Below, piece after piece: positions 1 to 44,685 of a stretch of DNA of 44,685 nt. The stretch spans positions 1-44,685 of the forward strand of contig JBAXPC010000001.1 of NCBI GenBank assembly GCA_037132395.1, in the 5' to 3' direction. Within the stretch, counting starts at the first letter, position 1. Every line of letters starts with the position of its first letter. This stretch comes from a bacterium. GTDB lineage: Bacteria; Patescibacteriota; Saccharimonadia; CAILAD01; BJGX01. The translations under genes were made by a program, and so were the position numbers. The notes beneath the pieces are model-generated. The model was not told the origin of the DNA. It searched no databases and worked only from the letters and a program-made list of their open reading frames with translations.

Positions 1-1425
1 TTTCCCGACGGCGTTCAGCTAGGCTTTGATAGCTACTTTGAGTACCTGAGCTTACCAGCCCGTACCACCCAGGCTCTAGAAAGTGGTACTAAGACAATCT
101 TTCAGGGGCGTTTTGAACACCTCAAAACTACTTTTATATGCGATGTGATACGGGTGGTGGGCGAGAGTGAAGTAGATTTATACGAGATCAAATCAAGTAC
201 GAGCGTTAAGTATGACCACATTGTTGATTTGGCTTTTCAGGTAACTGTGCTCGAGGGCTGCGGCTACCGCGTGCGCAGTGTATATGTGATGCATGTCGAC
301 AATAGCTATACCCGTCACGGCGAGGTCGATAGCAAACAAATTGTGGCAACCGTTGATGTCACCGAAGACGTCAAAGGGCAACTACCGCAAACGGCACGCA
401 ATATCGAGGGTGCAATAGAAGTCATGGAAAGTGCTAAAATGCCCGACCCTTCGCCAAGCCTAGCTCAGCTTGGTAGCCTAGAAGAATGGCTAGAAGTGTA
501 TAAAAATATCGTGCCAGTGCCCGATGGTAGTATTTATGAGCTATGCCGGCTCAATACCAGCACATTACAGCTGCTTGAGGCCGAGGGCATCACCAAGCTT
601 GCCGATATTCCTATGGAGCTAGTGAGCGTTAAACAACAGCGTTGGCAATTAGAAGCGCTTAAAAAAGGGGAGCCAATTTATGACACTACGAGGCTCAGCA
701 AATTTCTGGCAGAGCTAGAGTACCCGTTGTACTTTTTTGATTACGAAACACTTAGTAGCACGGTGCCTTACTTTAATGGCACTAGGCCGTACCAACAAGT
801 GCCATTTCAGTACTCACTACATGTCATTGATGCCCCAGGCGCTGAGCTCAAACAGATGGGTTATTTGCATAGTGACAATACCAACCCCGCCAAGCCCTTG
901 AGCGCGGCACTAAAGAGCCAAATAGGCGAAGAGGGTACTATAATAACCTGGAATATGAGTTTTGAGAAAAGCTGCAATACACTGCTCGGCAACATGCTAC
1001 CAGAATATAAAGAATTTTATGCAAGTCTAAATAAACGCATCAATGATTTGATGTTGCCGTTTCGAAATGGCCTATATGTTGATGCCGAATTTGGCGGCAG
1101 CGCGAGTATTAAAAAAGTCTTGCCTGTGCTGGTGCCCGAGCTGAGCTACAAAAACCTCGGTATCCAAGAGGGCGGATCGGCCCAGAGGTCGTGGATGGAT
1201 GCTGTATTGTATGGCACTAGGGCTACCGAGAAAGACCAAGTACTAAAAGACCTAGAAGAGTACTGCGCTCTCGATACACTTGCGATGGTCGAGATATATA
1301 GGTTTTTAGCAGATACAGCCAGCGGAAAAACCCCCGACAAAACCACTACCGAGCCCAAAAACAGCGAAGACCCAGTGCCAGAGTCAAGGCCGACGGAGCC
1401 CGAACAGCTTTCGATAGATCTCTGA
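1..1425 (+). CDS. DUF2779-type fusion nuclease: N-terminal PD-(D/E)xK-like nuclease motif plus C-terminal DEDD/RNase H-like exonuclease fold. Truncated at the 5' end by the window edge.
   Basis: Frame 1 is open from base 1, with no stop before the GTG at 145, so the gene enters the window truncated. Motifs: DLYEIKSS (D..ExK type), YFFDYETLSS...RPYQQVPFQYSLHV, WNMSFEKS and EYCALDTLAM (exonuclease-like acidic residues). It ends in a Pro/Glu/Thr-rich tail. The family call comes from remembered DUF2779 signatures. Confidence 0.65.
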   Translation, partial: FPDGVQLGFDSYFEYLSLPARTTQALESGTKTIFQGRFEHLKTTFICDVIRVVGESEVDLYEIKSSTSVKYDHIVDLAFQVTVLEGCGYRVRSVYVMHVDNSYTRHGEVDSKQIVATVDVTEDVKGQLPQTARNIEGAIEVMESAKMPDPSPSLAQLGSLEEWLEVYKNIVPVPDGSIYELCRLNTSTLQLLEAEGITKLADIPMELVSVKQQRWQLEALKKGEPIYDTTRLSKFLAELEYPLYFFDYETLSSTVPYFNGTRPYQQVPFQYSLHVIDAPGAELKQMGYLHSDNTNPAKPLSAALKSQIGEEGTIITWNMSFEKSCNTLLGNMLPEYKEFYASLNKRINDLMLPFRNGLYVDAEFGGSASIKKVLPVLVPELSYKNLGIQEGGSAQRSWMDAVLYGTRATEKDQVLKDLEEYCALDTLAMVEIYRFLADTASGKTPDKTTTEPKNSEDPVPESRPTEPEQLSIDL

Positions 1426-1450
1426 TAGACATTTCTTAATGAATAAAAAA

Positions 1451-1473
1451 AGGGGCCTCTACTAAAGGCCCCT
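1451..1473 (-). terminator. Intrinsic terminator hairpin for the minus-strand gene 1536..1886
   Basis: AGGGGCC-N9-GGCCCCT. On the minus strand the stem is followed by a U-tract, seen as the A-run 1444-1450 on the plus strand. Confidence 0.55.
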
Positions 1474-1474
1474 T

Positions 1475-1508
1475 ATATCATGCACCTCTGGCTTGAGGTG
1501 CATGATAT
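1475..1508 (+). terminator. Second hairpin between convergent genes; possible terminator of the DUF2779 gene
   Basis: 14-bp perfect inverted repeat ATATCATGCACCTC-N6-GAGGTGCATGATAT, followed by T-rich ATGTTTGATTTTA. Confidence 0.4.
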
Positions 1509-1535
1509 ATGTTTGATTTTATGTGTTGGCCGCTT

Positions 1536-1886
1536 CTAGTGGCTTAAGACGAGTTCTGGATATAGTCCTTCGTCGAAGTTGTCTATGAAGCTGCCCATTG
1601 GTACTGGCACCGGTACGCCGTACTGATAGCTAGTGGTGTGCTTCCAAATAACTAACTCGTAGTTGTATTCGAAAGATTCGGCAATGATTTTGGCGAAATC
1701 TTTATTGTCAGTAAAGATGCCTTCTTTAAACACCATTACGGTTGGGTCGATGTCGTGAAGAGCCCTGGCTATAACGCAGTTTCCAGGTGTTCGTTGGTCG
1801 CCACTTGGCAACTCGTCGAGGGGTTGATGCCCCGCACTATTTCTTAGGCGGTTAACCCGCTCGAGCGTGAACTGTTCTTCGTTCAT
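1536..1886 (-). CDS. Hypothetical protein (116 aa)
   Basis: The track ORF is 1536..1940. I prefer the internal ATG at 1886 (MNEEQF...) because AGGGGGAATA precedes it as an SD. No family recognised. Confidence 0.55.
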   Translation of the reverse strand: MNEEQFTLERVNRLRNSAGHQPLDELPSGDQRTPGNCVIARALHDIDPTVMVFKEGIFTDNKDFAKIIAESFEYNYELVIWKHTTSYQYGVPVPVPMGSFIDNFDEGLYPELVLSH

Positions 1887-2009
1887 TATTCCCCCTATGT
1901 ACTTGTACTCACCACGGATGATGCAGATTTTATTATACACCTTTTATTATTTAAACACATCATAAAACTAAATCAGCTATGCCAATAACTTGATGGTATT
2001 TTTACTAGT

Positions 2010-2041
2010 TTGACATAACCAATATAATATGACATTATATT
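2010..2041 (+). promoter_or_regulatory. Candidate promoter with an overlapping palindromic operator upstream of the 2087 gene pair
   Basis: TTGACA (2010-2015), 17 nt, CATTAT (2033-2038). The perfect 8-5-8 palindrome AATATAAT-atgac-ATTATATT lies at 2021-2041. Confidence 0.3.
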
Positions 2042-2086
2042 GACTATTCGGCAATCGCCGATGTACCCCAAAGACAAGGATTCAAA

Positions 2087-2494
2087 GTGACTACAATTGT
2101 GGTTATAGGAGACATTGGTATCGAAGAGTTCACACCGCTATACGCGTCGTTATCTGACCAAGATGTAGTGCCGGTAGTGTACTTTCCCAACTGGGGAGAA
2201 ATGCTCGGAACACTCAATGGCAAGATCTACGACAGCATAACTCAAGTAGCCGTCGAGCACTGCCGAAACGAGTACCCCTGGGAATATATCCGGATGAGTG
2301 TATCTAGGTGTATCGATAGATACATGCGAGAGCGATTGCCTCATCTGTCACCTGGAAGAATCAATGCAACTGTTTACCGATCCTCACAGATATCCTCTGG
2401 TCAAGGCAATAACTTGGTCAAGATTTTGTACAATTATTGGTACGGCTATTTCTTTGATTTGGATGCCCAAAACCCATTTGGGATGCTAGATTGA
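2087..2494 (+). CDS. Hypothetical protein (135 aa)
   Basis: GTG start with AAGGA 6 nt upstream. Its stop overlaps the start of the next ORF (TTGA). Its N-terminus resembles that of the next ORF. Confidence 0.6.
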   Translation: MTTIVVIGDIGIEEFTPLYASLSDQDVVPVVYFPNWGEMLGTLNGKIYDSITQVAVEHCRNEYPWEYIRMSVSRCIDRYMRERLPHLSPGRINATVYRSSQISSGQGNNLVKILYNYWYGYFFDLDAQNPFGMLD

Positions 2495-3015
2495 AAAATA
2501 CAATTGTAGTTTGTGGGGGAATACCCACCGAAACCTACAGTCCAATAACCCAAAGCTTTCGTAAGCGTGGTATTGAGCCAAAAGTAATTAAGCTAAAAAG
2601 ACGTTACTTTCCGCGAGACGAAGAGTGCTTTGAGCTTTTTTACCTAACCATGGGTATATCTTCGGCCGATATGGCTACCATCTACCGCAACCATGGAGTT
2701 ACCGAAAAGCAGATACACGACTACCTTCAAGACGCCGAAGGGTCGAATGTGCTTGATCCATACCATTATGCTCGGCTAGCGATACTCGAAGATAATGACA
2801 TCGACCTAGATAGTGTTGGTGCAGTTGTTTTTGACCACGAGCTAGGCTGGAGCCCAAATGATATCGCAAAGTTATTTTTTGCAAAGCTCGATATCTATAG
2901 CGCAACCAGCGCCATGGCCGTAGTTATTAATGGAAAGCTAGTTTACGCTTACACCAAAGAGTTTGATATGACATACAACTTTTTTATTCGTGAGCACAAT
3001 ATACACCCCTTGTAA
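2491..3015 (+). CDS. Hypothetical protein (174 aa); possible distant paralog of the preceding ORF
   Basis: TTG start overlapping the upstream stop. The N-terminus MKNTIVVCGGIPTETYSPITQSF compares with MTTIVVIGDIGIEEFTPLYASLS in the upstream ORF. A terminator follows. Confidence 0.6.
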   Translation: MKNTIVVCGGIPTETYSPITQSFRKRGIEPKVIKLKRRYFPRDEECFELFYLTMGISSADMATIYRNHGVTEKQIHDYLQDAEGSNVLDPYHYARLAILEDNDIDLDSVGAVVFDHELGWSPNDIAKLFFAKLDIYSATSAMAVVINGKLVYAYTKEFDMTYNFFIREHNIHPL

Positions 3016-3030
3016 CGAGGGGTGTTTTTT
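3004..3030 (+). terminator. Intrinsic terminator
   Basis: CACCCCT-N7-AGGGGTG followed by TTTTTT; it overlaps the stop codon at 3013-3015. Confidence 0.65.
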
Positions 3031-4204
3031 ATTTTTTGCTAGCTTTTGAGTTAGATTTGCGCTTTGGTCGGTGTGCCATGACGCTATTACCGATAATGCC
3101 AACTAGCGCACCGGAGCCGAATAGCGCGACTGCCAAAGCGACGAAGATATTAACAATTGGTACACCGTAGAGACCAAGCACCACGACCGAGCCAACAAGC
3201 ATGGTACGAAACGGCTTGTATTTGTGCTTGGTGAGTTTAGCGCCTACGTAATAGGCTGCTATTGGGCCACTCAGCATTAGTGACATAACCCAAGCGGTGA
3301 GTATCAATCCGCTGAGTGGAGCGCCGATGATGGTGATAATCAGCAACAGGCAAAGCAGTGGGGCGACAAGCATGTTGAGCCCGCCGAGCAGTAGGGATTT
3401 GCCGAAATGATCGCTCAGCTGTTTTTCGGTGGTGATGTAGAACCTTGGGAAGAGCAAAACAGTAAGTAGCGAGACAACCAGCAGTGATACGAAGAACAGC
3501 AAGAAGCCGACTATTAGCGCCACCAAGCCAGAGGTTGCGCTACTGCCAGAACCAGTATTGGTAGTGGCCGTTTTAGTAATTGTGCCTTGAGTTTTTGATG
3601 AGCCGTCGCGGGTAAGGTTGTTAGTACTGGTGTAATCGATTTTGCCCCTAACATCAGCTGACGAGCCGAGCTTTAGGGTGCTGAAGTTGCCCGAAAGATT
3701 ACGACCAATGATGCCGTCTATCAAGACATTACTAGCATTAATATTGGCGTCCCTGGAAATGATACCGCCGGTGGTAACATTGCTGCCAACTAGCATTACA
3801 TCGCGTCTGACTCGCGCAGTGGAGTCGAAAGTGATGTTTTGGGCCAGGAGTGTAATACTGCCATCGACTGAGCCCGAGAGATTAAAATCTTGTGCGAAAC
3901 TTATGATATCGCCACTGATTCGCCCAGAAACAGTTAGGCTCTGTACGGCACAATAGACGCTGCCGTTGACGCGACCAGAGATAGTGACCTTGCCGCCGGT
4001 ACAAAAAACGTCGCCGTCGACATTGCCTTGAATATCAATAGTGTCGCCACTAGTTGTCAGCGAGGAGTCGACGAGCTGATCTTTGGCGATTATTACATTG
4101 GTACCGGTGCGCGATTCTTGGGCTTGAGCCGAACCAGAAAGTGCTACTACCGCTAGTACAAAAACAGCTACAAAAGAAATTAGGTACTTTATTTTTGACC
4201 TCAT
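3029..4204 (-). CDS. Exported bactofilin-like (polymer-forming cytoskeletal, DUF583-type) beta-helix repeat protein fused to a C-terminal polytopic membrane domain
   Basis: Signal peptide MRSKIKYLISFVAVFVLAVVALSGSAQA. About 170 aa of G-x-V/I-x-G-D/S repeats follow (IDIQGNVDGDVFCTGGKVTISGRVNGSVYC...). Then come an S/T/G linker, about 6 hydrophobic helices and a basic tail. Confidence 0.7.
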   Translation of the reverse strand: MRSKIKYLISFVAVFVLAVVALSGSAQAQESRTGTNVIIAKDQLVDSSLTTSGDTIDIQGNVDGDVFCTGGKVTISGRVNGSVYCAVQSLTVSGRISGDIISFAQDFNLSGSVDGSITLLAQNITFDSTARVRRDVMLVGSNVTTGGIISRDANINASNVLIDGIIGRNLSGNFSTLKLGSSADVRGKIDYTSTNNLTRDGSSKTQGTITKTATTNTGSGSSATSGLVALIVGFLLFFVSLLVVSLLTVLLFPRFYITTEKQLSDHFGKSLLLGGLNMLVAPLLCLLLIITIIGAPLSGLILTAWVMSLMLSGPIAAYYVGAKLTKHKYKPFRTMLVGSVVVLGLYGVPIVNIFVALAVALFGSGALVGIIGNSVMAHRPKRKSNSKASKK

Positions 4205-4356
4205 ATCATGACCTCCGTTATTTAATCGATTTGTATCCTATTATAACAGCTATGTTTTTTTTGTCTAAACTCTTATGCTGGGTACCTAGCTTCCCAGCGA
4301 CCTTGCTTGCTTAAGTTTGTTTCGTATCGTAGGCGATACATAATAATCAAATAACT

Positions 4357-4365
4357 TGCTATACT
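4357..4365 (+). promoter_or_regulatory. Extended -10 element placed for a leaderless transcript of the ABC ATPase gene
   Basis: TGcTATACT, then 7 nt (aaaagct), then ATG at 4373. No SD is present. Confidence 0.4.
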
Positions 4366-4372
4366 AAAAGCT

Positions 4373-5077
4373 ATGATAAAAGTTAATGATGTATCAAAAA
4401 CCTACGGCAAGGGCGACAACCTCTTTACGGCCCTATATAAAATAAGCCTTGAGGTGCCAGAGGGTTCGACGGTAGCGATAATAGGCAAATCGGGCTCCGG
4501 CAAATCGACCCTGATGCACATTATGAGCGGGCTCGACCACGCCTCTAGCGGTGAGATTGTAATAGGTGGCAAAAGCCTGACCGAGATGAAAGCTAAGCAA
4601 ATCGACGCTTTTAGAGCCTCGGAAATGAGTTTTATATTTCAGGCGTTTTTTGTGGAGGCTAATCAAACTTGTTTCCAAAATGTGATGCTGCCATTAGAGA
4701 TTGCCAAGACACCTAGAGGACAGCGCAAAAAACGAGTCGAGGCGGCACTTAGGGCCGTTGGCCTAGAAGAGAAAGTCGATGCCTTGGCCTCGACACTGTC
4801 GGGTGGGCAAAAGCAACGTCTGGCGATAGCCAGAGCGATTGTTAATAGGCCGAAGATTATTTTTGCCGACGAACCTACCGGCAACCTCGATAGTGCTACC
4901 GGCGAGCTAGTTATAGATTTGCTTTTTGAGCTTAATAAAAAACTAAAGTGTACGCTAGTGGTGGTAACTCACGATGGTGAGCTGGCCGATAAATGCGGTA
5001 TTCGAATCGAAATGAAAGACGGCGAAATAATATCGGCTTCAAATTCTAAAGCCAAAAAAGTGGTTAGGCGAGTATGA
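4373..5077 (+). CDS. ABC transporter ATP-binding protein, MacB/LolD-like
   Basis: Walker [10 protein letters not shown], signature LSGGQKQR, Walker [13 protein letters not shown] overlap with the downstream permease. Confidence 0.9.
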
Positions 5078-6450
5078 CAACTCGCGACATTATACGGCGC
5101 TCTGGTCGAAGCCTAAAAAGTGCCAAGGGCCGAACAATACTGACCGCGCTGGCGATTGCTGTCGGTACATTTGCCCTGACTCTGACACTAGCAGCCAGCA
5201 ATGGCGCAACTGCTTATGTAAATAAAATAATCAACGATAACTTTGACCCCAGTGAGCTAATAGTAACAGCCGACCCGTCGATTTTTGGGCAGGCCAGCAC
5301 ATCTAGCCCTAAGGAATACGACCCGAGCTTTGGGACTGGCGTATCGAACTCTGGTGCCACCACGCAGATAAGGAAGATTACCCAGGCCGATATCGATACC
5401 ATTGCTAAGGTCGATGGTGTGGCATCGGTCCGTGAGGATATAACTGTCAACGCCCGATACATCACCAGAGAAGGCCAAAAAAAGTATGTCACCACCATTG
5501 CATCCTATAACCCAGCTCAAAAACCAGACTTGCTCGCGGGCGGATTGGGAGCTGACTTTAATGGTGCCAAGCTAATTTTGCCAGAAGGCTTTTTGCAATC
5601 GTTGGGCTTTAGTAGTGCCGAGAATGCCATTGGCAAATCGGTGGTTGTATCGATTCCTAAAAACTTCTCGCCCGATCAGCTCAGAGCTCAACTTTTGGCC
5701 GGCTCATTTGCCCAAACTCCAGAGCAACTGGCAAAATCGATTCAGGATAACGCCGATAACGTTGTTTTCACCGTGGCGGCGGTCTCTAAAAAACCAGCTA
5801 CCTCACGCCCTGGTACTGAGCTGTATGTATACACCTCGCTCGACGAAGCTCGCATGCTCAACGATATATCAACTAGTGGCAGTACTGGTTTCCGTAAATA
5901 TAACACGATATTCGTGAAGGTCACGGACGGCAATAAGGCTAGCAACCTCGACGCCGCTGCCGGCAAAATCCGCGACCTCGGCTTACAGGTGCGAACCGTC
6001 AAGGAAACCCAAGAGTTTCTGACAAATATCATTGGGGTACTGCGCGGCATAGTGGCCGGCTTTGGACTAATTGCAATTATTGCTTCGGTCTTAGGGATAG
6101 TAAATACTATGTATATTTCGGTACTCCAAAGGACGCGCGAGATTGGTCTGATGAAAGCTCTAGGTATGCGGCGACGCGATATTGGACGACTCTTTAGGTT
6201 CGAAGCTGCCTGGATTGGCTTTTTGGGTGGTGCTATTGGCTCGATCTCGGCGGTGGTTTTGGGGATTGCCTTAAACCCCTGGATCACTAAGCAGCTTAAT
6301 TTGAGCGCGGGGACAAAGCTTCTGATATTTATGCCTTTGCAGATTTTTACGTTAATTGCGATATTGATGGCAATATCAATTATGGCTGGCTGGTTGCCAT
6401 CGCGTAAGGCCGCCAAGCTCGACCCAATCGAAGCATTAAGGGTCGAATAA
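5074..6450 (+). CDS. ABC transporter permease, FtsX/MacB family, with a large extracytoplasmic domain
   Basis: TM1 is followed by about 280 aa of soluble domain and then three C-terminal TM helices. It ends with the conserved ...PSRKAAKLDPIEALR. Confidence 0.85.
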   Translation: MTTRDIIRRSGRSLKSAKGRTILTALAIAVGTFALTLTLAASNGATAYVNKIINDNFDPSELIVTADPSIFGQASTSSPKEYDPSFGTGVSNSGATTQIRKITQADIDTIAKVDGVASVREDITVNARYITREGQKKYVTTIASYNPAQKPDLLAGGLGADFNGAKLILPEGFLQSLGFSSAENAIGKSVVVSIPKNFSPDQLRAQLLAGSFAQTPEQLAKSIQDNADNVVFTVAAVSKKPATSRPGTELYVYTSLDEARMLNDISTSGSTGFRKYNTIFVKVTDGNKASNLDAAAGKIRDLGLQVRTVKETQEFLTNIIGVLRGIVAGFGLIAIIASVLGIVNTMYISVLQRTREIGLMKALGMRRRDIGRLFRFEAAWIGFLGGAIGSISAVVLGIALNPWITKQLNLSAGTKLLIFMPLQIFTLIAILMAISIMAGWLPSRKAAKLDPIEALRVE

Positions 6451-6544
6451 ACTAAAACTAGCTTGTAGCTCGGATCCTACTTTGTGTGTGATAGAGCTAA
6501 ATAACTATGGCTTCGAGACCGATTTTGATGTAGAATTAAAACTT

Positions 6545-7519
6545 ATGAAATACGCCTTCGAACTCAAAAACGTTAAAAAACATTATGGTAAAGTAATAGC
6601 CCTAGACGGCGTGACTCTGCGCGCCGAAGAAGGCAAGGTCTATGGAATGCTAGGCCCCAACGGTGCAGGCAAAACAACAATCGTAAAAATACTCAGTACT
6701 CTTATAGAGCCCGACAAAGGGGTTGCGACAGTGGCCGGTATAGATGTTAGCCTAGACCCGACTAGTGTTCGTAAAACAATCGGACTGGCCGGGCAGTTTG
6801 CAGCTATCGACGAATTTTTAACTGGGCGCGAAAATATATACATGGTAGGGCTTTTGTACGGCCTGAAAGCCAACGAATCTAAAACGCGCACCACAGATAT
6901 TTTGGAGCGGCTTAACCTAACGGACGCGGCCGATCGGCAGGTCAAGACGTACTCGGGCGGAATGCGTCGTCGGCTTGACCTTGGTGCTAGTTTAGTTGGG
7001 CACCCAAAGATTTTATTCCTAGACGAGCCAACCACCGGGCTAGACCCTCGTACCCGTAAAGAACTTTGGGAAATTATTCGCGACCTAGCAAAAGACGGCA
7101 CTAGCATCCTACTAACTACCCAGTACTTAGAAGAGGCTGATGAGTTAGCCGACAAGATTGCCGTAATTGATTATGGTAAGGTGATTGCCGAAGGCACTAG
7201 CGCGCAGCTCAAAGCCAAACTCGGCGGCGACATGGTGGAGTTTGAAATGACTAACGAGGCTGATTACCGCAAAGCACTGGAGGCTACCAAGGGTATCAGC
7301 AAGGGCATTAAGAGTGATGACTTTGAGCTAACCATTAAGATACCCGTCAAACATAGTGCGACTGATTTATTAAAAATTACTCAAATTGTAGATCGTGCCG
7401 GCGTTAAACCACAAAATATTTCATTACACAAACCAACGCTCGATGATGTTTTCTTGGCAATTACTGGCAAAAAACCAAAGCACAAGCTTCCAGGAAAGCC
7501 TAAAAGGGGGAAGCAATAA
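6545..7519 (+). CDS. ABC transporter ATP-binding protein, DrrA/ABC-2 type
   Basis: GPNGAGKTT, YSGGMRRRL, LFLDEPTTGLD. I prefer the start at ATG 6545 (MKYAFELKNVKKHYG) over the longer track ORF from 6482. Confidence 0.85.
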   Translation: MKYAFELKNVKKHYGKVIALDGVTLRAEEGKVYGMLGPNGAGKTTIVKILSTLIEPDKGVATVAGIDVSLDPTSVRKTIGLAGQFAAIDEFLTGRENIYMVGLLYGLKANESKTRTTDILERLNLTDAADRQVKTYSGGMRRRLDLGASLVGHPKILFLDEPTTGLDPRTRKELWEIIRDLAKDGTSILLTTQYLEEADELADKIAVIDYGKVIAEGTSAQLKAKLGGDMVEFEMTNEADYRKALEATKGISKGIKSDDFELTIKIPVKHSATDLLKITQIVDRAGVKPQNISLHKPTLDDVFLAITGKKPKHKLPGKPKRGKQ

Positions 7520-8295
7520 TGACAACTGTACTAGCTGGCTTCAGGGACGGTTGGATCGTAACAAGGCGTAATCTCTTACGCTATATGCGCTTGCCGCAGC
7601 TAGTGGTGATTTCGTCAATTCAGCCAATAATGTTCTTGACTCTATTCAATTTTGTTTTTGGAGGTGCTATCGGTGCAACTGTAGCCGGTGGTGGCCCTTA
7701 TATCAATTTCCTCTTGCCGGGTATCTTGGTGCAGACTATTTTATTTGGATCACTACAGACTGGTGTTGGTCTATCGCGCGACCTAAATGCCGGTATTATA
7801 GATAGATTTCGCAGCTTACCGATGAGTCGCAGTGCAGTATTAACCGGCCGAACATCGGCCGACATTATCCGTAGCTCGCTAGTCGCAATGATACTTCTAG
7901 GTATGGGCTATGTGTATGGCTTTAGGTTTGGGAATGGTGCTGGAGACGCAGTTATGATGATTGCCCTAATACTGGCCTTTGGGTACGCTTTTTCATGGAT
8001 TGCTGCTTTTGTAGGATTGGCAGTAAAAGACGAAGAAACCGCTCAGCTAGCAGGATTTTTATTTATATTTCCGCTAACCTTTGCTAGTGCTACATTTGTA
8101 CCGACCGCTACGATGCCACACTGGCTCCAAGTTTTTGCCAATAACCAGCCGGTAACTTTTGCGGTCACGGCAGCAAGGCATTTTGCCCTTGGCACACCTT
8201 CGGGCGGAGCAGAGTGGAAATTGCTGGCCTGGATAGTAGGTATACTCTTGGTATTTATTCCGCTTTCGATATACTCATATAAAAAGCGTAGCTAG
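7519..8295 (+). CDS. ABC-2 type transporter permease
   Basis: Six predicted TM helices. Start overlaps the upstream stop by 1 nt (TAATG). Typical DrrB-like layout. Confidence 0.8.
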   Translation: MTTVLAGFRDGWIVTRRNLLRYMRLPQLVVISSIQPIMFLTLFNFVFGGAIGATVAGGGPYINFLLPGILVQTILFGSLQTGVGLSRDLNAGIIDRFRSLPMSRSAVLTGRTSADIIRSSLVAMILLGMGYVYGFRFGNGAGDAVMMIALILAFGYAFSWIAAFVGLAVKDEETAQLAGFLFIFPLTFASATFVPTATMPHWLQVFANNQPVTFAVTAARHFALGTPSGGAEWKLLAWIVGILLVFIPLSIYSYKKRS

Positions 8296-8446
8296 CGTTT
8301 GGCTGAACCGCGACACAGCGCAAAGCACTGCTGTATATCAGTTGCTCTAGTGTTAGTTTAATTGCTTCTCGTAACTTGATTCAGCGTTGATTCATTAGTT
8401 ATTTTATGTTATTCTAATCGCCAGCACCTACAAAAGGAGGCTTCAG

Positions 8447-8557
8447 ATGAAGCTCAAAAGTAAAATTGCCTTGTTTGTCGCAGGGCTATTGGCCGGATGG
8501 GCATTGGCTCCCCGCCTCAGTAGTGCGGCAAATAGTTTTGCGGAGGAACTCCTGTGA
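8447..8557 (+). CDS. Mini membrane or secreted protein 1 (36 aa)
   Basis: AAGGAGG lies 6 nt upstream of the ATG. Sequence MKLKSKIALFVAGLLAGWALAPRLSSAANSFAEELL. Too short to appear in the supplied ORF track. Confidence 0.5.
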   Translation: MKLKSKIALFVAGLLAGWALAPRLSSAANSFAEELL

Positions 8558-8658
8558 AACCCCCAATTCATAAGTTTATACTGTTCAGCTCGGGACTAAC
8601 TATTGCCTCACTACTGGCAATAGCTGGACTCTGGATCGTCAAGAAGAAAGGAAAGTGA
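8554..8658 (+). CDS. Mini membrane protein 2 (34 aa)
   Basis: GTG start overlaps the upstream stop (GTGA), with GGAGGA 6 nt upstream. Sequence (M)KPPIHKFILFSSGLTIASLLAIAGLWIVKKKGK. Confidence 0.45.
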   Translation: MKPPIHKFILFSSGLTIASLLAIAGLWIVKKKGK

Positions 8659-8834
8659 TGAAGACAGAACCACCAAAAGCAGTGGTAATTGCTACCTTCG
8701 GTGTGGCAACAGTCATAGTCGGGTTGCTACTGTGGGTCACAAGAGCTCCACAGATAGACACACGGAATGTTAAAAAAGCCAAAAAAAAGCTCAGGCAGCA
8801 GGCAAGCTGTGATGAGCTTTATGATGTCATTTAG
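8658..8834 (+). CDS. Mini membrane protein 3 (58 aa)
   Basis: ATG overlaps the upstream stop (TGATG), with AAAGGAAAG upstream. Sequence MKTEPPKAVVIATFGVATVIVGLLLWVTRAPQIDTRNVKKAKKKLRQQASCDELYDVI. Confidence 0.45.
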   Translation: MKTEPPKAVVIATFGVATVIVGLLLWVTRAPQIDTRNVKKAKKKLRQQASCDELYDVI

Positions 8835-8848
8835 CTCGTAATGCAATG

Positions 8849-8886
8849 GTGCCCTAGTCTTATTTTAGATTAGGGCACATTTTATT
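8849..8886 (+). terminator. Intrinsic terminator after the mini-protein operon
   Basis: GTGCCCTAGTCT-N6-AGATTAGGGCAC (12 bp including one G-U pair), followed by ATTTTATTATT. Confidence 0.6.
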
Positions 8887-8960
8887 ATTGGAATATTTTT
8901 GTAGTAATAAAGTTAGTGTGTTGTTATTTGTTAAATTATAAGTATGTTCCGTTTGCTGAT

Positions 8961-10016
8961 TTAAAGATCGGCTTTTTTGGGTAGCTTTAGCTCGATATTG
9001 CCCTCGAGCTGTTTGTCGGGGGTATCGTCGATGCAAGCTACTAGCTCTTTTTTGATTAAACTTTTGTCGATGTTTTGGCCAATAAAAACAATTTCTGTGA
9101 GGGGCTTTTGGTCCCAGTTTTCCCAGACTATCTCGGGCCGTACGCCAACGAGCTGAAATATATACTTGCGGCTATGGCCCTTCAGGCCGAAGTCGATAAT
9201 GCCTTTGGCTCGGTAAACATTAGTAGGCAATTTGCGGTTGACAAAATCTTGAAACTTCATAGGGTGCAAGGGCTCGGGGCTGGTCCATGAATAACTAGTG
9301 TATTTTTCATGTAGATGATCGGAGTGGTCGATGGGGTGGTCGTCAGGGTGATTGTCGTGGTCGTCAATGCTTGCATCATGGCTGGGCAGGGATCGCGATT
9401 TGTAAAGGTCTTGGTCGAGTAGTAGCCTAATATCGATTCGGCCTTTGGTTGATTCTAGCACTCTGACTCTCGGGTTAAAGCTAGTTATCATTTGGCGGAT
9501 GTCTTTGATTTTGTCTGGCTTTACGAGGTCGACTTTATTGATTACCACAAAATCACAAAACAAAATTTGGTCGCGGGCGATATCGTGCTCGGCGGCGTTT
9601 TTTTCGATATTCTCGGCATCGATGACAGTCACGATACCATCTAGCCTGACCTTTTGGCCTAGGGTTGTACGCAAGGTCAGAGCCAAGTCGCGTGGCTCCG
9701 CCAAGCCCGAAGCCTCGATAATAATATAATCGATGTTGCTGCCCTTAAAAACAAACTGGTCGATGGCTTCCTGGAGGTCGAGTGTCTTTAAGCTGCAGCA
9801 AATACAGCCACTGGTCAGCTCGAGCTGCTTGTCGCTTTGGCTTTTAATTAATTTGCTATCGATATTGATATCGCCGAAGTCATTAACCACAACGCCAATA
9901 TTCATCCCTTCGTTGTGCGTCAAGATATAATTAAGCATGGTTGTTTTGCCGGACCCCAAGAAGCCCTGCAAAACGGTGATTGGTATTTTATTGAATTCTA
10001 TTATTGGTTTAGTCAT
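8961..10016 (-). CDS. COG0523-family (CobW/ZigA/YeiR-like) metallochaperone GTPase with a His/Asp-rich insert
   Basis: GFLGSGKTT P-loop, CICCS (CxCC) motif, NKVD, and the His-rich stretch HDASIDDHDNHPDDHPIDHSDHLHE. Confidence 0.9.
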   Translation of the reverse strand: MTKPIIEFNKIPITVLQGFLGSGKTTMLNYILTHNEGMNIGVVVNDFGDINIDSKLIKSQSDKQLELTSGCICCSLKTLDLQEAIDQFVFKGSNIDYIIIEASGLAEPRDLALTLRTTLGQKVRLDGIVTVIDAENIEKNAAEHDIARDQILFCDFVVINKVDLVKPDKIKDIRQMITSFNPRVRVLESTKGRIDIRLLLDQDLYKSRSLPSHDASIDDHDNHPDDHPIDHSDHLHEKYTSYSWTSPEPLHPMKFQDFVNRKLPTNVYRAKGIIDFGLKGHSRKYIFQLVGVRPEIVWENWDQKPLTEIVFIGQNIDKSLIKKELVACIDDTPDKQLEGNIELKLPKKADL

Positions 10017-10020
10017 ATGG

Positions 10021-10039
10021 TGTATAATTGGATTATACA
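10021..10039. promoter_or_regulatory. Perfect 8-3-8 palindrome in the 33-bp divergent intergenic region; candidate metalloregulator operator carrying both -10 boxes
   Basis: TGTATAAT-tgg-ATTATACA. Each arm reads TATAAT towards its own gene. Confidence 0.4.
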
Positions 10040-10049
10040 GGAGGCAACC

Positions 10050-10793
10050 ATGAAACTAAAATTTATTCACAAAGAAAAAATAGCCCGCGATAGCTGGGAG
10101 CTGATGTTTGAAAAGCCCGACGGCTTTGTTTATGAACCAGGGCAGTATCTAGAGATCAATCTCAAACACCCCAAAGTCGATTCGCGAGGTATTAAGCGTT
10201 GGTTTACAATGTCGAGCTCGCCGACAGAAGGCGACATAATGCTAACTACGCGCTTTGTCGATAAGCACTCGAGCTTCAAGCAAGCTTTGATTGATTTGGA
10301 GCCAGCTGATGAGATAGAGGCGATTGGCCCGCAGGGAAATTTTTTGTTGCCAAGCGACACCGACAAACCGATTGTTTGGATTGCAGGTGGGATTGGTATT
10401 ACGCCGTTTAGATCACAGCTAAAATTTTTGTTAGACAACCAACAGATCGATCGAGATATTACACTGATATATTCTAACCGTACCGAACAAGATATATGCT
10501 TTGGCGATTTGTGGTCGAGTGCAGCTAAGCAAATGCCGAAGTTTAAATTGGTGATGACTTTGGTTGATGATATTCCGGAGAGCTGGACCGGCGAAACAGG
10601 GCTGGTAGATGAAGCGATGATCGTGCGTGCAGTCGGTGCAGATAGAGCGGTCAGCTCGATGGCTTTTTACGTTTCTGGGCCCGAACCAATGGTCGAGGCC
10701 TTTGGTCCAAAGCTAGTTGCGATGGGTGTTGCTGAGGCAGACATCAAACAAGACTGGTTCCCGAATTATACCGATGAGTTTTTTAAGCTTTAG
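10050..10793 (+). CDS. FNR-like FAD/NAD(P)-binding oxidoreductase (ferredoxin reductase-type)
   Basis: RWFTMSSSP (RxYS-type FAD motif), GPQGNF, IAGGIGITPFRS, YVSGPEPMV. Start at ATG 10050, preceded by AGGAGG. The track ORF from 9915 would overlap the divergent gene. Confidence 0.85.
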   Translation: MKLKFIHKEKIARDSWELMFEKPDGFVYEPGQYLEINLKHPKVDSRGIKRWFTMSSSPTEGDIMLTTRFVDKHSSFKQALIDLEPADEIEAIGPQGNFLLPSDTDKPIVWIAGGIGITPFRSQLKFLLDNQQIDRDITLIYSNRTEQDICFGDLWSSAAKQMPKFKLVMTLVDDIPESWTGETGLVDEAMIVRAVGADRAVSSMAFYVSGPEPMVEAFGPKLVAMGVAEADIKQDWFPNYTDEFFKL

Positions 10794-10818
10794 CAGCTGC
10801 TAGATACGATAGTGCTTA

Positions 10819-10827
10819 TGTTATAAT
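10819..10827 (+). promoter_or_regulatory. Extended -10 element placed for a leaderless kinase transcript
   Basis: TGtTATAAT, then 7 nt (tttatta), then GTG at 10835. Confidence 0.35.
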
Positions 10828-10834
10828 TTTATTA

Positions 10835-12493
10835 GTGAAAAATTCAAAATCGCATAAATATACTTATATCCAGCTAACCACAGTGACGACTGTCTTGCAC
10901 TTGTTGGCGGGTTTATTCGTAGCCTCATTGTTTTTGTTTGAGATACAGACCTCAAACAATAAGCTGCTGTGCTATATTTTGGGTGGCCTGATCATTGCTG
11001 GGCTAATATATAATTTGGCTTTTGCCAATATTCTATCTAAGCGACTTGAAGCTCTATCAAAATATTTGCAACTACTTTTTGTGTTGGTCGAGCTTCTCGC
11101 AATAGTTTATTTTACGGGCGGAATCTCATCTATCTGGTACCCAGTGCTGTTAATTATGATTATAGCTTGCTCGGTGCTGGGCTTTGGGGCTTTTTTTGCC
11201 AATGTAGCGCTAATAACGAGCGTATATGTCGGCAGCATAGTGCTTAGCCTGGCGCAAGGGCAGAGCTTGACGCAAAATTTTAATTTGTTTCCTGCTACAG
11301 TTGCTTGTTTGGTCATCTCGGCCGTCGTGGCCTATGCTAGCGACCTCTACGCTAAGGGCAATAAATCGCTTAAGCAGGCATCCTCTAGCCTCGACGGGGC
11401 TAATATGTCGGAGCGTTTGATTTTGGGCTCAATCGCTGATGCCCTAATAGGAATCGATACAGCAGGCAAAATTATTTTGATGAACGAGGCGGCTCAGACA
11501 CTGACAGGGTGGGACATGCACGATGCACTTAATTTTAATTGCAGCCAGGTATTGAAGCTAAAAGGTGCCGACGACAAAGATGTTTTGGGTGCTAATGACC
11601 CCTTCTTAGCTGTTTTGCACAGCAAGCAACCAATTCGAAGCTCTAATTACCACCTGTTGACAAAAGGTAATGAGCGACGTGACCTGTCGGTATCGATTGC
11701 ACCTACCTTTAATAGTGCTTCTGATATAAGCGGAGCGGTGGCTGTTATTGTAGACATATCTGAGCAAAAGGCCCTCGAGAGGCAAAAGGAAGAATTCGTG
11801 TCGACCGCCAGCCATGAAATGCGTACCCCGGTAGCGGCAATTGAAGGTTATATTGCGATGGCATCGAACCCGAAGTTGGCCCAGATAGACGATAAAGCTC
11901 GAGGTTTTTTAGACAAAGCCCACAGCTCTTCGGTACACCTTGGTAAGCTTTTCCAGGACCTCTTGAGTGTTAGCAAAATAGAAGATAGGGATCTGAAAGA
12001 AACCAAGGCGGTTGTTAATATCAGCGATTTGGTACTAAAGATTGCAACAGATATGCAAATTATTGCCAACAGTAAGGGTTTGCACCTGACCACTCACATC
12101 GGCGGGGCAGGTATCAAGAACCAAACAGTTATAGCGCCAACCTATAACGTTTTGGTGGATCCCGAAAAGATATCTGAGGTCGTGACGAATTTAGTTGATA
12201 ATGCTATTAAGTATACGGCTCAAGGTAGTGTAGATATCGAAATTGAAGGCGACAAAGAATCCGTTACGGTTCGGGTTCGCGATACTGGCATCGGGATATC
12301 TTCTCAGGAGCAAAAGCACCTTTTTGAAAAGTTCTATAGAGTTAATAACACTATGACCCGCGAGCACTCCGGTACTGGCTTAGGGCTATATATTGCCCGC
12401 AACCTAGTGGAGCTTTACGGCGGCAGAATATGGGTCGAGTCCGTGCTGGGCAGGGGCTCTGCTTTTGCTTTTAAATTGCCCCTGGTAAAATAA
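10835..12493 (+). CDS. Sensor histidine kinase (multi-TM N-terminus, PAS, HisKA, HATPase_c)
   Basis: H-box FVSTASHEMRTP, N-box NLVDNAIKYT, DTGIGIS, GTGLGLYIA. About 5 N-terminal TM helices. Confidence 0.9.
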   Translation: MKNSKSHKYTYIQLTTVTTVLHLLAGLFVASLFLFEIQTSNNKLLCYILGGLIIAGLIYNLAFANILSKRLEALSKYLQLLFVLVELLAIVYFTGGISSIWYPVLLIMIIACSVLGFGAFFANVALITSVYVGSIVLSLAQGQSLTQNFNLFPATVACLVISAVVAYASDLYAKGNKSLKQASSSLDGANMSERLILGSIADALIGIDTAGKIILMNEAAQTLTGWDMHDALNFNCSQVLKLKGADDKDVLGANDPFLAVLHSKQPIRSSNYHLLTKGNERRDLSVSIAPTFNSASDISGAVAVIVDISEQKALERQKEEFVSTASHEMRTPVAAIEGYIAMASNPKLAQIDDKARGFLDKAHSSSVHLGKLFQDLLSVSKIEDRDLKETKAVVNISDLVLKIATDMQIIANSKGLHLTTHIGGAGIKNQTVIAPTYNVLVDPEKISEVVTNLVDNAIKYTAQGSVDIEIEGDKESVTVRVRDTGIGISSQEQKHLFEKFYRVNNTMTREHSGTGLGLYIARNLVELYGGRIWVESVLGRGSAFAFKLPLVK

Positions 12494-12547
12494 TAGTTGC
12501 ATTATGAGCATAAAAAGTATTAAAATAGATTTAAGAAACGAGGAAAC

Positions 12548-13045
12548 ATGCCAAAAGTATTACTAGTTGAAGATGATATTAGCCTAAGAGATGTATATTT
12601 TGCCCGCCTGCAGGCTGAAGGCTATGAGCTTTCGGTAGCCGGAAATGGCGAGGAGGCACTAGCTATGGCTGTTAAGGTTCGGCCTGATTTGATAATACTC
12701 GATGTAATGATGCCGAGAATATCAGGCTTTGACGTATTGGATATTATCAGAACTACACCAGAGATTGCCCACACCAAAGTGATCATGATGACCGCCCTAG
12801 GTAGCGCCGCCGACAAAGAACGAGGCGAAAAGCTAGGAGTCGATAAATACCTTGTAAAATCACAGGTAACACTAGAGGATGTGGTTACGAACATCAAGAA
12901 AGTGCTAGATACCCCGGCCTCTACAGCTAACGAACCAGTGGTAGGTCAGCCGCAGCCCGCACCCGGAGTAGTCCCTGGTGCCGCTGCTACCGAACCGAAA
13001 GCTGATGATACAGCTGGCACGCCGCCTGCAAATCCGATAGTATAA
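12548..13045 (+). CDS. Single-domain response regulator (receiver only) with a Pro/Ala-rich tail
   Basis: LLVEDD, ILDVMMP (phospho-Asp), MMTA, KYLVKSQ. The C-terminal 45 aa are low complexity (PVVGQPQPAPGVVPGAAATEP...). SD is GAGGAA. Confidence 0.9.
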   Translation: MPKVLLVEDDISLRDVYFARLQAEGYELSVAGNGEEALAMAVKVRPDLIILDVMMPRISGFDVLDIIRTTPEIAHTKVIMMTALGSAADKERGEKLGVDKYLVKSQVTLEDVVTNIKKVLDTPASTANEPVVGQPQPAPGVVPGAAATEPKADDTAGTPPANPIV

Positions 13046-13066
13046 TCGATAAATAGTCCTTAGTTA

Positions 13067-13096
13067 TTGAGAGAATTCGGCATTATAAGATATAAT
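13067..13096 (+). promoter_or_regulatory. Promoter positioned for a leaderless aspS mRNA
   Basis: TTGAGA, 18 nt, TATAAT (13091-13096), then 7 nt to ATG 13104. No SD. Confidence 0.45.
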
Positions 13097-13103
13097 TGTA
13101 TTT

Positions 13104-14510
13104 ATGAAAAACAGAACAATGATAAGTCAGCTCGCTAACTTTGTTGGCGAGGAAAAAACAATAGTCGGTTGGGTCCATATTAGACGCGACCATGGCAAGC
13201 TGGCTTTTTTTGAAATCCGCGATGCCTCAGCCGTGGTGCAAGCAGTTTATTTTCGAAACGGCCAGGCCCTCGATGAAATAATTGGCGAACTCCGAACTGA
13301 ATTTGTTATTCGGATTGATGGGATTGTTAAAGCTAGACCCGAGAAAATGATTAACCCTGATCACCCCACGGGCACTATTGAATTTGAGATAAAAGATCTT
13401 GAAATCCTGAGCAAAGCCGACACACCCCCGTTTGAAATTACCGAAGCTAAGTCAAATGTCCACGAAGATATTCGAATGCGCTACCGCTACCTTGATCTGC
13501 GTCGAGCCGAGATGCAAGCCAATATTCGCTTTCGACATATTTTTATAAAAGCTATCCGTAACTACATGGATGATGCTGGCTTTGTGGAGATCGAGACCCC
13601 GATACTGACCAAGTCCTCACCTGAAGGTGCCCGCGATTTCCTGGTGCCTTCTAGAATAAGCAAGGGTAAGTTTTATGCTTTGCCGCAAGCGCCACAGCAA
13701 TTTAAGCAGCTACTGATGATTGCTGGGTTTGAGAAGTACTACCAAATTGCACGCTGCTTCAGAGACGAAGACCAGCGAGGCGACCGACAGCCCGAATTTA
13801 CCCAGCTGGACATGGAGATGAGCTTTATGAGCCAAGCGGAGATACTAGATTTTAATGAACAAATGTTCAAGGAGATTATTTCCGAATTATTGCCCAGCAA
13901 GAAACTTCCTACGAAATTTGAAGTAATAACCTATGCCGAATCAATAAAAAAATACGGCACCGACAAGCCTGACATTAGAGCAAACAAGGAGGACCCTGAC
14001 GAACTGGCCTTCTGCTGGATAGTAGACTTTCCGGTTTTCGAGAAGACTACCGAAGGGCACATAACTTTTGCTCACAATCCCTTCGCCAAACCGCTCGATG
14101 AAGATCTGAATTTATTAAGCTCTGAGAATGTCGACGACTTACTAAAAATGCGTGCACACTGCTACGATTTGGTCTTAAATGGAGTCGAAATAAGTAGCGG
14201 CAGTTTGCGTATTAACGACCCGGAAGTTCAAAAGGCGGTTTTTGAGAGGTTTGGGCTCAGCCAAAGCGAAGTAGATCAAAGGTTTGGTGACTTCTTGGAG
14301 GCCTTCAAGTATGGTGTACCGCCTCATGGTGGGTTTGCTCCAGGCCTCGATAGGCTTATAGCCGAACTGCTTGGGGAAAGCTCAATTAGAGAAGTTATTG
14401 CATTTCCAAAAACTGGCGATGCTAGAGACTTGATGTTTAAAAGTCCATCAGAAATAATCCCTGAGCAACTTATTGACCTTGGCATAAGCACCAAAAAGCA
14501 AAAGGAGTAA
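13104..14510 (+). CDS. aspS: Aspartate--tRNA ligase; bacterial-type motifs but short (468 aa)
   Basis: OB-fold N-terminus, motif 2 FRDEDQRGDRQPEFTQLDMEMSF, motif 3 GGFAPGLDRL. Confidence 0.92.
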   Translation: MKNRTMISQLANFVGEEKTIVGWVHIRRDHGKLAFFEIRDASAVVQAVYFRNGQALDEIIGELRTEFVIRIDGIVKARPEKMINPDHPTGTIEFEIKDLEILSKADTPPFEITEAKSNVHEDIRMRYRYLDLRRAEMQANIRFRHIFIKAIRNYMDDAGFVEIETPILTKSSPEGARDFLVPSRISKGKFYALPQAPQQFKQLLMIAGFEKYYQIARCFRDEDQRGDRQPEFTQLDMEMSFMSQAEILDFNEQMFKEIISELLPSKKLPTKFEVITYAESIKKYGTDKPDIRANKEDPDELAFCWIVDFPVFEKTTEGHITFAHNPFAKPLDEDLNLLSSENVDDLLKMRAHCYDLVLNGVEISSGSLRINDPEVQKAVFERFGLSQSEVDQRFGDFLEAFKYGVPPHGGFAPGLDRLIAELLGESSIREVIAFPKTGDARDLMFKSPSEIIPEQLIDLGISTKKQKE

Positions 14511-14514
14511 AAAG

Positions 14515-15174
14515 GTGGCTTTCGTTCTGGAACTCGAAAACTTTCAGGGCCCATTTGATGTACTCCTGGAGCTGCTTGGCAAACACCAGCTCAATATAAC
14601 CGATGTGTCGCTAGGTGAAGTTACCTCTGAATACTTAGAGTACATATCAAAAATAGATCTTGCTGTTGAAGATATGAGCTGGTTTTTATTTGTAGCGGCA
14701 AAGTTAGCCCTAGACAAGAGCCAGCTGATTTTGAGAATCGAGCCCGAGAATGATGAGATGGAAATCAACATTGCCGAATCCCTTAAAAGCTACCAGAAAA
14801 TAAAGAGCTTGGCTCTGGGCTTGTCGGTTAGATCCAAAAAACCTCTTTATAGTAGAGTTGCCCGGCCCCAAAAACATCACCGCACCTTATTGGTTAACAG
14901 GCCCGAACTGGATGTAATATTTAAAGGGCTGATGAATTATTATAAGAATTTACCTAAAACTAAAAATATCAAGTCCAATAAACTAGCTATTGAGGGTTTC
15001 AAGCGTCAGTTTTATGATCACATATCTAATATGCAGGAGTTTTCGGCTCAATCTGTACTATCCAAATCTTCATCTAGGCCGGAAGCAATTGTGTATTTTT
15101 TAACATTGCTGGAGCTTCTAAAGCAAGGCCGAATCAGCAATAGTAACCAAAAATTTTTACTGGAGGTTGTATAA
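14515..15174 (+). CDS. scpA: Segregation and condensation protein A
   Basis: GTG start with AAGGAG upstream. N-terminus LENFQGPFDVLLELLGKHQLNITDVSLGEVTSEYLEYI is typical of ScpA. Confidence 0.85.
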   Translation: MAFVLELENFQGPFDVLLELLGKHQLNITDVSLGEVTSEYLEYISKIDLAVEDMSWFLFVAAKLALDKSQLILRIEPENDEMEINIAESLKSYQKIKSLALGLSVRSKKPLYSRVARPQKHHRTLLVNRPELDVIFKGLMNYYKNLPKTKNIKSNKLAIEGFKRQFYDHISNMQEFSAQSVLSKSSSRPEAIVYFLTLLELLKQGRISNSNQKFLLEVV

Positions 15175-15176
15175 AT

Positions 15177-15656
15177 ATGGACCACCAAGCAAAACTCGTG
15201 TCATTGCTGTTTTACTCAGCAGAGCCAATCGATATAGGGCAAATCTTAAAAACTTTTGGAATTAGTAAAAACGAGCTCGAAAAACTTAAAGATTCTGCCA
15301 ATAAATCTCTAGAAGTTGTGGGCTTGATGGTTATTAGCGATAGCGACACCATGCAGCTGACAGTTCAAAGTGGGTATTCTTCGCTAATAGAAGAGTTTTA
15401 CGAGACTACTCCTCAAGAGCTATCTCAGCCGGCACTCGAAGTGTTGAGTATAATCGCCTACAAACAGCCAATTGGTAAAAGCGATATCGATGAAGTCCGA
15501 GGCGTTAGCAGCGAACAATCATTGCGTAATCTTCTCAACAAATCATTAATAAAAAAAGTTGCAAGAGGGGGCCAAACTAAATTCGTTACAACAGCCGAAT
15601 TTATGAAGCTAGTGGGTATCAGTTCTATTGTTGAGTTAGGAGATAAAAATGAATAG
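15177..15656 (+). CDS. scpB: Segregation and condensation protein B
   Basis: LSQPALEVLSIIAYKQPIGKSDIDEVRGV winged-helix signature; adjacent to scpA. Confidence 0.85.
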   Translation: MDHQAKLVSLLFYSAEPIDIGQILKTFGISKNELEKLKDSANKSLEVVGLMVISDSDTMQLTVQSGYSSLIEEFYETTPQELSQPALEVLSIIAYKQPIGKSDIDEVRGVSSEQSLRNLLNKSLIKKVARGGQTKFVTTAEFMKLVGISSIVELGDKNE

Positions 15657-16338
15657 CCCTAACCCACGACTCAACAAGTACTTGGTCGGGGTTGGTCTGG
15701 CAGAGAGTAGGCGCAAGGCCGATGAGCTAATTACTGCTGGCAGAGTTAGTATTAATGGTGCCACCGAAACAAATCTTGCCACTAGGGTTATGGACACAGA
15801 CCTTGTTTCGCTTGATGGCCAGAGCGGAACTAAACGCAAAGACATCTACATCGCCTACAACAAGCCCAGAGGGTTGGTTTGCTCGCATATCAAGCAGGGT
15901 AGTTCTAAAACAATTTTTGAAGAATTACCGATTGCTTTTGCTAATTTGAAGATTGCCGGTAGGCTCGACAAAGACAGCGAGGGGCTAATGATACTTAGTT
16001 CCGATGGAGATTTCATCAATAAAATAACTCATCCCAGCAGCAGGAAAGACAAGACTTATTTGGTATATACAAAACAAGATATTACTCAGCCAGTAGTTGC
16101 CAAGCTAAACGAGGGGGTAAAATTGGTCGATGGAGTCAGTAAGCTAAAGACTACGATCATCGGAAAGAATGCCACCAGAGTAATAATTAGTGAGGGGCGT
16201 AATCGTCAGATTAGGCGCAGTTTCGAGACGCTCGGCTTAACAGTCATAAAGCTTCAAAGAGTAAGGATTGGGCTATACTCGAACCGGCATCTGGCTCCAA
16301 AGGATTTTATATTCATAAAGCCCGAGGACGTTCTGTGA
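15649..16338 (+). CDS. Pseudouridine synthase, RsuA/RluB family (S4 domain plus catalytic domain)
   Basis: S4 motif RLNKYL...SRRKADELITAGRVSING and catalytic GRLDKDSEGLMILSSDG. Confidence 0.88.
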   Translation: MNSPNPRLNKYLVGVGLAESRRKADELITAGRVSINGATETNLATRVMDTDLVSLDGQSGTKRKDIYIAYNKPRGLVCSHIKQGSSKTIFEELPIAFANLKIAGRLDKDSEGLMILSSDGDFINKITHPSSRKDKTYLVYTKQDITQPVVAKLNEGVKLVDGVSKLKTTIIGKNATRVIISEGRNRQIRRSFETLGLTVIKLQRVRIGLYSNRHLAPKDFIFIKPEDVL

Positions 16339-17243
16339 GCCCATTAGTTATTGGTGGACTAGTGTTGAGTTTGTTGGTATTAAATGGGGCTAAGATATTT
16401 GGGCCTCTCTCGGGTTTGGCTAACGATAAGGCTAGCCCCCCAAGCCTTAACCAACCCTATAAAAAGTCTGGTCACCTAGCTTATCCGACGCCAATAGCCA
16501 ACTCAAAGCCAATTAGTGTTGGGGCCTCGTCGGCAATTATTTACGATATGGATTCAGGGATTAAGCTTTACGATAAGGCTGGCAATCAGCAGCGCTCGAT
16601 AGCATCGATTACAAAACTAATGACGGCCTTGGTCATTATGGACGCCCATACACCCGATGAGGTTGTAACTGTCGGCAACATTCCAGAGCTCGACAGCTAC
16701 GACCAAAAAATTGGTATTTACTGGAGTGAGAAATTTAAATTAATTGATATTATGAAGGCTTTGCTGATATATTCGGCCAATGATGCGGCAAATGCCCTGG
16801 CTATCTATGACAGCGGGTCGATTGACGCTTTTGCTAATAAAATGAATGTCAAAGCTAGCCAGTGGGGACTTAAAAATAGTAAGTTTGTTAATCCTTCTGG
16901 TCTAGACCAGACCGGCGAGTACAGCAGTGCTGATGATATTTTGATATTAGCTGGTCTACTATACAAAAACCAGATCTTCCGAGATATTGTCGGTACTAGA
17001 TCGGATCAGATTTATAGCCTCCAGGGTAAACCATATAGCCTAGTTACGACCAATAAGCTCCTGGGGCAATTTGGGGTGATAGGAATGAAAACTGGGTACA
17101 CGATTACATCTGGCGAATGCCTCATTACGGTTGCTCAAAGGGATGGACATCGCATCATGACAGTGGTCCTCAATAGCCCTGACCGTTTTCAAGAGAGCAA
17201 AAGTATGATAGACTGGTCGTTCAATAACTATATTTGGCAATAA
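16335..17243 (+). CDS. D-alanyl-D-alanine carboxypeptidase (S11 family low-molecular-weight PBP)
   Basis: SITK (SxxK), SAND (SxN), KTGYT (KTG). N-terminal membrane anchor. Confidence 0.88.
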   Translation: MSPLVIGGLVLSLLVLNGAKIFGPLSGLANDKASPPSLNQPYKKSGHLAYPTPIANSKPISVGASSAIIYDMDSGIKLYDKAGNQQRSIASITKLMTALVIMDAHTPDEVVTVGNIPELDSYDQKIGIYWSEKFKLIDIMKALLIYSANDAANALAIYDSGSIDAFANKMNVKASQWGLKNSKFVNPSGLDQTGEYSSADDILILAGLLYKNQIFRDIVGTRSDQIYSLQGKPYSLVTTNKLLGQFGVIGMKTGYTITSGECLITVAQRDGHRIMTVVLNSPDRFQESKSMIDWSFNNYIWQ

Positions 17244-17244
17244 A

Positions 17245-18567
17245 ATGAAAGCATTATCAAGAGTAATAATCGTTGGCCAACCCAATGTTGGCAAAAGCGT
17301 ACTGTTTAATCGTCTGACTCACAGTAATCAGGCGATTACTTCGCATGTCGCTCATACCACTCGGGACCAAAACAGGGCTGTTGTAAAGCACGACGAAGTC
17401 GCTTTTGAGTTAGTCGATAGTGCGGGATTTGCCAAAACTACTGATGAGCTAAACAAGCTGGCGATTTCGCTAATTGATAGTGCAATCAAGCAAAGCGACT
17501 TAGTGCTGTTTGTAGTAGATGGCACCAGCGAACTCAATAACAATGACCTCAAACTCTCCAAGATGGTTCTAAAGAGCAAAGTTAATACCATATTGCTCAT
17601 AAATAAACTCGACAAGAAAGAATTTATGGATGATGAAAACTACTTCCGTAAGCTTGGATTTGAAAATATCATGCGCGCCTCAGCTCAAAATGGGCAGGGT
17701 ATCAATGAGTTGCTTGGTACTATCGTAAAGGTTATACCGCGCAAAAAAGCAATCAAGATAAAAGAGTCCATCAAGGTAGCACTACTTGGTCGACCAAATG
17801 TAGGCAAGAGTGCTTTATTGAATGCACTGGCCAACGAAGATGTCGCGCTTGTGAGTGACGTGGCAGGTACCACCAGAGATGTAAACTCTGCTGAACTCAG
17901 GTATAAAGATACACTAATAGACTTATTTGATACCGCAGGACTGAGACGACGGGGTAAGATATCGGCTGGGATTGAGTTTTTTTCTACCACTAGAACCAAG
18001 TCTGCGATCGATAAAGCTGATATCTGCCTGGTGCTAGTTGATGCCATCGAGGGGCTATCAAAGCAAGACGAGCACATCATAGGCATGGTCAAAGAGGCCC
18101 AGAAAGCACTTATTGTGGTAGTTACCAAGTGGGATGCCGTTGAAGATAAAGATGAAAACCTAATGGCCTATATGGGCAACGTGATATCTGCTAACTTGCA
18201 GTATGTATGGTGGGCGCCACTAATATTTACATCTTCTAACGACAAACAAAACCTAGAGAAGCTTAAACAGCTTTTGCTGGAAGTTAATGGACGCATCAAT
18301 ACCAAGCTTGCTACCACTAAGCTTAATGAGCTTTTGCGAGAGGCCGTCAATAAGCAACCTCCAGTAACTACCAAAGGTTACCATGCAAAACTCAATTACA
18401 TTACCCAGACTGGCAATAACCCTATTGAATTTTCAATCTTTGGAACGCACCCAGATTTGATACACTTTAGCTATTCTAGGTATCTAGAAAACCAAATAAG
18501 AAAAAACTTCGAGCTAGTAGGTGTACCAATTAAATTGGTCTTCAAAAGCAAGTACAAAGAGAAATAG
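17245..18567 (+). CDS. der: Ribosome biogenesis GTPase Der (EngA)
   Basis: Two tandem GTPase domains (GQPNVGKS / DSAGF / NKLD, and GRPNVGKS / DTAGLRR / TKWD) plus a KH-like C-terminus. Confidence 0.92.
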   Translation: MKALSRVIIVGQPNVGKSVLFNRLTHSNQAITSHVAHTTRDQNRAVVKHDEVAFELVDSAGFAKTTDELNKLAISLIDSAIKQSDLVLFVVDGTSELNNNDLKLSKMVLKSKVNTILLINKLDKKEFMDDENYFRKLGFENIMRASAQNGQGINELLGTIVKVIPRKKAIKIKESIKVALLGRPNVGKSALLNALANEDVALVSDVAGTTRDVNSAELRYKDTLIDLFDTAGLRRRGKISAGIEFFSTTRTKSAIDKADICLVLVDAIEGLSKQDEHIIGMVKEAQKALIVVVTKWDAVEDKDENLMAYMGNVISANLQYVWWAPLIFTSSNDKQNLEKLKQLLLEVNGRINTKLATTKLNELLREAVNKQPPVTTKGYHAKLNYITQTGNNPIEFSIFGTHPDLIHFSYSRYLENQIRKNFELVGVPIKLVFKSKYKEK

Positions 18568-18582
18568 TTTATAATACTAGCT

Positions 18583-19134
18583 ATGAAACTCATTATAGGA
18601 CTAGGCAACCCAGGACAAGAATATCAGGAGACTAGGCACAACCTCGGCTTCATGGTTATCGATGATCTAGCAAAGAGACTCAAGGTAGCCGTTAAGTTTG
18701 ATAAAAAACTCAAGGCTGATGTCTCGATGACTATTCACGGCGAGACTATCATACTGGCCAAACCACAGACTTTTATGAACCTGAGTGGCGATAGTGTTGC
18801 CAAGATTGCACATTTTTACAAGGTAAGTCCTGCTGATATTTGGGTAGTTTCTGATGATATTGATCTAGATTTTGGGACCATCAGGACTCGAGTCGGAGGA
18901 AGCAGTGGGGGACATAACGGCTTAAAAGATATTATTGCAAAAGTTGGTGAGAATTTTACCAGATTTCGAGTAGGAATCAAAAATGAAACTTCTGCAGACC
19001 TACCTTCGGAGGCTTTTGTACTGCAAAAGTTTAACACTAGTGAGCTAGCTAAGCTCGAAGACATCACTAGTAAAGTGGCTGACATGATTATAGAATCTAT
19101 CGAAAATGGGGTTGAAGAGACCTCGGTAAAATAG
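18583..19134 (+). CDS. pth: Peptidyl-tRNA hydrolase
   Basis: MKLIIGLGNPGQEYQETRHNLGF and GGHNGLKDI. TATAAT (18570-18575) lies 7 nt upstream of the ATG, with no SD. Confidence 0.92.
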   Translation: MKLIIGLGNPGQEYQETRHNLGFMVIDDLAKRLKVAVKFDKKLKADVSMTIHGETIILAKPQTFMNLSGDSVAKIAHFYKVSPADIWVVSDDIDLDFGTIRTRVGGSSGGHNGLKDIIAKVGENFTRFRVGIKNETSADLPSEAFVLQKFNTSELAKLEDITSKVADMIIESIENGVEETSVK

Positions 19135-19214
19135 CACTCCAGCGACTTATTAATGTACTTTATACCGCTCCATGCTCGCAATAATAATTATATCTTGCTA
19201 AGGTAGATTTAATA

Positions 19215-19451
19215 AAAACAAAAATAAAAAACAGACCAGCCGTATAAACTCGAACTGATCTGTTTATTATTCCCTTTAATGCCCCCGATAACGGGATTTT
19301 GGCGACCGTCACAAAATATATAAGTAGGCCGTGGCGTTAAAGGGAGTAATCTGCTCGCGAGATCTAAAAGGAGGGTGATTTTTAGATTAAGCCCCGCAGA
19401 GCAGATTACTCCCTTGAAATATATGGGAAATATGTTGTTGTTAAAAGAACG
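19215..19451 (-). ncRNA. Candidate small structured RNA of about 235 nt; class unknown
   Basis: Bounded by the TTGACA-17-TAGTAT promoter (19486-19458) and a 9-bp hairpin (19263-19255 / 19239-19231) with a long U-rich tail. Contains no AUG. Has a 17-bp perfect helix (19340-19356 / 19399-19415) with a nested 8-bp helix (19362-19369 / 19380-19387). An alternative 13-bp helix (19271-19283 / 19333-19345) is also possible. Confidence 0.5.
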
Positions 19452-19457
19452 ATTAGT

Positions 19458-19486
19458 ATACTATCACATAAGAAGTATATTGTCAA
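19458..19486 (-). promoter_or_regulatory. Near-consensus sigma70-type promoter for the minus-strand RNA
   Basis: On the minus strand: TTGACA, 17 nt, TAGTAT, with TG one base upstream of the hexamer (TGaTAGTAT). Confidence 0.5.
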
Positions 19487-19542
19487 TACTTTTTACCACT
19501 TATGTTTATTGCTACTGAAATAATTACAGATAGAACAAGAAA

Positions 19543-20394
19543 ATGAATATACAACATATTACACATAATGACAATAGTTTCCCCAAATTACTACGCAGCA
19601 TTGCTAGTCCGCCAAAACAGCTATACGTGGCCGGATCAATACCAGACTTGCCGATGGTAGCAATTGTTGGTACCAGGAGGCCTACAGCTTATGGAAATGA
19701 GATTACCTACAGGGTAGCGAGTGAGCTAGCTAAGGCTGGCTTTTGTGTAGTTAGTGGTATGGCACTGGGCATCGATAGTATCGTCCATAAGGCAGTCCTA
19801 GAGACCGGAGGATTAACCTTGGCGGTATTGGGCTGTGGACTCGATAGGCCTTACCCTAGGAGCAATACTGGCTTATTTGAAGCTATTATTAAATCTGGTG
19901 GAGCTGTTGTCAGCGAATACCCAGAGGGTACCGAGCCACTTCGGTTTAATTTTCCAGCCCGCAATAGAATAATAGCTGGGCTGAGCATGGCTACTGTAGT
20001 AACAGAGGCCGATGCCAAATCCGGTAGCCTGATAACCGCTAATTTCGCGCTGCAGGCAAACCGTATGGTAATGGCTATTCCTGGGAATATTACTAGCCAA
20101 CGTTCGGCAGGGCCTAATAACCTCATAAAGAGTGGTGCACATCTGGTGACAGGTGCATCAGACATCCTGGCACTACTTGGCTTCCTGAGCCCTCATCTCG
20201 TTAAAGCCAAGCCTAAGGCTGATAGCAAGCAAGAGGCTATGATAATGGATTTGCTTTCGGTTGAGTCGTTGACTTCTCAGCAGCTGATCGAGGAAACTAA
20301 GATTGACGCCATAAGCCTGGCCTCTATTATGAGCCTAATGGAGATAACTGGAAAAATAAAAAACCTCGGAGCAGGCAGCTGGATACTGGCTTAA
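19543..20394 (+). CDS. dprA: DNA processing protein DprA (Smf)
   Basis: VGTRRPTAYG, SGMALGIDS, AIPGNI Rossmann-like core, and a C-terminal winged-helix region. Confidence 0.9.
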   Translation: MNIQHITHNDNSFPKLLRSIASPPKQLYVAGSIPDLPMVAIVGTRRPTAYGNEITYRVASELAKAGFCVVSGMALGIDSIVHKAVLETGGLTLAVLGCGLDRPYPRSNTGLFEAIIKSGGAVVSEYPEGTEPLRFNFPARNRIIAGLSMATVVTEADAKSGSLITANFALQANRMVMAIPGNITSQRSAGPNNLIKSGAHLVTGASDILALLGFLSPHLVKAKPKADSKQEAMIMDLLSVESLTSQQLIEETKIDAISLASIMSLMEITGKIKNLGAGSWILA

Positions 20395-20396
20395 AG

Positions 20397-20425
20397 TTGA
20401 AATTATACAAATAATGTAGTATAAT
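20397..20425 (+). promoter_or_regulatory. Near-consensus sigma70-type promoter
   Basis: TTGAAA (20397-20402), 17 nt, TATAAT (20420-20425), starting 3 nt after the dprA stop. Confidence 0.55.
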
Positions 20426-20431
20426 ATGTTT

Positions 20432-20823
20432 GCAATGTTCTTTGGAAAACTAGCAGCTTAAAGCTAAAGGAAAGCCTTTCGCCCTTATGGTCTGTCAGCC
20501 CGTTGGGTTAAAGTCAAAGACAGTTGACCTTCTGCAGACAAAGAAGCGAGCTGAATTTACGCTCCTGCTTTGACCATGATAGACTGCTTTACTGCTAGCT
20601 GAGAGTTGCTACAAAAGCATCATAGGCAAGCCTCTGCAACCAATCGCAGGGCGGAGATGTCGGTATGGTACGGGAGAATTTGCCTCTCCCACCGACTGCT
20701 TGATTGCAATTCTCGGGGAGTGTCACTCCAAAATGACTGCTGCTTATATTTTTTTTACTAGCTAAGCAGCACATCCAAAGAATAGGGGCTCGGTGGTTAA
20801 AACCACCGAGCCCCATTTTTATT
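20432..20823 (+). ncRNA. Candidate structured RNA of about 390 nt; class unknown
   Basis: Lies between the consensus promoter and a 13-bp GC-rich terminator, GGGGCTCGGTGGT-taaa-ACCACCGAGCCCC plus T5 (20785-20820). It has many nested helices, for example a tiered hairpin at 20635-20708, GGTCTGTC...GACAGTTGACC at 20489-20529, and GCTGCTTA...TAAGCAGC at 20738-20770. There is no SD-led ORF. Confidence 0.55.
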
Positions 20824-20984
20824 CAGTGCTGTCATACTTCATTAATCTACTCTACAAAATGTTGGACCGTACAGCTGAGAGGCCGGATAGATTTATAATT
20901 GGGCACTTTATTCTTTAACTTATTGCTTATGCTTATATAAAGTTCTACAATAAATTATATTATAAACATGAGGATAATATAGTA

Positions 20985-21485
20985 GTGTCTCAAGCTAAAA
21001 GTAATATCGGTGAACTAATTTCAGGACTTGTTTTGCCAGCTATGTTTGTAATGGCCTGGGTTTTGGCCCTAACTGGATCGCGAGCGCCACTGTCTGTCGG
21101 TGTTGAGACTACTGATATCAATACCATTCATTGGCTTTTGTATTTTGTAGGCTGGGTTTTCCTGTTCTCGTCTGTAATGCACTCGATATTTGCCAAGAAA
21201 ATGGCCAAAAGCATTGGCTGGGTTACGAACGGCTTTCAGTACGAAATAGCTGCCGTCAGCTTGGGCCTTGGAATAGCTTGTTTTTATGCTATTGGCGCTG
21301 GCATAGAGGCTTGTGTTGCCATCGCCCTGCCAGTAATTACTTTTTTGTTTTTCGCAGGACTCAACCACTTGTATGAAATGATTCGCGACAAAAACTATGC
21401 ACCCAATAATAGCCTGGTGCTAATCTATGACTTTGGCATGTCAATATCACTTTTCGTACTAATACTGCCTTTTATAAAAATCTAA
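20985..21485 (+). CDS. Hypothetical integral membrane protein (about 5 TM helices)
   Basis: GTG start. Hydrophobic helices run throughout. No family recognised. Confidence 0.6.
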   Translation: MSQAKSNIGELISGLVLPAMFVMAWVLALTGSRAPLSVGVETTDINTIHWLLYFVGWVFLFSSVMHSIFAKKMAKSIGWVTNGFQYEIAAVSLGLGIACFYAIGAGIEACVAIALPVITFLFFAGLNHLYEMIRDKNYAPNNSLVLIYDFGMSISLFVLILPFIKI

Positions 21486-21689
21486 AGGCTAGTAACTGCA
21501 CAAAGCTAAACTGCGGCCAGGTAATGTATGTTTATATTCTTTTTTATGGCCCTTGGTGCAATGCAATAAATAATCTTCTATTGTGCTAAGGTTTGACAAT
21601 ATCGGGTGTTGTATTATATAGTTCTTTTCCTGTGCACATTTGCATTAATAGCAATTAAACACTAGCATATTCAAGTAGCCATAAAATTC

Positions 21690-24005
21690 ATGCCTAAAAA
21701 CTTAGTAATAGTAGAATCACCTGCAAAAGCCAAAACTATCGAAAAATACCTCGGTAGTGATTTTGAAGTACTCAGCAGCATGGGACATATCCGTGCAATC
21801 GCCAAAAAAAATAAAGATGGCGGCGATGCGATTGATGTTAAGGCTGGCTTCGCTACTAGCTATGAGGTAGATCCAGATAAAAGAAAGACTATTGCGGCGC
21901 TCAAGAAAGCTGCTAGTGGTAAGGAGGTCTGGCTGGCTACCGATGAAGACCGCGAAGGAGAGGGGATTGCTTGGCACCTCTGTGAAGTCTTAAAGCTCGA
22001 CCCGTCTACTACCAAAAGAATCGTATTTCATGAAATAACCAAAGATGCTATTGAATCGGCTGTTAAAAATCCTCGAGTGCTAGATATGGATTTAGTACAA
22101 GCCCAGCAAGCCCGGCAAATACTTGATAGGATTGTAGGTTTTGAATTATCACCGGTGGTGTGGCAAAAGGTACCTGGTGGCAAATCGGCAGGAAGAGTCC
22201 AGTCGCCAGCAGTCCGCCTTCTGGTAGAGCGTGAGCGTGAGATTGATGCGTTCGAGGGTTCTAACTCATTTAAGGTGATGGTTGTATTTAATATTGACGG
22301 CGCAGACATAAAAGCCGAACTACCCAGCAAATTCGATAGCGAAAGCAAGGCTCAGGCTTTTTTAGAAAGCCTTATAGGCGCAACATTTACAATCACAGAC
22401 GTCACCACAAGCCCGAGCACTCGCAACCCTGGACCACCTTTTACAACTAGTACTTTGCAGCAAGAAGCCAATAGTCGTTTGGGTTTTAGCACCAAGGCTA
22501 CTATGTCGTCGGCACAGAAGCTCTACCAAGAAGGTAAAATAACCTACATGAGAACTGATTCTGTTAATCTTAGCAATCAGGCCTTAGGCCAAATGGAAAA
22601 ATACATTAAATCCGAGTATGGCCTGACTTATCATCAGCAAAGAGCTTTCAAAACTAAGTCGAGTAGTGCACAGGAGGCACATGAGGCGATACGCCCTACC
22701 GACTTTAGTCTTCAGGTAGCCAGCGGGGATAGCTATAATCAAAAGCTTTATGAGCTGATACGCTCTAGGGCGCTAGCTAGCCAAATGTCACCGGCTAAAC
22801 TAGAGAGAACTACCATTACTATTGATATCTCTAAAAATAATTCTGTATTGATTGCAAAAGGAGAAATAATTGTCTTTGATGGTTTTTTGAAAATCTATGG
22901 TGCTAATAAGAAAGTTGATGCTATTTTGCCAGCCGTCAAAACTGGTGACAAGCTAAACCTGAATACTGCCACTGCAAAGCAGGTATTTGCACGGCCTCCA
23001 GCTCGCTACAGCGAAGGTAGTCTGGTAAAAAAGCTCGAGGAGCTCGGCATTGGCCGACCATCTACCTATGCCACAATCATTAATACTGTCCAGCTGAGGG
23101 GGTATGCAATTAAGGGTGAAGGTGAAGGTACTCCCCGCGATGTAATAGTTTTGACTCTCAAAAATGACGAACTCAAGCGGGCTATTGAGGAAGAGAAGAC
23201 CGGCTCTGATCGAGGCAAACTTGTGCCTACACCTAGCGGAGAAGTTGTCAGTGATTTCCTAACCGGTCATTTTGACAGAATTGTTGATTATGATTTTACT
23301 GCCAAAGCCGAGCAAGAATTTGATTTAATTGCTGACGGCAAGCTAGAACGTAACAAAATGCTAGAGGACTTTTACATTCCTTTCCACGAACTAATTGAAA
23401 AATCTGGCGACATCAAAAGGAGCGAGGTGGCGCAGTCTCGTGAGATTGGTTCCGATCCCAAGACTGGTAAGCCTATACTGGCTCGCTTTGGACGTTACGG
23501 ACCAATGCTTCAAATGGGCTTGACCGAAGATGAGACCGATAAGCCCCGTTTCGCTCCAATGCCAGCAGGGGCTAAGATCGAAAATGTAACATTAGACCAA
23601 GCGCTTGAAATGTTCAAGCTACCCAGGACCGTTGGCAAAACAAAGGATGGTCAGGATATTATGGCCAATATTGGTCGTTTTGGGCCATACATTCAGGTAG
23701 ATAAATTATTTGTATCGATTAAACCGCTCGACCCTCAAACCATTACTATTGAAGAAGCCTTGGCACTATATGAAGCTAAGCTAATTCAGGAGGCCGAGAA
23801 AAATATTGCTGATTTTGGAGATGGAGTGAAGGTTTTGAACGGTCGATACGGACCATACATCACTGACGGCAAGAAGAATGCTAAAATACCGAAAGAAACA
23901 GAGCCCAAAAGCATTACGCACGAACAAGCTATTAAGATGCTGGCAGATGCACCAGCTAAGGGCAAAAGAAGCTTTAAAAAACGCCAGCCAAAGAAAAAAT
24001 CTTAA
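21690..24005 (+). CDS. topA: DNA topoisomerase I with Cys-less C-terminal repeats
   Basis: Toprim motif LVIVESPAKAKTIEKYLG and DEDREGE. Active-site region ITYMRTDS. Three C-terminal GR(Y/F)GPY-type repeats (FGRYGPMLQ, IGRFGPYIQ, NGRYGPYIT) and a Lys-rich tail. No zinc-ribbon cysteines. Confidence 0.93.
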   Translation: MPKNLVIVESPAKAKTIEKYLGSDFEVLSSMGHIRAIAKKNKDGGDAIDVKAGFATSYEVDPDKRKTIAALKKAASGKEVWLATDEDREGEGIAWHLCEVLKLDPSTTKRIVFHEITKDAIESAVKNPRVLDMDLVQAQQARQILDRIVGFELSPVVWQKVPGGKSAGRVQSPAVRLLVEREREIDAFEGSNSFKVMVVFNIDGADIKAELPSKFDSESKAQAFLESLIGATFTITDVTTSPSTRNPGPPFTTSTLQQEANSRLGFSTKATMSSAQKLYQEGKITYMRTDSVNLSNQALGQMEKYIKSEYGLTYHQQRAFKTKSSSAQEAHEAIRPTDFSLQVASGDSYNQKLYELIRSRALASQMSPAKLERTTITIDISKNNSVLIAKGEIIVFDGFLKIYGANKKVDAILPAVKTGDKLNLNTATAKQVFARPPARYSEGSLVKKLEELGIGRPSTYATIINTVQLRGYAIKGEGEGTPRDVIVLTLKNDELKRAIEEEKTGSDRGKLVPTPSGEVVSDFLTGHFDRIVDYDFTAKAEQEFDLIADGKLERNKMLEDFYIPFHELIEKSGDIKRSEVAQSREIGSDPKTGKPILARFGRYGPMLQMGLTEDETDKPRFAPMPAGAKIENVTLDQALEMFKLPRTVGKTKDGQDIMANIGRFGPYIQVDKLFVSIKPLDPQTITIEEALALYEAKLIQEAEKNIADFGDGVKVLNGRYGPYITDGKKNAKIPKETEPKSITHEQAIKMLADAPAKGKRSFKKRQPKKKS

Positions 24006-24036
24006 GCTATTTCAAAGTTCTTGCTGTACAATATAG

Positions 24037-24065
24037 TTGACCGTAAGCGAGTTCGATGTTATAAT
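24037..24065 (+). promoter_or_regulatory. Candidate promoter of the sigma-region-4/HARE-HTH gene
   Basis: TTGACC, 17 nt, TATAAT. Confidence 0.45.
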
Positions 24066-24077
24066 GTTCTTGATATG

Positions 24078-24100
24078 AAATGGCCCACGCTGGCCATTTT
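24078..24100 (+). terminator. Terminator-like hairpin downstream of topA, lying inside the next gene's leader
   Basis: AAATGGCC-N6-GGCCATTT followed by T, then GTG. Confidence 0.4.
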
Positions 24101-24119
24101 GTGAATTAATAATCTAAAT

Positions 24120-25130
24120 ATGAACGAATTTACTACCCAACAACTCAATAGTTTGGTTGACTCGGCACTCGGAACCCTTAAAAAGGATCGTGACAAGGAA
24201 GTTTTGCGACGCAGGGGTGGTATAAATACCAAATCTCAAACTCTTGAACAAATCGGCAATGAGATGAGTATTACCAGGGAAAGAGTGCGCCAAATAGAGA
24301 AGGCAGCCCTGACACGGCTGCAGGGTAAATCTGACCCCAAAGACCCCTTTGCACTAACACTGGGTGGTCTTATTGATAATAAGGGCGGACTACTAAGCCT
24401 AGAGAGCCTAGGACAGGCAGTAAAGATTGATGAAAGCCTACTGCCACATGTTATATTCTTGGTTAAAATAAATCCTGAGATTCTTTTTGTTGACCGCAAT
24501 GATCACCACACCGCAATGATTGCTGATGCTTCGAACTTTGGGACTGCTAATATTAAATCGATTCATGATGAGCTGGTGAAGACTGTTCGAGACTCTGGTA
24601 AGCCTGCAAAGTTTGCTAGTATCTACAAATTAATTGATGGTCCTCATAGTGAAGTAACTCTGCACGAAATGGCTAAGGCCTCGCGCTATCTGAGCGAGCT
24701 AGATGGTAACTGGGGTCTGACTAGTTGGCCCGAGGTTAATCCTAAAAGCATTCGAGATAAAATATACCTAGTGCTAAAAAAGACTGGCCGTCCGATACAT
24801 TTTTCAGATATTGCCGACAAAATATCGACACTTGCGGCTAATCCCAAAAAAGTTACTACCCAAGCCGTACATAATGAGCTGATCAAAGATCCTCGCTTCG
24901 TGCTTATTGGGCGGGGAATATATGCGCTATCAGAATGGGGATATCATTCTGGTACAGTAGCCGATATCATCGAGGAAATTTTAAAAGAAGAAAAAGCGCC
25001 CATGAATAAAGATGAAATTATCCGGCGCGTCCTGGCTCGTAGACAGGTTAAGACTACTACTATTGTTCTCAACCTACAGGAGAAACCACAATTCAAAAGG
25101 ATCGAAAAAGGCATATACGGGCTGGCCTAA
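24120..25130 (+). CDS. Sigma-70 region-4-like HTH protein with two HARE-HTH domains
   Basis: The N-terminal segment LEQIGNEMSITRERVRQIEKAALTRL matches sigma region 4.2. Two C-terminal HARE-HTH-like units are present: IYLVLKKTGRPIHFSDIADKI...DPRFVLIGRGIYALSEWGY and IIEEILKEEKAPMNKDEIIRRVL...FKRIEKGIYGL. Confidence 0.7.
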   Translation: MNEFTTQQLNSLVDSALGTLKKDRDKEVLRRRGGINTKSQTLEQIGNEMSITRERVRQIEKAALTRLQGKSDPKDPFALTLGGLIDNKGGLLSLESLGQAVKIDESLLPHVIFLVKINPEILFVDRNDHHTAMIADASNFGTANIKSIHDELVKTVRDSGKPAKFASIYKLIDGPHSEVTLHEMAKASRYLSELDGNWGLTSWPEVNPKSIRDKIYLVLKKTGRPIHFSDIADKISTLAANPKKVTTQAVHNELIKDPRFVLIGRGIYALSEWGYHSGTVADIIEEILKEEKAPMNKDEIIRRVLARRQVKTTTIVLNLQEKPQFKRIEKGIYGLA

Positions 25131-25185
25131 AGCTCAAGCAGTTAGCTAAAAGGGCATAAATTAAGTACAATAATAGAAACATAAT

Positions 25186-27852
25186 ATGGAAATCTTAAGC
25201 ACTATTTTTATAACGATTGCTCAGGTAGTGAATACCGTACTATTTGAATTCTGGGGATGGCTACTCGTGGCTGGTTGGTTTGCTTACAAGATTTGGAAAA
25301 ATAACCAAAAAGTTTCCTACATAGAGCGTTCGGAGCATGTTCTGTTGCAAATTATTGTCCCTAAAGATAACGAAAAAAAAGAGCTTTCGGCTGAGCAGCT
25401 CTTTGCTAGTCTACATGGAATATTGAGACCCGTCGGAGACGATGGTACTATCCAGGAGCATATCAGCTTCGAGATAGTTTCACACGACCACTTAATTTAT
25501 TTTTATGTTTGGTGCCCGAAACACCTCAAGGACTATATTGAGAGCCAGGTTTATGCCCAGTATCCGCTAGTACAGATTACACCTATGGATACGGATTACA
25601 GCACAAATGATTTGGCTGGCAAGAGTGCTTTTGCAACGGAGATAGTGCTTACTAAAGACGAAATTTTCCCGATCAAAACCTTTTTGACTTTTGAGGTAGA
25701 TCCTTTGGCTGGCTTGACTACTGTTTTATCGAGCCTCGGAAATGATGAGGAGATGTGGATTCAAATGCTACTCGAACCCGTCAACGATAACTGGCATTCC
25801 AAATCTTTGCAGTATATCGATGAGGTCCGAAATGGCAAGCAGTCTGGAATCTTTGATAATTGGCAGAGCAGAACACTTAATTCGCCCTTCAAGTTTACTA
25901 AACTACTAGCTTCGGCGGCATTTACACCCAGTATCTACCAAGCAAAGTCTGCACCAAAATCTAAGCCCGACAAAAAAGAACTCTCCACGGGACAAACCAC
26001 ACTTCTTACAGCCGTTGAAACCAAGGCCCAAAAACTTGGTTATGCTGTCAAGATCCGAGTCTGCTATATCGGAATTAGCGAGCAGGCAGCAAAACAACGT
26101 CTGCAAGCCCTAGTAGGTGGTTTTAAGCAATTTAATACCATTAACCTTAACGGATTCGGAGGCACCCCGATGGTAGAGGGACAAGTCGCTATAGCGGCCT
26201 ACCAGCAAAGGCTGTTTGATGACTCTGGCTACATTCTGAATATCGAAGAGGTTGCCAGTGTTTTTCATTTGCCGCACACCAGTGTAGAAACCCCTAATAT
26301 TGCCTATACTTCGACTAAAGTAGGGGAGCCACCAGCGGGCTTACCAACCCTAGCCAACACCAAGGCAGAGGAGTTGAGTTTGTTTGGAAGCACAACCTTT
26401 AGGCAGGGCAACATAAAATTTGGAATCAAAAGAATTGATCGTGAGAGGCACCTTTATGTAATTGGTAAGAGCGGGGTAGGTAAGTCTTTTATGCTTAATC
26501 TTCTAGCGCTATCTGATATTCACCAAAACGAAGGCTTTGCGATTGTTGACCCGCACGGCGATTTGGCCCAAGACATTATGCGTTTCATACCAGAGCACCG
26601 TATCAAAGATGTGATATATATTAATCCTGATGATGTCGACTTTCCGGTTGCTTTTAACCCCATGGAATATACCGATGTTAACAGGCGTAATAACATTGCA
26701 TCTGAGATTGTCGGCGTTCTAAAAAAGATGTTTGGAGATAGCTGGGGCCCAAGGCTAGAGCACATTTTGCGCTTTACGCTATTGGCGCTATTAGAAACTC
26801 CAGGAACCACAATGCTTGGTATTACCCGTATGCTAACAGACAAAAACTATCGCAAAATGATAGTCGATAATGTTGCCGACCCGGTCGTGAAGGCTTTTTG
26901 GCTAACAGAGTTTGCCAGCTGGAACGATAAGTTTGCGGCCGAGGCCGTACAGCCGGTTTTAAATAAAGTCGGGGCTTTTACAGCCGTACCGATAGTCCGT
27001 AATATTATTGGTCAGCCCAATAGTTCGTTCTCGATACGCAAGGCAATGGATGAAGGAAAAATTATTATTGTAAACCTCAGCCGCGGTCTGATTGGTGAAG
27101 ACAACGCCGCTATTTTAGGCTCGCTAATAATTACCAAAATCCAGCTTGATGCGATGAGCCGTTCGGACATTTCAGATATCACAGCCAGGCGACCTTTTTA
27201 TCTCTATGTAGATGAATTCCAGAATTTTGCAACAGAATCTTTTGCAGTAATTTTATCTGAAGCACGTAAGTACGGCTTAAGGCTAACAGTAGCTAACCAG
27301 TACGTCTCACAGATGCCAGAAGAGGTTAGGGACGCTGTTTTTGGTAATGTTGGGTCAATGGTAACCTTCAGGGTAGGTGCTGATGACGCACAATATTTGT
27401 CTAAGTATTTTGAGCCAACTTTTGAGCCAATCGACTTGGTGAATCTTGATAAACGCAACATTTATGTATCGATGAGTATCGATGGCCAAACGTCCATCCC
27501 TTTTAGCGCTCAAAGCTTGAACATGCCACCACCATCTGACGATCATACAGCAGCTATTATTGAGCATTCTAGACATCATTACTCGATACCGAGGACGGAA
27601 GTAGAGCAGATTATCGGCGAGTGGGCAGCACCACCGGACCCCAGAGACGCTGCCAATCGAAGTGATGGCTCTAGTAACTCTAGGCCTGCCTACGGCCAAG
27701 CGAACAGCCAGGCAGCCCCTAGAGAGCCTCAGGCGAGGCAAAATAAACCAGAGCTCCATGGCGTCGAACCAAAAAGGTACAGTGACATGATAAAAAACAA
27801 AGACCACGGACCCAGCCAAAATAACCGGTACAAGAGGCACTACAAAAAATAG
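25186..27852 (+). CDS. Membrane-anchored TraD/VirD4/TrwB-like P-loop ATPase (type IV coupling-protein-like)
   Basis: N-terminal TM hairpin, Walker A GKSGVGKS, Walker B FYLYVDEFQNF. The 90-aa C-terminal tail is basic and looks disordered. Confidence 0.7.
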   Translation: MEILSTIFITIAQVVNTVLFEFWGWLLVAGWFAYKIWKNNQKVSYIERSEHVLLQIIVPKDNEKKELSAEQLFASLHGILRPVGDDGTIQEHISFEIVSHDHLIYFYVWCPKHLKDYIESQVYAQYPLVQITPMDTDYSTNDLAGKSAFATEIVLTKDEIFPIKTFLTFEVDPLAGLTTVLSSLGNDEEMWIQMLLEPVNDNWHSKSLQYIDEVRNGKQSGIFDNWQSRTLNSPFKFTKLLASAAFTPSIYQAKSAPKSKPDKKELSTGQTTLLTAVETKAQKLGYAVKIRVCYIGISEQAAKQRLQALVGGFKQFNTINLNGFGGTPMVEGQVAIAAYQQRLFDDSGYILNIEEVASVFHLPHTSVETPNIAYTSTKVGEPPAGLPTLANTKAEELSLFGSTTFRQGNIKFGIKRIDRERHLYVIGKSGVGKSFMLNLLALSDIHQNEGFAIVDPHGDLAQDIMRFIPEHRIKDVIYINPDDVDFPVAFNPMEYTDVNRRNNIASEIVGVLKKMFGDSWGPRLEHILRFTLLALLETPGTTMLGITRMLTDKNYRKMIVDNVADPVVKAFWLTEFASWNDKFAAEAVQPVLNKVGAFTAVPIVRNIIGQPNSSFSIRKAMDEGKIIIVNLSRGLIGEDNAAILGSLIITKIQLDAMSRSDISDITARRPFYLYVDEFQNFATESFAVILSEARKYGLRLTVANQYVSQMPEEVRDAVFGNVGSMVTFRVGADDAQYLSKYFEPTFEPIDLVNLDKRNIYVSMSIDGQTSIPFSAQSLNMPPPSDDHTAAIIEHSRHHYSIPRTEVEQIIGEWAAPPDPRDAANRSDGSSNSRPAYGQANSQAAPREPQARQNKPELHGVEPKRYSDMIKNKDHGPSQNNRYKRHYKK

Positions 27853-28171
27853 CACTCATTGAAATGTAGGCTAGTTTTGCTTTTATATAAGCAAAAGACC
27901 TATACTAACACCTAACTACTTCATAAAAATACTATGTCGCACAATATATCTTTTGCGACATTATTGTTACTAATACTCAAATAACAACTTAAATGGCATT
28001 ATTTGTATTTTATTCGACTTCCCTATTTTTTTTTGTCTTTTTTATATTATGGCGCTCAGTTTGTAATTGCTCTGTACTTAGCTTGTTTTATAATAAAATG
28101 TACTAATAAACAAAAACCGAACTAGGAGAGGGGTTAGAGGTTTTCAGTCTTATTGGGCTTCTATGATTGAG

Positions 28172-28999
28172 TTACTTATAAAACGCTCGGCCCGGCACAC
28201 GCAGATCTATATACTGGGTAGCTTGCTTGTTTTGAGAAGCCAGGAGGTCTAGTGTTGCTTGAAGAGATCTGAGCTGGGCGTCGGGTGTCTCTTCAGTATT
28301 AAATTTGATTTCATATCCTGCAGTAGTCTTAACGAGCAGCTCTTTGGTAGTTTCAGTGATATAGATCTGCTCTGGTCCGAGTGATTTGGCCTTAACATAA
28401 TCGCAAACTTTAATTGCAAAACTCACGAAATCTCGTGAAAGTATTTTGTTGCCTACATCTACCGGCAAGCTACTACTATCTGTTAATACAGCTAGGCCTG
28501 TATTATTTTCGCCCTGAAGCTCGCTCATAACTCGGCCGTTGATTGAAACGATGTATTTTTTACTTCCAGTTTTCCATACTATAGCCGATTTTTGTTCGTC
28601 CGTCTTAACTATCAATTTATTAGGAAATTGCTTCTCTACCATTATTGCCTCTTGGCCTGTGAAAGTTTTTTGCAGCCTTCCCTTCAGGCTGTTGGTATCG
28701 AGAAAAAGCCAGTTCTTCCCTGCTAAGCTGGACTTGAGGTATTTTGTCACTTCATCATTGAGCCCCTTTGAGAGCTCTGTGTTCGGTCCTTGTACATCTA
28801 CCTTGTCGATTCGAAAAATACTAGAAAAGAACACCACACCTACAATAATGCCAATTAAAAGAATATACGGAGACAATTTTAGTATTAGTCTCCACCATCT
28901 AATTTGGCGCGGCTGCTTAGCTATACTGGAACCAGATTTTACACTGGTCTGTTCGAGTGGTGTAAATTCGTAGGATCTTTTAACTTGGCGTTTGTTCAA
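28172..28999 (-). CDS. ftsQ: Cell division protein FtsQ (POTRA domain)
   Basis: TTG start overlapping the murG stop (TTGA). Single TM helix followed by a POTRA-like IDKVDVQG...; sits in the expected dcw position. Confidence 0.8.
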   Translation of the reverse strand: MNKRQVKRSYEFTPLEQTSVKSGSSIAKQPRQIRWWRLILKLSPYILLIGIIVGVVFFSSIFRIDKVDVQGPNTELSKGLNDEVTKYLKSSLAGKNWLFLDTNSLKGRLQKTFTGQEAIMVEKQFPNKLIVKTDEQKSAIVWKTGSKKYIVSINGRVMSELQGENNTGLAVLTDSSSLPVDVGNKILSRDFVSFAIKVCDYVKAKSLGPEQIYITETTKELLVKTTAGYEIKFNTEETPDAQLRSLQATLDLLASQNKQATQYIDLRVPGRAFYK

Positions 29000-30147
29000 C
29001 TTGCTGGCCCTTTGCTTTTAGCGGCCAATGCTATGATTATTTTAGCTAGCGAAATTGAAGCATCTGGATTAAAGAATTTATGAATTGTTTTAGCGAGATA
29101 CTGCATTGAACTCGGGTCGCTAACTAGTTTGGAAATTTCGTTGATTAGTCTAACTCCCTGGAGGTCATCCTGCAACAGTAGCCGTACTGCCCCGTGCCTT
29201 GCAAGGTACTGGGCATTTTTAAGCTGATGTTGGTTGGTTGAGCTTGGCAGCGGGATTACAATTGATGGTTTTGATAATGCCGCAAGCTCAGAAATCGAAT
29301 TCATCCCCGCCCTTGCCACTACGATATCTGACCATCGATATGCGGCCAACATCTCGCCCGTCAAAAAACCATGCGGATCGTAGCTGTGTTTATACTCTGG
29401 TGGTAACCTGTGCCGCATAAAGCGGGCACGCTCAATTCCCTGCTTGCCTGCTATGTGTAAGATATTAAAGTTTTTAGTCATCAGCTCGATATTGTCGAAT
29501 ATCAGATTGTTGATGAATTCCGCCCCCTGAGATCCAGCAAAAATCATAATGTTCGGTTTTTGTTCATTAGGTTTTTTTACTATCAAATCGGCATTTATAT
29601 AGTACTCTGGTCGTACAGGGTTACCAGTAAAATAAAGCTTTGACGAATCCTCGATACTACTATAAGCGGACTTAGGAAAGCTAACTCCGATTGCTGAGGC
29701 TCGCTTGGCTAAGATGCTATTTGCCTTGCCCATCACTACATCGCTCTCGTGTATGACATATGGGATGCCTAGGTGTGTTGCTGCCAGCCCAACAGGCAAT
29801 CCGACATGTCCGCCCTTAATGAATATCACGTCTGGCTTAAACTGCTTAATTATTTTTCGACTATAGGAATAGCCCTTGATTGTTTTTAAAATGTCAGCAG
29901 CATTTAGAGCCTGGGTTTTAATATCTGCTATTTCGCGTAGCTTGCCTCGGCCGTACCTTCTGAATTTTCCGCTGGGGATTATTTTATAGTTAATACCACT
30001 ATGCTTGAGTAAGCTAGTTTCGTAATCGTTACCTGAACAAACGAATAATATTTCGGTGTCAGCGCTAAGCTCGTGAAGTGACGCGATGACGGCGAGTACC
30101 GGCGATATGTGCCCGGCTGTTCCGCCCCCCGCTACTAGGATCTTCAT
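28996..30147 (-). CDS. murG: UDP-N-acetylglucosamine--N-acetylmuramyl-(pentapeptide) pyrophosphoryl-undecaprenol N-acetylglucosamine transferase (MurG)
   Basis: MKILVAGGGTAGHISP. AAGGAGG lies upstream. The second ATG (30147) has better SD spacing than 30150. Confidence 0.92.
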   Translation of the reverse strand: MKILVAGGGTAGHISPVLAVIASLHELSADTEILFVCSGNDYETSLLKHSGINYKIIPSGKFRRYGRGKLREIADIKTQALNAADILKTIKGYSYSRKIIKQFKPDVIFIKGGHVGLPVGLAATHLGIPYVIHESDVVMGKANSILAKRASAIGVSFPKSAYSSIEDSSKLYFTGNPVRPEYYINADLIVKKPNEQKPNIMIFAGSQGAEFINNLIFDNIELMTKNFNILHIAGKQGIERARFMRHRLPPEYKHSYDPHGFLTGEMLAAYRWSDIVVARAGMNSISELAALSKPSIVIPLPSSTNQHQLKNAQYLARHGAVRLLLQDDLQGVRLINEISKLVSDPSSMQYLAKTIHKFFNPDASISLAKIIIALAAKSKGPAS

Positions 30148-31294
30148 CATAGACCTCCTTATAGGTATATTTAGAAATGTTCTGCAATATTCCTACCGCC
30201 GTTAGCAATGCCAGAATACTGGTACCTCCATAGCTAATAAACGGCAGTGTTATGCCAGTCAGTGGAATCAAATTTAGCATAGCTGATATATTGATCAATG
30301 CCTGGAATGTTATCCAGAATATAATACCACTAGCAAGCAGTCTACCAAAATTATCAGGTGCCGTTCGTGCTATCCTGACACCCCTCCAAAACAATAGTGC
30401 AAAAGCTGTAATTAATATAGTCGTGCCAACCAAGCCAAACTCCTCTCCTATAATCGCAAAGATAGAGTCGTTGGTCGCCTCAGGAAGATAGCCATAGGCC
30501 TGGAGGCTTTTACCTAGCCCCCTGCCGAATATACCGCCACTACCAATGGCAATTAAAGCTTGGTTGATATGATAGCCTGCTCCAGACGCATCTTCGGAAT
30601 GGTTAAAAAAAGTAGTAAGTCTGGCGATCCGATAAGGAGCGAGTATCGCTAATAGTGCTGCTCCGCCACCAAGTACTAGAGTAGCAATCGTTGCGTTCCA
30701 CCATTGAACACCAGATACAAAGTACATGGCTAGCATTGTGGATATTATTACCATGGCACTTCCCATATCTTTTTGTATTAAAACAGCCAAAAACGCGATT
30801 ACAAAAATTATTATTAGAAATGGCACTAAGCCTTCGATAGGCTTAGATAGGTTTTTCTTATTTTTTGCCAGCCACGCAGCCATAAATATTACTGCGCCTA
30901 TCTTGAAAAACTCGACAGGCTGAAAACTAAAGAAGGCTAGTTTTACCCACCTAGAGGCTCCACCACTGCTGATTGATAAGCCCGGAACTAAAACCAAAAA
31001 CATCAGCACTATTGTTGCTATAAAAATTGGTGTGGCATGTTTTTGCCAGAAGTGATAATCGATTTTACTTGCTGCGTACCAGCCCATAATACCCAACAAC
31101 ATCCCGACAGACTGGGTTATGAAAAAACTATTGGTGTCGCTAGTACCTGAGGTTCGTTTTAGCACTGCGATCCAGCCTGTGGAGTAAATTAGAACTAACC
31201 CTATTCCCACCAGGGACAGCACTAAAAGAGTTAGCATATAGTCTGGCCGGTGTTTATAAAAGATTGCTTTTTTTTGTTTTTGGCGTTGTTCCAT
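30065..31294 (-). CDS. ftsW: SEDS-family peptidoglycan glycosyltransferase FtsW
   Basis: Ten TM helices, PEATNDSIFAIIGEEFGLVG, PFISYGGTS. The 3' end runs 83-86 nt into murG. Confidence 0.9.
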   Translation of the reverse strand: MEQRQKQKKAIFYKHRPDYMLTLLVLSLVGIGLVLIYSTGWIAVLKRTSGTSDTNSFFITQSVGMLLGIMGWYAASKIDYHFWQKHATPIFIATIVLMFLVLVPGLSISSGGASRWVKLAFFSFQPVEFFKIGAVIFMAAWLAKNKKNLSKPIEGLVPFLIIIFVIAFLAVLIQKDMGSAMVIISTMLAMYFVSGVQWWNATIATLVLGGGAALLAILAPYRIARLTTFFNHSEDASGAGYHINQALIAIGSGGIFGRGLGKSLQAYGYLPEATNDSIFAIIGEEFGLVGTTILITAFALLFWRGVRIARTAPDNFGRLLASGIIFWITFQALINISAMLNLIPLTGITLPFISYGGTSILALLTAVGILQNISKYTYKEVYDEDPSSGGRNSRAHIAGTRRHRVTSRA

Positions 31295-31297
31295 TTG

Positions 31298-32323
31298 TTA
31301 TCCTTTGCCGACCAGTGCTACCATGACGCCGAGTCCAGCACAAATACCTCCTATGATCCAGAGTCGCATCGTAACTTTGGTTTCTGGCCAGCCCATAGCT
31401 TCAAGGTGGTGATGAAGTGGTGCTGAAATAAATATTTTGCGCTTAAAAATTCTTTTAGATAAAATCTGAATAACGCTCGACCCAGCTTCAGCTACAAATA
31501 CCAAGCCGATAATTGGTAGTACAAAAACAGAATTAGTTAGCATCGCTACAATACCTAGGGCAGTACCAAGAGCAAACGAGCCAACATCGCCCATAAAAAA
31601 TCTTGCTGGAAATATATTGAACCACGTGTACGCAAGCACTGCACCTGTCGTAGCCATACAAAAGCCGGCTATTCCGATGTTGCCTTGAGCCAGAGCAATA
31701 ATAGCAAAAGCTCCGAAAGATGTAGCTAATAATCCCCCCGAGAGACCATCGAGACCATCTGTAATATTGACAGCATTAGCAGTTGAAACAATCACCAATA
31801 TAAATAGTGGTATGTATAGGATGCCTATTTCGAAATTTCCAACTGCGGGGATATGTATCATTCCGTAGCCGAGCTTAAAGTAAAAATACAGTGCTCCTGC
31901 TATGGCAATCAGTAAAATTAGTGAAAACTTTATAATACTTTTCAAACCAGCCACCCCTTTGCCTGAGCCTCGGATATTGATTATGTCATCTAGCAACCCA
32001 ATAGCTCCCGCTGCTAGCAGCCCAAAAAGTGGCAGGTAGGTCTGTGACCTCGAAAGGTTCAATGTAAGCGTGACAAGGGTGATTGCTACAATCATAACAA
32101 TGCCGGCCATCGTTGGAATATTGCGTTTGTGCTTCTCGGCATGCAAGCTAGCAAACACTGTAGCTTTTTCGCCAGTTGTGGTAGTTTCGCGCATTTTTTT
32201 CCAGAGCTTTAGCCTAAAAGCAAAGTGAGTATAGAGGGGTGTCAGAGCCATAGCGATGCCAAAGCCAAGTGATACCTGGATGAATATAAAGCTGAAATTC
32301 TGAATTAACTGTTGTTCTGTCAT
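31298..32323 (-). CDS. mraY: Phospho-N-acetylmuramoyl-pentapeptide transferase (MraY)
   Basis: NAVNITDGLDGL, MGDVGS, APLHHHLE. Confidence 0.93.
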   Translation of the reverse strand: MTEQQLIQNFSFIFIQVSLGFGIAMALTPLYTHFAFRLKLWKKMRETTTTGEKATVFASLHAEKHKRNIPTMAGIVMIVAITLVTLTLNLSRSQTYLPLFGLLAAGAIGLLDDIINIRGSGKGVAGLKSIIKFSLILLIAIAGALYFYFKLGYGMIHIPAVGNFEIGILYIPLFILVIVSTANAVNITDGLDGLSGGLLATSFGAFAIIALAQGNIGIAGFCMATTGAVLAYTWFNIFPARFFMGDVGSFALGTALGIVAMLTNSVFVLPIIGLVFVAEAGSSVIQILSKRIFKRKIFISAPLHHHLEAMGWPETKVTMRLWIIGGICAGLGVMVALVGKG

Positions 32324-32353
32324 GGTGTTCCTTTATTTTAGCAAGAAATAGCC

Positions 32354-34114
32354 TTAATTCCCACTGGGGGCTATCTGATAATACATAAATAACTGCCTGG
32401 CCACTTCAGCAAAAGCCGGTACAGTGGTTTTTTCGGCGAAGCCGTCGACCCGAGGATAGTTAACTCGCACGAGAATCACAAACCTAGGGTCCTCTACGGG
32501 TGCAAAACCTACGAAACTACCAATATTCTTGCTTTCCTCATAACCCGTACCGTCTGGCTTTGGTACCTGGGCAGTACCTGTTTTGCCTGCAATAGAATAT
32601 CCCGTGGTTCGGGCTGGCCAACCAGATCCGTGCTGGACGACTTGCTTCATCATTTCGGCTAGTTCTGCAGCCGATTGGCGACTCATGACATCGTTCCTAA
32701 TAACCGCTGGTTTGCTTAGTATGATCTCACCGCTAGCCTTGGTCTCTTTATCGACTATATAGGGTTTATACAGGGTTCCGCCGTTAGCGATAGCTGAGAC
32801 TGCATTAGCCAGCTGTAGATTGGTGACAGATATACCCTGACCGAAGCTCATATTGGCATAATCAACATTGTAGCCATCTGGCTTTTTTATAAATCCCTTA
32901 GCCTCGCCGGCTAGTTCAATTCCGGTCCGTTCACCAAAACCAAATTTTTTGATGTATTCAAAGAACACTTCCTTGCCTTTGCTTGTTATCTTATCGGGGT
33001 CGGTACCAAGCTGCTTGAGTACAAAGACAACGCCGGTATTGAGTGACTTTTGTATTACGTCGGTCATAGTAGAAATTCCGTACTTTTTATCATTAGCATT
33101 ATTAACTACGCGATCGTCTATTTTAGCTTCCCCGGTATCTTCGTACTTGGTGTCGGGCTTAACCTTCCCAGTATCAAGGCCAGCGGCCATGGTAATAACC
33201 TTAAAGCCCGATCCCGGCTCAAATTGGTTGGTAATATTGCTATTTATGAACTTGAAGTAGTCAGCTGCCGTGATGGCCTGATAGTTATTGGGGTCATAAC
33301 TAGGATAGTTAACCATGGCGCGGATTGCTCCTGTTTTAGGATCCATAACTATGATGCTGCCAGAGTCAGCCTGATTGCTTTTGACTGCAGTTTCGATAGC
33401 TGTAGCCGCCATTTGCTGGATATTGCGATCAATAGTCAAAACAAAATCACTTCCGTTCTCAGGTGTGATAATAGTATTTTCATTGGATGTAATCGGAACA
33501 CCGAGTGAATCTGTGATAGCCCTACTCACCCCGCCCTTGCCAGAAAGACTTGGATTTAAGAATTGTTCGATGCCATACTGCCCTGCTCCGTCTTGGTTTA
33601 CGTAGCCAGTTATGTGTGCGAATAGTTCGCCTTCGGGATAATTACGACCGTCTTGGGAATTAAGAATAATGCCTGGTAGCTTTAGGTTCTTTATTTCGAT
33701 AGCATCAGACGAGGAAAGTGACTTTTTAATGACTAAATATCTATTTTCTTTATTGCTAAGTTTTGTCTGTAAGTCGACGGTCTCTTCATTGGACAAGTAC
33801 CTACTGAGCTTATTAACTGTGTCAGATGGATCTTTGATAAACTTAGGGTCGGCCGCAAGCAAGAATAACTGCTGGTTTAGAGCTATAGGATAGACTGCAC
33901 CATTGCCATCATTGACGTATATCTGGCCTCTTCGCGCCGGTATATCAAATTTGCGCGACTGCTGGGCATTGGCTTTTTCTAGATATAATTTATTTTGAAA
34001 TACTTGTACAAATACCAGCTTTCCGAACATTATAAAACCAAAAATACCCATTAATATCATCAGATAAAAAATGCGCTTTGTTGGTGTTGGCTCTAGGATC
34101 TCGCTGTCTGGCAT
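32354..34114 (-). CDS. ftsI: Penicillin-binding protein 2/3-class transpeptidase (FtsI)
   Basis: N-terminal TM anchor and PBP dimerisation domain. SGFK (SxxK), SLNT (SxN), KTGTA (KTG). Confidence 0.9.
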   Translation of the reverse strand: MPDSEILEPTPTKRIFYLMILMGIFGFIMFGKLVFVQVFQNKLYLEKANAQQSRKFDIPARRGQIYVNDGNGAVYPIALNQQLFLLAADPKFIKDPSDTVNKLSRYLSNEETVDLQTKLSNKENRYLVIKKSLSSSDAIEIKNLKLPGIILNSQDGRNYPEGELFAHITGYVNQDGAGQYGIEQFLNPSLSGKGGVSRAITDSLGVPITSNENTIITPENGSDFVLTIDRNIQQMAATAIETAVKSNQADSGSIIVMDPKTGAIRAMVNYPSYDPNNYQAITAADYFKFINSNITNQFEPGSGFKVITMAAGLDTGKVKPDTKYEDTGEAKIDDRVVNNANDKKYGISTMTDVIQKSLNTGVVFVLKQLGTDPDKITSKGKEVFFEYIKKFGFGERTGIELAGEAKGFIKKPDGYNVDYANMSFGQGISVTNLQLANAVSAIANGGTLYKPYIVDKETKASGEIILSKPAVIRNDVMSRQSAAELAEMMKQVVQHGSGWPARTTGYSIAGKTGTAQVPKPDGTGYEESKNIGSFVGFAPVEDPRFVILVRVNYPRVDGFAEKTTVPAFAEVARQLFMYYQIAPSGN

Positions 34115-34120
34115 ATGAGC

Positions 34121-34447
34121 CTAATGAGCGGTGGCGTAAGAAACTGTTTTGACAGTTGATAGCTGAGCCGTCTGGGCAGCTTTTTTGGCCTCTGCAATCG
34201 ATTGTAAACGCGCCGCATCAATACTCAAGTTGTCTTTAGCAGTTTGCAGTTCGCCCTGTTTGTGCTCGAGATTTGATATTTTATAATTGAATGTTTGAGT
34301 TTTGGTCACCTGATTAAGATACATCAAACCCAACAATATCACTAGACCTATTAGCATCAAAGATGCCGACACTGGTCCGGTCTGAAACTTAATCTTGTTT
34401 TTGACGATGTTTTGGTTTTTTCGTAATGACATTGCTGCTGTGGACAT
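34121..34447 (-). CDS. ftsL: FtsL-like cell division protein (single TM helix plus coiled coil)
   Basis: AAGGAG SD. One TM helix (ASLMLIGLVILLGLMYL) and a heptad-like region. Position lies between rsmH and ftsI. Confidence 0.7.
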   Translation of the reverse strand: MSTAAMSLRKNQNIVKNKIKFQTGPVSASLMLIGLVILLGLMYLNQVTKTQTFNYKISNLEHKQGELQTAKDNLSIDAARLQSIAEAKKAAQTAQLSTVKTVSYATAH

Positions 34448-34510
34448 GAAGGCTCCTTATTTGTTTTTATTTTTTTTGTTTTTGTTTTTGTTTTTTTTGG
34501 TAACCTAAAA

Positions 34511-34576
34511 CTATTTAACTACTCGAACCTTAAGCTTTCGGGCTCGTGGGGATTGGTCTTTGACTACGATACTCAT
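34511..34576 (-). CDS. 21-codon ORF created by tandem duplication of the rsmH 3' end
   Basis: AAGGAG lies 7 nt upstream of the ATG. MSIVVKDQSPRARKLKVRVVK matches the RsmH C-terminus SIKDNNPRARSAKLRLVEK. The two copies share the core CGGGCTCGTGGG on the plus strand. Confidence 0.35.
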   Translation of the reverse strand: MSIVVKDQSPRARKLKVRVVK

Positions 34577-34599
34577 ATTCGGACTCCTTTTGTTTTTGT

Positions 34600-35496
34600 T
34601 TAGTTTATTTTTTCGACGAGACGGAGTTTTGCACTCCGGGCTCGTGGGTTGTTATCTTTGATTGATCCCTTGATAGGCTTTTTATTAACTAGCCTATAGT
34701 TTGGTGAACTTATTTCACTACCAGTTACTAGGTCTTTGATACCTGTAGTAATTTCTTTGAAATACTGTTTTACTATTCTGTCTTCAAGGCTATGAAAGCT
34801 GATGACAGCTAGACGACCATTCTTTTTAAGGTTTGCGGTGGCTAGTGGTAATGTCTTCAGAAGATTTGCTAGCTCTTGATTGACTTCAATGCGTATGGCC
34901 TGGAAGGTCTTGGTGGCTGGGTTTATTTTTGAATTGCCCGGCAAGACGCCAGAGACGATCGATGCTAGCTGTTTGGTGGTTTTGACTGGCTCTAGCTGAC
35001 GCTCGGCGACTATCGCTGAGGCGATTCGCCTGGACCTAGTTTCTTCACCGTAGCGGTATATGACACTAGCAAGGTCTTCCTCGGAATACTGGTTTACGAC
35101 CATCTCTGCAGTAAGCTCTTGGTCTTGGTTCATACGCATATCTAGATTAGCCTCTTGGCTAAAACTAAATCCGCGATTGGCTTGGTCGAGCTGCGGAGAT
35201 GAAACTCCAATATCCATCAGCACCTTATCTACCCTTCCGACACTATCCCAGTCGATATCTGCAAAATTGCTATGTATATATTCTACATTTGAGCTATTTG
35301 AAAACTTATTTTTAAGTTCCTCAATTGCTTCGATGTCTGTATCGACTAGTATTAATCGTCCGGCCGGACCGATGAGGCCGAGGATCTTCTCGGAGTGCCC
35401 ACCGTACCCGGCTGTCATGTCTATGACCGTCTCGCCACTTTTAAGATTTAGCAGCTCGATGGTTTGCTCTAGTAATACTGGTTTGTGTAATTTCAT
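34600..35496 (-). CDS. rsmH: 16S rRNA (cytosine1402-N4)-methyltransferase RsmH
   Basis: HKPVLLEQ, DMTAGYGGHS, FHSLEDRIVK, NPRARSAKLR. ATG 35496 is preceded by AGGTGA; the track ORF starts at GTG 35508. Confidence 0.92.
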   Translation of the reverse strand: MKLHKPVLLEQTIELLNLKSGETVIDMTAGYGGHSEKILGLIGPAGRLILVDTDIEAIEELKNKFSNSSNVEYIHSNFADIDWDSVGRVDKVLMDIGVSSPQLDQANRGFSFSQEANLDMRMNQDQELTAEMVVNQYSEEDLASVIYRYGEETRSRRIASAIVAERQLEPVKTTKQLASIVSGVLPGNSKINPATKTFQAIRIEVNQELANLLKTLPLATANLKKNGRLAVISFHSLEDRIVKQYFKEITTGIKDLVTGSEISSPNYRLVNKKPIKGSIKDNNPRARSAKLRLVEKIN

Positions 35497-35789
35497 TGTC
35501 AAGGTCACCTATTTAGCAGCCAGTTATTGGTTTTTGTTTTTGTTTTTTGGTTAAAGGGCTCAAGGCTTTTGGCGCTTGAACCGCTATGTGGTAAGGACTT
35601 TAATGAGTCCTTATTGAGTGTGTGAGATAGTTTGTGAGGTGGAGTTTTATATTGTTTCATAAGATGCTAGGGTCTTTATTTAAGCGTCACCCTCCAGAAA
35701 CGCTTACTGACTGCCAAATAGTTAACTTTGTGTTTTGATTTTTATTTTTGTTTTTAAGGATCCGGCTATTATAAGTCCATCGGATAGCT

Positions 35790-36140
35790 TTACTTTGGTG
35801 CGATTCGCCAGTATTTGCCGGCGCGAACCAACACAACTGCGCGAGCATTGCTAAGTAAAGCCATTTGGTGGGCTTCTAATGTAACTCTCCCCTGCTTGGA
35901 ATCAAGCTTAGAAATAGATTTGCCTATTCTGAATTTAACATTCAAATCGGCGATCGATTCATCTAGAATGTCGCCTGATAGTGCGGTTTCCATTTCGCTG
36001 TCCCAAACCGTCTTGGAGTAAAGGTGCAGGTATTGGCCGAAGCCCTGGGTAACTACTACTTCGTTTCCTAATTCGCTTTGCAATTCGCTAGGAATTGTAA
36101 GCCTATTTTTGTCGTCTAGTTTTCTTTCGAAGTAATCCAT
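35790..36140 (-). CDS. mraZ: Transcriptional regulator MraZ, short form (116 aa)
   Basis: Two SpoVT/AbrB-like half-motifs, LDDKNRLTIPSEL and LDSKQGRVTLEAH. I prefer ATG 36140 (MDYFERK...) because GTG 36161 lies inside the repeat array. Confidence 0.85.
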   Translation of the reverse strand: MDYFERKLDDKNRLTIPSELQSELGNEVVVTQGFGQYLHLYSKTVWDSEMETALSGDILDESIADLNVKFRIGKSISKLDSKQGRVTLEAHQMALLSNARAVVLVRAGKYWRIAPK

Positions 36141-36154
36141 TGTTTCTCTTTTGT

Positions 36155-36287
36155 TACCCACTTTTACCCACTGGAACTATTGTACTACTCCTTACTACCC
36201 ACTGTAAAGGGTTTTTAGATACTTTTTTATATGCTAAATACCATACTTTATATGCTTAATATACGAACAAAATACGAATTACCCACT
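36155..36287 (-). promoter_or_regulatory. mraZ promoter with four AGTGGGTA repeats (MraZ-box-like operator)
   Basis: On the minus strand: TTTACA (36208-36203), 18 nt, TACAAT (36184-36179). Repeats (plus-strand TACCCACT) lie at 36155-36162, 36165-36172, 36196-36203 and 36280-36287. The two proximal copies are exactly 10 nt apart. Confidence 0.55.
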
Positions 36288-36311
36288 TAAAATGTTTGCT
36301 ATAATAGTTTT

Positions 36312-36809
36312 ATGAGACACTTAAAAAAGATTCAACCAGACTACATTCATAGTGCATTTTTCGGAGTTGAAGACAGCTTGATATCGACTACAGGCGCACT
36401 GGCAGGTATCGCCATTGGGTCAGGCAACAGGTCCGTTATACTGCTCACTGCCCTTGTTATTATTGCTGTCGAATCGACCTCGATGGGAGCCAGCGAGTTT
36501 ATTAGTGAAGAAACTGAGGAGGAAATAGAGAAACTAAAACTCCCCGCTAACCCAAAGATTAGCGGGTTACTGATATTTTTATCGTATGTCGTAGCAGGCT
36601 TAGTGCCTTTGGCTCCTTACTTATTCCTCGCTCCGGCGCAGGCCATACCAATAAGCGTTATGCTCGCTCTAGTCGGTCTTACTATACTGGGCATAGTTAA
36701 GGGTAAGCTAACAAAACTAAATCCCCTGAAGTCAGCGCTTGAAGTTCTAGTAATTGGTGGGATAGCTACATCAATCGGAATTGTGGTTGGAATAGTCTTT
36801 AAAGTCTAG
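36312..36809 (+). CDS. VIT1/CCC1-family (iron/manganese) transporter-like membrane protein, short form
   Basis: FFGVEDSLISTTGALAGIAIGS motif and C-terminal TM helices. TGcTATAAT (36297-36305) lies 6 nt upstream of the ATG, with no SD. Confidence 0.7.
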   Translation: MRHLKKIQPDYIHSAFFGVEDSLISTTGALAGIAIGSGNRSVILLTALVIIAVESTSMGASEFISEETEEEIEKLKLPANPKISGLLIFLSYVVAGLVPLAPYLFLAPAQAIPISVMLALVGLTILGIVKGKLTKLNPLKSALEVLVIGGIATSIGIVVGIVFKV

Positions 36810-36810
36810 C

Positions 36811-38181
36811 CTAGAGGCCGAGTTTGTCGTCTAGGTAGGCTTTGAGGTCGGCCAGTTTGATGCGATCCTGTTTCATTGTGTCGCGTTCGCGTACTGTAAC
36901 GGCTTTGTCTTCGAGGCTTTCAAAATCGACAGTCACACAATATGGTGTGCCGATCTCGTCTTGGCGGCGGTAACGCTTACCGATAGATTGGGTTTCGTCA
37001 TACTCGACATTATAGTTACCCGCTACTGTATCGAACACTTCATTGGCCAACTTGGACAGCTCAGGTTTTTTACTAAGTGGCAGTACAGCTACTTTTACAG
37101 GAGCAATCTCTGGTGCGAAGCGCATTACGATACGCTCCTCGCCGTTAACTTCTTCCTTATCATAAGCGTCGAGCATAACAGCCATTAATAGTCTCTCGAC
37201 TCCGACTGATGGCTCTATCACATAAGGCAAAAAGCGCTCGCCAGAAGCCTCATCAAAATAAGACAGGTCTTTGCCGCTCTCTTTAGAGTGCGCCTTCAGG
37301 TCGTAATCGGTACGATTAGCTATGCCGTAGAGCTCTTTGAATCCGAATGGGTACTGGTATTGGATATCGACGCTTGACTCGGCATAGTGTGCCCTCTCAT
37401 CATCGGCATGGTCGTGATACTGAAGATTTTCCTGGCTTAGTCCGAGACTTAGTAGCCATTCCATCGCGGCCACTTTGGAGGCTTCGTATTGGTCTTTGGC
37501 TTGGTCGGGGTGGGTGAATACTTCTAGTTCCATTTGGCTGAACTCGCGTAGCCTAAAAATAAAATCACCAGGCGTTATTTCGTTCCTAAAAGCCTTACCT
37601 ATTTGAGCGATACCGAATGGTAGTTTTTTACGGGTAGTCTCGCGAACATTTTCGTACTGTGAAAAAATACCGCCAGCTGTTTCGGGCCTGAGATATGCTT
37701 CATTGGAGGCATCTTGCACTGGTCCGACCGAAGTTTTGAACATCATCTGGAAGGTTCTGGAGGGCGTAAATGAGTCTTTGGCATCACAACTTGGGCAAGC
37801 TAGCTCTTCTAGTTTTTCATCGAGCTTTTTGAGGTCATTAGTATCAACTCCTGCAAGGTGATCAGCTCTAAAACGATGTTGACACTGCTTGCAATCTACC
37901 ATTGGGTCGACAAAGGTTTCGATGTGGCCACTAGCCTTCCAGAGTTTTGGGTTTTGAATGATGGCAGTATTAATACCAACAACATTGGATTTTTTATATA
38001 CAAAATTCTTCCACCAACTTGATTTGATATTGTCTGCCAACTCTGATCCGTATGGTCCGAGGTCCCAAAATCCCGCTAAGCCACCGTAGATGTCTGACGC
38101 TTGAAACACAAAGCCGCGCCTCTTGGCATAGCTTGTTAACTCTTCCATCGATAATTTGTTTTTTGATTTATTCATGACCAT
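36811..38181 (-). CDS. glyQS: Glycine--tRNA ligase (alpha2 dimeric type)
   Basis: SDIYGGLAGFWDLGPYGSEL, class II motifs, and a C-terminal anticodon-binding domain. The alternative start, ATG 38175, lies 6 nt after a TATAAT. Confidence 0.92.
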   Translation of the reverse strand: MVMNKSKNKLSMEELTSYAKRRGFVFQASDIYGGLAGFWDLGPYGSELADNIKSSWWKNFVYKKSNVVGINTAIIQNPKLWKASGHIETFVDPMVDCKQCQHRFRADHLAGVDTNDLKKLDEKLEELACPSCDAKDSFTPSRTFQMMFKTSVGPVQDASNEAYLRPETAGGIFSQYENVRETTRKKLPFGIAQIGKAFRNEITPGDFIFRLREFSQMELEVFTHPDQAKDQYEASKVAAMEWLLSLGLSQENLQYHDHADDERAHYAESSVDIQYQYPFGFKELYGIANRTDYDLKAHSKESGKDLSYFDEASGERFLPYVIEPSVGVERLLMAVMLDAYDKEEVNGEERIVMRFAPEIAPVKVAVLPLSKKPELSKLANEVFDTVAGNYNVEYDETQSIGKRYRRQDEIGTPYCVTVDFESLEDKAVTVRERDTMKQDRIKLADLKAYLDDKLGL

Positions 38182-38193
38182 ATTATACCTCAG

Positions 38194-38931
38194 CTAAACA
38201 CTGCCATGCAAAAGATTTGTGCTCTCAGACATAACTTTTACACTTTTTATTTTGCGCTCTAGGTTGTACTGCAAATAATCAATGACTAGATTTAACGATT
38301 TGCCAAGTACTAAACTGCTAACGCTTAGCCGCAAAACGGTTGTTTTGGGGTGTGACATGCAAATCTTCCAAAGCTTGGCGACATCCATATCGATAACCGA
38401 GCTTGTAGCGCCCACTTTAGAATTACTTAGGCTTCCTTCTGAAAAGTTTAAATAACAGCTTCTCGAGCCTTCTTGCCACTGAATATCGGGCGCTATGCCA
38501 GAGGTCTGCATGATGCCAATTAGCCCGTAGTTGAGTAGCAGCGCAGTTTTACTATTGGTAGCGATATCAATTAGGCTCTCGCGGTAGCTTCGATATAGCT
38601 TTTGGTTTGGCATCTGTTCGGCAGTCAACAGGGCTACTACCTCGGTCAGCAACAAGGCGCTGATATTGATTTCAAGAGACTTGGCCGAGAATAAGTTTTG
38701 ACCGATTGCTCTGGCACCTACTACGGTCGGTAGTTTTGATGTGCCCAGAACCTGAAACTTGCTCTCTACCAATGGCTCCATGTGTGATTGTAATTTTGCT
38801 GTGGGTTTTTTGATTCCCTTAGCAATAAAACTTGTTTTACCCTGCTCCTCACTAAAGACAGTGATGATCTTGTCGGCGTCTTTAAGGCTTTTTCTGCCAA
38901 CAATAAACCCTGTCAGCTCAACTTGCTTCAT
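38194..38931 (-). CDS. recO: DNA repair protein RecO
   Basis: N-terminal OB-fold pattern LTGFIVGRKSLKDADKIITVFSEEQGKTSFIAKGIKK, with typical length and layout. Confidence 0.8.
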   Translation of the reverse strand: MKQVELTGFIVGRKSLKDADKIITVFSEEQGKTSFIAKGIKKPTAKLQSHMEPLVESKFQVLGTSKLPTVVGARAIGQNLFSAKSLEINISALLLTEVVALLTAEQMPNQKLYRSYRESLIDIATNSKTALLLNYGLIGIMQTSGIAPDIQWQEGSRSCYLNFSEGSLSNSKVGATSSVIDMDVAKLWKICMSHPKTTVLRLSVSSLVLGKSLNLVIDYLQYNLERKIKSVKVMSESTNLLHGSV

Positions 38932-39311
38932 TTTTGCCCGCTATATAGCTTTACCAGATCCACGAACTGGGCAATCGAGAATTGGCTCTTAGTATAAATG
39001 CCGACAATATTTAGCCCAACCATCAGTTCTTTATTCATATTTAACTCATCGGTATTGAGGCCGGTAACAATCATGACTGAAAACCTATCACCGCCTGGCT
39101 GCCGTCTGAGGGTCTTCAGGAGTTCGAAGCCATTCTTTTGTCCTAACATGATATCGAGTACTATTAGGGTATGCTGGCGAGGCTTAAACTTTGCCAGGGC
39201 TTCAAAAAAATCTCTAGCTATAACCGACCTAATACCTTCGGCCTTAAGTGACTGATGGTAGACTTCTGCTAGCAAACTATCGTCTTCTACTATGAGTACG
39301 GACTGCTTCAT
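38928..39311 (-). CDS. Single-domain response regulator (receiver only)
   Basis: VLIVEDD, VLDIMLG (phospho-Asp), MIVTG, IYTKSQ. Resembles the regulator at 12548. Confidence 0.85.
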   Translation of the reverse strand: MKQSVLIVEDDSLLAEVYHQSLKAEGIRSVIARDFFEALAKFKPRQHTLIVLDIMLGQKNGFELLKTLRRQPGGDRFSVMIVTGLNTDELNMNKELMVGLNIVGIYTKSQFSIAQFVDLVKLYSGQK

Positions 39312-39312
39312 G

Positions 39313-39969
39313 CTACTTATTGTACAGAAGTGGAATCTGATTAGACAGCTGCATTCTTATAAACACAACTCTTTGGCCTTGATAATTCACAAACCTGATA
39401 CTCCCTCCATAGGTCTTGATTAATTTATCTACAAAATCAACCACATCCTTCAGGAATTGGTTGGTACTAAGGGCTTTAGAGCCAGCTATTCGGACCGTCA
39501 CATAGTCGCCTCTTCGGCGTAATCCGATACTGAGGTCCTTGGAGTGGAGATCTTCGAGGATGATGATATCGAGGATGATCCTGATTATCGATGATATGGC
39601 CCTAACCTCGCCCATGACATCGACGAGAGGCTTAACTCTGTCAGTGCGAATCCGCACCGTGACTCCCTGAAATGATGATTCTGCCAGAGCAATAGCTTCG
39701 ACTAGGTTGGCTGTTCGGGCACTAAAATCGCCTATTTGTCTGCTAATAAACAGTAGCTGGCTCAATAGGTCAATATTGATCTTGTTACGCTTAACTAATA
39801 TTTTCAGAAGCCTCGGAGCTTTGGTTTTGGTTTTGCTTTGACCGAGAGCATCTTCGATTATGAGTTGGTCAGAGGCTATCCTACCGACTAGTTCGGAGAG
39901 GATAAAATTAAAGTAGTCGTAATCAAATAGCATGAGCCTAGCATAGCTTTTGTGTGACCTATAGAGCAA
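39313..39969 (-). CDS. Hypothetical protein; possibly a degenerate histidine-kinase-like partner of the downstream receiver
   Basis: The C-terminal part (GDYVTVRIAGSKAL...LIKTYGGSIRFVNYQGQRVVFIRMQL) resembles the end of an HATPase_c fold, but N/G1/G2 boxes and an H-box His are not evident. TTG start is uncertain; the alternative is ATG 39933. Confidence 0.35.
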   Translation of the reverse strand: MLYRSHKSYARLMLFDYDYFNFILSELVGRIASDQLIIEDALGQSKTKTKAPRLLKILVKRNKINIDLLSQLLFISRQIGDFSARTANLVEAIALAESSFQGVTVRIRTDRVKPLVDVMGEVRAISSIIRIILDIIILEDLHSKDLSIGLRRRGDYVTVRIAGSKALSTNQFLKDVVDFVDKLIKTYGGSIRFVNYQGQRVVFIRMQLSNQIPLLYNK

Positions 39970-39982
39970 GCGTAAGCTTTTA

Positions 39983-40702
39983 TTATGGTACTAATTTCAT
40001 ACCGGCCAAGATGCCTTCGAATATAGTGCCATACTTAGCAGAGTCACTAGTGCTTAATACCATTATTTTCTCTCGAAGAGGTATCACAACTACTTCAGAC
40101 TTGAGCTTAATTTTAGAATCAAATGTACCAACATACTTACGTCCCTTAATGCCTGAGACTACGAAGTCTGAGGCCTTGACGTCACTACCTATTTTTTTAG
40201 ATTTATCATCGTAGTCCTTAACTATTTTGTCGTAATCGGCTCTTTTAAGCTCTAGGTTAAAGCCATGAAGATCGGAGCTTTGGTCGATATAATTTGGGTC
40301 GGCGATACCTGTGATTGTACCATCTGTTGGCTTGGGCTCAATAGACCAACTCCAGAGCTTAGGAATAGGCAGCTCAAAACTACCGAACTCAGCCGGCGAT
40401 TTATAAACATAAGCTTGAGCCAAAAGCTCGTTGTTAGATACAACAGTTTGGTCGGCCACTCCTTGCGCTAGTCCTTTTTTATACTGGGCGTCTAGATCAG
40501 CTTTTTTGACCTTGGAGCTGTTTGCCGAAACCACAATTAAAGCCACCAATAGTAGCAGTACGACCCCGGCACCTAGGCCTATTGCTAAAATCAGGCCCGT
40601 ATTCTTTTTTCCGGGTTTTTGGATGTTCATACTCATTGGGTCTGGCAAGCCAGGCCCTGGTGCTGGAGATTCCGGATTGTTTAGTGGATTTTGGGCTTCC
40701 AT
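39983..40702 (-). CDS. Hypothetical membrane-anchored protein (Pro-rich N-terminus, one TM helix, about 170-aa external domain)
   Basis: MEAQNPLNNPESPAPGPGLPDP..., TM helix GLILAIGLGAGVVLLLLVALIVV. No family recognised. Confidence 0.6.
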   Translation of the reverse strand: MEAQNPLNNPESPAPGPGLPDPMSMNIQKPGKKNTGLILAIGLGAGVVLLLLVALIVVSANSSKVKKADLDAQYKKGLAQGVADQTVVSNNELLAQAYVYKSPAEFGSFELPIPKLWSWSIEPKPTDGTITGIADPNYIDQSSDLHGFNLELKRADYDKIVKDYDDKSKKIGSDVKASDFVVSGIKGRKYVGTFDSKIKLKSEVVVIPLREKIMVLSTSDSAKYGTIFEGILAGMKLVP

Positions 40703-40704
40703 TA

Positions 40705-41235
40705 TTAGTCTTTCTTAAGATTAGATTCGCCTGGAGCCCAATCGACCGGGCAAAGGCCACCGGTTTGGAGGGCCTTAACGACGCGCAATGTTTCCTCGAC
40801 GCTCCTGCCGACATTGTCATCAGACATCACGACGTAACGCAGGTCGCCTTCGGGGTCGATAATGAATGTTCCGCGCTCGGCTTCTCCGCTATCTTCTTTG
40901 AGTATTTCGTAAGCTCGTGTTAGCGAGTGGGCTGTATCGGATACAATTGGGAAGCCAACATTTTTGAGGTCTCGCTCGTACCAAGCCTTGTGCGATTCTA
41001 CACTGTCGGTGCTAGCAGCTAGTATTTGGGTGTTAATTTTTTCAAAATCTTTTTCCATTTTTGCAAATCCCTCAATTTCGGTTGGGCATACAAAAGTAAA
41101 GTCGCGCGGGTAAAAAAACAAAATAATCCATTTACCCTTAAAGTCTTTTAGGCTGACGACGCGATAATCGCCCTTGATGCCTTTTTGGTAGGCCGAGAGT
41201 TTAAAGTCTGGGGCCGGTTGGTTTAGTCTTAACAT
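40705..41235 (-). CDS. Typical 2-Cys peroxiredoxin (AhpC/Prx1 family)
   Basis: FFYPRDFTFVCPTEI (peroxidatic Cys) and C-terminal GGLCPVDW (resolving Cys). AAGGAG SD. Confidence 0.9.
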   Translation of the reverse strand: MLRLNQPAPDFKLSAYQKGIKGDYRVVSLKDFKGKWIILFFYPRDFTFVCPTEIEGFAKMEKDFEKINTQILAASTDSVESHKAWYERDLKNVGFPIVSDTAHSLTRAYEILKEDSGEAERGTFIIDPEGDLRYVVMSDDNVGRSVEETLRVVKALQTGGLCPVDWAPGESNLKKD

Positions 41236-41260
41236 TGGTTTCTCCTTTTAAAATTCATTT

Positions 41261-41290
41261 TAATTATTTAATTATTTAATTAATTATTTA
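41261..41290. repeat. Tandem 8-nt AT repeat (TAATTATT, about 3.5 copies) in the peroxiredoxin leader/promoter region
   Basis: The sequence reads TAATTATT TAATTATT TAAT TAATTATT TA, and lies 26-55 nt upstream of the start codon at 41235. Confidence 0.6.
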
Positions 41291-41435
41291 TTTTTTTTAA
41301 ATCTAACTCTTGGTCAGCGATATAAATGCCTTGATGGTCGCTGAGTTGGCGTTGGTATAGACCGAGCAAGGATTTATATTTCAATGACTCTTCATTCAAT
41401 CATAGGCTTAATTATACTACAACCATGCCGCGAGC

Positions 41436-41918
41436 TCAAAACTGATAGATGTTGGCCGAACCGATTTTTTGGTCGATCTTAATTCCCTCAAAACTAAAAC
41501 CATAAGAAATTATTATGGCACCAGGTTTAAGCTCGGCTTTAAGCTTGTCATAAAGCCGAGCCATAAAAGGCGAGGCACTAAATACAAAGACCACATTAGC
41601 CTTAGTGACATCGCCGCGCCAGTAGTCGCCTATGACTATTTTGACATCGGGTTGTTTTCTTAGACGAAGACGCGAAAATAAGGCCAGAAACGGATTGAGC
41701 TCGTAGCCAAGTGCCTTATAACCGTGCCGGGCGGCTGAGAGCAAGATACGACCATCGCCACTACCCATATCGACTACCAGGGCGCCTTTGCGTATCTTGA
41801 GCTCATCAAATATTTCATCGATGTCTCTCGACTTAGTTGGCACAAATGGTGCTCCTAAAAATACGATTAACCCAAATGATGCGAATAGCACTATAAAAAT
41901 CAACCAAAATATAATCAC
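41436..41918 (-). CDS. Membrane-anchored class I SAM-dependent methyltransferase
   Basis: N-terminal TM helix followed by motif I VVDMGSGDGRIL. GTG start. Confidence 0.7.
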   Translation of the reverse strand: MIIFWLIFIVLFASFGLIVFLGAPFVPTKSRDIDEIFDELKIRKGALVVDMGSGDGRILLSAARHGYKALGYELNPFLALFSRLRLRKQPDVKIVIGDYWRGDVTKANVVFVFSASPFMARLYDKLKAELKPGAIIISYGFSFEGIKIDQKIGSANIYQF

Positions 41919-41922
41919 GACT

Positions 41923-42405
41923 CTACTCTACTTCCTGATCTTTGGCCTGGAGCCATTTATTGACCTCCAGAACAGTCTTAAGGGGCGCAATCTTTGGCCA
42001 GACGGCGGCTATTTTTAAATCTGGGCCAATAATTACAGCTGAGCGAACGGTACCAAAAAATTTACGACCATACATACTGCGCTCTTGCCACGACCCGTAA
42101 GCCTCAATCATTTTATGCTCTGTATCGGCTAAGATTGGGAAGCTCAGTTGGTGCTTAGTGGCAAACTTACTATGGCTGGCGGTGTCGTCTTTACTAACGC
42201 CTATTACATCGATACCTTTGGACTGGAGATCGTCAAAATTATCTCTTAGTGCACAAGCTTGAGCTGTGCAGCCAGGAGTTTCATCGCGGGGATAAAAATA
42301 TATTAGAGTAGTCTTGCCCTTGAGGTCTTGGAGTTTATGATTTTTTCCAGATTGGTCTGGTAAATTAAAATCTGGCGCGTTATCGGTTAGTTTTAGTTCT
42401 ACCAT
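41923..42405 (-). CDS. bcp: Thioredoxin-dependent peroxiredoxin Bcp/PrxQ
   Basis: LIYFYPRDETPGCTAQAC. AGGAG SD. Confidence 0.9.
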   Translation of the reverse strand: MVELKLTDNAPDFNLPDQSGKNHKLQDLKGKTTLIYFYPRDETPGCTAQACALRDNFDDLQSKGIDVIGVSKDDTASHSKFATKHQLSFPILADTEHKMIEAYGSWQERSMYGRKFFGTVRSAVIIGPDLKIAAVWPKIAPLKTVLEVNKWLQAKDQEVE

Positions 42406-42425
42406 GAGCTCCTAACTTTTAAAAG

Positions 42426-43148
42426 TTAATTTTTAGGTCGCAGGTACTGATCCCAATAGTGAAATAGTTTCGAGGTAGCAAAAAGATCTTCGGCATTATA
42501 CTTGGCGATATCTAGGTATTTGCCAGCGGCATAGGCTGGGCCAACATCGCTGCCGTCCATACCAGACTCCTTGGGGCTCTGGATGCCAAAGGCTCGGCAC
42601 CAACGGTGCAGGCTGCCTTTAAACATCGCTCCACCGTAGAAAGTTAGTAGGTCGAATAAATCGTGATGGGTAGCTCCTCTGAAACCAGATGAGTTGTAGC
42701 GGTTACTGACTAAATCCTTGCTGGGTCGAATACCATGTACGGCTGAGCGAATCATCATATAGGGTACGTCGGCTCGGCGCCCAAAAAAACTAATAAACTC
42801 GTCGGTGATCTCGGCAATTCCCCAAAACTTCGTTAGCATCTCGGCCTCGTTCATTGCGACATATTTAATGCCCCGCTCTTCAAAATCGTCGGCCTTGGCG
42901 CCGCCGTTGTCGTAATAAACAGCGCCTTTTTCGTCATCGACATCGTATACTCCAATAGCAACAATCTTGCCGGTTAGTGGGCTAAAAACCAGATTGTTCT
43001 TGATGTCTTCTAGGGTTCGCTCGTAGCCCGACGGATCTTTCTTTTTGTCGGGTAGTTTTTTGCTAAGATCTTTTTTGGTGGCGGCATCGAATTTATCGAA
43101 GTCCTCACCGACCATTTCAATATCAAATACTAATCGTTTTTTATTCAT
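42426..43148 (-). CDS. Predicted 3'-5' exonuclease related to the PolB exonuclease domain (RNase H-like fold)
   Basis: LVFDIEMVG (Exo I-like), FFGRRADVPYMMIRS, HHDLFDLL, YNAEDLFATSKL. TGaTATAAT (43164-43156) lies 7 nt upstream of the ATG, with no SD. Confidence 0.7.
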   Translation of the reverse strand: MNKKRLVFDIEMVGEDFDKFDAATKKDLSKKLPDKKKDPSGYERTLEDIKNNLVFSPLTGKIVAIGVYDVDDEKGAVYYDNGGAKADDFEERGIKYVAMNEAEMLTKFWGIAEITDEFISFFGRRADVPYMMIRSAVHGIRPSKDLVSNRYNSSGFRGATHHDLFDLLTFYGGAMFKGSLHRWCRAFGIQSPKESGMDGSDVGPAYAAGKYLDIAKYNAEDLFATSKLFHYWDQYLRPKN

Positions 43149-43181
43149 AGGGGATATTATATCATAGCTGACCGGACTAGC

Positions 43182-44399
43182 TTAGCCCGCAATGAAAGTC
43201 AGGGCCTTGCCAGATTTGCCGGCTCGACCGGTACGGCCAATGCGGTGAATGTAGTCTTCGTAGTTGTTAGGCTGATCGAAGTTGATGACATGGCTAACAT
43301 TAGGGATGTCGAGGCCTCTGGCTGCAACATCTGTTGCTACCAAAATACCAACCTTACCATCTTTAAAAGATTTCAGCGCGCGTTGGCGTTGGGGCTGGCT
43401 CTTGTTGCCATGAATAGCTTCTGCTGGCAAGCCGGCCTTAGTAAGGCTATCGGCTAGCTTTTGAACACCAAATTTGGTTTCGCCAAACACCAAAACTTTA
43501 TCGAAGTCTTCGGTGCGGAGTAGATCGTTTAAGATCTGTATTTTGGCTTCTTTGGAGCTGGCTCGGACTACATCTTGCTCGATGTGTTCGCTAGTTTCGC
43601 GAGTACGAACCGAGATTGTAACTGGGTCTTTAAGCATTGAGTCGAGCAAATACTGGATTTGCGGAGTAATTGTGGCACTAAAGCACAGCGACTGGCGCTC
43701 ATTAGGCAGCTCGGCCAATATTTCTTTAATGTCAGGCAAAAATCCCATATCGAGCATGCGATCGGCCTCGTCGAGCACCAAAGTGGTTACAAATTGCAGC
43801 TTGAGCTCGCGTTTTTGCATTAGATCTTTTAGTCGGCCTGGTGTACCAATAATGAACTGTGGGCGACGGCGTAAGTCGCGGATTTGCTTTTGCATATTAA
43901 CTCCACCAACACATAGTGCCGAGTAAAGATTAAGGTTTGTAGCAAAAGATTTGAACTCTTCGTCGATTTGCATCGCTAGCTCTCGGGTCGGTGCCATAAT
44001 AAGCACGGCCTTTTGGCCAGGATTTGTTTTTAGTCGATTAATAATAGGTAGTACAAAAGCGGCAGTTTTGCCGGTACCGGTATTGGCTAGGCCAATTACA
44101 TCTCGGCCTTCGAGGATTGGCTTAATAGCTCCGTCCTGAATAGCGGTTGGGTACTCGTGGCCTTTTTTGGTGATATTGGCCTGCAAATCGGCTACAAAGC
44201 CGAAGTCGCTAAATTTGTGAACTGGCACAAACTCAACCCTGTCGATCTGCTCGACTGCTTTATTGATGTATTTAGTGGGGTCAATGTAAGCCTTACCCCG
44301 GTTGTTTCTGCGGTTATTGCCTCGGTTATTTGAGCCAAAGGACCGCGATTGGTTTCCGCCTCGTCTAGAACGAGAAGCAGAAAAAGATTTATATGTCAT
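43182..44399 (-). CDS. DEAD-box ATP-dependent RNA helicase with an Arg/Asn/Gly-rich N-terminal extension
   Basis: Q-motif region PTAIQ, ANTGTGKTAAF, VLDEADRMLD, SAT, HRIGRTGRAG. Start at ATG 44399 (GAAAGG SD) rather than the track start at 44513. Confidence 0.9.
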   Translation of the reverse strand: MTYKSFSASRSRRGGNQSRSFGSNNRGNNRRNNRGKAYIDPTKYINKAVEQIDRVEFVPVHKFSDFGFVADLQANITKKGHEYPTAIQDGAIKPILEGRDVIGLANTGTGKTAAFVLPIINRLKTNPGQKAVLIMAPTRELAMQIDEEFKSFATNLNLYSALCVGGVNMQKQIRDLRRRPQFIIGTPGRLKDLMQKRELKLQFVTTLVLDEADRMLDMGFLPDIKEILAELPNERQSLCFSATITPQIQYLLDSMLKDPVTISVRTRETSEHIEQDVVRASSKEAKIQILNDLLRTEDFDKVLVFGETKFGVQKLADSLTKAGLPAEAIHGNKSQPQRQRALKSFKDGKVGILVATDVAARGLDIPNVSHVINFDQPNNYEDYIHRIGRTGRAGKSGKALTFIAG

Positions 44400-44556
44400 G
44401 AATACCTTTCTGTTCAATGGATGAACAGCGAAGTAATAGTTAGAACTATATCGGTATTCATCATTATCTTTAATTGGTGATACAATAATAACATAAGTTA
44501 TATATAGTGTCAATCATATTATTTTGCCAAGCGTGATCAACCACAAGCTTTAGCAA

Positions 44557-44585
44557 TTGAAATATACAGCATTTTTTGCTATGCT
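44557..44585 (+). promoter_or_regulatory. Candidate tRNA promoter
   Basis: TTGAAA, 17 nt, TATGCT, with TG one base upstream of the hexamer (TGcTATGCT). Confidence 0.4.
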
Positions 44586-44608
44586 TATCAGGTTAGCAGA
44601 GCTAACAA

Positions 44609-44683
44609 TGGGGCGTCGCCAAGTGGTAAGGCAACGGTTTTTGGTACCGTCATACGCAGGTTCGAACCCTGCCGCCCCAGCCA
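44609..44683 (+). tRNA. tRNA-Gln (anticodon UUG) with encoded CCA
   Basis: Cloverleaf: acceptor TGGGGCG/CGCCCCA; D-arm region TCGCCAAGTGGTAAGGCA; anticodon stem ACGGT/ACCGT with loop TT-TTG-GT; T-arm GCAGG-TTCGAAC-CCTGC; discriminator G plus CCA. Closely parallels the E. coli tRNA-Gln layout as I remember it. Confidence 0.9.
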
Positions 44684-44685
44684 AT

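What the first reader, a model, noticed from the sequence alone, without database searches (positions are those of the whole stretch)
19205..19486. Second orphan sRNA gene (~235 nt, minus strand) between pth and dprA, with mutually exclusive long helices
On the minus strand a TTGACA-17-TAGTAT promoter with an upstream TG drives a segment that contains no AUG at all. The segment ends in a 9-bp hairpin followed by UUUUUUAUUUUUGUUUUU.

The body holds a 17-bp perfect helix (19340-19356 with 19399-19415) capped by an 8-bp helix. A 13-bp helix (19271-19283 with 19333-19345) competes with the first for 6 nt, which gives a switch-like arrangement. A CCCG-UUAU-CGGG hairpin is also present.

The -10 region TAGTATACTA is palindromic, so it could also serve as a plus-strand -10 for dprA. 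In that case the RNA and dprA would be divergently and overlappingly controlled. I recognise no known family motif.
Basis: partly seen in the sequence, partly recalled or inferred. Interest (0 to 1): 0.65.

Follow-up and report, generated by a model that had tools for sequence, protein, structure and literature searches.

The report
New Saccharibacteria small RNA beside dprA
A roughly 235-nt gene for a highly structured non-coding RNA lies back-to-back with the DNA-uptake gene dprA here and in almost every related Saccharibacteria genome sampled; it matches no catalogued RNA family and always shows a ribosome-tail-like ACCCUCC loop, so it is probably an undescribed regulator in a poorly understood bacterial group.

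Summary
Window 19208-19486 (minus strand) carries a TTGACA-17-TGnTAGTAT promoter, a body of about 235 nt without AUG, and a hairpin plus U-tract terminator.

The same gene is present in about 50 Saccharibacteria loci. It is 69-97% identical in DNA where the neighbouring genes are 59-87% identical.

Sixteen base pairs show compensatory changes. G-U against A-C counts (125 against 3) place the RNA on the minus strand. No Rfam family matches, and ARAGORN finds no tRNA or tmRNA gene there.

A covariance model built only from longer forms (375-520 nt) in distant Saccharibacteria finds the window RNA. The window copy is therefore a reduced member of a class-wide family. The family lies divergent from dprA in every locus but one; the link to pth is not conserved.

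One feature never changes: an apical loop (U/C)ACCCUCC, which resembles the anti-Shine-Dalgarno tail of 16S rRNA.

The "switch" exists in the sequence, and the two conformers are nearly equal in energy. It is lineage-specific, however: the 13-bp helix is ancestral and the base of the 17-bp helix is a later addition. The palindromic -10 is not conserved.

The most likely function is a trans-acting RNA that pairs with G-rich ribosome-binding sites. That function is inferred, not shown.

The parts
19481..19486 (-). -35 box TTGACA of the RNA promoter
   Evidence: It is invariant in 10 of 10 aligned relatives, and GTATTGACA is also kept in the long-form loci.
19458..19466 (-). Extended -10, TGaTAGTAT. 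The inferred transcription start is near 19452 (+/-2).
   Evidence: GTGATAnnAT is invariant in relatives. The start site is inferred from spacing and was not measured.
19416..19452 (-). 5' leader, variable in sequence. It holds UUUCCC (19425-19430), which can pair with the GGGA of 19410-19413 (helix P0).
   Evidence: Minimum-free-energy fold. An equivalent C-rich segment pairs with segment 1 in most but not all relatives (sequences). In L054 the leader is expanded with ACCUCCUUA and CACCUCA motifs that are predicted to be unpaired.
19399..19415 (-). P1 5' strand, AAGGGAGUAAUCUGCUC
   Evidence: Pairs with 19340-19356 (I1). There are compensatory changes at 6 pairs in A3 and 9 in A6.
19340..19356 (-). 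P1 3' strand, GAGCAGAUUACUCCCUU. Its last 6 nt (19340-19345) are shared with P3.
19357..19398 (-). P2a (19392-19396 with 19358-19362) and P2 (19380-19386 with 19363-19369), the hairpin that caps P1
   Evidence: P2a has 3-4 compensatory pairs. P2 has C-G/U-A exchanges in L054-L058.
19370..19379 (-). Apical loop AUCACCCUCC. The ACCCUCC core resembles the anti-Shine-Dalgarno sequence.
   Evidence: CACCCUCC is invariant in all short forms. (U/C)ACCCUCC is kept in all but one family member found, including the long forms; L011 reads ACCCCCC.
19333..19345 (-). P3 5' strand, UCCCUUUAACGCC
   Evidence: Pairs with 19271-19283 (I2). Compensatory changes occur at 2 pairs. The outer 6 pairs are possible in 25 of 25 sequences. 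The same helix, CCCUUUAA / UUGAAGGG, closes the 3' domain in long forms.
19271..19283 (-). P3 3' strand, GGCAUUAAAGGGA
19303..19331 (-). P4 hairpin (19327-19331 with 19303-19307) with an AU-rich loop
   Evidence: It has G-U to G-C changes and 2 compensatory pairs.
19284..19295 (-). P5 hairpin, CCCG-UUAU-CGGG
   Evidence: Read directly from the sequence. Clade B has CCCAG...CUGGG, read by eye. MAFFT shifts the register between clades, so the pairs were not counted.
19208..19271 (-). Intrinsic terminator: stem 19255-19263 with 19231-19239, extendable to 19271/19223, followed by a U-tract. It probably also terminates pth on the plus strand.
   Evidence: I3. Two compensatory pairs and an invariant U-G pair are present on the minus strand. 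Bidirectional use is an inference.
19156..19181 (.). Conserved block TTGC[G/T]AGCATG[G/T/A]AGCGG[A/T]ATAAA downstream of the terminator. Its function is unexplained and its membership in the unit is uncertain.
   Evidence: It is present in every short-form locus with a standard terminator, 37-75 nt beyond the terminator stem and up to about 340 nt beyond it in L052 and L055. It is unique in the window.

Best explanation
**Shown.** Window positions from about 19452 to about 19215 (minus strand) form a self-contained gene for a structured non-coding RNA. It has a strong sigma-70 promoter with an extended -10 and an intrinsic terminator.

The architecture has three parts:
- a 5' leader;
- a long irregular hairpin (P1-P2a-P2) ending in an invariant ACCCUCC loop;
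- a three-way junction closed by P3 that carries hairpins P4 and P5.

It is a size-reduced member of an RNA family found throughout Saccharibacteria, 230-520 nt long. The family is under much stronger sequence constraint than the flanking protein genes. In all loci but one it is transcribed divergently from dprA.

**Inferred.** The RNA acts in trans as a base-pairing regulator. Its exposed C-rich, anti-Shine-Dalgarno-like loop pairs with G-rich ribosome-binding regions (GGAGGGU-like) of target mRNAs and blocks translation initiation. Additional C-rich single strands in the leader may help in some lineages. This is how the UCCC/C-rich-loop sRNAs of Gram-positive bacteria work.

In the window's lineage the internal AAGGGA and UCCCUU segments allow two nearly isoenergetic folds: P0 plus full P3, or full P1. 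These folds may tune which segments are exposed. The targets are unknown.
For: **It is a gene.**
- Promoter and terminator are present.
- The -35 box and extended -10 are invariant across relatives.

**It is under selection.**
- RNA DNA identity is 97.0, 95.6, 90.4, 86.1 and 73.1% in loci where dprA DNA is 79, 70, 65, 70 and 64% identical.

**The structure is supported.**
- In 24 sequences 97.8% of cells pair, with 9 compensatory pairs.
- In 25 sequences 95.6% pair, with 16 compensatory pairs, against 34-48% when partners are slid.

**The strand is minus.**
- 125 G-U cells against 3 A-C cells; only 88.6% would pair on the plus strand.

**The family is wide.**
- Model R2, built from 7 long-form sequences only, finds the window RNA at 19333-19410(-) with 32 bits and E=6e-4. 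It also finds every short-form locus at the right place.
- L058 and L018 bridge the two forms.

**The seed is plausible.**
- The loop (U/C)ACCCUCC is kept in all but one member found (L011 reads ACCCCCC), while the stems around it covary.
- The leader of L054 carries ACCUCCUUA and two CACCUCA motifs that are predicted to be single-stranded.
- About 16 of 44 window genes have GGAG-type ribosome-binding sites that such a loop could cover.
- A plasmid-like contig (L069) carries a shorter sRNA-like unit with the identical 17-nt hairpin and a second UACCCUCC in its terminator. This suggests the hairpin is a portable functional module.

**It is not coding.**
- There is no AUG, all frames contain stops, and the plus-strand ORF is broken in relatives.
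Against: - No expression data exist, and no target has been identified.
- The best complementarities in the 44-kb window are no better than chance. One example is the 9-nt match GGAGGGUGA in the mraZ-rsmH spacer, which has a chance probability of about 0.3.
- The invariant extra C means the loop is not a perfect mimic of the anti-SD ACCUCC. Pairing with a canonical GGAGG site would leave a bulge.
- A conserved multi-domain structure of 230-520 nt, with helices conserved in sequence (P3), is more than a simple seed-bearing sRNA needs. It is typical of RNAs that bind proteins or have tertiary folds.
- The tight link to dprA is not explained by a trans-acting role.
Confidence: 0.4

Rival explanations
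1. It is a protein-binding or ribonucleoprotein RNA. The conserved fold and loop are recognised by a protein. Candidates are a factor that normally binds the 16S 3' tail, an RNA-binding regulator that the RNA sequesters, or DprA and the recombination machinery encoded next door. Under this reading base pairing with mRNAs is not the main activity.
For: - The multi-domain structure is conserved across the whole class, and P3 is conserved in sequence as well as in pairing.
- Size varies through inserted hairpins around a fixed core, as in RNase P or SRP RNA.
- The RNA is linked to dprA in all loci but one.
- In short forms the loop and its 3' flank (AUCACCCUCCUUUUAG) resemble the last 15 nt of a typical 16S rRNA. 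That comparison rests on my own knowledge of the 16S tail; the 16S gene of this organism is not in the window.
Against: - No partner protein is identifiable.
- Gene order in Saccharibacteria is generally conserved, so adjacency alone is weak evidence.
- L077 shows that the RNA gene keeps its own promoter when separated from dprA by RecT/FtsK-type mobile-element genes.
- DprA is known as a single-stranded-DNA binder, not an RNA binder (my own knowledge).
Confidence: 0.25
2. Its main role is local, in cis. The very strong divergent promoter lies 11-60 nt from the dprA start codon and controls the dprA-topA operon. It could do so by promoter occlusion or by transcription-coupled supercoiling. Alternatively the RNA could pair with pth-to-dprA read-through transcripts, to which it is fully complementary.
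For: - The RNA 5' end lies 87-95 nt from the dprA ATG in short forms. In long forms the -35 box lies only 11-34 nt from the ATG.
- No convincing independent sigma-70 promoter for dprA was found in the spacer.
- The rearrangements seen all occurred on the pth side, never between the RNA and dprA, apart from L077.
Against: - Promoter interference would not require a conserved, covarying structure of 230-520 nt or an invariant loop.
- The terminator hairpin should stop most plus-strand read-through.
- The RNA gene persists with its promoter next to unrelated genes in L077.
Confidence: 0.15
3. It is a sensor RNA, either a riboswitch-like sRNA or an RNA thermometer. A ligand, temperature or co-transcriptional folding selects between the P0 plus P3 fold and the full P1 fold, which changes what the RNA exposes.
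For: - A four-segment arrangement exists (UUUCCC / AAGGGAG / CUCCCUUU / AAAGGGA), with both AAGGGA copies invariant in the window's clade.
- The two folds differ by 1 kcal/mol or less in 12 of 24 members.
- One compensatory change occurs in the base of P1, A-U to G-C in L056 and L057.
- P0 partners change together in several lineages (read by eye).
Against: - The competing 5' AAGGGA is missing from L058, L018 and all long forms, and is weakened in L054. P0 is absent from L030, L038, L039, L041 and L052.
- Both folds keep the terminator and the loop intact, so the output of the switch is unclear.
- No pocket-like conserved junction has been identified.
Confidence: 0.1
4. It is a plus-strand element: a structured 5' leader or small ORF of dprA.
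For: - The plus strand also folds well, with a z-score of -6.3.
- AAGGAGG followed by GTG on the plus strand opens a 47-codon ORF.
Against: - 125 G-U cells would become A-C mismatches on the plus strand.
- The conserved promoter and U-tract are on the minus strand.
- The ORF contains stops in most relatives.
- No plus-strand promoter was found between 19200 and 19543.
Confidence: 0.02

Closest known systems
UCCC / C-rich-motif sRNAs of Firmicutes (RsaE/RoxS, other Rsa RNAs, LhrC); Geissmann et al. 2009, PMC2790875; LhrC, PMC4132741
   Same: - They are stand-alone genes with their own promoter and an intrinsic terminator.
- C-rich motifs sit in hairpin loops or single strands and pair with G-rich Shine-Dalgarno regions.
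- Each RNA often carries several such motifs.
- They act without Hfq.
   Different: - There is no sequence or covariance-model similarity.
- This RNA is 2-5 times longer, with a conserved three-way junction.
- The motif here is an invariant 7-mer, ACCCUCC, rather than UCCC.
- Targets and expression have not been tested.
Staphylococcus aureus RNAIII (from my own knowledge)
   Same: - It is a large multi-hairpin regulatory RNA.
- Its C-rich apical loops occlude ribosome-binding sites.
- It is transcribed divergently from a neighbouring operon across a short shared control region.
   Different: - RNAIII encodes a peptide and is specific to one genus.
- This RNA has no ORF and is conserved across a whole class.
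- There is no homology.
- The neighbouring operon is dprA-topA, not a quorum-sensing system.
Actinobacterial 6C RNA (from my own knowledge)
   Same: It is conserved at phylum level, and its function lies in C-rich hairpin loops that pair with mRNAs.
   Different: - 6C RNA has two short hairpins in 60-80 nt.
- No Rfam match was found.
- The architecture is different.
Orphan structured RNAs with 3' terminators and a gene association (raiA, drum, skipping-rope, DUF3800 motifs); Weinberg et al. 2017, PMC5737381
   Same: - They have highly conserved complex folds followed by an intrinsic terminator.
- They do not lie in a 5' UTR.
- They show a persistent association with one nearby gene in either orientation. 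raiA RNAs lie next to the competence gene comFC.
- Their function is unknown.
   Different: - None of these Rfam models matches, even at E up to 10.
- The phylum is different.
- The associated gene here is dprA.

Membership tests
Any Rfam 15 family (including 6S, RNase P, SRP, tmRNA, RsaE, 6C, raiA, drum, T-box, riboswitches) | The covariance-model score reaches the family's gathering threshold. | tested here: not met
   The only window hit at gathering threshold is a tRNA at 44609. With E up to 10 on 19000-19700 the best score is 22 bits against a threshold of 93, which is noise. Eleven related loci gave no hits. The long form in L010 gave only noise.
tmRNA / tRNA-like | A tRNA-like domain and tag reading frame detectable by ARAGORN. 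| tested here: not met
   nothing was found at the locus in the window or in six long-form loci.
6S RNA | A rod-like fold in which the 5' and 3' ends pair and a large central bubble is present. | tested here: not met
   The consensus fold is a 5' hairpin domain, a three-way junction and a terminator. The ends do not pair.
C-rich-loop, SD-targeting trans sRNAs (RsaE-like mode of action) | An independent transcription unit with its own promoter and intrinsic terminator. | tested here: met
   This was met at the sequence level only. The promoter and terminator are conserved and the terminator stem covaries. No transcript data are available.
C-rich-loop, SD-targeting trans sRNAs (RsaE-like mode of action) | A conserved C-rich motif exposed in a loop or single strand. 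| tested here: met
   ACCCUCC is kept in the apical loop in all but one member (L011 has ACCCCCC), while the stem beneath covaries.
C-rich-loop, SD-targeting trans sRNAs (RsaE-like mode of action) | Demonstrable pairing with ribosome-binding sites of target mRNAs, conserved across species. | tested here: inconclusive
   Only 44 kb of this genome is held. Duplex predictions favour SD-bearing genes, as expected. No extended match exceeds chance. Whole genomes are needed.
Riboswitch / transcription attenuator (cis leader) | It lies in the 5' UTR of a gene on the same strand, and the terminator is part of an expression platform. | tested here: not met
   Downstream on the minus strand is the 3' end of the convergent pth gene. 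In other loci the downstream genes differ and have either orientation.
Cis-antisense RNA of dprA | It overlaps the dprA transcript. | not testable with these tools
   It does not overlap the dprA coding sequence; the 5' ends lie 87-95 nt apart. The dprA transcription start is unknown.
Repeat or mobile element (MITE-like inverted repeat) | Multiple copies per genome, or variable genomic location. | tested here: not met
   There is a single copy in the window. The location is fixed in about 50 loci. There is no match in the phage or plasmid collections.

The most novel reading that the evidence does not exclude
The RNA is a class-wide housekeeping riboregulator specific to Saccharibacteria, not an ordinary stress sRNA. 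It could be a mimic of the 16S rRNA 3' tail that sets the balance between Shine-Dalgarno-led and leaderless translation. Alternatively it could be an RNA partner of the DprA/natural-transformation machinery beside which it is almost always encoded. Either would be a new kind of RNA function in the candidate phyla radiation. Mobile elements may carry copies of its seed hairpin (L069).
Probability: 0.12. Interest if true: 0.85.

Novelty: new member of a known kind. Interest (0 to 1): 0.6.

Why it matters
Saccharibacteria and other candidate-phyla-radiation bacteria have tiny genomes and few recognisable regulators. My searches of the held literature found no described regulatory RNA for them.

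This RNA is better conserved than the essential-looking protein genes around it. It is present across the class and is fixed next to a natural-transformation gene. That makes it one of the strongest candidates for a lineage-defining non-coding function.

It is now directly testable. Saccharibacteria can be cultured on their hosts and manipulated through natural transformation (PMC10633639).

It would also fill a gap in Rfam and in genome annotation, where this 230-520 nt stretch is currently left as empty intergenic DNA.

Tried and rejected
1. **Rfam.** Searches at gathering and at permissive thresholds on the window and on 11 loci found nothing. ARAGORN found nothing.
2. **Plus-strand leader or small ORF.** Rejected by the G-U/A-C asymmetry and by stops in relatives.
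3. **Shared palindromic -10 for dprA.** The palindrome is not conserved.
4. **Model R1.** This model was built from short forms only. It was too sequence-specific (effective number of sequences 1.13) and did not find the long forms. It was replaced by R2, built from long forms, which finds the short forms.
5. **The 25-nt block downstream of the terminator.** I tested it as a sigma-70 promoter: the spacer is 11 nt, and the -10 for the plus-strand version is not conserved. I tested it as the start of a small ORF (MERNK...): it is not conserved beyond 5 codons. I tested it as a partner of the RNA's 5' end or of the P1/P2a junction: the co-variation is inconsistent. It remains unexplained.
6. **Targets.** The loop complement GGAGGGU occurs once elsewhere in the window, in the mraZ-rsmH spacer. 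That is within chance expectation.
7. **Viral contigs.** The long-form 17-mer occurs in 18 IMG/VR contigs.
   - Fourteen of them are one family of cyanophage-like siphoviruses. There it is the junction of a tail-assembly gene and the host-specificity gene.
   - The number of independent hits is in the range I estimate by chance, so this is not a target.
   - Only L077 carries the real RNA.
8. **An intramolecular partner for the loop.** The GGGGG and GGGUGGG runs are already used by P5 and P3, and no consistent pseudoknot was found.
9. **Literature.** Searches for a Saccharibacteria or dprA-linked RNA found none.

Full report
**Context.** The window comes from a freshwater Saccharibacterium; the best relative is MAG JBAXMM010000001, whose DprA is 98% identical. 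Pfam confirms the local gene order: ScpA, ScpB, a pseudouridine synthase, a D-Ala-D-Ala carboxypeptidase, Der, Pth, a 408-nt gap, DprA, a 590-nt gap, DUF6790 and TopA. The finding occupies the gap between Pth and DprA.

**Observation.**
- The promoter is TTGACA (19486-19481), a 17-nt spacer and TAGTAT (19463-19458), with an upstream TG.
- The 17-bp perfect helix pairs 19399-19415 with 19340-19356. It is capped by the 8-bp helix 19380-19387 with 19362-19369.
- The 13-bp helix pairs 19271-19283 with 19333-19345 and shares 6 nt with the first helix.
- The CCCG-UUAU-CGGG hairpin and a 9-bp terminator stem with a long U-tract are also present.
- The 13-bp helix has a C-A mismatch on the RNA strand.
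- The minus strand folds with a z-score of -8.5, against -6.3 for the plus strand.
- The 245-nt body has no AUG. Only 1.25% of shuffles share that property.

**It is a conserved gene.** Loci were collected from three sources.
- Twenty-eight came from species-representative genomes through DprA.
- Twenty-one came from metagenomes through an exact pattern from the loop region. Twenty of these are real and one is a chance hit.
- Ten came through DprA homologues of 57-70% identity.

About 50 loci carry the RNA, representing roughly 40 distinct sequences. Its DNA is 97.0, 95.6, 90.4, 86.1 and 73.1% identical to the window copy in loci where dprA DNA is 79, 70, 65, 70 and 64% identical. The pth and der genes are similarly diverged. 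The -35 box and GTGATAnnAT are invariant.

**Structure and strand.** On 24 short-form sequences the consensus structure pairs in 97.8% of cells, with 9 pairs showing changes on both sides. Sliding the partners drops pairing to 35-53%. With the more diverse set of 25 sequences, 95.6% of cells pair and 16 pairs have compensatory changes, against 34-48% for slid controls. On the minus strand 125 cells are G-U and only 3 are A-C. Read as plus-strand RNA, pairing falls to 88.6%. The plus-strand ORF that starts at the mirror-image AAGGAGG-GTG is broken by stops in most relatives.

**A wider family.** In Saccharibacteria whose DprA is only 43-52% identical, the same position holds a longer element of 375-520 nt, also divergent from dprA. 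These loci are L009-L012, L014, L016, L021 and L026.
- The promoter is of the same type, GTATTGACA-N14-TGCTAGAAT.
- The landmarks come in the same order: a long helix enclosing a hairpin with loop UUGUUACCCUCCACUU, then AGACUAAUCCCUUUAAC, and far downstream GGGUGGGUUGAAGGGUGU and a terminator.
- A covariance model built only from seven of these sequences, in which L018 replaces the inner half of P1 by compensatory changes, finds the window RNA at 19333-19410(-). The score is 32 bits with E=6e-4 in 204 kb. It also finds every short-form locus at the right place, as well as L011 and L021.
- L018 (231 nt, oral) and L058 (about 230 nt) have short-form size but long-form leader and terminator-loop motifs. 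They fold into the clean architecture: leader, P1/P2, a P3-closed three-way junction with P4 and P5, and a terminator.
- Nothing in Rfam matches either form, and ARAGORN finds nothing.

**What never changes.** The apical loop keeps (U/C)ACCCUCC in all but one member found (L011 has ACCCCCC), although the stems below it covary. This is the anti-Shine-Dalgarno core ACCUCC with one extra C. In short forms the similarity to a typical 16S 3' end extends to AUCACC(C)UCCUUU; that comparison is from my own knowledge, because the 16S gene is not in the window. Other C-rich single strands occur in the leaders. The window has UUUCCC, the long forms have UAUACCCCC, and L054 has ACCUCCUUA plus two CACCUCA motifs predicted to be unpaired. 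The long forms also have GCCCACCCCCUC in the terminator loop.

**The "switch".** In the window's lineage four segments can pair in two ways: UUUCCC, AAGGGAG, CUCCCUUU and AAAGGGA. One fold has P0 plus full P3; the other has full P1.
- The two ensembles differ by 1 kcal/mol or less in 12 of 24 members. In the window they are populated 64% and 35%.
- The outer P3 pairs are possible in 25 of 25 sequences and in all long forms.
- The base of P1 pairs in 22-24 of 25 sequences and shows one compensatory change.
- The 5' AAGGGA is absent from L058, L018 and the long forms, and is weakened in L054. P0 is missing from several members.

P3 is therefore ancestral and the competing extension of P1 is a lineage-specific addition. 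It may matter in that lineage, but it is not the defining property of the family.

**Genomic linkage.** The RNA 5' end lies 87-95 nt from the dprA start in short forms. In long forms the -35 box is only 11-34 nt from the ATG. The pth side is variable.
- LemA and HtpX lie there in L008.
- Three unrelated ORFs lie there in L015.
- A NUDIX gene lies there in L052.
- Extra ORFs lie there in L055 and L059.

The one exception to the dprA link is L077, an IMG/VR contig. There RecT and FtsK/PD-(D/E)XK genes lie upstream of an intact RNA gene with its own promoter.

**Mechanism.** What is shown is a well-supported, independently promoted and terminated, structured RNA gene of a new family. Its function is inferred.
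- The best-supported reading is a trans-acting RNA that uses its invariant C-rich loop to pair with G-rich ribosome-binding sites, like the UCCC-motif sRNAs of Firmicutes (PMC2790875, PMC4132741).
- About 16 of 44 window genes have GGAG-type sites, and about 9 look leaderless.
- Duplex predictions simply rank the SD-bearing genes first.
- No specific target could be established from 44 kb. The single extra GGAGGGUGA, in the mraZ-rsmH spacer, is within chance.

The size and sequence-conserved helices keep a protein-binding or RNP role alive. The near-overlap of promoters keeps a local effect on dprA-topA alive.

**Leads that failed.** The 17-nt long-form loop sequence occurs in 18 IMG/VR contigs. 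Fourteen of them are one cyanophage-like siphovirus family, where it spans the junction between the tail-assembly and host-specificity genes. I estimate that the count of independent hits is what chance would give, so this is not a target. There is no similarity to deposited phages or plasmids. The literature held here describes no such RNA.

**Verdict.** This is a real RNA gene of a previously uncatalogued family that spans the Saccharibacteria. The switch and the shared -10 are secondary or unsupported. The kind of object, a bacterial structured small RNA, is known; this family, its invariant loop and its fixed position beside dprA are new. Interest is 0.6.

Noticed in passing
window 20397-20815 (+): A second orphan RNA-like unit lies immediately downstream of dprA. 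It has a near-consensus promoter, TTGAAA-17-TATAAT (11 of 12 matches). It has about 385 nt with no long ORF and a perfect terminator, GGGGCUCGGUGG-UUAAAA-CCACCGAGCCCC followed by a U-run, at 20786-20815. No Rfam match was found. It is conserved only in close relatives and evolves much faster than the RNA studied here.
   Followed up: partly
window 19156-19181; L001-L059 equivalents: A conserved block of about 25 nt, TTGC[G/T]AGCATG[G/T/A]AGCGG[A/T]ATAAA, lies 37-75 nt beyond the terminator stem. In L052 and L055 it lies up to about 340 nt beyond. It occurs in all short-form loci, whichever gene follows. It is not a sigma-70 promoter by spacing, not an ORF, and has no consistent pairing partner.
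   Followed up: partly
L069:4672-4870 (-) (IMGVR_UViG_3300024186_000074): A plasmid- or ICE-like contig of 54% GC, with Replic_Relax and HTH genes, carries an sRNA-like unit of about 170 nt. Its -10 context (TTTGCTAGAAT) is the same as in the family, and it has the identical 17-nt GUUGUUACCCUCCACUU hairpin. It has a second UACCCUCC in its terminator stem. It may be a mobile-element copy of the family's seed hairpin.
   Followed up: partly
L077:3814-8380 (IMGVR_UViG_3300049064_000004): This is the only locus where the RNA is not next to dprA. RecT and FtsK/PD-(D/E)XK genes of a putative integrated element lie upstream of an intact long-form RNA gene. The element may have inserted between the RNA and dprA.
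   Followed up: partly
window 35509-35789 (-), between mraZ and rsmH: This 280-nt spacer contains GGAGGGUGA, a perfect 9-nt complement of the RNA's loop, and a CUCCACCUCAC stretch. The match is within chance expectation (probability about 0.3), but it lies at the head of the dcw cluster.
   Followed up: partly
window, many gene starts (e.g. 18583, 13104, 10835, 36312, 42426, 38928): About 9 of 44 genes have a TATAAT-like box 5-9 nt upstream of the start codon and no Shine-Dalgarno sequence, so they look leaderless. About 16 have GGAG-type sites.
   Followed up: partly
window ~27850-28170: Gene orientation flips from the plus to the minus strand (convergent), and the cumulative GC skew peaks here. 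This looks like a replication terminus region.
   Followed up: no
L010:2400-2560 (-): There is a partial tandem duplication of the 3' part of the long-form RNA: a second AUGACGCUUCGCUCG... segment and a second CUGCAGGCUCUUUUUU terminator half, downstream of the first terminator.
   Followed up: no

Follow-up and report, generated by a model that had tools for sequence, protein, structure and literature searches.

Background

Among the described systems closest to the RNA reported here is the raiA motif RNA family (PMC12968392). The raiA motif RNA is a large orphan non-coding RNA (ncRNA) of Bacillota and Actinomycetota that typically adjoins the competence gene comFC. Bacterial ncRNAs this large and intricately folded are rare, and RNase P RNA, tmRNA, OLE, HEARO omega-RNAs, ROOL and GOLLD each brought unexpected biology. 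Saccharibacteria, which are naturally transformable, have small genomes (about 1 Mb) that carry little spare DNA. Our literature search returned no relevant described Saccharibacteria or Patescibacteria ncRNA at the dprA-topA locus.

The RNA described here lies after dprA at positions 20397-20823 of the window, by which we mean the whole 44,685-nt stretch of DNA that was analysed (contig JBAXPC010000001.1). All parts of this RNA gene are on the + strand. Like the raiA motif RNA, this dprA-topA RNA is a stand-alone structured ncRNA of at least 200 nt with its own promoter and terminator and an unknown function, and it lies beside dprA as raiA RNA lies beside comFC. It differs from raiA in lacking a match to the raiA model (E<=10), in its helices and conserved nucleotides, in its phylum and in its much narrower distribution. 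With RNase P RNA and tmRNA it shares a length of approximately 350-400 nt, ends joined in a closing helix, a strongly expressed appearance and variable peripheral helices; however, it fails their defining motifs and models, has another topology and is not universal among relatives. OLE, ROOL and GOLLD are likewise large, intricately folded bacterial ncRNAs with covariation whose function was unknown at discovery, but the dprA-topA RNA does not reach their size, is not linked to phages or mobile elements, occurs in other taxa with another architecture and matches none of their models.

Results

Transcription signals and gene boundaries

Positions 20397-20823 very probably contain a genuine, separately transcribed ncRNA gene of a new family; expression is inferred solely from the conserved promoter and terminator. 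The gene is approximately 390 nt long, and compensating mutations maintain its branched fold throughout one freshwater Saccharibacteria clade. It matches no catalogued RNA family among the models searched, and its role is unexplained.

The sigma-70-type promoter (20397-20425) consists of TTGAAA (20397-20402), a 17-nt spacer and TATAAT (20420-20425), an 11/12 match. The dprA stop codon ends at 20394 and the -35 box begins 2 nt later. From the position of the promoter, transcription is inferred to start at approximately 20432. A TTGnnA...TATAAT box is found upstream of every homolog. The RNA ends in an intrinsic terminator (20785-20823), a G+C-rich 13-bp hairpin followed by A and U5, the stem of which (GGGGCUCGGUGG/CCACCGAGCCCC, 20785-20814) has 10 G-C pairs among its 13. 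In every homolog folded independently, a long G+C-rich hairpin (13 or more pairs) with a subsequent U run forms the 3' end. These homolog terminators were read by eye from the folds, and the terminator scan covered the window copy only. The sequence between the dprA stop codon and the terminator at 20785-20823 showed no further terminator-like hairpin, so this terminator probably also stops dprA read-through.

The initial annotation, made without database searches, had proposed an RNA gene between dprA and topA with a near-consensus promoter, a 13-bp terminator about 390 nt later and no open reading frame (ORF) with a credible Shine-Dalgarno (SD) sequence. The signals and their spacing held (11/12 promoter match; terminator scan), and so did the lack of an ORF: none in the RNA region has a credible SD, none is conserved among 14 homologs, and none is shared among these beyond near-identical relatives. 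The location held in part, as topA does not directly adjoin the RNA in the window and a DUF6790 membrane-protein ORF (20985-21485) intervenes.

The minimum free energy (MFE) of the + strand of 20432-20820 was -155.7 kcal/mol, compared to -108.8 +/- 5.0 for shuffled sequences (z = -9.4). The - strand of the same segment folds at z = -6.45, and two homologs gave z-scores of -8.7 (L008) and -7.3 (L005).

Distribution and locus context

Homologs of approximately 265 to 505 nt, a single copy per locus, occupy the dprA-topA interval in lineages that represent 16 different DprA sequences (61-100% identity). The RNA was not at the dprA-topA site in three lineages at 60-64% DprA identity, nor in any at 52% or less. 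Related lineages without it include L044, L007 and L015, in which it is therefore dispensable or replaced. Vertical inheritance in the dprA-topA interval of one freshwater Saccharibacteria clade (UBA4664-like) best explains this distribution; the RNA is clade-restricted and is no general feature of Saccharibacteria or Patescibacteria. A strict three-motif DNA pattern run over metagenome contigs recovered only a near-identical copy (L029), the pattern being too specific to the window's subgroup. No phage or plasmid similarity of the RNA was detected by blastn, a pattern scan of viral contigs was also empty, and no CRISPR- or TIGR-type repeat arrays were seen in the RNA region.

The locus context bears on whether the RNA is instead a cis element, acting either as the leader (riboswitch or attenuator) of DUF6790 or topA or as a structured dprA 3' UTR that stabilizes the mRNA and terminates it. 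In favor of this reading, the RNA is always somewhere between dprA and topA, and in the window it comes straight after dprA without an intervening terminator-like hairpin, so that read-through probably ends at the terminator of the RNA. Against it, the RNA has its own conserved promoter and a very strong terminator, and inserted genes part it from dprA in L034 and L040. Depending on the locus, the gene that follows the RNA is DUF6790, topA or an unknown ORF of 195 or 84 aa, and topA has its own conserved promoter and leader, even in loci without the RNA. No antiterminator is apparent, as the 5' arm of the terminator, GGGGCUCGGUGG, is not complementary to the 3' strand of the closing helix P1, UCCAAAGAAUA. 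A cis-acting role is thus considered very unlikely.

Covariation

The same P1/P2/P3 topology was obtained when each homolog was folded on its own, and RNAalifold applied to a plain MAFFT alignment gave the same architecture, with compensatory changes in 28 of 113 pairs. The structure-aware alignment was anchor-based with N padding, and a separate covariance model was also used. In the anchored core alignment, 96% of cells were paired and 30/37 pairs had changed on both sides; covariation of this degree was reached by 0/500 shuffles, and slid controls were 32-50% paired. When a covariance model was trained on close relatives alone, it recovered six divergent copies (L008, L030, L042, L036, L037 and L041), with full-length matches at the syntenic site only (206 kb searched). 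In the covariance-model alignment, 92.9% of cells were paired and 18/27 pairs were compensatory. The window copy scored 150.9 bits (E = 8e-36) against model R1 and meets the family definition, which comprises P1, the P2/P2.1/P3 junction, CCA/UGG in P3 (UCA/UGA in two copies), the G.U closing pair of P3.1 followed by UAARG, and an own promoter and terminator.

These data weigh on the possibility that the locus is a non-functional relic, either a decayed gene or a mobile-element remnant, that folds well by chance. The patchy, clade-restricted distribution would fit a relic. However, compensatory changes keep at least four helices across lineages with DprA only 61-78% identical, the promoter and terminator are conserved, each locus has a single copy, and there is no phage or plasmid similarity, repeats or ORF remnants. 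The relic explanation is all but excluded.

Helical architecture

The core, consisting of P2, P2.1, P3, P3.1 and P3.2, forms nested three-way junctions, and P1 joins the 5' and 3' ends. Approximately 130 nt make up the conserved core, and the peripheral domains differ in size. Invariant or near-invariant core nucleotides are the inner CCA/UGG of P3, the G.U pair and the UAARG junction.

P1 encloses the whole RNA by pairing UGUUCUUUGGA (20436-20446) with UCCAAAGAAUA (20774-20784), a pairing supported by the MFE fold of the window, the homolog folds and the anchored alignment. It was recovered independently in 14/14 homolog folds, and 13/14 of its columns vary on one or both sides in the anchored alignment with all cells remaining paired. 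Within it, the 5' strand of P2, CUAGCAG-cu-UAAAGC (20450-20464), pairs with 20586-20598; P2 sequences are wholly different between lineages, yet complementary in all. The P2.1 hairpin (AAGG/CCUU, 20467-20486), seen by RNAalifold and the model-based alignment, has a 12-nt loop with a conserved CCUUUC at 20475-20480. In the model-based alignment (helix 2) it was 88% paired, with both-sided changes in 4/5 pairs. CUUUC occurs in the P2.1 loop of 11/14 homologs; L042 has CUCCUUUC and L040 has CCUCCUU in its place.

P3 pairs GGUCUGUCA (20489-20497) with UGAUAGACU (20577-20585). The latter directly adjoins the 3' strand of P2, GCUUUA-CUGCUAG, and the two strands together span 20577-20598. The innermost A:U pair and the next C:G pair of P3 are invariant, the third is C:G in 12/14 copies and U:A in two including the window (UCA/UGA), and a conserved unpaired A (20576) lies just 5' of the 3' strand. 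By ungapped extraction from the anchors alone, P3 was 86.5% paired and 6/9 pairs had changed on both sides. The P3.1 hairpin, GCCC-GUU-GGGU, has a closing G.U pair that is present in 14/14 copies, followed by the junction UAAAG (consensus UAARG; hairpin and junction, 20498-20513), and shows compensatory changes in L003, L040 and L042.

The P3.2 sub-domain (20514-20573; MFE fold and RNAalifold) is formed by an outer helix, UCAAAG-a-CAG/CUG-c-UUUGA, that encloses a pyrimidine-rich stretch, CCUUCUGC (20528-20535), as well as the small hairpins CUUCU/AGAAG and GAGC/GCUC. The outer helix covaries, with GCCA..CCAG/CUGG..UGGC in L002, AGCAGACAG/CUGUCUGCU in L005 and GGUUGUGG/CCACAACC in L042.

The variable 3' domain P4 (20599-20716; MFE fold and RNAalifold) is closed by CUGAGAGUUGC/GCAAUUCUCGG and holds CUGC/GCAG, GUCGGU/ACCGAC and GGGAGA/UCUCCC. 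Its closing helix shows compensatory changes and has equivalents in L005, L008 and L036; the short forms L037, L041 and L045 either lack the domain or have another in its place. Hairpin C, GGAG-UGUCA-CUCC, and the junction AAAA-UGAC follow at 20717-20737 (hand alignment). Its loop GUCA (20722-20725) could form an H-type pseudoknot with UGAC (20734-20737), and 3/4 of these pairs had changed on both sides (GCA:UGC in L008, GGUG:CACC in L042). This pseudoknot remains tentative because the alignment was handmade with only eight sequences. Hairpin D, GCUGCUUA/UAAGCAGC (20739-20770), has a U-rich loop and is supported by the MFE fold and RNAalifold; its site in L003 and L005 has different sequences that are still complementary.

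Pairing of the P2.1 loop (CCUUUC) with the UAARG junction, which would form another pseudoknot, was considered and rejected. Complementarity of 4 bp exists in approximately 10/14 copies, but without covariation, and in L037 and L045 the junction is altered while the loop is the same.

All complementary segments named in the initial annotation exist in the sequence, and the comparative data decide which of them pair. The GUCGGU/ACCGAC and GGGAGA/UCUCCC tiers held, as did the GCUGCUUA/UAAGCAGC helix (hairpin D) and the CCC-GUU-GGG hairpin (P3.1). GUCAAAG and CUUUGAC do pair, but as the ordinary nested helix P3.2 and not as the suggested pseudoknot. Three proposals failed: the outer tier UGCAACCAA/UUGAUUGCA, as that domain is instead closed by the conserved helix CUGAGAGUUGC/GCAAUUCUCGG; the pairing of GGUCUGUC with GACAG..ACC, as the conserved partner is UGAUAGACU, giving P3; and AUGAU..GCUUU/AAAGC-AUCAU, which clashes with P2 and P3.

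Comparison with known RNA families

Searches of Rfam 15 with the window copy and nine divergent homologs returned no match, even at E<=10. Neither the gathering threshold nor a cutoff of E<=10 yielded a match to the bacterial RNase P type A and B covariance models in the window region or in the nine homolog loci. There was likewise no match to the SRP and 6S RNA models at E<=10, the fold being branched and not rod-like, nor to the raiA, OLE, ROOL, GOLLD and HEARO models. ARAGORN found no tmRNA in the window, its sole find being a tRNA-Gln at 44609. The RNase P CR-I/P4 sequence GAGGAAAGUCC was not matched with up to two mismatches inside 20432-20822, and no T-loop motif (T-arm GGUUCGAnUCC) was present in the RNA region. 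Of protein-binding motifs, no CsrA GGA, 6S bubble or SRP domain IV was found.

Two candidate identities were rejected individually. AGGAAAGCC and GCUUAU are faintly CR-I/CR-IV-like, but RNase P RNA was ruled out by the motif search, the model search and topology. The 5' end of the window copy, ..GGA AAA CUA GCA GCU UAA (KLAA-stop, 20435-20461), resembles a tmRNA tag; tmRNA was rejected because the tag frame is not conserved and lies within helix P1, ARAGORN and Rfam were negative, and there is no T-arm.

A highly divergent universal RNA (RNase P RNA, tmRNA, SRP or 6S RNA) missed by the models is all but excluded for similar reasons. The dprA-topA RNA does resemble RNase P RNA and tmRNA in its length (about 390 nt) and in the pairing of its 5' end with its 3' end, and the window copy carries the tag-like mini-ORF. 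Against this, 10 divergent copies have no Rfam match at E<=10, ARAGORN is negative, there is no CR-I motif or T-loop, and the mini-ORF is truncated or missing in L002-L006. Only about 130 nt are conserved, the rest being variable, and the RNA is missing at the syntenic site in close lineages. In addition, P2 is already closed at nt 167 of 390, leaving the 3' half as a separate variable domain. This is incompatible with the topology of tmRNA and with that of RNase P RNA, in which the P1 and P2 strands are contiguous at both ends and P4 is a long-range pseudoknot.

The unknown class put forward in the initial annotation therefore held, as no Rfam family was found whether the gathering threshold or E<=10 was applied. 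The homologous segments and compensatory base-pair changes expected in related genomes were found, the latter in abundance. Given the lack of an Rfam match, the homologs and the compensatory changes, a dedicated structured RNA that is independently transcribed and belongs to an uncatalogued class is the best reading.

Discussion

Proposed function

Our leading hypothesis, drawn by analogy without an identified target and held as less likely than not, is that the dprA-topA RNA may be a trans-acting RNA presenting anti-SD-like pyrimidine loops. In this model, a rigid scaffold would display the conserved pyrimidine-rich apical loop (CCUUUC, replaced by CUCCUUUC in L042 and by CCUCCUU in L040) together with a CCUCCUG-like stretch inside P3.2. 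By pairing with purine-rich ribosome-binding sites (AAAGG/GGAGG), these elements would keep mRNAs from being translated, as do the C/U-rich loops of RNAIII, RsaE or RoxS. We take the CCUUUC and CCUCCUG-like stretches to resemble the 3' tail of 16S rRNA; the window contains no 16S gene. As the CCUUUC loop and the P3.2 stretch share the sense of that tail, they could pair with ribosome-binding sites, and several genes in the window use AAAGG-type SDs.

The dprA-topA RNA resembles RNAIII and RsaE/RoxS in being independently transcribed and multi-hairpin, with conserved pyrimidine-rich loops complementary to purine-rich ribosome-binding sites. The criterion for base-pairing sRNAs of an independent promoter and a Rho-independent terminator is met at the window and all homologs. 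However, it has no homology to those RNAs, it is a closed, junction-rich core with invariant nucleotides and not a string of hairpins, and it has no known target and mixed predicted loop accessibility. The mean predicted unpaired probability of the CCUUUC motif is approximately 0.6, compared to approximately 0.37 for the whole RNA, but it spans 0.15 to 0.99 across homologs, and the motif is mostly paired by prediction (0.15-0.4 unpaired) in L040, L030, L002 and the window. By RNAalifold, the P3.2 stretch is paired within a local hairpin in the window group. No conserved intramolecular GAAAGG partner for the CCUUUC loop was found at a consistent position among the homologs upon reading the sequences. 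Invariant junction nucleotides and a three-dimensional-looking core, which are more typical of RNAs recognized by proteins or ligands, also argue against the pairing model. Taken jointly, a stand-alone RNA gene of a new family with an anti-SD-like trans mechanism is a proposal that we lean slightly against.

A possible alternative is that the RNA is an RNP scaffold or a protein sponge, in which the junction core and pyrimidine loop form a protein-binding site. The bound protein may be, for example, the normal reader of the 16S 3' tail or an RNA chaperone, and the RNA would sequester or organize it in the manner of 6S, CsrB, Y RNA or OLE. In favor are the invariant junction nucleotides and G.U pair, the ends closed by P1, and a modular core with an insertable and deletable periphery (approximately 265 to 505 nt), a pattern known from RNP RNAs. 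Reading of the sequences also revealed no intramolecular or mRNA segment that consistently partners the conserved loop. Against it, the known protein-binding motifs listed above are missing and no protein gene co-occurs consistently, as the neighboring genes are not the same at every locus (DUF6790, RNA_pol_A_CTD-like ORFs or unknown ORFs at some, none at others).

A ribozyme or trans-acting ligand sensor, with the core forming a catalytic or small-molecule pocket, is very unlikely. Large bacterial RNAs with complex folds have often turned out to be catalytic or RNP machines, and the junction nucleotides, the G.U pair and the candidate pseudoknot are conserved. Nevertheless, there is no likeness to known ribozyme or riboswitch models, the inconsistent genetic context gives no hint of a substrate or ligand, and the conserved core, no longer than about 130 nt, contains few unpaired bases that are invariant.

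A second orphan RNA beside dprA

A second orphan RNA of approximately 230 nt was observed upstream of dprA on the opposite strand. It is conserved even more strongly and has an invariant UCACCCUCCUUUUAG apical region, which we take to be nearly identical to the 16S 3' tail; anti-SD-like loops thus recur in the lineage. To return to the pairing model, a bolder reading is that both dprA-flanking RNAs are anti-SD mimics, with the dprA-topA RNA founding a new class of large structured RNAs. We consider this unlikely. If true, the two RNAs together would titrate either SD-led mRNAs or a factor recognizing the 16S tail, and would shift translation between SD-led mRNAs and the many leaderless-looking mRNAs of the reduced genome, amounting to a global RNA-based translation-partitioning system in Patescibacteria.

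Conclusions

The findings are limited to one freshwater clade, in which expression is inferred and function is a hypothesis. Despite its small genomes, this clade retains a structured RNA of 265-505 nt plus a second RNA of approximately 230 nt alongside it. For this RNA family there is now a core definition, a secondary structure amenable to testing and a specific hypothesis, namely that its loops may act in an anti-SD-like manner.

Results

The promoter, terminator and complementary segments that the initial annotation had read in the dprA-topA RNA gene (20397-20823, plus strand) are all present in the sequence. The promoter (20397-20425, plus strand; TTGAAA, 17 nt, TATAAT) starts 2 nt past the dprA stop codon and matches the consensus at 11 of 12 positions, and the terminator (20785-20814, plus strand) consists of a hairpin of 13 bp, 10 of them G-C, and then A and U5. 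The ~390 nt between them have a minimum free energy (MFE) of -155.7 kcal/mol, whereas dinucleotide shuffles give -108.8 ± 5.0 (z = -9.4). The fold of the opposite strand is less extreme (z = -6.45). Upstream neighbors are Der/EngA, Pth and DprA. Downstream, a gene for a DUF6790 membrane protein (20985-21485) precedes topA, so the RNA lies in the dprA-topA interval, as originally placed, but does not adjoin topA.

Relatives of its DprA place the window among freshwater Saccharibacteria, several records of which are named UBA4664, with 98% DprA identity at L001 (L001-L045 denote homologous loci or contigs from DprA relatives). Homologous segments, whose absence from related genomes would have refuted the initial annotation, were found. 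Sequence searches located the RNA immediately 3' of dprA in L001-L006 and a divergent form in L008. Contigs of more distant DprA proteins yielded further copies (L030-L033, L034/L035, L036, L037-L039, L040, L041, L042/L043 and L045), which had diverged too far for the first profile and were recognized visually as well as with a later profile. All copies have a TTGnnA...TATAAT promoter, and every copy is closed, as read from independent folds, by a long G+C-rich hairpin and a U run; lengths span ~265 nt (L037, L041, L045) to ~505 nt (L036). One copy occurs per locus, with no second copy in the window.

The lineages with the RNA represent 16 distinct DprA sequences, which share 61-100% identity with that of the window. 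Judged from the dprA neighborhood only and not from whole genomes, the RNA is missing from the dprA-topA interval in L044 (64% DprA identity), in L007 and L015 (60%), and in all Saccharibacteria examined with DprA identity of 52% or below. The simplest history is that an ancestor gained the RNA at this site and that it was then inherited vertically and occasionally lost. In L034 and L040, minus-strand genes are inserted between dprA and the RNA, which keeps its place shortly upstream of topA. In this gap, at 3892-4837 in L034 and 3907-4422 in L040 (minus strand), lie small inserted ORFs with the fold of an RNA polymerase alpha C-terminal domain (PF03118). Separately, the terminator hairpin sequence (GGGGCUCGGUGG.., window 20785-20814) is near-invariant in L001-L006 even where the remaining RNA has diverged, and distant copies retain a GGGSCYYGGURNC-like 5' arm. 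Such conservation exceeds the needs of a plain terminator.

Independent MFE folds of 14 representatives gave one common topology. P1 (core CCUUGG/CCAAGG) joins the extreme 5' and 3' ends directly before the terminator, P2 is next inward, and the P2.1 hairpin holds CCUUUC in its loop. P3 terminates in CCA/UGG in 12 of the 14 copies; the other two, the window and L030, have UCA/UGA. In P3.1 (GCCC/GGGU) the closing pair is invariably G.U, and the junction UAARG comes next. The P3.2 sub-domain includes CAGUU, a stretch resembling CCUCCUG and the hairpin GAGC/GCUC; a conserved A then precedes the 3' strand of P3 and that of P2. In the window, the variable 3' region comprises domain P4 (20599-20716), hairpin C (20717-20729) and hairpin D (20739-20770).

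This structure was subjected to three tests of rising independence: a hand-anchored core alignment, RNAalifold on a MAFFT alignment, and a covariance model. In the hand-anchored alignment (14 sequences), the anchors alone defined P3 and P3.1, and the analyst chose the strands of P1 and P2; 96% of cells were paired, with both-side changes in 30 of 37 pairs, a result reached by 0 of 500 shuffles. Slid controls were 32-50% paired, and the anchor-only helices P3 and P3.1 were 86.5% and 100% paired, respectively. RNAalifold, applied to the unedited MAFFT alignment of six sequences, recovered the same helices (28 of 113 pairs compensatory). The covariance model described the core in the six close sequences alone, with the RNAalifold structure as its basis, and every distant locus was among the 206 kb searched. 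The model matched L008 (E = 2.5e-6) and L030, L042, L036, L037 and L041 (E = 0.003-0.08), every match being full-length and solely at the expected site; these E-values are rough, given a shortened calibration. Among the sequences so found, which played no role in defining the structure, 92.9% of cells were paired and 18 of 27 pairs had both-side changes, against 27-45% pairing in slid controls. The narrow model missed L034, L040 and L045, all three of which nonetheless have the anchors and helices. Only about 14 independent sequences were available, and alignment was partly by hand.

Compensatory changes in related genomes are abundant, and the claim of a structured RNA held. Among individual helices first proposed, P3.1, two inner tiers of the long hairpin and hairpin D were upheld, and the pairing GUCAAAG/CUUUGAC was confirmed, but as nested helix P3.2 and not as a pseudoknot. 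The outer tier UGCAACCAA/UUGAUUGCA, GGUCUGUC/GACAG..ACC and AUGAU..GCUUU/AAAGC-AUCAU were unsupported because each competes with covarying helices. A candidate H-type pseudoknot, between the hairpin C loop GUCA (20722-20725) and UGAC (20734-20737), shows compensatory changes in L008 and L042; it may be real, although eight hand-aligned sequences leave it tentative.

At gathering thresholds, Rfam 15 returned a single match in the whole window, tRNA-Gln, and none for the dprA-topA RNA. At E ≤ 10, nothing beyond weak matches below threshold was obtained for 20300-20950 or for nine divergent homolog loci, and most of these fell on the terminator hairpin, so the orphan status first assigned held. 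The tRNA-Gln (UUG; 44609-44683), at the window's very end, is the sole Rfam or ARAGORN match in 44.7 kb. For tmRNA, ARAGORN was negative and the T-loop motif is absent from the region, as is the CR-I motif of RNase P RNA. A mini-ORF at 20435-20461 (AUG UUC UUU GGA AAA CUA GCA GCU UAA; MFFGKLAA-stop), beginning ~3 nt past the inferred transcription start, resembles both the end of a tmRNA tag and a leaderless ORF. In the closest relatives (L002-L006), however, it is truncated or unconserved, and it lies inside helix P1; it is likely due to chance. No conserved ORF was found on either strand across 14 homologs, no repeat arrays were found at the RNA region, and phage or plasmid records and viral contigs showed no similarity to the RNA. 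No account of the RNA turned up in our literature search.

On its minus strand, the 400-nt pth-dprA gap carries a second orphan RNA gene, ~230 nt long (~19452 to ~19222). It has a promoter (minus strand; TTGACA 19486-19481, 17 nt, TG-TAGTAT 19463-19458), a terminator-like hairpin and U run (minus strand, near 19263-19222), a fold z-score of -7.9 and no Rfam match at E ≤ 10. Its sequence is near-invariant, conserved far beyond both flanking proteins, and occurs in all lineages with DprA identity ≥ 60%, including those without the dprA-topA RNA. Segment 19350-19333 can pair with 19418-19399 or 19283-19266, and a two-state RNA is possible. The long hairpin bears an invariant apical UCACCCUCCUUUUAG that is close to the 16S rRNA tail.

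Discussion

The conserved unpaired elements of the dprA-topA RNA are the P2.1 loop, junction nucleotides and the P3.2 pyrimidine stretch. Of 14 copies, 11 have CUUUC in the P2.1 loop and nine have the longer CCUUUC; L042 has CUCCUUUC and L040 CCUCCUU. At the P3.2 stretch the window reads CCUUCUG, and the short forms read CCUCCUG. Both motifs run in the same sense as the 3' tail of 16S rRNA (..CACCUCCUUUCU) and complement the AAAGG/GGAGG ribosome-binding sites of some window genes. No consistent intramolecular partner was found for the P2.1 loop, whose predicted accessibility averages about 0.6 (range 0.15 to 0.99) versus about 0.37 for the whole RNA. At least six of about 40 window genes look leaderless, with a TATAAT-like box 6-9 nt before the start codon and no Shine-Dalgarno sequence (SD), for example at 4373, 10835, 13104, 18583, 36312 and 43148 on the minus strand; others have AAAGG/GGAGG-type SDs.

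Given the 16S-tail-like apical region of the second RNA, anti-SD-like loops recur at the locus, and mainly for this reason a pairing or mimicry mechanism is ranked first. The dprA-topA RNA would act in trans by pairing with purine-rich ribosome-binding sites. Such a regulator is our best guess and remains only a possibility, inferred from sequence motifs with no function shown. A protein-binding scaffold is conceivable and about as likely, since RNP RNAs typically combine modular peripheral domains with invariant nucleotides at their junctions. A ribozyme or sensor ranks below both and is unlikely.

Lower still, and also improbable, is a cis-regulatory element. The RNA has its own conserved promoter, its terminator is very strong with no apparent alternative pairing with P1, and downstream genes vary among loci. 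Moreover, topA retains its own conserved promoter and leader whether or not the RNA is present. Upstream of topA, in the window (21594-21689) and also in L015, L030, L036 and L040, a promoter (TTGACA, about 17 nt, TATATAGT) precedes a 5' leader of ~65 nt that lacks an SD (..CTGTRC..ATTTGCA..AAACAYTAGCAT..). Both elements are conserved, and the leader may be autoregulatory or supercoiling-sensitive.

Conclusions

A divergent housekeeping RNA, ranked beneath a cis element, and a relic, ranked last, are both very unlikely. The dprA-topA RNA fails every known-family membership test run. We regard it as a new RNA family, novel in structure as well as in sequence, with expression inferred from sequence signals only, and its mode of action may yet prove to be a known one.
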